Source: Adineta vaga (taxonomy: Eukaryota; Animalia; Rotifera). From it: a DNA stretch of 64,000 bases. Position numbers and translations under genes: made by a program. The stretch covers positions 11,098,001 to 11,162,000 of the forward strand of contig CP075497.1 of assembly GCA_021613535.1 (NCBI GenBank), read 5' to 3'. Of this stretch, positions 1 to 64,000 are shown in pieces; positions within the stretch are counted from its first letter, which is position 1, and the number at the start of each line of letters is the position of its first letter. The notes below the pieces were generated by a model, which was given only the letters and a program-made list of their open reading frames with translations, ran no database searches and was not told where the DNA came from.

Positions 1-122
1 AAATCTCAAAGTAGGGCGTGAAAAGGCGTTAATATACTTTTCTTTTTCTTCGTCTATGAATTGATCATGAAAATATCTTTTCATTATTTGCTTTCAGTAT
101 TTATGAATAATATGTTTTAAGC

Positions 123-2820
<2,698 letters not shown>

Positions 2821-4415
2821 ATGCGATGGATTTGATTTGTATTTTCTTATATAAATATATATGTATATGTATCTGTATGTAATACTGTGATCCTTTAATG
2901 TTCCTTAACATTGTTTGAGTATAATCATATGTTTATATGAAAATACTCATTGATGTTCGTCTTTCCATAGATAATATATTTCCGTTCAATCATTTTCTAT
3001 GTTTACTTGTTGTTTGTTAGTGTTCGAAATGAATTCTACAATGAAAGAAGAGATCGCTATAACAATGGTATTTTGCAAATAATTTCAATGACCTCTAACT
3101 TACGTAATGAAAAAAACCTATTTATAGGTAGACTTATATTGATTTGAACGAAAGTATTTCTATCTGTCTTTTATTGATCGAAAATAACTTGTACAAGACT
3201 TTCCATCTTCATCTCATAGTAGTCGGTCAAATTTAATGTAACAGCACTGAATAGAGTCATTTGAAAAAATGTATCTGTTACTTAGAAGAAAGGATAATAT
3301 ACAAAATACCCAATTGTAAATAACTTTTCTTGAACTATGTATATGTGTCCAATTCTATTCAATATGTAACGATAGTTATTAAAACAGTTAATGTAAGAGA
3401 TATCGATCTATCAAGAACGTAAGTCAAAACTACTTTTCGTATGTGAAATGAACAGAAGACTAGTCGATAGAAAGAAAACATATTATGCAAAATCATCATA
3501 TGTTATGTGTATTGCACGAAAAACAGAAAAGAGTCTGGTAATGTTTTCGAATCTTAAGTTATGCTCAACGTTTTTAAAAATTAGTAGAAAAACTTGTACT
3601 CTAAATCTGAAATTGGACTTTGCGTTCATATGGTTTCCTACATGCTCATAACTTCACTCTATAAACATCAACTGAACTTTTATTGAATCCACAACTCTCT
3701 TTGTCGATGACACCAAATGGCTTTCCACTATTCGCGAGAAACAATCGCGTACTAATAGTTACACCTGAAACTGGCATAAAGCATTCCAATTATTTAAAAC
3801 TCGAAATATTATAACATTGTTTACTAAAACAAGAAATTACAGCAGATACTGAATCGAACTCGACTAGAATACTGGACTGAATTTAATCATTCGAGAATTA
3901 TAACTCTCAGATTCGAAAACACTAAATACAAAAAAAAACAGACTGATAGACGAATTTGTAATTATATTTTTTATTTTATTTATTGCTACATATATGAGAT
4001 GAATTATACAACATTTGCACTCAGTAATGAATGTTAGGGCATGATCGAGGTAACGCTACAACAATACACAGATTTTTCTATTCGAGATTTGAAGTACTCA
4101 ACTCATCAGTTCACGTACTGGGTTTTAGTACGTACTCACACGTGCGAACTGTTATCTGATAAAATGCGTGAAATTATCAACTTTAGCGACATCTTCGTCA
4201 AAATTGTATTAATTATTATAATTTTTGTGAGAAATAGCTTTTTATATAGAAATTTTTTTTTCATTTAAATATTCTCAAACTGTAATTGTATTAGTTAGGA
4301 AAGCAGTCCAATCAAACTTTGCAATGATTAGCTCTCTCCAATCTCGACTCGAAATTAAACTAAATAAGTTTCTATTTAGTGTTCGGATATTCAGACAGTT
4401 TGAATTTCATCAATC

Positions 4416-7305
4416 ATGCTTGATGAATATCGTAGTCGAGCATCGTTTTGTCCAAAACGTATGCGAAATATATTTGATGATGAAGCATCACAAGCTTATC
4501 GAGTAAGATGAAAAATTCAATCATCAAATTCAATCACATTTAGTATTATTAGACAAAAGTCTGGTCCATATTAGGATCTAAACCTGTATTTCGTCAACCA
4601 CAATTTCCAATACCAATCGATGAATATAAACATTTAACATATCTTCGTTGTAAAGAATTAATTCAAGCAAATTTATTAAGCGATGATGAAATGTTCGACA
4701 ATCCTCGACATAAAATTATTCTTGAACAATGTCTCGCTATGTATGATTCATCATGTCATGCAAAATATACACTTTCAATGACAGTTTTTCGTGAAACAAT
4801 TCGAACATTAGGAACACAAAGACATGAATATATTTTAGATCTTGATCAAAACCATCAAGTGAGGAGAAGAAAAAATCCAGTTATAGTTTTTGTTTATTAA
4901 ATACAATTCAATTTGAAATTAGATTTTCGGTTGTTTTGCTTTAACTGAATTAGCACATGGAAGTAATACGAAAGAAATGCGAACAAGAGCAACATACGAT
5001 CCATCAACCCAAGTAAATTTTCATATTTATTTAAGAAAACTTCTGTTTAATTTGTATATATATATCTGTTTATTAAAGGAATTTGTTTTAAATACACCTG
5101 ATATTGAAGCAATGAAATTCTGGGTTGGGTAAATAATAATATCTTGTGTCCAGTTCCTATTAAAATAAGAACGTGTTTTTTTTTAGTAACTTGGGTTATC
5201 AAGCAACACATGCTGTTGTTTATGCACAACTTTACACACAGAATACTTGTTATGGACTTCATCCATTTGTTGTACCAATTCGGTAGATAGTACTAATGAT
5301 GTTACAGAACATAGTTTGAGATGATATTCAATTGTAGTGATCCATTGACATATAAAACATTTCCTGGAGTTGAAGCTGGTGATATTGGAGCCAAATGTGG
5401 ATGGAATGGTATTGATAATGGGTATTGAAATGATTAATGAATTTTGACATTAAAAGAATGTTGAATTTTTTAGTTTCGTAATGTTTCGTAATTATCGAAT
5501 TCCACGAGAAAATCTTCTTAACAAACATGGTGATGTTTTACCAGATGGAACCTATAAAACGCAATTTAAGGTAACAGAGCATAAATATGAAGTTTTACAA
5601 CTCATAGACAGATTTGTTTGAGAACGAATAGACATTAGATAGAAGCTTTCAAAGTTTCGATCTTTATCTAGTAGTTTTCACTCAGAAGAAAAGAATAATT
5701 GTGCACTGTTTCTTTTGCATTTCTAGACATCAAACAAACGATTTGGAGCTAGTCTTGGTGCATTATCATCTGGTCGTGTTGGTATCAGTAGTTTAGCAAT
5801 CGGTTTATTAATTAATTGTAGTACAATTGCAATTCGATATTCATGTGTTCGAAAACAATTTGGACCATCACCTGGTGTCGAAATACCAGTTATTGAATAT
5901 CAAACTCAAGTATTTAAATATTTTCTTCAATGATTCATTAAAAGCTTTTTTCTCTCTCTGTCTCTCTTTAAGAATTGGCGTTTAATTCCAATTGTTGCAT
6001 CACTCTATGTTTTTCGTACATTAGCATTATCAGTTTTTGATAATCTTGCTGAATTCTATGCATTGTCGATGTCACGTGATGAAAGTGATCAAGATTTACT
6101 TGCAGATATGGGTCGAGAACTTCATGCGCTATCATGTACATGTAAAGCCATCTGTACTTGGAATACACAAAAGGCATGTCAAGAATGTCGCGAAGCATGC
6201 GGTGGTCATGGATATTTATATGGTAGATTAATATCATCAAATAATTGATTATTAAATTTCTCTATCTTTTCTTTTTAGCAACTGGTTTTGGTAATATTCG
6301 AAATGATAATGATCCGTCATGCACATTTGAAGGTGATAATAATGTTTTATTACAACAAGCATCAAATTATATTTTATCGACGTATGAAGATCTTTATTCA
6401 AACAGTAAGTTTTAATCTGAACAAAAAATCTATATTCAATTGCAATGATTTGTTTTCTTGATTTGTAAAGATATAGAAATTCATAGTCCATTTGAAAGTA
6501 TTTTTTTTATTAAACAAATGAAAAATGTCCTTCAAAATAATCGTTGTTCAATTACACCTGAATGTCATACGAAAGGTAAGGTGTTCTTTAATGATGAAAA
6601 TATATTCATCTAACTAAGATTTATTTGTCTATAGATTTAATCAATGCCGTTGAATGGCTCTTATGTTATATTCTTGACAAATCGACACGAAAAATAAATC
6701 AATTAACAACACGTGGAAATCTATCAGCATTTGATTTAAAAAATACAGCACAAGTTTATCATCTTCGTTCATTGTCGCTTATTTATATTCAAGTAATGAA
6801 GAAATCTTCGTTGTTTGTATTTAAAAATCTTAAACAAAATTTCTTTCATATTTTAGCGAACAGCAATTGTTCGATTTTTACATTATATTGAAAATAACGA
6901 AGAAATGGATACAAAATGTAAATTTGTCTTGGAAAAATTATTAATAGTTCATACATTGAAATTTCTGGAAGAAAATCTCACACTATTATTTGAAGGAAAT
7001 TATTTGACAAATGGTTCGATTAGTCTTTGGATACAAAATCGTTTAATTGATTTATGTCATGATTTACGAAATGAAGCTGCTGCATTGGTCGACGTTTTTG
7101 CACCACCTGATCATATTCTTAATTCAGTTTTAGGTGTTAGTGATGGAAAAGTACGTTACTATTCATTTGTATTATTAAAATACAATTCTATTTATGCATA
7201 TTTTAGGTTTATGAAGCAATAAATAAAGTTATACATACAAATAAACATACATTTGTAACACCAACATGGATTAAAGAAGATTTAAAGCAACGTAGTAAAC
7301 TATAA
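4416..7305 (+). CDS. ACOX3: Peroxisomal acyl-CoA oxidase 3-like, multi-exon
   Basis: N-terminal [10 protein letters not shown], then [63 protein letters not shown] and [13 protein letters not shown]. Ends ...QRSKL* (PTS1 signal). Confidence 0.93.
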
Positions 7306-7917
7306 GAATTGACTTATTGAGTTTCGTTTTTTTTTATCTATGATTTTAATCAATAAAGATATATGTGATTAAAGAATGACAAACCGTACTTTTATTGCTC
7401 TTCTTTTTTTAGATCTGAACATCTTTCTAGATGCGAGAAACGAAAGAAATCGAAAGGTAAATATCAGATTACTTTCAATATAGCCGAGACGAATAACCTC
7501 GAAGTTAAAAAGACGTATTTTGTCGATGATACGATCGATTGACATGATAAATATCCTTGATTTTGTCAAATAGCTATTTCGTATTGAACAAATGTCGAGA
7601 TAATATCAATTCATAAGCAATAAAGATTGCAATCAGAATGATTGGATGTTAGTATTATGTTTACAACGAACCTTCTCGAATATGAATATGTCTAGTACGA
7701 AATCTTCGTCATTATTGTTTATTGAATAAACGATATTTTCTGTATCATATTTCAACACGAAGACTATTTGTGATCGAGTCACTGAGTTTGATCAATTAAA
7801 GAATGAAAAAAAAAACGTTTAAATGATCATTTTTGAGAATCTAAAGAACAATCAATAGAACATCATTTGTCAATGATATAAATATTTTTTCGATCTAATT
7901 TATTCAGTACTGTACAA

Positions 7918-10900
7918 ATGCGTTTATATGCTTTACATAAACGTCAAATTGCGGTTGTTTTTGCCCTTTTCTTTATTGGTTTGTTGATCACTCTTATAAT
8001 TGGTATCTCTGGTCCTTCCGTTATCCAAACAAATGATCTGAAATTAATTAATCATCCGAATCAATTAGTAAATAATGTTCTTTTTCTTTTGAAAGTTTTT
8101 AAACAAAAAATGTTCTTTTTATCATTGTAGTCTGGTCCATATAAACTTGAATCAAGTTATCTCGATAAATTTCATCAACGTCTTTGGTTAACTATGAAAT
8201 CTACAACTGATTTAGATGGTAAGTATTCAAAAGAAAACGGGAATGAGAATATATATTGTTGAAGTGAATTTCATAAATGAAATCAATATTGAGCTTACTT
8301 ATGGAAATGACTTCAACATTATAGATATTTTATTTGAGAAGCTAAAAATTTAATAAAATGTTTCTTTTTCTTTTTAATATTTATTGAAGATGAGTTTCGT
8401 CAATCAATCAATGTCACTATATCTAGAAATAATCCATCTTCGTCATCAAATTCATCAATATATGAACGTCAACGAATGATTCATTGTCAAAAACAAGTTA
8501 GTACTAAAGAATGAAAAGAAAAGCTTTCAAAAGTTAAATTGAGGTGGAGGAGGAGGAGGAGAAGATGAATAGATGACTTTTGTTGGTTGTGTGAATGACG
8601 TTGATGGTACTAGACCTGACGTTGATTTCACAACACGTGTTGCTTGTCCATTTGTTTTTGGTGGAACTTTTACATGATAAGTACCACCACATAAAGGTGC
8701 TGAGGGTGATTGATGAACAACACGTTCTTGAATAACAGGTGGTGGTTTCGATGGTACTTCTACAACTTGATAAACATATTGTTTTGGTTGAGGAACAACA
8801 ACAACTCGTTCGATGACATCTGGTGGTGGATCAGGTAATCGTTGTCGTACAACTTGAATTTGTGGTGGAGGTTCAGGTGCATAGTAGATTTCTTGAATAT
8901 GTTGTGGTTGATAATCGATAGATATTGATGTATTGCAACAAGGTAAAAATGTTGTATGATTAGAAGAACTATCAACGTCAAGGACAGTATTGTATAGATA
9001 GGCCATTATAAGTTAAAATGCAATTTGATCAAGAATATTTAGGGCTTTTAAATAGAGTCAACGATGGAAATCGTGTTTTTCTATAACTCGTGTAAATAGT
9101 GATGTTTGTTTATCGCAGTCATGCAAGCATGACCAAGTTATGGTAAAATAGTATTTATGATAATAAAGAATATGTTTATGTGTTTTTATCGAACCCTCAT
9201 GTGTCCTTAAGAAGCATAAAAAAAAGAATATTTTCGTTGTAAATTAGTAGAACACTTAAATATGTTTTTCTACGCATCAAATACATTTAAAAGGAAAAAA
9301 AATAAGCTTGCTGCTTATCTGATGTTAAACTAGGAGGTAAATTAGAATGCTAAAGATATCTAATGTGATAACAAATTACTTTACTCGTGATGTAGTAAAT
9401 ATTTTCGCTTAGGTACAAACGTTATCTAGATAATATGAACTAATTGACTAGCTTTTGAATAAATTGTTTTCATCTTATAAATGTATCTTTTTAAAAAAAG
9501 TCGAAACATATTAATCATTGTAGACAAAATAAACGAACTACACTGATTTGTCATTAGAAGCATATTAATTGTTGTTTAGATCATTAGCAAATAGAAAGAA
9601 ACTTCATTTGATTCATGACTTTGACCTTTCTTTGTCACCTAATAAAATATTAATCAAAATCAAATCTTGTTCTCAATTTCTTTCGTATATGATAAATGAG
9701 CGTCTGCGATCTTAGATCATTGAGTGTATTTATCGCAGTATACGGAAAAAAATGTATATATTGCTTGCATTGTTCTTTACTTAGATGTAATCGTATTATG
9801 CATATTCATATGTGCTATTTTATTAATCACCTTCGAATAGAGGGTTCATAAACGTTTGTTTCTATACATATTCAAAGCCACATATATGTAAATATGCTCG
9901 TTCGAGCGAAGCACGTGCTATAATACACGATCGCAACTAATCAAATCGATCGCGCAATATGTACCTTTTTTGCAATTACATGCGCATCATTCTAATTAAG
10001 AAAGAAGGTTCTTCTTTTCCTTATTCTCCTATCATTTATCAATGAACAAGCGTAGAACAAAAAGAAATTGTTTGCAAATGTACAATAGTGTCCGTAAACC
10101 TTGATGTGCTCGAATAAGCAATGCTACATGTAACTGCCCTTCGCTCTCTGAATCCAATTTTTTTTATATATATTACCGAGACTGATCAGGGTCAGGAGAG
10201 AAAAAAAGATGTTCATGGTCGCGAAGCAAGTGTCCTATAAATACACCTGTTTCTTAGCAGTCTATTTCATATACTATTGAACGCCCTCACGATATACAAT
10301 ATCTTCTTCGTCAAATTTTAGGTGAGCATTGTTGAGTTTTATATTTCTTTTTTTTCCACTATTCTCAGCCTTTTTTAATATAACCGTTGTCGCCATCATC
10401 ACCATCACCATCACCAGGAATACTAACATATAGAATATATCAACTTCTGTAGATCATCTTTTATGATGGTTTATGTGTATTCTGTATATATAATAAAGAG
10501 ACAGAAAGAGGCCAAGAAGGAGATAAATATATATGAGAAGAATGATGAATCCTTAGTCTATACTCTCGATATTGATGAAAATCAATAGATATTAATTGAG
10601 TTCTCGTTCAAATATATTGAACAGATATCTCTATCTCTATCTATGTATATATATATATATATACATGACGAGTATATAGTGTTCCGAAAAAGATCCCTAG
10701 TATTCTTCTGAATGCTCTCGTATTTATAAAGCACAAATAGTTTGAGTAAACCCACACAGGAATGGGTCCTTACAATCAATTTACAACGCAAACAGCAACT
10801 TACACATCGTCTTCAAGACTACAAGAAAGCAGCAACGGATCAGTTGGTGGTGTTACACAGAACATTAGCAACCCTGGCGGTCATAAAGGCCATGGAAAAC

Positions 10901-13900
10901 GATCTAGTACTACAACAAGTACAAGCTCATCAAGCTCATACAATTACAAACGCTATCCAGCTGGGTCGTATACTCAAAAGCAGGCTGCAGTTGGAGGCAG
11001 TGTTGGTGGAAGTACTTATTATGAACAGCAACAATATAACACAAGTAGTGGTGGAGGAGCTTATGGAACTTTTAGTGGTTATGGTGAATCTTATTATGGA
11101 AGTGAAGCTGGCTGTAAGTCAGGTGACATGTATCAAAATCGTCGACAAGGACGTATTCGTCGTCAAGCTATACGTTTACCGGATCAACCGGGCCCTGTAA
11201 GACAGGTTCGGCATCGAATGCCTACACCAGAACCAGATATACTTGAACGCGTTTATATTCGTCGGCAGCCAAGTGAAATTGTAGAAGAAATTATTGAAGA
11301 ACCAACTACTCCACCACCACGTATTCAAGAACGTACTGTTTATGAACCATCTGAACCACCACAAGTCGTACGTAAAGTTATTCGTGTACCACCTCGTAGT
11401 CATGCTTGTCCGATTCATCAACAAGAAACATTGAATCAATATGGAAGTTCTAGTGGTGCAAATACACCAGCAGCTGGTGGTGGAGCTTACGGTGCTGGAT
11501 ATGGACATACAGGACAAGGCTATAATACTAGTGGTACATATTATCAAAATAATAACAATAATCATGGTAATCATCACCATCATCAACAACAACAACAACC
11601 ACAACAGCATCATCATCAACAAGTACAACAACCACCACAAGGTTACGGACCTCAACAACAAGCTCCACAAGGATATGGACCTCAACAACAAGTTCCACAA
11701 GGATATGGACAGACTGGTTATGAAAGATATCAAGGATCACAGGCACCAGCAGGTAGTGCTCCGTTCGGTTATAATCCAGCCAATATACAAGGTGTAGCCA
11801 ATACCGGAATGTATCCACCTCAAGCAGGAGCGCCGCCACCAAACTTCTCACAAAATGCTTTCTGCTTTGATGTAACTGGTGCTGGTGCCCCAACGTCTTA
11901 CGCATCCCAATCCGCTCTTTCTAGTTATGGTGCAAATCCTCAGGGCTTTGGTGGACTACCAAGAGCCGCACATTTCGGAACCCAAGGGTTTACTTTCGGA
12001 GGAGCTGCTCAGAATTATAACGGAGCAGCAGGTTCTGGACTAGCACCGGGAGTAGGAGCAGCTCCGGGTCTAGGATTAACACCAGGTTTAGGAGTAACAC
12101 AGGGTTTAGGAGCAACAGGGGGTTTAGGACTAACACCAGGTTATGGTGCAGGAACTAGTTACGGAGTCACGCAATTTGGTGGATTAGGAGGTTTTCCTAG
12201 TAGCACTTTTGGTGGTGGTGCATCAGGTTTTGGTGGCGGCTTTGGTGGGGGGTTAAGTACCATCGGCAACTATGCTGCTGATGGTAGCTTCGGAGGTGGA
12301 TCATTCGGTCAAGGCCTAGCAGGTTATGGAGCACAAATTAATCCGTTCGCTGGAAGTTTTAGTGGTGGTGCAATGTCTGGTTTTGGTGGATTTGGTGGTA
12401 CTGGGTTCAGCAGCTCAATGGGTGGTTTAGGTGGATATGGCAGCTCTATTGGCGGCTTTGGTGGCCTTCCATTTGCTAGTAGTGCTTCGTTTGGTGGATT
12501 AAGCCCATGCTGTCCTCCACCATGTCCAATGCCATGCCCGCCAATGCATTGTCCAATGCCATGCCCACCGATGCATTGTCCAATGCCATGTCCTCCACCT
12601 TGTCCTCCACCACCAATTATTCAACACGTACCATGCCCAGTACCTGTACCTGTACCTCAACCATGCCCTGTACCTGTGCCACAACTTTGTCCTGTTCCTG
12701 TACCTCAACCATGTCCAGTTCCAGTTCCTGTTCGCGAATGCATTCCTGTTCCGTAAGTAGCTATTTTTTCATTCATTCATAATATTTAGAAATTACATTT
12801 CAAATCTCTTTCCTTATAGACATCCTGTACCATGTCCTGTACCGGTCCCAGTTCCACAACCTCAAATCCAAGTATGTTAAGAAACATTTTCATTGAAAAT
12901 GGATTTTATTGTTTACAATGACTATCTTTTTTTACTTCGTAATTGTAGTGTGTACCTGTCCCTGTTCCTCAACCATATCCAGTAGCTTGCCCTGTACCAG
13001 TTGAACGAGTGGTTTGTCAGCCAGTGTAAGTATCTTAAATGAAACAAATATATTCATTGATTTTTTTTCTTCTTCATTTCTGTTTTCGTCTTTTAGTTGT
13101 ATTCCTGTTCCTCAACCATGTCCACAACCCTACCCTGTTCCTGTACCACAACCTTGCCCAGTCCCTGTTCCTGTTCCAGGTCCTACTCAAGTAAGCTACA
13201 TGAAAATTCATCATTATTTTCTGTCATATATCATCAATCATATTAACTATAAATTATTACGCATACTTTTTCTTTCAATAGTGTGTACCCGTTCCTGTAC
13301 CTCAACCATGCCCTGTTCCTGTACCACAACCTTGCCCTGTTCCTGTTCCTTGTCCTGGTCCACCACAATGTATACCTGTGCCTGTACCTGTTCCTTGTCC
13401 TTGTCCACCTCCTCCAATGTGCTGTCCACCTCCTCCAATGTGCTGCCCACCTCCTCCAATGTGTTGCCCACCTCCTCCAATGTTCTGTCCACCTCCTCCA
13501 ATGTGTTGTCCACCTCCTCCAATGTGCTGTCCACCACCACCGATGTGTTGTCCACCCCCACCGATGTGCTGTCCACCACCGCCGATGTGCTGTCCAAATC
13601 CCTGTGGTCCTTTTGGTGGCGGGTATGTCAAGGATTCGATTGCTTCGCTTGCTTCATTTCCCATTTTGCTTTGCACTATAGGTTGGGAGCTTATGGAGGT
13701 TCATTAGGAGGCTTCGGCAGCGGCCTAGCAGCCTATGGTGGACCTCTCGGAGGGTATCGCTAGCTAGAAACATAGTTCGATGAAATCGATTAATTGAAAT
13801 TTTATCTATTTTTAGTGGTTTTGGTGGAATCTGTGGTGTACCAATTGGCTTTGGTTTTACGACGACTGTTGGTGGTAGTTTAGATCCTTTTACAGATGAT

Positions 13901-16585
13901 TTATACAGTGGATCTCTTTCATATGGTGGTGGGTATGGTGGTGGGTATGGTGGCGGATATGGTCCCGGATATGGATTTACAGCATCTGGTTTACCATCAC
14001 GTGGTATCGGTGGATTCAATCGTGGACTAGGTCGAGCTCCTTATAGACAGTTATTCTAAAAAAAAACCATTTATTAATCGATCAAAATCCCGAATGAATT
14101 AATTAAACATGCAGGAACAAAAACAATAATTCTTATTATTGTTACGCTTTTAACCATCTGTCACTCGTACGAATCTATCAGTGACCGTTACAAACGAGTT
14201 CCTTCTCCTATTCTTTTTTTATCTTTCTCAGATTTTTTATTTACACCTTATTTTAGACACATTTTATACTGACTTGTTCCCATTTTTCTACACATCATTT
14301 TATATTTTCAATAAGTTTCAATTTTTTCATTTGGTGTTGTTGTCTTGTGTCTTTTACTTTTTCATGTTTCTATGTCATTTATTAATCTGTATGGTTCGAA
14401 ACGTACAGACAATTGTATTGTGTCATTTGTATCTTTTTTTGTTGTGCTATGTATGTGTTCTCACTTTGTTAGGTTTTTCCAAATTTTTTTCTTTATATTA
14501 GTATAATAAATCTATATCTAAATTCTCTTTTGTTTTCTTTCGTATCGTTTATTAGTTTGCGTGTTTTATAGTAAAGTTGATTCGATAAGGTGATTGATTA
14601 CTTGTTATTGTTGTTGTATATCGTTGATATTATCATTGAATGGATATTTGATTACTTGTTATCAATGTTAATCGTGTCACTTAGAAGTACTAATTAATAT
14701 CTAATCGTTGATTGAAACTAAGGCTAGATAGTTCATTAATTGGTTAGCATGAACAGGTGTGATTGATGTGTCTGTATACCTTGAATACTTGTTGTAATGA
14801 TATTAGAAAAGAAAATAAGGTCAAACATAGTTAAATCAAAGAGAATATCTTTTTCGCTCGTATTCATTTACAATGATTGACCATCCTCTTTTTTTCTTAT
14901 TGTTTCTAGGCTTGCAATCAATTGATTGTTTTTCATTTGAGTTTCTTAAATGAAAATAACTATCAATTTGAAGTGAAATTAGATGGAATCAATGAAAAAC
15001 AACATAAAAATCAAATAAAAAATGTTCAATTTTTCGTAAGATTCTCTTTCGTTTTTCAATCATAATCTTTCGAAAATATCATATGATTTGACTTTTTTTG
15101 TAGCTCAATACATTCAATCCAGAATATACTCAATTTGAACTTGTCTTTCGTTTCTTTTTCTTAATTTGTGCTATTATAACAACAGTATGTAGATAATCAT
15201 TGATTTTTTTTCTATTAAAATTTGTAATTTTAAGTGTCTTTTCACAAAATCAATGCGACGATTTTCAATGTTGGATTGGTCATTGGAACAACGATGGATG
15301 ATATTTCTTCTCATCGGTCTCATTTTCTATAACGGTAAATAAAGTTCATTTGCAATCAAGAAATATTGACTCGATGAAATTATTTTTTGCGGTCAGAATC
15401 TTAATTTACCTTATCATTGCCATAAAAGGTCACCTTTCTATGAATAAATGATACATTGTATGATACTAAATGAGGTGAGAAAATACTCATTATATAAAAT
15501 GAAATGTAGAACAATATACATATCAATTAGTTATATATACATATATGAATTTTAATTAAAATTAAGTAACCTTTCCGAAGCTAAAGATGACATTAGAAAG
15601 GTCAACAAAAGAGTTAAATCATCACGAAGTATATTCATATTTAGATCCATTTTATCCATTAACATTCTTACTGAATAATTCGTTTCCATCGATTCTTGAT
15701 GGACTTTTACAAGCAACGTTTCTATCAATATTATTACTGTTTTGGCTGAGTGTTTATCATGGCATTCGTCAAGTTTGTTAGTTATTTTAATCTTTCATTT
15801 TTTATCGAATTTTTTCTTCTTTAGAATATTCGTCGATTTGTTCCATTTTATCTTCCAAAAATTATTCTTATCAGTATTCTTTGGATCGTTTCCATTGTAC
15901 TTTCATCTGCACGTATAGCACAAGAATTTCGTGATCCAATGTATAACATAACAATCGATATTCGACAATTTACGGTAGAATTATTTGATAGGAAAGAAAC
16001 TGACTTTATTGAACATGTATTTAGACATTTCGTATTCTCTTTTATGTGGTTGGAATACTTTATATTCTATATTTACTATTCCTTATTATTCGAGCATTTA
16101 GTGAACTTCGAAATACACCTTATTTTGGTAATGAAACTATTCTAGTCTAGACAAATAGATTTCTCAAACATTCGGTTTCTTTTGTTTAGACATTCGTTTA
16201 AAATTTACAACTGTGTTAATGCTTTGCATTGTATGCATCTTAATTGTCATTATTACTCTTCGATATGGTTCAAGTATTATGGAAGAAAATTTCGTTCCTG
16301 AATTAGCATCACATTATAAGAATTCAGTTGAATTTCTAACATTTTACAGTGTTATTAATTTATATATCTATATATTGACATACGTATATGGTCCAACAAA
16401 AAATGCGGCATTTGATTCATTATTTCGTGATAATCCAGCATTTTCCATGCTGAATGATTCAGAAGATGACGTTGTTTACGGGTAATATATACAAAAACAA
16501 ATTTAAGGATAGAAAATAAAGCTTTCTTGTTGATCTATTTAGATCTGATCATGAAGTATCTCGTTTAACTTCAAGTGATAAATAA
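7918..16585 (+). CDS. TMEM181: TMEM181 (GPR178; Wntless-related membrane protein), multi-exon, with a 6.4 kb intron 8497-14909 containing two nested genes
   Basis: MRLYALHKRQIAVVFALFFIG...GISGP. The exon ending ...IHCQKQ (8496) splices in phase 0 to ACNQLIVFHLSFLN (14910). Later exons give FNPEYTQFELVFRF, DWSLEQRW, DPFYPL, LLLFWLSVYHGIRQ, FYLPKI and DNPAFSMLNDSEDDVVYG. An acceptor at 7907 implies a short upstream exon (possibly ~7657-7694). Confidence 0.9.
8527..9006 (-). CDS. Nested single-exon 159-aa Pro/Val-rich protein (gene A), antisense inside the TMEM181 intron
   Basis: Clean ATG-to-TGA ORF with coding-like composition and no signal peptide. Its core VRQRLPDPPPDVIERV...PPPVIQERVV is homologous to nested gene B. 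Confidence 0.85.
   Translation of the reverse strand: MAYLYNTVLDVDSSSNHTTFLPCCNTSISIDYQPQHIQEIYYAPEPPPQIQVVRQRLPDPPPDVIERVVVVPQPKQYVYQVVEVPSKPPPVIQERVVHQSPSAPLCGGTYHVKVPPKTNGQATRVVKSTSGLVPSTSFTQPTKVIYSSSPPPPPPQFNF
10236..10243 (+). promoter_or_regulatory. TATA box (TATAAATA) of nested gene B; non-coding exon ends at donor 10322, 5'UTR intron 10322-10759
   Basis: TATAAATA at 10236, AG|GTGAGC donor at 10322, and CACACAG acceptor ending 10759, two bases before ATG 10762. Confidence 0.6.
10762..14059 (+). CDS. Nested 956-aa low-complexity structural-type protein (gene B) on the same strand as host TMEM181
   Basis: Exons 10762-12752, 12820-12871, 12949-13025, 13097-13190, 13282-13622, 13682-13753 and 13816-14059 are all GT-AG, phase-consistent and total 2871 nt. 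Domain order is S/T/G/Y head, shared Pro/Val/Glu/Arg domain, N/H/Q-rich, Gly/Phe-rich, VPVPQPCP repeats, CCPPPPM x9, GGGY tail. AATAAA at 14505. Confidence 0.9.
13399..13587 (+). repeat. Coding tandem repeat, 21-nt unit x9, encoding (C/F)CPPPPM
   Basis: TGYTGYCCACCNCCNCCRATG-type units with mostly synonymous variation. The repeat explains the spurious open frames on both strands. Confidence 0.95.
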
Positions 16586-16985
16586 ACATCTCCTACTTCT
16601 AATTCGAACATTTTATTTCATGTCTTTCATTTTCATTTTTTAACATTATCTCTATTTTGATTGAAAGTCAATTCATCGGATGATGATTAAAAGTCTTACT
16701 CATGATTTTAATTAACTTTCGATCAAAATAGGTATAATTCTTTTTCTTTAATCTAATTCCAAAAATAAAAATTTTCATAATCAGTTCTACAATTTTTATC
16801 CAACTCACTTTTGAAGTCTGTTAATCAAATATGTAAATATTTTGTTGATAAACAACAATACTGAAAATATCCTATGATTTTATAGTTTAATTAAATACGC
16901 ACACACAGTCAACAATTTTAACGTATGAAATCTTATAGAAAATCTTTCACTTATCGTCATATATACATTAAAAACAATTTTTTCA

Positions 16986-18392
16986 CTAAAGTTCATCATT
17001 ATTAATAGTTTGCACAAGAGTTGTAGTACCATTGGCATCAGTGGCAACAGCAGTATTATGTCTTTCATTATTATCGTCATTATCATCATCATCATTAGAT
17101 AGACTATCGACTGATTTAATACGTCCTGTAAATGTTCGATAATTTCCATTTTTTTCAAATGTATCCGATTTATATCCCGAAATATACCGAGGATTTTTAG
17201 TAATTCCATGTTTTTTTCTATGACGTGGCGAGAGTGAAGCGTTATTTGTTGATAGTTGCGTTTCATCAATGGTTGATTTTTTCGTAAAATAACCAAATGG
17301 ACGTACCGGTGGAAAGATATAATTTGTTGTTATTGGCGTTTGTTGATGTTGAAATTGATAAATAGCTGTATCCATGCGATCCGTACTGGAATTGAATGGA
17401 TCAATAATCGTTAATTTATTACAAACACATAATTGTTTTTCTGTGCGCATTAAACTTTTTTCACGTGTATCTTGAATTCGTCTTTCATGAGAATTGATTT
17501 CCGGTGTATGTTGGGATTGATTGCCAAAGAAATTCAATCGATGTCGATGTTGTTCTGGAGAATTTAAAGGATATTGTTGTAATATTGATACATCAGGATT
17601 ATCAGTATTAGTATGTTGTTCTCGTGTTCGAGGTTGAGAAAAAAGTCCTTGATGGTTCGTGGATATTTTACGTGTTCTTGGCAATAGTGTTGGCAATGTT
17701 GGAGTTTTAAAACGATATTCAGTTAAAGCTTGTGGTTGACGTTCTTGTTGTTGAGACTTAGGTGCTGCAACTCGATCATGTCTGGAAATATTAATTGAAA
17801 CACATGTTGAAGGACTCAAAGGATAATCTATTGGATGACGAACAACTTGATGTTCAGCTGGACGAAATCGTTTGATAAGATCATCAACTGCACCAACACG
17901 TACCGCATTGCCTTCAACACCATTTAAATCTTCATTAGCTAAAGTTTTCATTGCTTCGGTTGACAATGTCATTGTTGGTGGTTGTCGTAGAAATGATTTT
18001 GTTGTTCCTGTGCTTGTCGACGGTAGGACTGAACTAATGATATCACTGGCTTCGAAATTGATATGATTTTGTGGTGAAGAATATTGTTGATTTCGTTGAT
18101 GACGATATTGACGACCATTCATTTCACGTAAGGTATCAATATTTAGATCTGATTTCATTCGAAGTTTATAGGCGAGTCGATCGAGTGTTAATGAATTTTT
18201 CGAATCATTCAATAATTGATGAAAAGCAAGTGTAGATGATTCTTGTGTTGGAATCGGACGATTCGAATGTGTTAAACTGTGAGATGCTCTTGGAAAATAT
18301 GGTTTATTCATTGAATATTCACGATATGGATTAGAACTAAAATAATGCTCGAATCGATCTAAACTTTCTTCACTTAATGAATTTCGTGCCAT
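16986..18392 (-). CDS. Uncharacterised, probably disordered Ser/Gln/Arg-rich protein (~468 aa)
   Basis: A long intronless ORF in AT-rich DNA; first ATG at 18392 (MARNSLSEE). No domain recognised. Confidence 0.75.
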   Translation of the reverse strand: MARNSLSEESLDRFEHYFSSNPYREYSMNKPYFPRASHSLTHSNRPIPTQESSTLAFHQLLNDSKNSLTLDRLAYKLRMKSDLNIDTLREMNGRQYRHQRNQQYSSPQNHINFEASDIISSVLPSTSTGTTKSFLRQPPTMTLSTEAMKTLANEDLNGVEGNAVRVGAVDDLIKRFRPAEHQVVRHPIDYPLSPSTCVSINISRHDRVAAPKSQQQERQPQALTEYRFKTPTLPTLLPRTRKISTNHQGLFSQPRTREQHTNTDNPDVSILQQYPLNSPEQHRHRLNFFGNQSQHTPEINSHERRIQDTREKSLMRTEKQLCVCNKLTIIDPFNSSTDRMDTAIYQFQHQQTPITTNYIFPPVRPFGYFTKKSTIDETQLSTNNASLSPRHRKKHGITKNPRYISGYKSDTFEKNGNYRTFTGRIKSVDSLSNDDDDNDDNNERHNTAVATDANGTTTLVQTINNDEL

Positions 18393-18885
18393 ACTCAATA
18401 AATCTAAAGAATATAACAAATATGAATAAATTCGATTGATAAACTATTCGCAACGTGAGAATTAGTTTCAAACATTACAATTAAGTATTTTTATAACAAA
18501 AATATAATATTTATTAGTTCAAATATCACAAGTTTGTAAAAAAGATTTACTTTCATGTCGAAAAAAAATTGTTTGTATCGTTATTAGTCGACCTGTAGTC
18601 ACAACGGCGCTGTCTGTCACTCTGCCATGACGATTATGATAAACATTACATTGTAAGTGTGTGTACACAGGAAAAAAGGATCTTGACAAACATGAGAAGA
18701 AAGAAAATGGATAATTGAAAGATGTCGAATAAGAAAAGTAAAAAAGTTTCTTTAATATGCCCATCGGACGTATAGGTAATGCATAAAATAGAGAGAGAGA
18801 GCGAGAGAGTAAAAAAGAAAAGAACTTTATTAAATTTTTCTAAATAAAAGAAAAGAAAAAGAATTTTTCATTTTTTTTTTAATAT

Positions 18886-19272
18886 TTAATAATTTAATCG
18901 AAGAAAACTGTGAAAAACAATGAGAAAGTAAATGACCCATTTTGATGAACTAATCCATGATGTTCGATTACATAAATCATTTGTACAACATGTTTGACTA
19001 ATAATTGATCCGATATTAATATCCGGAATAAAAGCACAACGTTTTTCTCCACAACCACGTTTTAATTGACCACCAGTAATTGCTTTCCAACAAAGTTTCG
19101 TATTTAAACATTCAATTTCTTGAACATTTCCATCGCCAACATTTTCCGCAGGATTTAAACAAGGATCATTCGAATATTTCTTACTTCCCGTCTTGCCCAC
19201 ACATGAATAACAACGAATTCCAAACACGATTTGAATGTGAAATAAAACGAGAAGATATATGTATAATCTCAT
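18886..19272 (-). CDS. Ly6/uPAR three-finger protein (quiver/sleepless-like), probably GPI-anchored
   Basis: Signal peptide, IRCYSC start, ten Cys, CCTNDLCN terminal motif and a hydrophobic C-terminal tail. Confidence 0.88.
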   Translation of the reverse strand: MRLYIYLLVLFHIQIVFGIRCYSCVGKTGSKKYSNDPCLNPAENVGDGNVQEIECLNTKLCWKAITGGQLKRGCGEKRCAFIPDINIGSIISQTCCTNDLCNRTSWISSSKWVIYFLIVFHSFLRLNY

Positions 19273-20507
19273 TGTGTTTTATTTTACTTGTGTACATAAA
19301 TAAACACGTGAAAAGCAACAATGAAAAAAGAAAACACCTTGATAGAACGAAGAAAGAAAAACAAAAAGGTTTTTCTCTTTTACTCAATCGAAGTTATATA
19401 ATCCTTACGTGTCAAATATTCACTCATATTTTATTGGATTGTATTGATTTGATCATAAGATGATCGATTGATTTTTTTATCAAAAGAAATTGCTCATTTA
19501 ATGAAGAAGACAATAGTCATATCTTATCTTTCGAACCTCACGTTTGTATTCATTTTCTTAGTATTGAATCATCATATTAGTCATTAAATTCAACGAATTG
19601 CTATTTAACCGGAATTGTAATTTATGCTATTTCATCATCGAATGCATACATATTACGAAAGAGAAAGTATACACATATTTAATATGATTAAAGTAAATAG
19701 AAAAGAGAGAATATTGTTCTGATTTCCGTCGTATGTCAATAAATTTAATCTTTCGTTATCAGCAATTGCCTCGAAGCGATCGTCTATTTGCTTTTGAATT
19801 GACAGTCTTCGAAAAGATTTCATCTTTGATGTTTTTCTGTGAAATTCATTGACTTTCTTTTTTCATCTCAAATATTATTATTATTTTTTAGACCATCTTT
19901 TCATAACAGATTAATCAACTTGTTCAAAGATGAAGAAGAAGAAGAAGCCATCAGTTATTTCCAATATATAACCTTGACAAGCATGACGTTTTTTTTTTCT
20001 TCTTCTTCTTCGTTTTCATCAAATTTCAAAAAAAAATATATTAAATCTGTTAGTTTTCTCACCATATCACTGATAGGATCAAGTGTTCTGATAACTGTGC
20101 TCACGTTTATTCGTCGATAAGATTTGACTAGTAGAAGCAAGTACACGTGTCTATGTCGATTTCCTTTTCATCTATGATATTCTTTAAAGTATATCGATTA
20201 CTGAAAGACATGAACATACAATTATAAGATCGAATAGAAAAAGAGCCGAAGGCGTGGTTACTAAACAGTATATCGGAAAGTACTAATCGTTGTTCTCTTC
20301 CGCCTTTGATATCTACTCATATTGATCCATATTGTCAAAGATCAAATAAGGTTAGAAGTTCGAATATTATACATGATTATTTTAATACTTTATTTAAACT
20401 AAAATTTCACACTCATATTGCTCTTTTACAAGTTTCTTCGCGCTCTCTCTCTTTCTCTCTCTTTGGCTTTGTTTTCGTATAATAAAGATAAGAAAAAAAA
20501 AGACAAA

Positions 20508-23350
20508 TTAAAATGAAAACATTGTTTGATATTCAGGTATATGATGATGATGATGGTGATGATAATGATCGAATGAATGATTTGTTGAATAATAATTCAT
20601 ATGAGGATCAATACTAACAGCAGTCATCATTGGTGGAGGAAGATGTTGAGCATAAACATCGAATAATTGATGATGTTGTTGAATGTCATTCGATGATGAA
20701 TCGGAAGATGATTGTTGTTCACTACCAATTGATGTTGCCATCGATCTCAATCGTTCATACCAAACATGATCGTCTTCATAAATTGTTGTCTGCTGTTGTT
20801 GCTGCTGCTGCTGCTGTTGTTGTTGTTGATGATGATGATGAGGATTATTATAAAGAGGCAAGAAATCATTGCCATTGATTGACATTTCCCATTGTGATGA
20901 AATATGTTGTAAATGATTGACATTTAAACCATTTAAATTTACATTTTCTTCTTCATCTTCACGATGATGACGTTGATGATGATGATGACGATGATGATCA
21001 TCGTCATCTTCACTATTATCACTATGATGAACAGATACAGTTAAATGATTATTTCTTGTTGACAAAGTCATTGGGATTGTTGAACATGCTGGTGATGTTG
21101 AAGTATGATTTGAATTCGATGTGGGAAGCATTTCAGGTATCCAAACATTTGCAGAAACAACTATTATATCCGAATGATAGATATTACATCCAGGAGCAAC
21201 AGTAGATGCATGATGAACCAAATGATGAAATGATGAATCATACCATGATAAAGAATGACCTATAATCATTTGTCCTTAAAACAAAACAAAGAAAAATTCA
21301 ATTCATTAGATATACCTTTTGTTTTTCTCTATTCAACGGTAAGAATAAACAAGCCATAGGCAATAACAGCAAATAATCCGTTATGTATACATATCTTTCT
21401 CTCTCTCCCTCTTTCTGTCTTTTTTTTCTTCTCTTCCGATACCGGTTAGGATCATTGAAAGATGATGGGCCACTTTTCACTCTTTTAAGTTATTGGATAG
21501 ACAACTTGATTTTTTGCCCTATCATTGTATGAGTTTTGATATTGAGAAATAAAAACATACATCATATCAAACAAAACAGCGGTAGACACTCATCGATTAG
21601 TGAAGAGGAACTAGTTTGAATGATGTAATAATCACTAACGAGCAAACAAGAACAAGCAACTAATTGAAAGCGGCATCGATTCTTTTATACTTTGTTTTTT
21701 ATAGTCACAAAATTAACTAAAAGCAAATGAGATACGTGATGATTTACTTCTATCGGTTAGTGTCATTCTAGTAAAAGATCAAATGTAGATGTACAAAGAA
21801 CAAGAGAAAATTTGACCGACTGATTCTAATGACTATTATATATTTTGTATGATAAATGGGCGGAGGCACGCGACCACTGGCCAGCTGGGACAATAGGAAA
21901 AGGAAAAAGAATCAAGTAGAACATCTTTATTTTGAGACGAGAAAACAATTCTCATTAGCTTGAAATGATGATAAATGGATTTGAAGTGGAAACGATAGAT
22001 AGATAGATAGATAGATACTTATTTAGTTTATAGACGAACAGATAGAATAAACACTTTTCATTTTCATTTTTATTCTTCATGTCATTGTCTCCGGCAGCTG
22101 ATTTTTTATATTACTAATTCGTTTTTCTCAAGTGTATTGAATCATCATCATCATCATTTGTCCATTTTTTCGACTAAATTGTTTGCTTCCTTTTTGTTTC
22201 AATCTGTTTATATTTGAACACACACTTCTATTCGATTTCGTCTGATTGGCAAACAAAACTTCGAGACAAATGATGATGATAATAATATTATCATCAACAC
22301 ATTCACACTATTTCAAGTGTTCGATTGGCAATATCTTATTTTTTCTTGCCTTAAGTCAACTCAGTCAGCAACACGAAAAAACAACGAAGTATCCCCTAAA
22401 GAGAACTTAACAAAAAGAATAACTACTGTTTTCTAACAAAACATGAAAACATCGTGTCTAGTTTCTTGTTTTACACATGTATCAACGTATGTCAATGATT
22501 AGATAGTTTTTCAATTTAAATAAACATATAAGCACATGTGTGTGTGTGTGTATTCGAAAGGATAAGAAAAATAATTCACCGATTTGTTTGATCAATAAGA
22601 ATACTTTATTCCGACTGGTTACTTATATAAGAGTCATAGAAAATGTGTCTGATCTGTTAACGCTTATTAAGTTGATAACTAATGATCTACCTATATCTTA
22701 CCTTCATTAGTTTCTTCATTTGTTATTGGTGTACAATCAAGAATAATCTTTTTTTTTGTTAAAGCTGGACAATTATTTCCATGAGGATGAGATGGATGTG
22801 AACGAAAACGATGCGATGGTTGTGGTAATGGATGAATTGAATCCGTTTGAGATGTACTACTCAATAGACGATTGAGAAATGAAATATAATCAATTGCTAA
22901 ACGAAGGGTATCAACTTTGGATAAACGTTTTTCATAAGGATGTACAGGTATATGTGTACGTAAACCTTCAAAAGCATCATTGATTGATTGCATACGTTTT
23001 CTTTCACGTAGATTAGCTGCATGTCGTTGACCATGATTATTATTTTGATAATCAGTTTCATTGAGATCATCCATATCAAATGTATCGAATGCATCATAAG
23101 AATGAATTGATTTGGATGATCGTTTAAGATTTGATCGTTTCTTAACGGGAAGAGATTTTCGACCATTTTTAATTGAAATTCGTTTGGAAATTGGTGAACG
23201 TGGAGAGTATTTTTTTGATAATGTTGATCGACGCGTAGGATTGCCATAATCAACTAACATTTCATCTTCATCAAATTCATCACTTTCATGATCAGAAAAA
23301 CTCTTCGAACTTGAAGGCATTTGACCAGTTTGATTTAATAATAAACGCAT
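20508..23350 (-). CDS. PTF1A: PTF1A/Fer1-type bHLH transcription factor, two exons (23350-22702 and 21274-20508), ~471 aa
   Basis: The bHLH is [28 protein letters not shown]...[16 protein letters not shown] phase-1 intron (22701-21275) joins it to the RBPJ-binding motifs C1 GHSLSW and C2-like VWIPE, so the two track ORFs are one gene. Confidence 0.92.
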
Positions 23351-24621
23351 TGATAGAATATTTGTGTTTGATAAAAGGAAAAAGTCGTTTGAATAATCTA
23401 ATCTTTTTTCTTGCTCTCTCTCTCTTCTTCTTCTTCTTCTTCTTCTCTCTATTGCAAGCAATAACAATAATATCGATGCAAATATAAGAGAGCGAGAAAG
23501 AACGAATAACGGAATAGAATCGCGAAGAAAATAATAACCAATAGGAAAACATTAGAAGCGATAATTTATCGATGTAGATTGAAAAAGAAGAAAAAAAACA
23601 GAAAGAAGAAAAAGAAAATTTAAGGTGTTTACTGATGACGTTTGATTTTTCTATGGATCATTTAATATAGAAAAAGAAAACAAAATGACAGAGAAATGAT
23701 TTTTATTCATCCTATTATATAAAATCTTTGGGCAGATTTTTCTCGTTCACATAAACCTTTTCAAATAGATGTTTCTTCTTTTGCCAAGAAAAAAAATAAA
23801 TCCGGTCGTATTCCCATCGATTAATTAATCAAAACCATGAATCATTTTAATATAGAAAAGAAAATGATTTCATCATCATTCATTATTCGAATGTTTTTAC
23901 CTGAGCTTATGTTTAGCGATGCTTGATTGCTTTTCTCAATACTGATGATACGTATGTGTATATGATTGAAATTAAACAACACTCAAGATTGAATGTAGAA
24001 CGTATGCACGAGTCTGCTTGAGGGCAACAAATTTGTCAATGGAGAAAAAGATCAACGACCGTAAGTAACATCGAACTGATCATATAGTTGTTAATCTCTT
24101 CATGAACAATACATGAATTACGTATGATATACGAATAAGTGGGATGGATAACAATGAATGTGTCATATCAGATTTGATTTTTTACTTTTCTCTTCATCAT
24201 TCAAGTGTTTGACTATAGATTGCAGGTGGGTGGAACAAGGAACAGTTAATTAAAAAGAAGCAAGAATTCTTTTATTTGAGCTTATGAATACAAAAGGAAA
24301 ACGACAGCTGGTTATATCGACTAAATGACAACTAATCATATGTTTACTAAATGGTATTGTTATTTCAATGTGAACATGACTATACTTTGTTAACGGATAA
24401 TTTACCTAAGCAATATACATAGCTGTTCGTCTTTCGTTTCTTGACAAACAATATTAGTTGTCAATTGAAAAAATATCAGGAGAACGACGTTTTGTAATTA
24501 AGAATTGAATAGGGAAAGAAAACGTTTTCAATGTTGATAGAAATATAGAAAGAATAGATTGCTTTGATTGGTTTGAAATATATTTCTCTTATCAGAATTG
24601 ATTCAAAGAATCTTTTTTTCT

Positions 24622-25770
24622 TTAAGTTTTTCGTTTTTGACTTAATCTACTGGAAAGATTTTCTCTCGTTAAATTCAATGTTCCACCAACAATTCGTACG
24701 CAATCTCCACGACGATGTAAAACTACAAGCATTCTCCATGGTAAAGGACATGATCGAATGTCAATTGGTAAATGTAAAAGTCGTTTTGTTCGATGATGTT
24801 TAAGAAAAATTTGTTTTCGTTCACAATCAATTGTTAATGTTAATTCATCCAATGTTCGAATCATTTTATCTCGACCGACTCGTTGTTCTTTTTCTCCATT
24901 TACAACTGAACAATCAAAATTCCACCAACCATTTGTAGACATTGTTTCTAAAGCATGTTCCAGATTCGTTTGTAATGAAGAAATAATACCGAAAAATGGT
25001 GAATCATAGAATTTTTCCAAAATACGAAAACGTATATGATGAGTTCCGGATGTATAATGATTAATACCACAAATACTTGAATATCCTAACCAAGCACCAG
25101 CATAGGAGGTAACAAGGCCATCTTCAAAGATTTCTGCCGGTCCGTTAACTTCATCGAATCGTTCGCGAACTAGAAGTGATGTATCTTGAAAACTTAACAT
25201 ACTTTGATTGAGTGTTAATGTTGATCCATTAAGAAAATGATTTCGTGTTAATTCATTGGTATTTTCTCGTAGTTTTATGAGATGAATACAATCGGATTCT
25301 TCGTCATCTAATATATCGATAATTGGTGCTTTTTCCATTTTATTTCGATATTCTTCTAATTGTTGTATCCATCTTTTCAAATCAACTTCCGTATAATCTT
25401 CAGCTTTTTGACATGCACGAACTTCACTTGTTATTTTTTCAAATGGAATCTTCACTTCGGTATTATTCCGTTCAAGCCATTGTTGTAAATTTAATCGAGC
25501 AGTTGCAGCAGTTTCATGAATTTTTCGAACAGATTCTTGTTCCCATGTATCAATCATGGATGAAAGAAGTTCAACTTCTTTCTCACGATTCATATCACGT
25601 TGTAAGAATTCATGTTCTTCCGCAAGTTTTTCCACATCTTTCGCAACTTTTTCACGATGTTCATCAACATGTTGAGGACAAAAGATTTGTCGACAACCAC
25701 GACACATAAATACATCTCCACCTTTATGACAAGTAGCACAAACTTTCTTTGTAGGCTTAGATGATGTCAT
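24622..25770 (-). CDS. B-box zinc finger + coiled coil + SPRY/B30.2-like protein, intronless
   Basis: CATC...CRGC...FCPQHVDEHR, a helical coiled-coil region, and a beta-rich C-terminus (SGTHHIRFRI, FFGII, LTLTIDCE, CPLPW). Confidence 0.8.
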   Translation of the reverse strand: MTSSKPTKKVCATCHKGGDVFMCRGCRQIFCPQHVDEHREKVAKDVEKLAEEHEFLQRDMNREKEVELLSSMIDTWEQESVRKIHETAATARLNLQQWLERNNTEVKIPFEKITSEVRACQKAEDYTEVDLKRWIQQLEEYRNKMEKAPIIDILDDEESDCIHLIKLRENTNELTRNHFLNGSTLTLNQSMLSFQDTSLLVRERFDEVNGPAEIFEDGLVTSYAGAWLGYSSICGINHYTSGTHHIRFRILEKFYDSPFFGIISSLQTNLEHALETMSTNGWWNFDCSVVNGEKEQRVGRDKMIRTLDELTLTIDCERKQIFLKHHRTKRLLHLPIDIRSCPLPWRMLVVLHRRGDCVRIVGGTLNLTRENLSSRLSQKRKT

Positions 25771-26256
25771 GTAGATTTCTAAAAAGAAGAAAAAAAACTC
25801 CTTCGTTTTCTCTTCTAGATCTGCTAATGAAAAGAATAGTTGACAGAATAAACCGACAATGATTCTTTGTTACTTTTTCGATTTCGAAGGGAGAGAGAGA
25901 GAGAGAAAATGAATAACAACGAAAAAACAAGTGATGTATTTGTGTAGAAGACTGCTGCTAAGCAAAACAAAATAGCTAATCAAAATGTAAATTTCTATTG
26001 AAAGTATTACACATAATTTATTTTTAGTTTTACAGACAAAACACGTCGAGTTGAATAATTATATAGTAATTCTATTTTGTTTATCACTGAATCGATGAAT
26101 TTATTGAGAATGTATTAAAAAAATATATATATTTGTGTTCTTTTTGTTTCACATAAATTATCTAATGATGCACGTGAATCGAGTATTCTGAAAGATTTTA
26201 TTACATATAACAGAGTACAAAAATATCCGACGAATCATTTCATTTGAAGAATAATA

Positions 26257-28012
26257 TCAAACAATTTTTGTTAGTATCACTTTTAGAGTTCGTTGTATTA
26301 ATCGATTGCATAGAGAAGTTATTGAACACGGTGTAAAATTCAAATTTTCTCCTCGAGAATTCGAACGGCCAACATTTGCTAATACAAAGAATGTAATAAG
26401 CGTTATAATGCCTGGTATAAATGAAAGAATTCGTCGATAAAACAATGGACAACAAGTTGGACAATTACTTCGAAAAAAAAACGAAACGACTATTTTCAAA
26501 GAAAACAAATAATTCATCTATACCTGCAAGGATTATATTGTTGAATGAGAGCAATTGCTAATCCATTTGCAAGTTTATCCAAAAATGACATTGTTCCATA
26601 AACAAACGCACTACTTTCCTATTCGAATAAAGAATTAAACAAAAGAAACATATGATTCATGAAAATTACAGTATTTTGACCGATGAAATCAGATGTAAAT
26701 GCACTCGATGTAATCTGTGCAGTTGTTATTCCAATTCCAAGTAAGATCGTTCCAAGAACGATTGTAAATTGCATTGAAATACCGAAAGTTTCTTTCAATA
26801 AGAAAATATACCAGAAAAGAAATGCAGCAAAAAGAATCGCTGTAAGTCCAACGAGTAATGTAACTTTTCGTCCTAAATATTGATTTACTGTACGCATTGG
26901 AAATGAAGTTATAAAACCAGTTAAATAAACACATAATGGTCCTGTCGCAATTAAACTCTATAAAAAAGAAAATCCACATTTATTTCTTTTTATAAATGCT
27001 GAATTTCGAACAAACTCGATCGACTTGACTAGAATCCATAGTATCCATAATATATAATGGTAAATAAACTTGCGAAACATTACTTATAACTCGTGTTAAC
27101 ATCCAAATCAATGAGATAAGATAAAATTGTGAATCAGTTAAAAATTCATGCCAAGTACGAGATGAAATCGGAAGAGATTTATAATATTCTAAATGACAAT
27201 TCTAATTCTAAACAATCAAATTTTCTTATCATACTTGTCACAGTTAATAATTCTTTTGAACCAAAATAAAATATCAATGATGTACAAGATCCAGTTATAA
27301 TAATAATATATGTTAATGTCTACATATTGCAATTGGATTTTAAATTACAATTGAAATTGTTTCTTACTTGAAAAACATTTGCATTCATTTGATTATTATC
27401 GCTTATTTGAGTATTATCCAAAAGGAACCAAGTCACTGTATAAACGAATATATTAGCAACAATTGACCAAGCATGTCGATAGGCATTTAATGCAACTCGT
27501 TCATCGTCTTTCGGTGTTAGTTCATTTAACATTGATAAATGTCCGATTTGTGAACAGGCCCAACCGAATTGAAATATAATGATAAATATTGTATAGTAAA
27601 GAAATGTTGATGAATAAATCAGCATAAGATTAGAATTGGATAATTGAAAACAAAATGGAAATGAACAAAGAACGCAAATGACTCCTAAATGAAAGATTTT
27701 CAATCATTTTTCGAATAGAAAAAGAAACCGATAATATTCACCTAACAAATGCCATGATTTTCGTTTTCCACATACGCCATGTTTTGTTCGATCGGAAGCA
27801 AAACCAACGAGTGTGGTTGATAAAGCATCAGCTATTTGACCAATCAATAACAAATAACCCGCAGAACTATTTGAAAATTTTGCTACTCGATGGTAGAAAA
27901 CTAATGAATAGGAAAACCAGACAGATGCACACAGATCATTAAGAAAATGTCCAATACTAAATGCAAATTTCCGACATGGAACAACATGATCTGAATCCAT
28001 TACATTCTTCAT
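26257..28012 (-). CDS. MFSD12: MFSD12-like major facilitator transporter, multi-exon
   Basis: [65 protein letters not shown] and CPTCC. Confidence 0.88.
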
Positions 28013-28850
28013 TTAATTTCAACAAATGTACTTGATTCAATGTTCACTTATTTAACTTTTCTCTCAAATGCTTATTCATTGACATATTCTCAAAAGAATT
28101 TCCTCTCAATGTTCAAATTAACGAATTACATGTGTACACACGCACATTCTCATTCATCTACGTGTATTTGTCAAGGTACGAACCAGCACGATGACTTAGG
28201 AATGTAAATATAAACAGGTGTCGCACATTGATATTCACAAAAGGAAGAAAATTTTTATTTGAATACAAAGAAAAAAACGTTGAATACAAGAGTCAAGATT
28301 AAGTTCGATGAACTTTGAAAGACATGATCAGACGTAGTGAGATCCATATGTTGCAGATTGTCAAGTTAATAGAGTTAAATAGTTGAATTGATTTTGTACA
28401 TGTTGAAATTCGTGACTACCACGAGGGTAGTGACGATGTGATCACTATTCTCAAATTCGATGAAAATAGATAGAGGAGAAGAAGAAAAAATATACATTAG
28501 CCTCTCTTTCTTTGTCACGCTTCAATGAAGACAATTAAAGTTAATTATACATTTTATCCGTTCGTTCTTTTCTTTCACAAAGATAAACACAAAATAACAG
28601 CAACAGATAACAAACAGTTCATTCACACAACGATTTATAAATGAGCAGCGAGATTTGACAATGAACTTTCTCTGCATAGAGTTTTCGTGATTAGAGATAG
28701 TAAAGATGATTAATGTGTAAAATATTTCAATTCATCTGTCATTTGATTGCCGAAAGCGAAATATCTCAAAGAATTTATTGTAATTTTTCATAGTCATACA
28801 TAGCGAGATTTCTTATTCTCTTGTAAGAAGAAAAAGGACGAGAAACTTTT

Positions 28851-29950
28851 TTATGGTGTAAGTAATTTTCGTAATTCTGAGTTATTTAAACATCCTTTGA
28901 CAAATTCATCACGTGTCAGTTTTCGATCGCCCGTTGTATCGAATTTGCTGATTATCATTTGAGCTGTATCACTTGGTGATGAATGTTGTTTCATATATAT
29001 GTGTCCATTCATTTCATAGATCAATTTAAGAATTCGAGCTAAAAAGAAAATAAATATTTTTAGAAATGTTTGTTTTTAAGAAAATCATATCATTCAAACT
29101 CATTTCTTTTTTATCCAGTAAACCATCTTCATTGATATCATACATGGCAAAAGCAAGATTAAGACGATCTTCGATATTACCTAGAAGAGAAAAAAAAGAT
29201 ACTAATTAATCAGTGAAGATTTCTTCGAACCACTCATTGTCATCGAAATAGTCGTTAGAAATTCTTGAAAATCAACAAAACCTAAAAGTTAAAAGAAATC
29301 ATTTCGTTTCTGAAGACAAAATTCCTTATTTATTAACCATTTTTATCATGATCAAATACTTTGAATGCTAATTCACAAAAAGCATTGGCCTTAATACAAA
29401 TATATCAAATACAAATTTCTTCTCTTTCAACATCCTACTTTTCCTTGAGGATAAAATTGTTGATAAACTTCAATAAATTGCTTTCGATCAAGTTTGCCTA
29501 GGAACAAAATCAATGATAGATCGACTCTTGATTGAATAGAATTCAATATACCTGATGGATGATCACGTATAAAACCTATAGAAAAAGAAAACAATGAAGA
29601 TCATATACAATACTGAATTTACTTTGATGCCATTCACGAATTTGTTGAGCAGAAAATTTTGTTGTGGAAACAAGTAATTCAATTTGTTGATCAGAAAGTT
29701 CAGTTAAATCTGCTACTTTCTTTTTATGTTTCAACATTTTATTACCCATTTTTCTTCTTTCTTTTTCTTCGTTATCTGATGATGAAATGTCAGAAGATGC
29801 AATCAATTTGTTCTTGAGTTCTTCTTTCGTTTTTGTTTCATTACTACTCAGAGTATCGAAAGATATACTTCGGTCTTTTTCACTTGATTTCAATAACGAA
29901 CAAACATTATGTACAAGTGTTGAACAAGTTTGATTTTTCGATGAAGCCAT
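28851..29950 (-). CDS. Neuronal calcium sensor (recoverin/NCS-1/hippocalcin family) EF-hand protein, multi-exon
   Basis: TKFSAQQIREWHQ|GFIRDHPSG, FYPQG, EF loops DHDKNGFVDFQE, DINEDGLLDKKE and DTTGDRKLTRDE, ending EFVKGC...LLTP*. A second in-frame start MGNK lies at 29749. Confidence 0.9.
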
Positions 29951-30665
29951 TTCGAACTAATTATTTTCAAAGTAAAACTTTAGTCGGAGGAGATTGATAA
30001 TCTAAACTAAGCAAGTCATAAAGTGATCATAAAAAAAAGAGCACGAGTTGTATTATTTTATGAGTAAAAGATCAAATGAGAACCTTGTACATTTGTAAGA
30101 CCTTCTCTGCGAGAATGTTATTAGTCAATCGAAAAAAAAAACGGCATTTTGTTCTTTTTCTCTTTAGAATTGGATCCAATTTCAATTAGAATATATTCGT
30201 TCTTTTGCACTCAGTTAATAAAATCAAAGTGAAACATAACACGTCATTATACTAGCGTGTGAGTGGACCATGATGCTGAAATTAATATTTAAAAAAATAA
30301 ATAAACAAAAGATTATTATTTTTTAATTTTAATTTATAAAAATTAGTCCTCGGAGGAAAGTTTACTAGTATGTTGTACTTCATAAAGACAAAACTCATTC
30401 TAACATCCTTCAAACTATCTTCGACAAATTGAATGAATATTTCATTATTACGCATCGATGCAAATCAAGAAAAAAAGGAGATATTTTATTATAGAACAGC
30501 ACATCTAACATAGAAAATAGTTTACCAAGTCTTTGAAGAGAGAATTTTAATGAGTAATTAAAAATAATATTTATAAAAGAAAATTAATGTATAATCCGTG
30601 CTTTTAATATGTAGAGATAGAAAAGTTTTGGTCACAGAATAGATTTTAATCTTCAACTTAAAGTA

Positions 30666-31696
30666 ATGTCGACTTCAGCCAGTATTTATGCAGCAATTGT
30701 TGTCAAATCAATGGTTTTATACATAGGCATGTCTACAGTTATTATTGGTTTACTTGGAAATATTCTTAATACAATCGTTTTTCTTAGTTTGAGAACCTTT
30801 CGAGAGAATTCATGCGCATTTTATTTAACTTTAATGTCATTTGTTAATATTGGCCATTTAATCACAGGTCAACTTACTCGTGTAATGCTGACAGGATTCG
30901 ATATGGATTGGACAGAAACATCATTGTTCTATTGCAAATTTCGAGCATTTAGTCTTCAAACATTTGGTTTTATTTCTTTAACTTGTTTGTGTCTAGCAAC
31001 AATGGATCAATTTCTAGCTACTTGTACTGGCACGTATTGGCAACAATGGAGTACTATCAAAGTAGCTCAACGTTTAGGTGTTTTGTCAATTGTTATTTGG
31101 ATTATTTATTGTATTCCATATTTGATTTTCTATGATTTCAATGTTTCATTAACAACAGGTGCAATTAGTTGTTCAAATATGAATCAAAATTTTCGACAAT
31201 ATCATTCCTATGTGAATAATATTGTTTTATCCGGTGGTTTACCACTTCTTATCACGATTATACTTGGTACATTAGCTTACAAAAATGTTCGACAACTAAC
31301 ATATCGAACAGTTCCACTTGTTCGAAGAGAATTAGATAAACAATTGACAAATATGGTTTTAATTCAAATCATCTTCAGTTGTTTTGCTCTTTTTCCATAC
31401 TTAATCATGAGTATCATACCTTCACTGACAAATACCAACCGTGATGCGAACACTGCTGCTCAATATTCAATGGCTATCAATGCTACTGCCTGTATTTATT
31501 ATTTTAATTATGCAGTAAGGATTCATTTTTAGAGTTATCGAAATAATCATTTGAACATTACTTTTAGTATCCATTTTATATTTATGTTTGTATTTCAAAA
31601 CGATTTCGACAACAATTAATCTTCGTTCTTGTTGGTACACGTTTCAATCGACAACACCAAGTACCTACAAATCAAATTCTGCCGTTAAACATATAA
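30666..31696 (+). CDS. Orphan rhodopsin-like 7TM receptor G1 (lineage-expanded chemoreceptor-like family)
   Basis: 7 hydrophobic segments; family motifs LSLRTFR..SCAFY, ATMDQF and VPLVRRELDKQLT; one short intron in TM7 before YPFYIY..SKRFRQQ. Confidence 0.9.
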
Positions 31697-31810
31697 ATTC
31701 TGTTTTACATCAAAGATGTAATTAAAAACATGATATAATATTCATTAACTTTCTATGTCATATTCAGTGACGTAATATTAGTTTACTAGAAAGCATTAAG
31801 ATTGTCGACT

Positions 31811-32075
31811 TGACATTTTATCGATTTAATAAAATCTCTTTTTTCAGAACTTCCATCGATGAATTCTAACTTTAGATACATCCACATTCAATTCAACATT
31901 TCTCATCAAAGGTTACAAACGTGTTGAAATCTACAAAACTTTAGAGCTTTAATAGAAAACCCTGTAGATGTCGAGTTTTTCTACAGACTCTATTTGAAGT
32001 TAATTTGACCTGAAGTTAGAATTCATCAATCGAATATTTGGAAAAAAAAAAGATGTTATTCTATCGATATTTTCA
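31811..32075. mobile_element. MITE-like element with ~65-bp imperfect terminal inverted repeats
   Basis: Left core TTCCATCGATGAATTCTAACTTTAGAT (31851-31877) matches the reverse complement of the right arm, TTCGATTGATGAATTCTAACTTCAGGT (32008-32034). Similarity extends outward to ~31811 and ~32075. No ORF. Confidence 0.6.
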
Positions 32076-32608
32076 CGTTTATTTCGAATAAAATGTACCA
32101 AACAAACGATTTTCTTTTTCATTTTCTGGTTGATAAAACTCAAATACAATCCACTGATATCGTACTGAGAGTAAAAATTATAAATAATCTATAACGCAGT
32201 TCAATATCATGCATGAATGTAAACGTATTTCCGCTAGTTAGCTTTGTTCTCAAAGTTTTCTTTACAATTTGTCAAACTAGGTTCTAATTATAAAATTGTT
32301 TTCATGTTCATTATTTCTCCATGGAAATTCTAATTAAAACTAGACAGAAAATTTTCATTGTTCTGTTTGAAATATAGAGTTACATAGTAGAATATGTTAT
32401 GCAATTTGAAATTCTGCTTGTTTACTGTTAAATGTCGCGTATCAACTCAAACTTTGATCCGTTTCTATTTGCAATTTCTTTGATAAGTAGATTATTGCTT
32501 TGATTTCATTTGCGAATTATAGGAATTCTTTGAAATTTTATTTTTAATGAACGAACAAACATCTACACATATAAAAATAATGGGTATAATGAAAATTTGT
32601 GATTATGA

Positions 32609-33616
32609 TTAAGGTGCAATTTGTTGAAGGGTGATGATTTTAGGTTGATTTTCTTGATAATAAAGACGAAAAATAACAAAAAGAAATTGTTGTCGAAATC
32701 GTTTTGATATCAATATATAAATATAGAATGAACCCTTGAAAAAGAAAAGTTGTTTTCTTAAAGAAAGAAAAGGTTTCATGGTCAGTATTGAACTTACGAT
32801 AAAATGCATGTAAAACAAGTTTCCAATAATTGTAAATACAAAATTAAATGCTTCACTTGTATTTGAATTTGTCTGTAAATGTGTACTACCAATAAGAATA
32901 TTGATGATAATAAAGGGTACAACAACAAAGAAACTATAAACGACTTGAACAAGAACCATTGACGTCAATTGTCTATCGAGTTCTCGTCGAACGAATGGTA
33001 CTGTTCGATAAGGTATTTGTCTAACATTCCAATACGCTAATGATCCGAAAATGACATTAATAATCATTGGTAATATACCAGTTAATATCAAAATATAAAC
33101 ATAAGTAACATATTGTTGATAGATAATATTTGTATTTATACATAACATTTTATTTGAAATTTCGAAAAAAATTAAAGGTGGAATTTCATGTAAACTCCAA
33201 ATAATAATAACACTCAATGAAAGACATCGAGCTAGTTTTATATTAGAAAATTGTTGCCATTGACGACGAGAACTTGTAGCCATAAATTGATCAATAGTCG
33301 CCAAACACATACATGAAAATGACATTAATGAACATATATGTAAAAACATCGTTCGAAATTTACAATAAAATAATGACGTTTTAGTCCAATCAATACCAAA
33401 TCCTGTAATCATTATACGAGAAAAAACACTCATAAGTAATTGACCAATATTAAAAAATGACATAACAGTTAAATAGAATGCACATGAATTTTGTCGAAAG
33501 GTTTTTAAACTTAGAAAAACAATACAATTTATAATTCCTCCGAAAAGACCAGCAAGAAGAATACTGGCACCCCAATACAATGTTATTTGTTGAGAAATGG
33601 TTGTAAGAGATGACAT
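32609..33616 (-). CDS. Orphan 7TM receptor G2
   Basis: Same family motifs. The TM7 intron (32797-32735, 63 nt) is in frame and stop-free, so the track ORF reads through it. Confidence 0.9.
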   Translation of the reverse strand: MSSLTTISQQITLYWGASILLAGLFGGIINCIVFLSLKTFRQNSCAFYLTVMSFFNIGQLLMSVFSRIMITGFGIDWTKTSLFYCKFRTMFLHICSLMSFSCMCLATIDQFMATSSRRQWQQFSNIKLARCLSLSVIIIWSLHEIPPLIFFEISNKMLCINTNIIYQQYVTYVYILILTGILPMIINVIFGSLAYWNVRQIPYRTVPFVRRELDRQLTSMVLVQVVYSFFVVVPFIIINILIGSTHLQTNSNTSEAFNFVFTIIGNLFYMHFIVSSILTMKPFLSLRKQLFFFKGSFYIYILISKRFRQQFLFVIFRLYYQENQPKIITLQQIAP

Positions 33617-34573
33617 TAATAAGGTTCGCGAAAATACATCGAATGAAAATTATTTTTCTCCTTTTCTAATTCATTAAAATCTATGAAGGAAAAGTTAATG
33701 CTTTAAATCTCTTTCTTGTTAATCACGCATGATAAATTAAAAATAATGTATGGATTAGAGATTGCTATAATAACAAACTTCGTATCAAAGTTTTTCGATG
33801 TATATAATTTTAACCATGACTCGAATTTAATACATTTTATGAGGTGAAGTCAAAATCTATCTTGTAGTTCGTTCTTGACTCATTTTTTAATATTTATAAG
33901 AGCACTTATATAAAATGACGTGTTTAGATATCATTGCTTATCGAATGACAGCTTGAAGTATAAGACGAGTATAAAAAGAAGGGATAATCTTTATTTTGTT
34001 TAGAAATTTTATATTGATACATAATTGTTGCGAAATTTCTCTAATTTTAGCTATGAAATAACTGCAATAGTTAAATGTTTTTTCATTGACAGTCATATTG
34101 CTTTATACGCATTACAAATTAAGTTCTTTACCGTTCATAGTGCTTTTTGTTTAGAAGAAAAACTTGAAAAAGGATTGATTAAAATGATATTTTGATCAAA
34201 TCATAATATACTCCATTTCTATATTATTTCCAATGAAATGTACATCGATCTATTGTCAAACGCACTCTCAATGAATGACATCTTTCTCTTTAATTGCTTA
34301 TAAATATTTCGAATATGGTTAAATAATAAGAATAAAATCTCACTGCATCAAGGAATACAATTCTTTTACAGATATTAATATTTACTCGCTATGAAAATAA
34401 CAATACTCCTCATTAAATTTCTTTATGTGAAAGTAATGTTTCCTTATTCTTTTGTTCCACATTGTTTCATGATATTAAGCTTTAAATACCTTCGTCGCGA
34501 CTTTTCTACTCTTTGCCCTTCTACAAAGAGAGAGTCATTTAGTCTCGCAATAACTCATAATTTGCTAGATAGA

Positions 34574-35629
34574 ATGTCGTCCTCAACTATCAATTTGATG
34601 ACTGCTGTTTCAAAATATATGACAATTTGTCTCGGAATACCTTTCCTTATCGCAGGTCTTCTTGGTGCTTGTCTCAACATCATTGTCTTTCTTAGTCTCA
34701 AGACTTTTCGACAAAGTTCATGTGCCTTTTTCTTAACTATCATGTCATTTGTCAACATTGGTCAACTCCTGACAGGTCTTCTCTCACGCATTCTCATCAG
34801 TGGATTTAACATCAATCTCACAGAAACATCATTGGCATACTGTAAATTTAGAAATTATTGTCTTCAAGTATGCACATTAACATCCTATACATGTATGTGT
34901 TTGGCAACAATTGATCAGTTTCTGGCAACATCACTTCGACCTCGATGGCAACAATATTTGACCATACGAAAAGCATACTTGTTATGTATATTATTCTTTG
35001 TTATTTGGCTTTTGCATGGTATTCCAACTCTGATTTATTACAATTTGGATAAATCACCTGTTTCAGGAAGAATGATCTGTGTTATAACAAATTCAGTTTA
35101 CGACCTGTATATAACAGATGTTTATTTGATCATTTTGACTGGCATTTTACCTGTCACAATCACTATAGTATTCGGATCTTTAGCATATCGAAATGTTCGA
35201 CAAATTCCTTATCGAACGATTCCATTAGTTCGACGAGAACTTGATAAACAACTGACATCAATGGTTCTTGTTCAAGTTGTTCACAATATCTTTACCATTG
35301 TTCCATGTATTGTGACAAAAACTATATTCACTTTTTCAGGAATATCCCCTCAATCTACAAATTATATCGCACTAGTTTTTGGTAGTGCCATCTCTGGTTG
35401 CACTTATTATCTTCATTTTACAGTGAATAGAAAGTTAGACGATGTGAGATTGATAATGCAAGTTTATTGTCTATTCTAGAATCCATTTTATATCTATGTT
35501 TGTGTATCAAAACGATTTCGTCAACAATTTCTTCATATTTTCATCGGGATTTATTTGAAACGAGATCAAAAACGTGTTGTAATTGGTATCAATCAAATCG
35601 TACCACAAAACATTAGAAGTGACTTATAG
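34574..35629 (+). CDS. Orphan 7TM receptor G3
   Basis: Starts MSSSTINL (the paralog G4 supports this ATG); family motifs; TM7 intron; last exon NPFYIY..SKRFRQQ. Confidence 0.9.
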
Positions 35630-37697
35630 AAAATACTTCGTATTTATTTTTATCCGAATACAAGAAAATGAACAGAAATAGATGCAGAGAATGAATTGTT
35701 TTCTAACAACTTAAATACGTCATAAAAATTCTTTACAGTAAATAGAATAATTTTGTATTCTTTTTATTTATCTCGTCATTGTTCGAAAGTTGTTTGTTCA
35801 TCGTGTTTTTTTCCCAAAATAATAAACAAAAATAAGACGACACATCTACTTCTTGATACCATGGGCGCAACATGAGTCTATTTTGATAAGTTACTTTTTA
35901 GATTCTCACACATGATCATACCTAGGAACATAAGGTAAAAAGAAGTTCAACTAATTTCAGCTCAGTATCACTCCATGAATTGTAAGTCACCTGCAAAATT
36001 ATAGTCACTTGATTACGGAAAGGAAAATGAATTGATGTACTTTCAAAGATTCAAGCAATGATTACTAATAATAGGATTAAAACAAAACGATCTAATAAAA
36101 TTCGAGAATACAGTTTTAACACATCAAATTTTTCACTTTTCATAAGCGTTTTTAGAACATTCTCTTTCAATTATAATGGTCATGCACTATCCTGATGTAA
36201 CTATTTATCATTTTTTTGTTTTTTTTTTGATACTAAAATAAATTCTTAATTACTCTGATTCAGTAATTTATTACGGAAATATAGACAAGTTTTATCTCGC
36301 ATCTGCTTTGTTGTATAATATAGCAATAGTTTATAAATAAAATTAGAATGAAAAGGTTCATGCTGACTTATTCGATATAATTAATGATATATATCTTAAC
36401 TTGTGAATGTTCTGCAAACTATTCCGATTGAATCGATAGAAAAAAAAATTCATAAATCATTCATGTTTTGATAATTTATTTTTATTATGTCAAATGAATA
36501 TGATGAATTGCAGCAATAGGCAAAAATATTGAAATGGAATATTCATTTGATAAACTCATGGTGTAGTACACAGAACTACGTTTTCACATCGACTGCTATG
36601 AGAATAATAATTTAAGTTCGTAAATCAATAGTTTTCATGATATATGTGGAATATCCTCACCCATTCGATATTCGATGAATGAATGTTGTTGGATTATAGA
36701 AAAGTCTTCGAGATTGATGCAATTTATATAAAATCAACGAAATTGAAATAGGTGGTAGTAAATCTAAAGTATAGAAAGATGTTTGCTATGGACGGATTCT
36801 TGTCCAGGTGAAATAATTCATATGAATAATGATTTTACGTATTCTCTGTCGTTTAATCATGTTTTTTCTTTGAATTGTCTGTTTTCTTTGCTTTTTATAT
36901 AGAGCACAGAAAGAATTAGAAAGGATCATAAAATTAAGATGAAATAAATCGTATAAAAAAATTTAATTATAACAGAAAAGAATACTGAATTGAACATAAT
37001 CGTGTTGTTATCTATTTATAACTATAGCATGAAAGAGCCGTTTTTAATTAGAAGTTGAATCGAATAATGAAATTTTAACTTTTGTATCATAAAACTCGAA
37101 TATATATTGTTGAAAATGATACTCTTATCATGAATTTTTCAGACACAGAATGTATATAATTGCAGAAAAGAATCTACGGATGGTAGTCTTCTTAGTCAAG
37201 ACACCCCGTTTTTAGATTCAATGAAAAAGAAAACTACGGTATTTGAAAAATACGTAGCAAAAACTTGATACAATGATTGAATGTGAAATGATTTGGTAAA
37301 CTACTTTCATTCCTCTTTTTCACTATCAAATTTTTAAAAATCAGATAACAGATCATTTTTACTCGGTTTATGGAGACACTCGCTCTACTGAGACTTGTCG
37401 AAAGTTCTTAGCAATGTAGAATCAATGAGTGAAAATCTTATTTTGCCCAATAGCTATATTGCTTTCACACTATTTTAAATAAAAAATTCTTAGAAAAATC
37501 TTTTTGATTAAGAGTGGATTGTACTCAGCAACAAGTAGTTTAATACATTCTTTTAGAAAGAGGCATATATCAATTACTAAAGAATTATAAAACGTCATTT
37601 TTCAATTAAAATATATATTGTCGCAGAAGAGTGAATCAATTTTATTGTGTTTAGAAAGATTCATTAAACTAATCGTGGTGCACAAACGCATTGAGCA

Positions 37698-38766
37698 ATG
37701 TCGTCATCCTCAACTATCAATTTGATCACTGCTGTTTCAAAATATATGACGATTTGTCTCGGAATACCTTTCCTTATCGCAGGTCTTCTTGGTGCTTGTC
37801 TCAACATCATTGTCTTTCTTAGTCTCAAGACTTTTCGACAAAGTTCATGTGCTTTTTTCTTAACTATCATGTCATTTGTCAACATTGGTCAACTCCTGAC
37901 AGGTCTTCTCTCACGTATTCTCATCATGGATTTAACATCAATCTCACAGAAACATCATTGGCATACTGTAAATTTAGAAATTATTGTCTTCAAGTATGCA
38001 CATTAACATCCTATACATGTATGTGTTTGGCAACAATTGATCAGTTTCTGGCAACATCACTTCGACCTCGATGGCAACAGTATTTGACCATACGAAAAGC
38101 ATACTTGTTATGTATATTATTCTTTGTTATCTGGCTTTTGCATGGTATTCCAACTCTGATTTTGTACGCCCCTGTGTTTATATCTAGCATGAATACAGTT
38201 TTATGCATGACAACAAATTCAGTCTATCTGCAATATTACAGTTATGGTTTTGCACTTCTGCTTACTGGTGTCTTACCCATCGCAATCACTATAGTATTCG
38301 GCTCTTTAGCATATCGAAATGTTCGACAAATTCCTTATCGAACGATTCCATTAGTTCGACGAGAAATCGATAAACAACTGACATCAATGGTTCTTGTTCA
38401 AGTTATTCACAATATCTTTGCGATTCTCCCGACTACTGTGGTACAGATTGTATCCACGTTTATGTTAGTGTCTCCTCAATCTCAATCTTCGAACTATATC
38501 CTCTTAGGTTTTAGTAATGTTATTGCTGTTTTCACATATTATCTTTACTTTACAGTAAGTAAGAATAGTGAGAAGGTAATATTGACAATAAAAGTGCATT
38601 TCTATTCTAGAATCCATTTTATATCTATATTTGTGTATCAAAACGATTTCGTCAACAATTGAATTATGTTATTTGTACAATTCATAAAAAAGAAAGACAC
38701 GAGGAAGCAATTGCTGTTAATCATGTATCACCGATGTCGGAAATGAAAGAACTCGATAGAAATTAA
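37698..38766 (+). pseudogene. Orphan 7TM receptor G4 with a 1-bp frameshift (pseudogene or sequencing error)
   Basis: Nearly identical to G3 at the 5' end, but ATC AGT GGA reads ATC A-T GGA at ~37927, splitting the ORF. The rest is intact, including splice sites. Confidence 0.7.
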
Positions 38767-39343
38767 TTTCGTATTTTTATCTAATTCAATGTTTGTCAAA
38801 TATTTTAAACGCATATTTATCGTCAAATCTATTTAATCTTTAGTCTTGTTTCATAGTGAAGAAAATGAAACTGAAAAAAAAACACAAATAAACTATTCAA
38901 AATTAACGTTCTGTATCTTATTGCATATAAATTCTTGTGAGAAAATAAAATTTGCATTGCAATAAACCCTATAAAAAGAATTTTCAATATAAATCTTGCT
39001 CGTAACTGATACATTTGATCAAATTCATATTTTCAAGTGTCTATAATCTCGGAAAACCTTCGTCCCGTAGTTTTTGTAATTAAAAAATCTTGGTAGAAGT
39101 AATTAGCACCACTATATTTTTGTAGAAGACGTTGAAATGTATGAACTTTTCGAAGATTCTAGAAATACAAATGCAAGATCATCAATCAAAGGAATTATTT
39201 TCTTGTCAAAATTAATCCTCTTACTGTTTCGACGTATTCAGAGTTTGTCTTATTTTGTTTAAAATACTTCCACATAGAATTTAAGAATTCTCATTGCCTT
39301 AGTAAAAGACATTCATTTCTAGTAAAAATTTTGTCGATTTCAG

Positions 39344-40362
39344 ATGACATATTCTGTATTCAACCTTCTATCCCGATTATTTAGTAGTTATATTGGCGGT
39401 ACAATATTAATTGCAGGTCTTCTTGGTGCCTGTTTCAACGTCATTGTCTTTCTTAGTCTCAACACTTTTCGACAAAGTTCATGTGCCTTTTTCTTAACTA
39501 TCATGTCATTTGTCAACATTGGTCAACTCCTGACAGGTCTTCTCTCACGTATTCTAATCAGTGGATTTGACATCAATCTCACAGAAACATCATTGGCATA
39601 CTGTAAATTTAGAAGTTATTGTCTGCAAGTATGCACATTAACATCCTATACATGTATGTGTTTGGCAACAATTGATCAGTTTCTGGCAACATCACTTCGA
39701 CCTCGATGGCAACAATATTTGACCATACGAAAAGCATACTTGTTATGTATATTATTCTTTGTTATCTGGCTTTTGCATGGTATTCCAACTTTGATTTATT
39801 ACAATTTGGATAAATCACCTGTTTCAGGAAGAATGATCTGTGTTATAACAAATTCAGTTTACGACCTGTATATAACAGATGTTTATTTGATCATTTTGAC
39901 TGGCATTTTACCTGTCACAATCACTATAGTATTCGGATCTTTAGCATATCGAAATGTTCGACAAATTCCTTATCGAACGATTCCATTAGTTCGACGAGAA
40001 CTTGATAAACAACTGACATCAATGGTTCTTGTTCAAGTTGTTTACAATTTTATCGTCACAATACCTTATGTTAGTCTTGTAATCGCAATCTATTTTATGG
40101 AATTACGTGTAAAAATATTCATTGATGATGTTTTAAACTTCTGGTCGATATTAACCATTCTTCTTCAGTATCTTTATTATGCTGTAAGTATCATTGAGTA
40201 AAGTTTTTCATTGTTGACGTTTTTCTTTAGGGTTCATTTTATATCTATATTTGTGTATCCCAACGATTTCGTCAACAATATGTTCACGTCATTAGTGAAA
40301 TTTACATCAAATATCTGAAACGTCCAACTGTATTTGTTAATCAAGTAATACCAGAATCTTAA
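39344..40362 (+). CDS. Orphan 7TM receptor G5
   Basis: Family motifs; near-identical to G3 from ~39413 to ~40040; TM7 intron. Confidence 0.9.
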
Positions 40363-40913
40363 AATTGGAGAAAAGTAAATTAGACGGAATTATTCTTCTT
40401 CTTCTAATTGCTGTGGAATTAAAACTTGTATTCAATCGCGAATAAACTACGCCCATATTTTCCGGAAAACGCTTGTAATTGAATCATCAATGAAATAGAC
40501 AGATGTTCATCAATGACAGTAATATCACGCAAATATCTTTTAATCTACTCAACAATGACAAAGCTTTTTTCCTAATTGCACATATAGGCTAGAAACTAAA
40601 AAAAGACTCAACTTATGATTCTACATGAATTGAGATATCTGTATTTGAAATATTTCTATGATCGAAAGAAGTGAAAGAATAATGTTGAAACTTCAATTTC
40701 AACTGTGAAGTCATTTTGTCTTTATTATGTACAAAGAGAAGAAAAAAATCGTTTTTAAATGATTGTCACCCAAGGATATTTCAATTTGTGTCTATGTCAT
40801 CAAAATAAGCAAATACGAGATTGTTGTCTAACAGATATTTTTCTGTTAGATGAAAGAGAACGAATATGATACGTTTGTCAGATAAATTTGAATCATTTAT
40901 TAAAAAAAAGGAA

Positions 40914-42568
40914 ATGTTGAATCGTTGTATTTTTATTCTTCTATTTGTAATTATTCACGTTTCATCAAATCAATTACCTCGGTAAATGGCTGATTTTTAT
41001 CAAATGTTTTCGTAATAAATGTTTATTTGATAGGATTTTATGTTATCGAAAAACAGGCGTGATTGATAGAAATAATTATTCTCAAGGAGAAACTTATAAG
41101 AATTCATTAAGATTTATGGGCAAGACAAACTTAGTATCACAAACATTAATCAATCAAGCTAATGTATCTTTTAAAAGGCAAAGAAAAGAAAATCTTTACT
41201 TAGTTTTTAGTATTATTGGATTGGTTTAATTTCAATTGGTACACCAGGAAAAACTTTCATTATCGATTTTGATACTGGTTCAACAGATTTATGGATACCA
41301 TCTGTTCAATGTTATTCTACTTGTGGTTAGTGTTCTCTATAATTAATTTATAACTGTCAGATTTGATTGATTTTAGAAAATAAAGCGAAATACGATCCAC
41401 AAAAATCCAATACATCTCAATCGAATGGTGCTACATTTCGAGTTGTTTATGGCGATGGTTCGTATGTTCATGGTAATTTCATTAATGATACTGTCAATGT
41501 ATGAATCTATGATTGTTAAACACGAATTGATTGTTGAATTTGATTTAGATCGCAGGTTTATCTGTAGTCAATCAAGCATTTGCTCAAGCAAAAAATACGT
41601 CAGGTTTTAGTTCGTCAACATTCGATGGTGTTCTAGGTCTTGCTTATCCATCTCTTGGAACATCAGGACAAATGTCCATTTTTTATAATATGTGGCGACA
41701 AGGTTTAATAGTTCATCCAAGTTTTTCATTTTATTTCAATCCGTATGTTTTATTATAAATGATTGATGAAGAATTGAACTGTATTTTGGTTTAGCAATCC
41801 AAGTATCTATCCAGGCGGTGAACTAATTCTAGGTGGAATTGATTCAAGTAAATATTCCGGCTCAATTACATATGCAAATGTGATAATACCTGCATATTGG
41901 GAATTTCAAATAGAAAAGTATTGTCAATAAAAAGAAAGATTTCTCGTATGTTTTATTTTCTTATTGAATATCATTATAGTGTTCAAACAGATGGTCAAAT
42001 TATTTGTTCAGATTGTCGAGCTATTCTAGATACTGGTACGACATTAATTGTTGGACCAACAAATCAAATTGCCCTACTCAATCGTATTATTAATGGAAGC
42101 TATGATTCATTAACTGGATTGGTAAGATCATTGATTACAAGGACATTTATAGAAACGACTTTTCTATATTAAAAATAGTACACCGTCGATTGTCAAAGTC
42201 GATCCTTACGTTCATTTCCTGATGTTAATTTTCTAATTGGTAAAACAACATTTACATTATCAGCATTACAATATCTACTTATTTTAAATCTTAATGATGA
42301 TAAGTACATCTGTTATACAGTTTTTCAAGGAGTAAATCTACATGATAGTACAGGAAGTTTGATATGGATTCTTGGAGATTATTTTCTCAGTCGATTTTAC
42401 TCAATATATGATCTACATAATAATCGAATTGGTTTAGCTAAATCAATTACATATGATTATCTTCAATCATCTCCAAAATCTCTTTTTGGAAATACACATA
42501 TCAATACTCCACAATTATATCATTATCTATTGAATTTATTATTATTATTCGAAATATTGAGAAAATAA
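40914..42568 (+). CDS. Pepsin/cathepsin D-family (A1) aspartic protease with a hydrophobic C-terminal tail, multi-exon
   Basis: Signal peptide, [19 protein letters not shown], flap [32 protein letters not shown] and WILGDYFL. Confidence 0.92.
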
Positions 42569-43388
42569 ATATCCAGGATATATTGATGAACCAAAAAGAT
42601 AAAGAATATCTCTCGCTTATTAACCATGAATGATTATAAAAACTCAGATAGAATAATATGCATTGCCTTGTCGAGTATTGTAAAAACATAATTAGACGAA
42701 AAAAGAATTCTTTTTTACTTAAAAAATCTTTGACTGCTTGATCAAGCATAATATATGCTAGAATAACCTTAATTCTGCTTCATTTAAGATACATTAGAAA
42801 AGAAATGGAAATGTTGACGTCTTCTATCAGATCTAATATATCTTACTTTAATATAAAGAAATATTCTAATGATCTATATAAGAGAAGAAGAAGAAGAAAA
42901 ACAAAAAAGCCGATTTTTGTTTTAGAAATATCCGAGATTTTCTATTTCGATCTACTAATCTGACTATTGTAATAATAGAATTCTTCGGAAACAATTATAT
43001 ATGATTTAGAAGAAATAAATATTCATTTTACTATCAGATCAAAAAAGAGAAAATCCATTCGTAGCTAAGTGTCAATATGACTTGATTAAGTATTGGTTAC
43101 AGTTTCAATCTAATTAAATCAATTCTATTACTTTCAATAGAATATAAGATAGGAAATCCCTACTGATTTCATTCAATGACATAAAAAGATATTGCATGTC
43201 AATGGGATGTTATTGAAATTGTTTCTCATTTGTTTTCAAGATTATTAGGAAAAATCATCTCGAGAAAAGCTATTGTTAATTAATACTTGTCATTGACATT
43301 GACTTGTTTATAGAAAGAAAATCTTAACAAGAAAAAAAAAAGTTGTTTTCATTAAATATCTCCTAAGAAAAATTTTATTAGAATAAAT

Positions 43389-44606
43389 CTACTCATTTGA
43401 TGATACTCGTTGAGATGATAGGAGAGGTAATGAACATGGAACTGATGTATTACTTCCACGATCAAAATCAATGTCATGAGATTTAAGAGTTAATTTATAT
43501 GTTTTATGATTATTTTGGAATGTTGGTGTTAATTTAATTGATTCTCTTCGATCTTGTTCAATTCGACAACGATTATTCGATAGACCACAACATGTGATTA
43601 ATTGTTGCCAATAATGTAAATAACCAGCACGAAATTTGGAAGACATAACTCCATAGATAGCTGGATTTACACATGAATTACTCATAGCCATAAGATGAAA
43701 AGCAAAATAAACATGTGGAACATATTCTTGATGAAATATTCGATCGAGATATGGACTTAAGATATTAGTATATAATTGCATGGGAAACCAACAAACACCA
43801 AACATAATAACGACAACAAAACACATTTTAATAACTTTTTTTTTCGATTTTTTTATTTTAGCATCACGTTCTGAATGAGCTTCACCTGGTGCACGACTTT
43901 GATGTAATTGCCAACCAAGACGTATGTAAATGATGGTTAAAACACATAATGGAATTAAATAAATAATTGTTAATGTGGCAACATTATACGCGGCTTGAAT
44001 TGGTAGTGAAAGACCAACTGTTTCACAGATTGTTTGAGTATATTCTGTTTCATTGTTGTCGTCACGATGAAAACATTTATGACTAATATGCATATCGATA
44101 AAGATCGGTGAACTAAATACCAGCGAAAATGTCCAAAGAAGAGCAATCAATATTCGACATTGTTTTCTTGTTAATTTCGGTTTTAATGGATGAATTATCG
44201 CGATATAACGATCGACGGACATGGCTATTAATGTATAAACTGTACAAACAACAAAAACGGATTGTGTAAACGATGTAAATTTACACATTAATGTTCCAAA
44301 TGGCCAATCAGACAAAAGATAATCTGATATCAACACAATCGGAATACAAAAAAGACCGATAAACAGATCTGTTACAGCTAAATTAGCAATAAATAAGTTT
44401 GTCACTGTAATAACGCCCATAAAATGAAATACTATAAGACATACAAGAGCATTTCCACCGACAGTAAGAATACTCAATAAAGTATAGACAAAAACAGCCG
44501 TTGCTTGAAGATAAGGTGGAGGAATAGGTGGTGCAGGATCCATATAAGTTGCTCCATGTGGAGATGCATTACATACAATTGCATACGAGACATTCATTGA
44601 ATTCAT
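43389..44606 (-). CDS. Class A neuropeptide receptor, luqin/RYamide-receptor-like (tachykinin/GPR83 group), intronless CDS
   Basis: GN, NLAVTD, DRYIAIIHPL, PGEA...RD...SKKKVIKM, CWFP and HLMAMSNSCVNPAIY. Probable 5'UTR intron ~45138-44659. Confidence 0.85.
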   Translation of the reverse strand: MNSMNVSYAIVCNASPHGATYMDPAPPIPPPYLQATAVFVYTLLSILTVGGNALVCLIVFHFMGVITVTNLFIANLAVTDLFIGLFCIPIVLISDYLLSDWPFGTLMCKFTSFTQSVFVVCTVYTLIAMSVDRYIAIIHPLKPKLTRKQCRILIALLWTFSLVFSSPIFIDMHISHKCFHRDDNNETEYTQTICETVGLSLPIQAAYNVATLTIIYLIPLCVLTIIYIRLGWQLHQSRAPGEAHSERDAKIKKSKKKVIKMCFVVVIMFGVCWFPMQLYTNILSPYLDRIFHQEYVPHVYFAFHLMAMSNSCVNPAIYGVMSSKFRAGYLHYWQQLITCCGLSNNRCRIEQDRRESIKLTPTFQNNHKTYKLTLKSHDIDFDRGSNTSVPCSLPLLSSQRVSSNE

Positions 44607-47600
44607 GATTATCTTTGTAATACTGTTCGATTATTTATTTTCGACATAGACTTTGTTTCTACAAGAAGGAAAATAAAGATAAATAAAAACAAACAGAAAA
44701 ACTTTTGACAAGTAATAGAAAAGATGACACTTCATTTTTCTTTCCCTTTTGTTTCTCTTTATATTCTTTAATAGGACATCAAACAATTGACAGAAAAAGG
44801 AAAGTACTATGAAATAAATGCGTTCATTTAATTTGATTTCCATAGTCAAGAACCTTCTGGCTAATTTCACATAGTTAAGAATAAGTAACAAGAAAATAAA
44901 TGTATTCATCTATGTCAAATAATTTCATAAACGATCCTGTCTGTTACTTTTTTTCTTCTTCTTTTGACGTTAATTCCATTGAATAGGTTATAAATAGAAA
45001 ATGGGTTTCTTCAGTTGTTTTTCTTTCGATGGGATAGAAAAATAAAAGTGATCTATTTAACAACTCTAACAGAAGAGAAAGAAAACTGTTCTTTTTTGTT
45101 GTTTTCTTCTTCTTCTCTCTCGGTTTGCGTGTGCTTACCTCATTGTTAGAAAATATGAAAGGTTTTTTTCTCCCTTATTCTATACAATTGAATTCGTCTA
45201 TCGAACAAAAGATGTTGTGTATTATGAAAATTATTAGTATGTGACACTCGTCGTATCGATGTACATCCGTCTAATAGGGAACTATTGATTGCGATGAGTT
45301 AAAAAGAAGAAACACGGAGAGAGAGAGAAGAAAAAGAAAAACTCTTGTCTCGTATTCGGAGTCTATCGATTTGTTATTCTTTCTTTTTCTCTTCAGATAT
45401 TACAGAGACGAAAGAAAAGAACTATCCAAAACAACACTCTTTGATATATATATTTTCGAAAAATTTCAACAAAGATAATATTTCATAATCACATCTTTTT
45501 TCTTCTCTTTGTCTACAATGGTAAACTCTATGGAAGTAATTCTATTATTAAGAGAAGAAAAAAATGAGAAGTAAGAGAAAAGATAATGAAAGTTATTTAT
45601 ACTTATCATTATCAAGTTTTACTTCGGATATGAAAATGTGAAGAAACAAAATCATTAGTCAAAATGATTTGTATGGATATGAATAATACAGGGCTTTTTG
45701 TAACATAGAAAAATAACATTTTTCTTGTTAAAAATCTTTTGAAATAAGATGAGATAAAAGGCAAAAGGTACGAAGAAACAAGAAATGATAGGTCATTATA
45801 TGTTAGAACTTTTGCTATCGTCAATACTTTTCAGGTACGTTGAAATGAAGAGAAAAGAATAATTTTACAACACGAAATCTGTTTTTGCCATTTTCTCTCT
45901 TTTGATATTAACGAAAGAAATCATTGAACCATAAAAATAATTACGCAGAAAGACAACATAAGTTTTACGACGCAGATTACAAAGAAGATACATATATAAC
46001 AATGGAGATGAGAGAAATCATTGGGTCTGTCATATAATGTCATTGAATAAGAAAAAGTGAAGAGTTGAAGAAACTTTTTCTATAGATAAAGCTAAGAATT
46101 TCTACTACACGACTATATTAAGATTTGCTTTCCTGGAACGAATATTGCCTATTGATGCAAAACAGAACAATGACGGCAGTTGATGAATCTATTCGACAAT
46201 AATTGATCTTCTGATTATACCGAAAGCTTGTGTCATAGAAATGAATAATATATACTCTTTTTTACATTCTTTATCTAATAAATAAAATTTCCATTATTAG
46301 TGAAATCTAGAAGAATGACTTTCTCTCTCTTCTTCTTCTTCTTCTCTGTATCTTGCTGGTATAGACGTGACAGAGAGATGAAATAAGTAGTTCCTCTTCG
46401 GATCTAACTAGACGACTTTTTTTTCAATTAACATTTCCTGATGGTTTTTTTTTCTTTTTCTTTAAAATATACTACTACTTAATGAATATTTTCAAGTAAT
46501 GTCTCAATATGTCAATTCTCTTCGTCTTCTTTTTTTCATTGTATATCAATCTCGATGCCTAAAAAAGAAAAAGAATGTCTTTTAACACAAAAACAATATT
46601 AACTTATTTGCACGTATCATTGACGTACTGAGGCTCTAAGGACATGAAGAATGTATAATTAATTTGTTTACTACTATATATTACAGAATGCAGAAAAGAT
46701 ATCTATCTACAAAAGAATGATGATCGAAAAATAATAGCAAGTTGAATTCCTGATTAGAAGAAAAAAGAGAATACTGAAGAGATTTAATAGTTCGTTCTTG
46801 TTTTCATGTACTCAATAGAAAATGACGGAATAGTCTGTGTCTAACGAGAAGAAAAAGATAGTAATCAAAAGAAAATGTATACATAAGTTTATGTGAAAAT
46901 TGTCAAGCGTGACATAAATGAAAACAGATGTGCGTTGTTTTTTTTATGTATATATCAATTTAATAAATAAAATATGAAGTTAGAATGCACTCAAGTCTAA
47001 ACTATAAAAATTATTTGATGTCAAAAAGATCTTTTTGACATTTTATCTCCTCTACTAGTTAGGTTAAAATAACTCAGTCCATTTCATTCACTATTCTGTC
47101 TTTGACGTACATATCTTTTATCTTTTATGCAATGATAAGTACTTTCCTATTCCATTGCAAATGAAGTAATGAGTTTATTACTTGACATATAACTGAATCA
47201 AAGTAAGACAGTATCTTATCGGAAGATTGTTATGTTTATTAATTACGGCAGATGCGAGGGAAAATTGGTGGGACTGTCGGACAAACCGGAAATCAAAACC
47301 TATCGAACACGAGATAAACGGAAAGATGAGTAATCGTGCATGTTAATCAATTGAAATCGGTAAATAGAAACTAATGAATTGTTAAATTTCCTGTTAGTTA
47401 ATAACAGTTAATGATTAGGAAAAGACATAAACAAATATAAAATGATAAAATCAAAAGAAATTTTATTCACAATTTCAACTACCTTCACTTGCCTGATATG
47501 TTTTCTTTTCATAGAAAAGAAAAACAAACCTTGACTTTCTGTCGCTCTATTCCTTCGTTCGAGTAATTTTGTATGAATATCGTATTACAGAAAAAGTATA

Positions 47601-48581
47601 CATTTTTAAGTGATATCATGCTTACTTAATCTTATATAAGAATGAATCAATGACTGTTGGAATGTATTTACCAAATGCCATCGAATTTATACGGCGACAA
47701 AAAAAGAAACAACAAAATAGACGATTGCATAGAAAGGAATGATGAGTCAACTATTTTTATAAATTCCAAATAGAATCTTCAATAGATTCCAAGAAATTGA
47801 TATGATGATTAGTTTGTCATAAGCAATTAATCAAATTTATTTGAAAGATTGAGATTGCATATCAATCGCATATATTTCGAGATTCATTATGATTCTTTTC
47901 TTCAAAAATTGATTACACAAAAGAATAATCTAACAAATCAATGCATCAAGATTCCTTCTTTTTTCCTTCGATAAACTAAGACCTATTGTTTAAAACCGAC
48001 GAAAGATAAGCTTAATTATATATTTACAGTCATTTCCATGTGGTTCATGGGTAGATGCTCGCAGCAGGAAAATTAGTGAATTCATGAGCTTATTTCTATA
48101 TGTTGATCTTTAATTAAAAACAAAAATATATGTTCGACTGACCTTGAAAGATCTATGGTAGTATGAATAAGTTCATCGAAGAATTTTTCTCTGTCTTAGA
48201 AAACTAAATTAATTTTAGCGTTGACGTAGTTTGCAATCGTTTTCCATCATCTCTCATTCTATTGAATCTTGAACGCTTCAAATCATTTGACTCAATTGTA
48301 GTTCATATTATTAAACAAATTCAAATCCTGTATCTCAAATTTCCAATCTCAAGAGAAATCAAAAATCAAATATTTTCATCTTCTTGATATTTATATATCT
48401 TGACAAATGACATTCAATCAACTCAAATATTTCATACGATTTAGTTCAAAAAAAAACAACAACAACAACACATCTCGTAGAAGATTTACATTGCATTTTA
48501 GTAAATCATTTGTTCGTAATAATATCCTGTTCTATTCAAATGTATATAACTGAATAATCAGTTGTTTTATTTTTTCGAATT

Positions 48582-50555
48582 TTATATATTAGAATTTGCA
48601 TAATTTTCTTCACTGAATGATAATGCTTGAAAAAGACGATGTTTTCTTGGAAAGAAAAAGAAAGGTTTTTGTTTTTAGTTTTGATTAAAGATAAATATAA
48701 ACTTACGATTTCGTTGAGGATGAACGATTTCTTCCTGAACCTTTTCGATCACTACACCAATCATCGAGTTTATGTAAATCATTTAAAATAGTATCAAATC
48801 TAAATAAAAAAAAAAAAACTTCTTTAAATAAAGATATTAAGAAAACAAAGCGACATTCTCTTACTGTTGTTCAACATCAGTAATCGATTTTTCTAATGTT
48901 CGATCAATTTCTTGTAATTCTTTATCAATATTCATTAATTGTTCATCTTAAAGTACACGAGAATATATCATTTTCTATGTATTAAGATGGAACATACATG
49001 CTGGCGTTAGAGGAATACTGATAGCACCGGTTTGTACATTAACCTTTACAAAAAAAGAGAAGAAAAACGTTGTATCCAGAAAGATTCGATCTTTCATATC
49101 TTACATCATCAATAATTTCTAACGAAGAACATAATTTCGATAATTTTTCAACATAATTTTCTTCTTGTAATAGAAAAGGATTGTCAAGAATATTTAGAAT
49201 AAAAAGCGAATTTAATCGCGAGAGAATCTCCTAAAATAAAGAAAAGTCTATGCGACTTTTAGAAATCATATTTTCTTTCTTTACGATATTTTTCCAAGAA
49301 TTAATTTGATTATGAGATAAATTCAGACATTGTAATTCGATAAGTTTAGAAAATGAGTTTGGTAGGACACGAATTTGATTTTGAGCTAAATCAAGTTCAT
49401 TCAGATGAATGAATGATGACAGAATTTGAATATCTTGTATTTGATTATTTGCTAAACGAAGAAGACGTAATGATGAAAGACTTTTCAATGGAATTAAATT
49501 AATTAATTCATTATCGGATAAATCGAGATCAGTTAAATAACGAAAATTACGAAGTTGATTTGGTAAAACTTTCAAAGAACAATGACTTGCACGAAATTCT
49601 GTGATTGATGGAAGTGAATTTAAAAACTAGAAGACAAGAAGTATTGAGGAATTCAATCAACAAAGATAATCGTACATCGAGAGAATCAATTGGACAATCG
49701 GATATATCGAGAATTTTCAATTGAGATAATTTCGATATTTCTTCTGAACGAATGAAAGTTAATTTATTTGAATCAAGACGAAGTGTTTGTAAACGAGTGA
49801 GATAAACAAGACCATGACCTAAGAAATGAAAAAGTCAATGAAATAAATCAATGACAAGAGAATTTCTACCGATTTTTTCAATTTCATTATATTGTAATTG
49901 AAGAGTTTGTAATTGAATTAAACTAAATAAATTCAAATGAATCTGATTTAATCTTTTTCAATCAATAAATACCACTCAAGATTTTCAATTTGTTCAATTT
50001 GATTTCCATATAATTTCAGTTCACGTAAATTCTAAAGAAATGCTTCATCATTCTCTTTTGACAAATAATATAAACTTTAACTTACTGTTAAAGTTCGTAA
50101 ATTATCGATACATGTTAGATTATTGCACGAAAGATCAAGTACTTGTAATTTATTAAACTAATCAAAGTAGAAGAAAATCAATCGAACAATCGTCTCCTCT
50201 ATCGAATTACTTGCGATAGATTTGGTATTGTTGAAAGATCTCGTGCATGAAAACAAATCTCATTGACCATGGCTGGATGAAGTTTTTTGACATTATCCGG
50301 CTAGATAAATGAAATGGTATTTTAAGCAAATGAAAATGATCGATCAGATCTTACGAGTGTATCATCAAGTAAAGGTGGAGTTTGACAAGTCGTTAAGGGT
50401 TGAAGACGATCAACTTTCGGTTTTAATGATGTCGGTGAAGCGAAACCACATGTTTTCGAACGAGAAAAGATCGGAGTGTGTTTTGACGATCCAACCGAAT
50501 GTGTACGTACAGTCGAGGAATTCCCTGATGAACATCGTTTAGAATTCGATGACAT
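48582..50555 (-). CDS. SDS22-like leucine-rich-repeat protein, multi-exon
   Basis: MSSNSK start; repeats LQVLDLSCNNL, LRELKLYGNQI, LQTLQLQYNEI, LQTLRLDSNKL, LTDLDLSDNEL and LQCLNLSHNQI; LRRcap-like DNPF...LEIID; ends RLFQALSFSEENYANSNI*. Confidence 0.82.
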
Positions 50556-50625
50556 GAAATTAAAATCTACAAGAAAAAAACAAACAAATGAAAAAAAAGG
50601 AAACCTGACAGAGTTATTGTTTCTT

Positions 50626-51513
50626 TTAGAAATTAAAATCATCATATTCTCGAACAAGTTTTAATGTTATTTGAAGTGAACATTTTTCTTTATCCCATTT
50701 TGCTTGAGAATCATCTGGATCAACAGGATGAGGTAAAGATAACATCAATCGACTAAATATTCAGAATAAAATTCAATGAAAACAAAGAAATGCATATCTA
50801 TTTACTATTTTGGACAACGACAATCAAGAAATGTTTTAGTTATATCTAAAATAATATCAGCTAATTTTGTATCGGGTAATTGTATATTAATCTAAACGAA
50901 AATTTCATTTACAGAAAATATATCTTTTGCTTTCAGTGACTTACAACAAGATCTTCACAACTAGCTGATGAAGGATTTTTATTTCCCATCTGAAGGAAAA
51001 CATCTTCTGTCGTTATTCGTTGTTTGTAATGCATTTCATATCTTAAAAAATCCATGAATGAAAAATAAGAAACATCGAATCAAATAGATTTTACTCTGGT
51101 TGAGGACGTCGATCAATTTCATCCTGAGTTTTTACATTACTTTCAGGTACTTCATGAATTTGCCAAATATCTTTCGAATGAGCAGTTGATGGTTCTGAAT
51201 ACAAACAAAAACAACCCAATTTATTGAAAGAATAAAATTGATTCGATTGATTTACGTTTAATAGTTGTTTTCGAAGTAGCCTCAACGATATTATTGGCAG
51301 TCTTTTGTACTTGAGAAACAAAAGTTGCAGGAGTTAATTGAGCATTTGCATTTTTCTTTGGCTAGAGTATTGATATTGAAAAAAATAAAAAATAAAATTT
51401 CAGTGATTTCGTTTTGTTCCTACTTGATCATCTTCATCGCTGTCAGAATCATCTCCATTTCGATTCGCTTGTTTTAATAAACTAGCTAATTGATTTATTT
51501 GGAAACCCGACAT
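50626..51513 (-). CDS. DNAAF6: Dynein axonemal assembly factor 6 (PIH1D3), multi-exon
   Basis: LASLL...DSDSD, KDIW, DRRPQPEYEMHYKQRITTEDVFLQMGNKNPSSASCEDL, LSLPHPVDPD and AKWD...LKLVREYDDFNF*. Confidence 0.9.
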
Positions 51514-51584
51514 TCTTCAAGAGAAGAGAAATTAGCAAAGTATAAAATTAGATCATCGACATTTCGTATGACATGAAGTCAAGT

Positions 51585-51598
51585 GTTACCATAGAATC
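51585..51598. promoter_or_regulatory. RFX X-box-like motif GTTACCATAGAATC in the DNAAF6/MTCH2 divergent promoter
   Basis: One mismatch to GTYNCY-AT-RGNAAC, about 70 bp upstream of the ATG of a motile-cilia gene. Confidence 0.55.
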
Positions 51599-51839
51599 AT
51601 ATAGATGTCGCTCATATCTAATATATTTTTTTCAATGAATTGAAATTTTTAAATCAAATATTTTTTTCTCTAAATAAACTTAGAATATTTTCTCGAAGGA
51701 AAGTTATTTCTTTGAAATTAACTTAAATATTTCCCAAACAATACAAAATAAACAAATAAACATATAGCAATAGCAAAATATAATACTCTACTGTCTATTA
51801 TCTACTCATACAAATTTCCAATTCATCGAATCACCAAAT

Positions 51840-53592
51840 ATGGATGAGACATCTTCATCTGAAACAGTCCCAACAATCGATGTAGATGATCTATCTTCTC
51901 TTGAAATCTTCAATTAAATCTCATTCTTTTAGGAGGATCCATTAGTTGAGGAAGATCGTCAACCTCGAACGGAAGAAGCCGAAGTTCTAAACCCAACATC
52001 CACTCCAATCGTTCAAACAATCGAACGAATTATTACACCTATTCAACCACCAGTCACACAAACAACGGAACGTATTGTAACACCAATTCAACCACCTGTA
52101 CAACCTGGTTCATCTGTTCGACAACAACCACAAGGTGGATTTACTTCGACACCTAATTCGGCAAATCCAACATTTACAGTTTTAAAAGCAACAACAATTC
52201 AACATGCTCTTGGTCATCCATTAGCATATGCACGTGTTTTGATGCAAGTAAGATAAATTGAAAAGAAGTACTAAGTTATTTCTTAAACATTTGTTCAATT
52301 ATTAATTAGTTGGGATATGAACCATTACCAGCATACCGAGCAACAAGTTTATTTGGCAAAGAAACTCTTTATTATCCAAATATATTTCGTTATCGTTAGT
52401 GTTGTTTTTATTTATTTGAATTCATTGTTTATTTATATATCAATTTAGTTCAATTTATTTATAAAACCGATGGTTTTCTTGGATTATATCGTGGATTTGG
52501 TTGCTCACTTTTATCAAAAGTCGTTTCTTGGTACACAACAACTAAAGTTGATGAAGTAAATTATGATAATACTGAGTCTAATTTTGAATTTATTTCCTTT
52601 TAAATAAAAGCTTCTTGGTCCTGTTGAACCACAAGTACCTGGTAGTCAAGTCAAACCCACATGGAATAAATGTACACAGAAAGTATGTGATACAATTGAA
52701 TGATGTTTATTCGATGAATTGTCTTTATTTTGTATAGATCTTACGAGAAGTTCGATGTCAATCATGGGGAATTTTAGTTTCACATCCATTTCAAGGTAAT
52801 TTCAGATGACATTTTTCCTTTTACAAAAGAAATATTATTTTCTTTTTTGATGAGTAGTTATGGCTGTTCGATGTATGGGTCAATTTGTTGGTCGAGAACA
52901 AGCATATTCATCAATTAATATCTTTCAAAATTTCAGAGAAATTTATGATCGTCAAGGAATTGGTGGATTCTTTGTGTATGTAAAACTCTTTGTTCGTAGA
53001 AGATATATTTTTATATTTTACAATTAATAGTGGACTTATTCCTCGATGGTTATTGGAAGTTTCAACAATTGTTCTCACAAATGTTATTATTCATTTACTT
53101 AAAACACAATTACCATTACAAAATGATATGGTTTCTGTATATGAATACATTGCTGCTGTAAGTGATACGAAGGACAAGAATTTCAATAAGATATCATCAT
53201 GCTTTGCTTTAATTCTTCTCTATGAAATCTCTAATAGAAGATATTTGTCTTAGTTTCAAATCTGAAGAAAGAAAGAATTGTTTTTTTCTTTTCTTTAGTT
53301 TGTAGCACAAACAGTAACTTATCCATTGAGTGTTGTAACAACTGTAACAGCAATGAATCGCAGTGGACTTAAAATTGGCATGTTACCTCGTGCACCAATT
53401 TATGCCAATTGGCAAGAAGCATATACTCTTTTAGGCAAAACAGTATGTGAACTCATCATTTCGATTCATTTTAATAAAATCATTCATTCGTGTTTTTAGG
53501 AACAATTAAAACGTGGTTCTGGTTTATTTAATCGTGCTGCTTTGGGTACTTCTGGTTTTCCAGCACCAGGCACACCCATACCAAATGCTTGA
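51840..53592 (+). CDS. MTCH2: Mitochondrial carrier homolog (MTCH), multi-exon
   Basis: HPLAYARVLMQLGYEPLP, SLFG...PNIFRY, DGFLGLYRG, SHPFQ, VRCMGQFVGRE, GFF.GLIPRWLLE, TYPLSVV and QLKRGS. Confidence 0.9.
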
Positions 53593-54652
53593 AAACAACA
53601 GTAGACTTTCCTTCCCGTCCTTCTCATTATTTTTTTTTAATAAAATTAGACTTTTGTAAGATCGAACTATGTATTAATAATTAGGTAATAGTTACACATT
53701 TTCCCCTGATCTATTCTCTTTCAATCCTGACGTTTTTTTTTCTTCGATCATAACTTATCTGTCTTTCTTTCATTTATCTTCGATTCTTTAGAAAATAAAA
53801 ACGAGAATTAAGATCAACTAATCTTAAAATGTAAACTATCTAAAGCATGACTATGAAAAAGAAAAGAGAGGAAAAGAAATGGTGCTATCAAGGTCAAACA
53901 ACATGAATGTATAGAGAACGAAGAGAAAAATGACCGATCATGATCGAAATTTTTCTTCTCTTCGCTCCTTTTGTTTATTCATATCTCTCCAAGATATACA
54001 ACTGTACGAACACGACACGAATTCAACTAGCTCGAACAAAAAACAAAACAAATCTTAATTTACTAATCATATACGTAAGTAACGACGAAAATACAGATCG
54101 AATCTAATATTTGATCTAGTCACATGCATTTATTTTCACCAGAATCATATTTATTCTCGTTCTGTACATATAATGAAGCATTAAATGTATGGCGTGATGT
54201 TTTCTTACCAATTCTCATACGTTGATATTTTCATTTTTTTCCCTCATTTCTGTATAGAAATAGTTTCACATGAATGTATCCACAAATTTCCTTTCGTTTT
54301 TCTATCAATGAATCAGAAATGAGAGAATATAGGTTATTCGCTCTACGTTAAGGTAATAAGTTATGAATGATTCACAACGAACATGCGTTTTATTACGAGA
54401 GTATCGTGTTAATCGAAGAATAACTTTTGAATTGTCTTATCTTTTGATTTCAAATTTGGAAATTATCACACCCACATATCTTTTATCGTCTATCATCTGG
54501 ATTTTTTAACGAAGAAATATTTATACGTGAGAGAATATCGAAGAATTTCTCGACATTCCATCTTCAGTATAAAAACGAAATACAATCCAGCAGAAAATCA
54601 TTCTTTTGATTATTTCATCATAGATTCGAAGAAAAACGATTCTGCTCATACC

Positions 54653-57568
54653 ATGAAAGATTCATCAATCAAACGAACGAATCGAATTCAAATGCGAATG
54701 AATTCATTTCAAGAAATGTCCAATACTCGATGGAAACAATTTTCCAATATCTATGCAAATCTTCTCTTACATTTTCCTTGGTCAATTCTCGTTCTAAGTT
54801 TATTGATTACAATTGGATTAACAAGTTGTTTTCTATTTCTTTTTCAAATACGTCCATTTGATCAAAATGATTTTCTCATACCACAGAGTACAGCTAGAAG
54901 AAATGCTTTACATATTCAAAGTATTTTCGGTAATGATACAGAATTACGTATGCATCAACAATTGAATCTCTATCCTGGATTGGATATTATTATGAAAAGA
55001 AAGTTAGTTATAAAAGATGGAAATTGGAATCAAACCAATATGCTTCGACATGATATTCTTCAAGAGGTAAGAAGCAAATTTTTTATACTATAAAGAAGAA
55101 ATTTCATGTTTGTTAATGTTTAGATTCATGAATTGAATAGACAAGTTCAATCAATTCGAATAAGTAATGAAAATCATTCGAAAGAATATAACTATTCATC
55201 CTTATGTACAAAAATAAATGGTGCATGTATTATCGATGGAAATTATATCTTAACAGAAAAATTTCGTCAAGATTTATCACATTTACTTCCACCCAAATCT
55301 GGATATTATTTCGATGCATCAGGTGCAAATGGAATTCCTGAATTTATGTTTGGAAAAAACTATCATGTGACAAATTCAATACCAACAACAGTGGATTATG
55401 ATGAAGATGAATATAATGAACATAACAATTCACAATCAACAATTGAAACAACTTCGGAGAAGATCATTTCTTATGTACCAGTTTTTCGTCTTCGTTATAC
55501 ATTGAATACATCAACGGCAGAAATGCGTCAATTAGCCATGCGTTGGGAACGTGAAGCATTACATTATCTCAATAATGAATATCAATCTTTATTAATTGAG
55601 GTACTTCCATCAACATCAAAAGCTATTACAGATACAATTGTTCAACGAGCACATGAAGAAGGATTATATATGAGCATTATGATCGTAATTTTTCTAATTC
55701 TTGTTTGTTTTTTCATAACAATTCAAGGAAATTTGCATACTTCAGTTGGTTATCTATCTCTTTGTGGAATTCTTAGTTTTGCTCTTTCAACTGGAGCAAC
55801 ATTTGGTATATTAGCCATTTGTCAAATACAAATTATTGAACCAATGGCTCTACTAGTTTTCATTGTTGCAAGTAAGTTTCGTATTCTTGACCAAATTCTC
55901 ATACATTCAAATCTTCATATCTTAGTTATCGATTGTATGCGTATTTCAATTGTATGTGGTGAATATCATCGTTTAATTAAAGATTATTTAAGAACTCTTA
56001 CAGCTCCATCATCTGAAATTGATCTTAGTAAAATTCTTCCATCAATTATTGAATCAACTCATCCGTATTTTATGATTTCAACGTTGATTATTACTCTTGT
56101 CTATTCCATATTATCACTTCTTTCACCAATGATAACAACTTTACTTATTTGTTTAACATTAGTCTTATATATATTCGTGAATTATCTTGTTCATGCCACA
56201 TTTTTTTCTTCATGTTTAGTTATTACATTAAAACGTGTTGCATCACGTCGTCATTGTTTATTTTGTTTTCGTTTATCAAATGATTATCATACAAAATCAA
56301 AGAAACAATGTACAAAATTTCGTTTATTGAAAGAAAAAATTTCATCATTATTCATTAAAGATTCGATTCTAAAGAAATTCTTTTCTGCTATTCTATGTTT
56401 AATCTTGATTATATCAATTATATCAAGTATATGGTTTTGTCTTTCAATTGATACACGTTTATTTGATGATAAATTTCTTCCACGTGAATCAACTTCATTA
56501 AGATCATATATGAAATCACAAATAGATGATTTTAATATTGGTCCTGTTGTTATGTTTGTTATACCTGAAACAATCAATTATGAAGATGAACATGCCAAAT
56601 CTATGATCAATTCGTTACTTAAACAATGTCAAAATGAACTACGAACAAATAATTTTAAATTATTATGGTTAGATCATGAAAATGTCAGTTATGTTATAAA
56701 TGGAAAAGAATCATTAGAATATCGTATAACACCTTTTTCACAAAATGATTTAATTCTATTCGATCAAGGAAATCATTCAGTTATAACTGCATCACGATTC
56801 TATTGTCAATTGATATCGATTAAAGGTAAAATTAAACAATTAATTCTTCAAATTTCTTTTGATTATTTTTCTTCTTCAGGTGATCGTGAAGATATTCGAA
56901 CAATGAATAATATTTATACTTTTGCTGATCAAAGTTCAATTCCATCAGTATTTCCCTACAGTTTACTCTTTTCAACTTATGAAGCATTAGAACAAATACG
57001 TATTGAAATGTATCTACTAATTCTTCTCTTAATTATCTGTACTTTTATTAGTACATTTATTCTATTTCTTTCATTTCAAGTTAGTCTTTTCATTCTTGCT
57101 CATATTCTCGCTCTATTAACAGGTACATTAACTTGTTTATATTTATTTCATAATTTAACATTTAATTTTGCTAATATTCTTTGGTTATTCGTTGTATCAA
57201 TTCTATTTCTTGATACATTAATTCATTCATGTTATAAACCATTGAATTCTAAATGGAAATACAATCGTATTCTATTATCATTAGTATTATCTTTATTGAT
57301 TTTATATTTCATTCCGATTCAAGCTTATGTTTTTCAAACGATAAGAAATTCGTTGATTTATCAATCGATTATATGTTTCATTTTGATTAATGTTATTCTT
57401 CCATCATGTAATTATTTATTTCAATCACTCAATCGAAATGATGAACAAATGCAAAAGATTCAACAACCAATGATAACAATTATTGATGGAAATCAATCGT
57501 TAACAAATGGAATGGAAATTAAAACTGATATTTATGAAATACATACAGATCGAAAGAGTTCGATTTAA
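54653..57568 (+). CDS. Divergent Patched-related (PTCHD/Ptr, RND-fold) membrane protein
   Basis: TM1 with PW, luminal YNYSSLC...C, WE motif, SSD-like TM2-6, RRHCLFC, second luminal domain (GPVVMFV, TASRF) and C-terminal TMs. Introns at 55067-55123, 55872-55925 and 56826-56879. Confidence 0.8.
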
Positions 57569-58072
57569 ATATGAAAAACAACAACAGCAAACGATCAGGT
57601 CATTGAATGTATGCGTGTGTGAATTATATGAAAACGTTTTCATATATACATGTTGTTCCTAGTTAGATTTAGTAAGCGTTAATTGTTCAGTTTGTTTGTT
57701 TTTTGAAAAGAGAAATACTTTTTGTCATGTGTTTTGTTTTTCTTGTTGAAAAGATAATGAAAAAATAGAATTGATTTCTTAGCTGATTCGGTTCTTGAAA
57801 CGTGTCTAGGTATTATATAGAAGAAAAAAAACGATCGAATAACGGAAGGCTGACTTTCTTGAATGTAATAAAATATATTAATAACATTCGGGGAAAGAAA
57901 GAAACTTTGCTTTGAATTAATAGTTTCCAAAAATGAATTTAATTGAAGGTATCATTGAAAAATCATGCTTTAGATTTCCGCTTTTTCTCGGATAGATCAT
58001 ATAATCTATGTCTAATGATGTTAACTCGTCTGAAGATATAAAACTTCAGTTTTCTTTTTCATTTATTGGACA

Positions 58073-59101
58073 ATGTCGTCGGCAATAGTTGCATCATTTG
58101 ATTATGCGACACAACAATTGGCAATATATACGAATTTTTTCAATATAATCATCGGTATTCCCGGTGGACTGTTGAATATCATTGTTTTTCTCAGTTTAAA
58201 AACTTTTCGAGAGAGTACATGTTCATTTTATTTAATCATTCTTTCATTTTTCAACATTGGACAATTAGTAACTGGATCATTAACACGACTTCTGATCTCT
58301 GGTTATGGAGTCGATCTAACAACTCAATCAAGATTTTATTGCAAATTTCGAATTTATCTTTTTCAAGCATTTTCTTTGATTACATTAACATGTTTATGTT
58401 TAGCAACAATGGATCAATACTTTGCAACATGTACACGTATTCATTGGCAACAATGGAGTAATATTAAGTTAGTTCGAATTCTTAGCTTTATAGCCATTGT
58501 CTTTTGGTCAATTTTTGCCATTATTTATCCATTTTTTTATGATATAATTATCTCAACAAATGGAAATAAAACAACATGCACAAATACGAATTATATATTC
58601 CAACGTTATAATAGTTATTTTCATCAAAATATTATGCAAGGTTTCTTACCGAACTGTTTAACAGCATTATTTGCAATTTTAGCACATCGAAATTTGAAGA
58701 ATCTTGCTTATCGTACAGTTCCACTTGTTCGACGTGAATTAGACAAACAATTAACAACAATGTTACTTGTACAAGTTGTCGTCAATTCCTTTTCTCTACT
58801 CTGTTATAACGTTGTCGGTATAGTTACACTAGAAATCTCAGCCATTACGGATTCAATTGTCTTAGCTAAAATACGATTTGTACAAGTTTTAAGTTATTCA
58901 TTATATTATTTTTATCCTGCAGTAAGTCACATCATCTATATTAATTGATTATTTTCTTCTCTGTTTTAGTGTCCATTCTATATTTATATTTGTGTATCAA
59001 ATCGATTTCGACGACAATTAGGTTATGTTTTTATTGAAAAATACTTTAATCATTGTCCAAAATTACGATTGGTCGGTAATGAAGTCGTTCCACAAATCTA
59101 A
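58073..59101 (+). CDS. Orphan 7TM receptor G6
   Basis: Family motifs and conserved TM7 intron. Confidence 0.9.
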
Positions 59102-59285
59102 ATCAATTGAAAATAAATCAAATTGATCCTTTGAGATTAATTATTTTTTTCTTCTTCGTGATGAGAAATCTCATTCATTTTTGATGACAATTAATAAATC
59201 ATGAAAACTTCTTTTAATTTGATTGTAATAAGATGAAATATAATAAAAGTAAATTTGAGAGAAAAGAAATTAAATTCATTTGACA

Positions 59286-60327
59286 ATGTCTTCATCGAAT
59301 ACTTCATCTTATTCATATGCTGCACGGCAAGTAACTATTTATTTAGGCATTCCAACATTACTCGGCGGGTTATTTGGTGAAATAATGAATATTCTAGTTT
59401 TTTTAAGTTTAAAAACTTTTCGAGAAAATTCTTGTGCTTTTTATCTAACAATTATGTCATTTGTTAATATTGGTCAATTATTAACAAGTTTACTTTTTCA
59501 ATTAATGATAAGAGGATTTTATATTGATTGGACTCAAACATCGGTTTTCTATTGTAAATTTCGTATATTTATTCTTCAATTTTGTACATGTATGTCATGT
59601 ACATGTATGTGTTTAGCAACAATTGATCAATTTTTTGCCACATGTTATACACAATTCTGGCGACAATTAAGTAATATTAAATTAGCACGAATTTTAACGT
59701 CGATTTATTTTCTTATCTGGATATCACATGGTATTCCCTATTTATTATACCTTGATATCATTGAATTACCACCATCAAATGAACCTACATGTACTATTAT
59801 CAATCAAACTTTTACATTGTATTTTCATTATGGTTTTATAGTAATTCTGGTAGGATTTTTACCAGTAGTGATTACAATTATATTTGGCTCTTTGGCTTAT
59901 CGTAATGTACAAAATTCTATTTATCAAGTTGTACCATTAATTCGACGTGAATTAGATAAACAATTAACTAGTATGGTTCTTGTTGAAATTGTTTTCAATT
60001 GTATTACAACAGTTCCATATACAATTCTCTATATAATTATGCGTGATCCAAAAATAACAAAAGATCCAATTGTATATTCACGACTACAATTAGTTTCAGC
60101 AATATTTTATAGTTCATACTTTTTACATTATGCCGTAAGTGATAATTTCGAAAGAAAGAATTGATTAGATTTTTGACTTGATTGTCTCCTTTTCTTTTCA
60201 GACTCCATTTTATATTTATGTTTGTGTTTCGGAACGATTTCGTCGACAATTGATCTATGTTGTTTTTGAAATCCATATGAATCGTTGGCGTCGACCAACC
60301 TTACCGATCAATCACGTATCACCTTAA
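59286..60327 (+). CDS. Orphan 7TM receptor G7
   Basis: Family motifs and conserved TM7 intron. Confidence 0.9.
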
Positions 60328-60545
60328 TTCAAACAATAAATGTATCTCATGTCTTTATCTTTTTCTTTACTAAATAAATCATTTCAATTAATATCAAGAA
60401 TGAATTTGAATGACAATGAGCTGAATATAATGAGGTTAAGCTTTTCTATTGCATGTTGATATATCGTGATGCAAATGGAATCATCTATTCATAAATGATA
60501 GTTAGAAGTTTAAAATAAGGTGAAAAATAGGTTACTCGTTTTCGT

Positions 60546-61582
60546 ATGGCATCTATTGAAGTACTTAATAATATTTCCTTATATTTTTCGATTTATATTG
60601 GTCTTTCTATTCTTATTGCTGGTGTGATTGGTAATTGTTTTAATATTCTTGTTTTTCTTAGTTTGAAAACTTTTCGTCAAAATTCTTGTGCATTCTATTT
60701 AACAATTATGTCATGTCTTAATATTGGTCAATTATTAACAAGTTTACTTCCTCGTATCGTAAATTTATGGTTTACAATTGATTGGACAGTTTTATCATTA
60801 TGTTATTGTAAACTTCGAATTTATCTCTATCAAGTTTGTGCATTAACTTCATTTACATGTATGTGTTTGGCAACAATCGATCAATTTCTTGCAACATGTT
60901 CACATATTCGTTGGCAACGATTTAGCAATATTAAAATAGCTTATCGTCTTATCATTCTCTCTCTTCTCTTTTGGATTCTTCATGGTATTCCATTATTAAT
61001 CTATCAAGATCTTGTTTTAACTTCATCAATAACCAATGATTATACTTGTACATCGATAAATAAACAATATCAATCTTATCTAATGTATGGCTTTAGTTTG
61101 ATTTTAGTTAGTAGTTTACCAATTTTCATAACAACTATATTTGGTTTATTAGCTTATCAAAATGTAAAACAATTATCTCATCGTGCCGTACCACTTGTTC
61201 GACGTGAAACAGATAAACAATTAACAATTATGGTTTTAGTACAAAATACGTTGAATTTCTGTTTTATTTTACCATTTATTATTGTTACTATTCTTAATCT
61301 AACACTTACTTATAATAGAGATTCAATTAATTATGCAAGATTACAATTAGCAAGAAGTATAACAGTCACTTGTTTCTATTTGTATTATGCGGTAAGTCAA
61401 AAATGTAAAGATATCGATTGTTAATCTGATTTTATTTTATTATTTAGAGTTCATTTTATATCTATATATGCGTTTCGGAAAGATATCGTAAACAATTTCT
61501 TCATGTACTCTTTGGAATTTATATAAAACATCGACGACGACCACGAAGAATGACGATCAATCCATTGACACCATTTAATTGA
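60546..61582 (+). CDS. Orphan 7TM receptor G8
   Basis: Family motifs and conserved TM7 intron. Confidence 0.9.
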
Positions 61583-61820
61583 CAATTTTCATTCTATATT
61601 TCATTTATTTATTAAAACCTTGAAAAAAAATTATTCATAAGAAATAAATTCTAAACACGCACATAAAAATCATGAACTTTGAGTACAAAATATTAATTTC
61701 AACGTAATATCTTCATCCTAATCAAATATTATTATCCATAATTTCCTTTTTCTCTTTCATAAGTATAAATAACAATCCTTTCACCTTTTTCCCAACAAAC
61801 GGAATACTTTTTTTTTAATA

Positions 61821-62855
61821 ATGTCAACATCAATTCTACCAGCACTTATTTACGCCACTCAACAGATCAATATCTATCTACGTTCTATTATATTTCTATG
61901 TGGTGTAACAAGTAATATTCTCAATATAATTGTTTTTCTAAGTCTTGAAACTTTTCGTGAAAGTTCCTGTGCATTTTATTTAACAACAATGTCATTTGTT
62001 AATCTGATTCAAATGTTTTTTGGTTTATTTACACGAACATTAAATGTAGCTTTTGGTATCGATTGGTCAATCAATTCCTTAGCTTATTGTAAACTTCGAT
62101 CTTACTTTTTTCAAGTCTGTTCAGCTTTATCTTATACTTGTATGACATTAGCAACAATTGATCAATATTTAGCAACATGTTCAAATCCATTGTGGCAACG
62201 ATATAGTAATATTAAATTAGCACGATGGTTATTTTTAATATTTACAATTATTTGGATGTTACATGGCATTCCAGTCTTATATTTCTATGATCATCGTGTA
62301 GCAAATACAACAAATCAAACGATTTGTACAATAACAAATGGAACATTTCAAAAATATTTTAGTTATTTTAATTTACTTATTTTACTTTGTTCTATGCCAA
62401 TTTTTATTACGATTTTATTCGGAATTTTAGCTTATCGAAATGTTCAACATTTAACCTATCGAGCTGTTCCACTTGTTCGACGTGAGACAGACAAACAATT
62501 GACAATTATGGTCTTAATTCAAGATGTTTATAATTTATTTTTTCTTCTACCTTACATTATTGTTTATGCAATACAATTGAACTTAAGTATCGATGTTGAT
62601 TCGATTTATGCTGCACAAATCGAACTTGCTTCAGCTATTACAAGTGCTTTCTATTATATACCATTTTCTGTAAGTATTCATTTGATGAATGTATATGAAC
62701 ATTGACTGCAATAATAATGATCTATTTAGAGTGCATTTTATATTTATGTATGTGTATCGGAACGATTTCGACGACAATTCCTTTATGTACTTTTCAAGAT
62801 TCATATTAATCGATGTCGAAAAGATTTAGCAAGAAATCAAATCTTACCTGATTGA
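61821..62855 (+). CDS. Orphan 7TM receptor G9
   Basis: Family motifs and conserved TM7 intron. Confidence 0.9.
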
Positions 62856-63726
62856 TGAAAGATATGAATTAAAACTTGAAATTATCTCTGCTTATTCTTT
62901 TTTGCTTTTTTAAATAAATGAACTAGATTTATCGACAGTAGTCTATATCAATCTCAAACGATTGAATATCTCGTGCTTAAGAAGGTATATTCTATAAGAT
63001 ACATGATTCTCAACAGAGACGTATGTAAATTAAATTGCGACATAGACTCGTTGAACTTCAAAAATGCCTTTTAAAGTGTAGGATTAAAATAGTACGAGAA
63101 AAGTAGTCATGTGATAAGTGATCATCAACTCGAATTTACCTTGTACACGAAAAGTAATCTTCTCTTACTTTAGTTCTATAATTAATATTACATTATCAAA
63201 AAAGTCGACTGTAAAAAACTTTGTCTTGCCATTGCTTAGATCTTTCTATTTATTCTCGAAATGAAAGAATATATCTGGCTAAAAGGTCATATATATACAT
63301 CCGTCACAATATCGCTCGATTAGAACTCTAACAAAAAGAGCATGGCTGGCAATCTGTTGAAGTCTAGATAAAAAAAAAACAGAATTGTCTTTCACAGATT
63401 TTTATCTAATTGAAAATGACAAACGAAAAAGATGGATATCAAGAAAATAGACTTAAAATAATGTCATAAAATGAGACAATGTAATATGTTATCTCTAAAC
63501 GAGTTTAAAATGCAATTAACCATTGAAATATTTTAAGTGAATATCACTTGATGTCAAATTCATTTTCTAACATAAACATGTCTTTTTACCACTATATTGA
63601 CAATTAACGTCTCATGCCTACGCCCACATCTCCATATATCTGCGTATATATATATATATAAACACAAAGACAAGCATTCTATATTCTCTTACATACAGAC
63701 ATACAGGCGTTCTAACGATTAGTATC

Positions 63727-64000
63727 ATGCATATTTATCACTATTGCTTATGCCTTTTGGCGTTCGTTATTGTCATGATCAAGTATGTTCATTTGATTGA
63801 AAAATAATATATATTCTTCTTGTTTAAATTTCTTAATTTAGCTCAAGATATATCGATCGATCCTTTGATAATGATCAAGAAGATGATGATTTTTATTTCC
63901 CAAGTAGTTATTATTTAAATCGTGCTTCTCGATCTTATGCTTTGGAACGATATTTACGCAATATGATCGCTCACGATAATGAAAAAGAAGATGATGCTGC
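63727..64000 (+). CDS. 5' part of a secreted prepropeptide (neuropeptide-precursor-like), truncated by the window end
   Basis: MHIYHYCLCLLAFVIVMINS signal peptide, phase-2 intron 63783-63841, then acidic RYIDRSFDNDQEDDDF...RASRSYALERYLRN, open to the window end. Confidence 0.6.

What the first reader, a model, noticed from the sequence alone, without database searches (positions are those of the whole stretch)
8497..14909. Head-to-head pair of paralogous structural-type genes hidden in a giant TMEM181 intron
Seen: most introns in the window are ~50-70 bp, but TMEM181 is split by a 6413-bp intron. Exon continuity (IHCQKQ|ACNQLIVFHLSFLN) fits the TMEM181 luminal Cys pair. The intron holds two divergently transcribed genes, A (9006-8527, minus) and B (10762-14059, plus), separated by 1.75 kb of non-coding DNA. 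They share a domain and both lack signal peptides. Inference: this is a co-regulated two-component cassette, a small core-only subunit plus a large core-and-crosslinking-tail subunit that may co-assemble, inserted into or born within a housekeeping gene.
Basis: partly seen in the sequence, partly recalled or inferred. Interest (0 to 1): 0.85.

Follow-up and report, generated by a model that had tools for sequence, protein, structure and literature searches.

The report
Ancient paralog pair nested in TMEM181
A 6.4-kb intron of the rotifer Adineta vaga's TMEM181 gene really does hold two expressed, related genes from an undescribed protein family that among named sequences occurs only in rotifers and thorny-headed worms; the nesting is ordinary, and the family's role as a skin-skeleton component is only a guess.

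Summary
The window is Adineta vaga chromosome 6. Spliced RNA contigs from two studies join TMEM181 exon 3 (ends 8496) to exon 4 (starts 14910), so the 6413-bp intron is real. It holds gene A (8527-9006, minus, 159 aa) and gene B (10762-14059, plus, 7 coding exons, 956 aa). Both are transcribed. The same intron holds the same head-to-head pair in A. steineri and Rotaria. The A. vaga ohnolog on chromosome 3 keeps B but has lost A.

A and B share an ~85-aa Arg/Pro/Val/Glu-rich module with no Pfam match and no predicted fold. A profile of it finds 212 protein clusters. Every named one is syndermatan: bdelloids, Brachionus and two acanthocephalans. A-type and B-type modules split before bdelloids and acanthocephalans diverged. 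They also lie adjacent in Pomphorhynchus, without TMEM181, so the pair was captured by the intron and did not arise there.

Co-assembly and a shared promoter are not supported. The conserved promoter block stays with B where A is lost. An alternative splice gives a tail-only B isoform that lacks the module.

A structural role in the intracytoplasmic lamina is plausible but untested. The scan had already noted the chromosome-3 counterpart (s1-490122).

The parts
7918..8067 (+). TMEM181 exon 1 (start codon at 7918)
   Evidence: ORF. The contig end before 8131 continues with window 8038-8067. Conserved in the C3 ohnolog and in Rotaria.
8131..8218 (+). TMEM181 exon 2
   Evidence: Joint 8218|8390 in X1, X13 and X14. 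Matches Pfam TMEM181_GOLD positions 1-26.
8390..8496 (+). TMEM181 exon 3, ending ...IHCQKQ in phase 0
   Evidence: Joints and loose ends. The peptide is conserved in C3, A. steineri and Rotaria.
8497..14909 (+). TMEM181 intron 3, 6413 bp, GT..AG, host of genes A and B
   Evidence: The loose end after 8496 in X1 and X14 equals window 14911 onward. The homologous intron is 5853 bp on C3, about 6.6 kb in A. steineri and about 8.2 kb in Rotaria.
14910..15035 (+). TMEM181 exon 4, starting ACNQL...
   Evidence: Matches Pfam TMEM181_GOLD positions 72-106, E=9e-7. Conserved.
8527..9006 (-). Gene A CDS, 159 aa, single exon. Its 3' end lies 31 nt from TMEM181 exon 3 on the opposite strand.
   Evidence: ORF. 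RNA contigs cover 8468-9364, and up to 9524 in X13. 40 bdelloid orthologs.
8632..8901 (-). A-type copy of the shared ~85-90-aa Arg/Pro/Val/Glu-rich module
9888..10262 (+). Conserved non-coding block upstream of B, with TATAAATA at 10236-10243 and a CAGTC initiator-like site near 10258. Inferred to be the B promoter.
   Evidence: 70.7% identity over 324 nt to the C3 ohnolog and 66.8% over 217 nt to a Rotaria-like contig, while the flanks do not align. Alignment. No Rfam family matches.
10259..10321 (+). B 5' leader exon. The donor after 10321 is shown. The start is inferred from the TATA box. Some contigs reach upstream to 9914 or 9395.
   Evidence: Joints 10321|10760 (X13) and 10321|12363 (X1, X13, X14). 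Unspliced contigs also cover 10292-11563.
10762..12752 (+). B coding exon 1 (aa 1-663): S/T/G/Y-rich N-terminus, the shared module, a Q/H/G/Y-rich part, a 34% Gly part, and the start of the Cys/Pro part
11149..11418 (+). B-type copy of the shared module (about aa 130-219)
12363..12363 (+). Internal alternative 3' splice site. Leader exon spliced to 12363 gives a 419-aa tail-only ORF from Met538 that lacks the shared module.
   Evidence: Joint in X1, X13 and X14. ORF.
12820..13622 (+). B coding exons 2-5 (12820-12871, 12949-13025, 13097-13190, 13282-13622): VPVPQPCP-type and CCPPPPM repeats
   Evidence: Four GT..AG joints in three runs. The frame closes. A 21-nt unit repeats 9.3 times at 13402-13596.
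13682..13753 (+). B coding exon 6, 72 nt, an in-frame cassette exon (included or skipped)
   Evidence: Joints 13622|13682 and 13753|13816, and the skip 13622|13816 in X1 and X13.
13816..14059 (+). B last coding exon, a Gly/Tyr-rich tail, with the stop codon at 14057-14059

Best explanation
Shown:
- Intron 3 of Adineta vaga TMEM181 is a genuine 6.4-kb intron that hosts two independent, transcribed genes.
- Both belong to a multigene family with about 11 loci in this genome. The family is defined by an ~85-aa Arg/Pro/Val/Glu-rich module that has no Pfam model and no predicted globular fold. The module is flanked by low-complexity Gly/Tyr/Gln/Ser regions.
- All named family members are syndermatan: Bdelloidea, Monogononta and Acanthocephala.

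Inferred from the tree and from synteny:
- A-type and B-type modules are ancient paralogs that were already neighbours in the common ancestor of bdelloids and acanthocephalans.
- In the bdelloid stem, the pair came to lie head-to-head inside TMEM181 intron 3. This happened before the bdelloid genome duplication and before the Adineta-Rotaria split.
- One ohnolog later lost A.

Inferred from composition and distribution only:
- A and B are cytoplasmic structural proteins.
- The module acts as an extended assembly or anchoring motif.
- B's 34% Gly region and its 47% Pro / 17% Cys region (45 Cys) provide a disulfide-crosslinkable matrix.
- Alternative splicing can produce the tail alone.
For: Junction 8496|14910 and all B introns come from spliced RNA contigs.

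The same nesting occurs on C3 (exon ends), in A. steineri and in Rotaria sp. Silwood2. Didymodactylos has the head-to-head pair.

Family size and distribution:
- 212 clusters at E<=1e-3.
- The named ones are Adineta, Rotaria, Didymodactylos, Brachionus calyciflorus, Pomphorhynchus laevis and Neoechinorhynchus agilis.
- 15 exon-level hits at about 11 loci in the A. vaga genome.

Tree: bdelloid A groups with the P. laevis second-type module at 95/87. B groups with the P. laevis first-type at 83/95. The AU test rejects a bdelloid-only A+B clade with p=0.033.

P. laevis has alternating B-type and A-type modules on one strand.

There is no Pfam hit. AF2 predicts no secondary structure, with pTM 0.14.

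The intracytoplasmic lamina lies within the syncytial integument (PMC13403294). A syncytial epidermis unites Rotifera and Acanthocephala (PMC3426538).
Against: - No localisation, proteomic or quantitative expression data exist; only contigs could be laid.
- Most family members come from unnamed metagenome contigs, so restriction to Syndermata is not proven.
- The tree rests on 90 columns and the AU p-value is only 0.033.
- A is dispensable at the ohnologous locus.
- Low-complexity Gly/Tyr/Gln proteins can also form condensates rather than a lamina.
- The complex prediction gave no answer.
Confidence: 0.55

Rival explanations
1. A and B are simply neighbouring paralogs with no functional coupling. 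The linkage reflects tandem-duplication inertia, and the nesting in TMEM181 is a neutral accident of a rearrangement.
For: A was lost from the C3 ohnolog while B and its promoter block were kept. The conserved cis-block is next to B only. B has an isoform without the shared module. Orientation differs between bdelloids (head-to-head) and P. laevis (same strand). The family has about 9 further loci elsewhere in the genome.
Against: Adjacency of the A-type and B-type is retained in lineages as distant as bdelloids and an acanthocephalan. Head-to-head order is kept across three bdelloid genera.
Confidence: 0.3
2. The family forms cytoplasmic or nuclear condensates, or stress- or desiccation-related gels, through its Gly/Tyr/Gln/FG-rich low-complexity regions. 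It is not an integument skeleton.
For: B has Q/H/G/Y-rich and GFGG-rich regions. AF2 predicts disorder for the module. There is no signal peptide.
Against: The 265-aa region with 47% Pro and 17% Cys, including nine CCPPPPM units, is typical of crosslinked structural proteins rather than condensate scaffolds. The family also occurs in non-desiccating endoparasitic acanthocephalans.
Confidence: 0.12
3. A and B are secreted or extracellular matrix proteins (egg shell, trophi, glycocalyx) whose true start codons or signal peptides were missed.
For: The Cys/Pro/Gly-rich composition also occurs in egg-shell and cuticle proteins.
Against: The B leader splice lands 2 nt before the ATG at 10762, and no upstream coding exon is seen. 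The N-termini are hydrophilic. The A ortholog models start at the same Met.
Confidence: 0.05
4. The giant intron is an assembly or annotation artefact, and the 5' and 3' TMEM181 parts are separate genes.
For: Public gene models in A. steineri and Rotaria annotate the two halves as separate genes.
Against: Spliced RNA contigs join 8496 to 14910 in two studies. The GOLD domain is split across the junction. The same exon ends and phase are found in four independent loci.
Confidence: 0.02

Closest known systems
Nested (intronic) genes of animals, for example the many host/nested pairs in Drosophila and vertebrates
   Same: Complete genes with their own promoters lie inside an intron of a larger host gene. 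One is antisense to the host (A) and one is on the sense strand (B).
   Different: Here two paralogs sit head-to-head in one intron of a genome whose introns are otherwise about 60 bp. The arrangement has been kept since before the bdelloid genome duplication. A host donor occasionally mis-splices to a nested-gene acceptor (8496 to 13816).
Cornified-envelope and hair-matrix proteins of vertebrates (loricrin, SPRR/LCE, keratin-associated proteins) and the sperm protein SMCP. This comparison is from general knowledge.
   Same: They are cytoplasmic proteins without signal peptides. They have Gly-loop-like GGF/GGY stretches, a Gln-rich part and Cys-Pro repeats, which suggests a disulfide-crosslinked insoluble matrix.
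   Different: No sequence homology was found: no Pfam family reaches E<=1 for any B segment. B also carries a conserved Arg/Pro/Val/Glu module that these families lack. The lineage is different.
Articulins, alveolins and epiplasmins of protist membrane skeletons. This comparison is from general knowledge.
   Same: They have Val/Pro-rich short repeats (VPVP...), are cytoplasmic, and form a lamina under the plasma membrane.
   Different: The resemblance is compositional only. No homology test was possible with these tools. The organisms are animals, not protists.
TMEM181 / Wntless-like family (the host gene)
   Same: A GOLD domain plus a WLS-like transmembrane domain.
   Different: None noted, except that the GOLD domain is interrupted by the 6.4-kb intron.

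Membership tests
TMEM181 (host gene) | N-terminal TMEM181_GOLD domain (PF21885) | tested here: met
   Exon 2 matches positions 1-26 (E=1e-3). Exon 4 matches positions 72-106 (E=9e-7, above the gathering score). Exons were searched one by one.
TMEM181 (host gene) | Wntless-like transmembrane domain (PF06664) | tested here: met
   The ORF pieces at 15587-15781 and 16213-16485 match with E=2.5e-11 and 2.5e-8.
Nested intronic gene | The whole transcription unit lies between a host donor and acceptor that are joined in RNA | tested here: met
   Junction 8496|14910. The A and B CDSs and the B leader exon lie within 8497-14909. The 3' end of A's transcript may overlap exon 3 on the antisense strand.
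Bidirectional-promoter gene pair | Divergent TSSs under about 1 kb apart that share one regulatory region | tested here: inconclusive
   The two start codons are 1755 bp apart. Contigs cannot give TSSs. The only deeply conserved block lies next to B and persists where A is absent.
Keratin-associated / SPRR / LCE / loricrin families | A match to the family profiles | tested here: not met
   No Pfam family reaches E<=1 for any B segment.
New syndermatan 'RLPxPxPD-IERV' module family (unnamed) | An ~85-aa module with near-invariant R..R.P.P.PD..ER...E.P..PPP..V | tested here: met
   A and B each carry one copy. The profile finds 212 clusters, 99 of them at E<=1e-10.
CaaX-type lipid-anchored proteins | A Cys at position -4 from the C-terminus | tested here: not met
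   A ends ...QFNF and B ends ...RQLF. B keeps only an internal AFCF relic at aa 366-369. About 21 short B-like paralogs do end in CF[YQ]x.

The most novel reading that the evidence does not exclude
The module family, including A and B, is the protein scaffold of the intracytoplasmic lamina, the defining and molecularly uncharacterised apomorphy of Syndermata. The conserved module would nucleate or anchor the lamina under the apical membrane. Some paralogs would attach through a CaaX-like lipid anchor, and Gly- and Cys/Pro-rich tails would crosslink it. The A-type/B-type pair has been kept adjacent since before the bdelloid-acanthocephalan split because the two act together.
Probability: 0.25. 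Interest if true: 0.75.

Novelty: new variant of a known kind. Interest (0 to 1): 0.5.

Why it matters
The nesting itself is ordinary biology, and it corrects public bdelloid gene models that split TMEM181 in two.

The more useful result is a previously undescribed, apparently clade-restricted protein module family whose composition fits an intracellular crosslinked matrix. This gives concrete candidate genes for the intracytoplasmic lamina of rotifers and acanthocephalans. The structure is known from electron microscopy, but I found no component genes for it in the literature searched. It also offers a testable case of paralog linkage conserved over a very long time.

Tried and rejected
- Complex prediction of A with B residues 110-230: no answer, score 0.01, controls not run. 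This is not evidence either way.
- AF2 on the module alignment: no secondary structure, pLDDT 67, pTM 0.14. No fold search was attempted.
- ESM Atlas feature search with A: best hit 0.78 to an unnamed cluster, uninformative.
- Pfam on A, on all B segments and on distant family members: nothing significant. One query (13284-13622) was in the wrong frame, and its weak hits are void.
- Rfam on 8400-15000: only two sub-threshold chance hits.
- Literature searches for lamina, lorica or integument proteins of rotifers found no component genes.
- TMEM181 exons were not found within 10 kb of the A-B pair on one metagenomic rotifer contig (L015) or in P. laevis.
- Depths from contigs were not used to rank isoforms or to test co-expression.
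- The idea that loose ends at 10749 and 10780 reflect trans-splicing was rejected. They match the C3 paralog's transcript.
- Joined models: all database tools were given single exons by reference. Joined CDS models were built only inside scripts. The joined B CDS was used for translation and composition. A joined TMEM181 exon 1-4 model was translated once, in a frame that proved wrong. One joined B C-terminal piece went into a local tblastn against fetched loci.

Full report
**Identity of the window.** The window is contig 6 (11,098,001-11,162,000) of a 100.8-Mb, six-contig genome. A family member on contig 5 is the NCBI protein I4U23_025044 of Adineta vaga. The region is AT-rich, at 25-30% GC, and rises to 40-53% GC over gene B.

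**The intron is real.**
- Pfam places exon 2 (8131-8218) at positions 1-26 of TMEM181_GOLD and exon 4 (14910-15035) at positions 72-106.
- Downstream ORF pieces match the Wntless-like TM domain.
- I laid Logan contigs of four runs from four studies on 8100-14099. X1, X13 and X14 contain GT..AG joints and are therefore RNA.
- They show the joint 8218|8390 and a contig end before 8131 that continues with 8038-8067.
- In X1 and X14, a contig end after 8496 continues with exactly the sequence at 14911 onward.
- The junction 8496|14910 is thus seen in two studies.
- The exon-3 end (IHCQKQ, phase 0) and exon-4 start ((A/V)CNQL) are conserved at the chromosome-3 ohnolog, in A. steineri and in Rotaria sp. 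Silwood2. The same intron is 5853 bp, about 6.6 kb and about 8.2 kb in those three. Both cysteines are conserved. Whether they form a luminal disulfide was not tested.
- Public gene models in those assemblies split TMEM181 into a small 5' gene and a 3' WLS-like_TM gene.

**Gene A.**
- A is a 159-aa single-exon ORF on the minus strand (8527-9006).
- It is covered by RNA contigs in all four runs.
- It has 40 orthologs in bdelloid assemblies and metagenomes at 58-81% identity.
- Between A. vaga and more distant bdelloids, only its CDS aligns at the DNA level. This fits purifying selection.
- Its stop codon is 31 nt from TMEM181 exon 3 on the other strand. Contigs run through both, so the transcripts probably overlap.

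**Gene B.**
- Six CDS introns (59-91 bp) are each confirmed in three runs. The exons are 10762-12752, 12820-12871, 12949-13025, 13097-13190, 13282-13622, 13682-13753 and 13816-14059, giving 956 aa.
- The 72-nt sixth exon is an in-frame cassette, since a 13622|13816 joint is also seen.
- Upstream, a leader exon ending at 10321 is handled in three ways. It is spliced to 10760, 2 nt before the ATG. It is left unspliced. Or it is spliced to an internal acceptor at 12363, in all three spliced runs.
- The last form encodes a 419-aa tail-only protein from Met538 that lacks the shared module.
- B is modular. It has an S/T/G/Y-rich N-terminus, the module (about aa 126-215), a Q/H/G/Y-rich part, a 34% Gly part, a 265-aa part with 47% Pro and 17% Cys (45 Cys), and a 38% Gly tail. 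The Cys/Pro part holds VPVPQPCP-type units and nine CCPPPPM units from a 21-nt repeat with 9.3 copies.
- Neither protein has a hydrophobic N-terminus or a TM-grade segment.

**The spacer.** Positions 9007-10761 are not inert.
- A block at about 9888-10262 aligns to the C3 ohnolog (70.7% over 324 nt) and to a Rotaria-like contig (66.8% over 217 nt), while everything around it has diverged.
- The block ends in TATAAATA (10236) and a CAGTC initiator-like site.
- It sits just upstream of the leader exon, so I read it as B's promoter.
- It is kept on chromosome 3, where A is absent.
- No Rfam family matches.

**The shared module and its family.**
- A and B align at 46% identity over 61 aa (E=5e-12).
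- An alignment of both families and two further A. vaga paralogs (A2) shows an ~85-aa module with near-invariant Arg, Pro, Asp and Glu positions.
- AF2 on this alignment gives no secondary structure (pTM 0.14).
- No Pfam model matches.
- The profile finds 212 cluster representatives at E<=1e-3, 99 of them at E<=1e-10.
- It also finds about 11 loci in A. vaga, mostly as ohnolog pairs on contigs 2/5 and 3/6.
- Every named hit is syndermatan: Adineta vaga, A. ricciae, A. steineri, Rotaria spp., Didymodactylos carnosus, Brachionus calyciflorus, Pomphorhynchus laevis and Neoechinorhynchus agilis. The rest are unnamed metagenome proteins, so clade restriction is likely but unproven.

**History of the pair.**
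- In a careful ML tree of 47 module sequences, bdelloid A groups with the second-type modules of P. laevis (95/87). B and the short B-like paralogs group with the P. laevis first-type (83/95). Forcing all bdelloid A and B sequences into one clade is rejected (AU p=0.033).
- The data are only 90 columns, so this is moderate support.
- On a P. laevis contig the two types alternate on one strand, at 10466, 14623, 24434, 27299 and 33262. No TMEM181 lies within 10 kb.
- The pair is therefore older than the nesting and was captured by the intron.
- Capture happened before the bdelloid genome duplication, because both ohnologous TMEM181 copies hold a B gene. It also happened before the Adineta-Rotaria split.
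- Didymodactylos has the head-to-head pair, but its contig ends before TMEM181 could be checked.
- A is single-copy. The chromosome-3 locus has only about 0.5 kb between exon 3 and the promoter block.

**Function.** Nothing here measures function.
- The cytoplasmic, low-complexity, Cys/Pro- and Gly-rich build resembles crosslinked intracellular matrices such as cornified-envelope and hair-matrix proteins. That comparison is from general knowledge, with no homology found.
- The family's known range coincides with the clade united by a syncytial epidermis (PMC3426538) that contains an electron-dense intracytoplasmic lamina (PMC13403294).
- I therefore rank 'lamina component' first, at roughly one in three to one in four.
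- Co-assembly of A with B is untested. The complex job returned no answer.

**Relation to earlier scan notes.**
- s1-490122 (a same-strand gene in a 5853-bp TMEM181 intron on another contig) is the chromosome-3 ohnolog. My exon mapping gives the same length.
- s1-502216 and s1-502327 describe the module and gene B on this same stretch.

**Verdict.**
- The nesting is an ordinary kind of arrangement.
- The protein family is new and worth a bench test.

Noticed in passing
window 8496 -> 13816: In run X14, one RNA contig joins the TMEM181 exon-3 donor to the acceptor of B's last exon (GT..AG). The frame is wrong and a stop follows after about 20 codons. It looks like a mis-splice caused by a same-strand nested gene.
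   Followed up: partly
G000:C3:5781000-5789000 (L003, L006, L009): The ohnologous TMEM181 copy has a 5853-bp intron holding a B paralog (open frame 770 aa) and the conserved promoter block, but no A gene. Loose ends at 10749 and 10780 show that the paralog is transcribed.
   Followed up: partly
window 11857-11868 (B aa 366-369) and proteins P0055-P0068, P0132, P0145, P0160, P0163, P0177: About 21 short B-like paralogs end in a conserved ...AFCF[YQ][VIMA] motif, with Cys at position -4, which resembles a CaaX box. B keeps AFCF internally, exactly where those proteins end. This suggests that B arose by fusion of a short B-like gene with a downstream Gly/Cys-Pro-rich gene, and the tail-only isoform fits that.
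   Followed up: partly
L018 10001-33758 (Pomphorhynchus laevis WNNJ02000754.1): This is a tandem array of units, each with a B-type module ORF followed about 3 kb later by an ORF holding a Gly-rich part, an A-type module, a short CPPPC-type part and a Gly/Tyr tail. The units are annotated as single 835- and 861-aa genes. In this species the Cys/Pro tail is attached to the A-type module.
   Followed up: partly
L015 (ENA ERZ26165376 contig, 1.5 Mb): The A-B head-to-head pair lies next to acyl-CoA oxidase, as in the window, but no TMEM181 exon was detectable within 10 kb on either side. The host gene may have been lost or moved in that rotifer or at that ohnolog.
   Followed up: partly
G000:C2:8811500-8811709 and C5:9783526-9783729 (L004, L005; protein P0072): This is a third module subfamily (212-253 aa) with the module near the middle and a Tyr/Gln-rich C-terminus. 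It forms a long separate branch in the tree. Further module loci lie at C5:8595434, C2:9512310, C3:8298688, C6:8166101, C5:8374207 and C2:9189366.
   Followed up: no
window 8468-8530: Gene A's stop codon is 31 nt from TMEM181 exon 3 on the opposite strand, and RNA contigs run continuously through both. The two mRNAs probably overlap tail-to-body on opposite strands.
   Followed up: no
window 5000-7300: The gene upstream of TMEM181 is an acyl-CoA oxidase, judged from its C-terminal ORF at 6905-7222. The order ACOX, TMEM181, A, B is conserved in Rotaria and on contig 3.
   Followed up: partly
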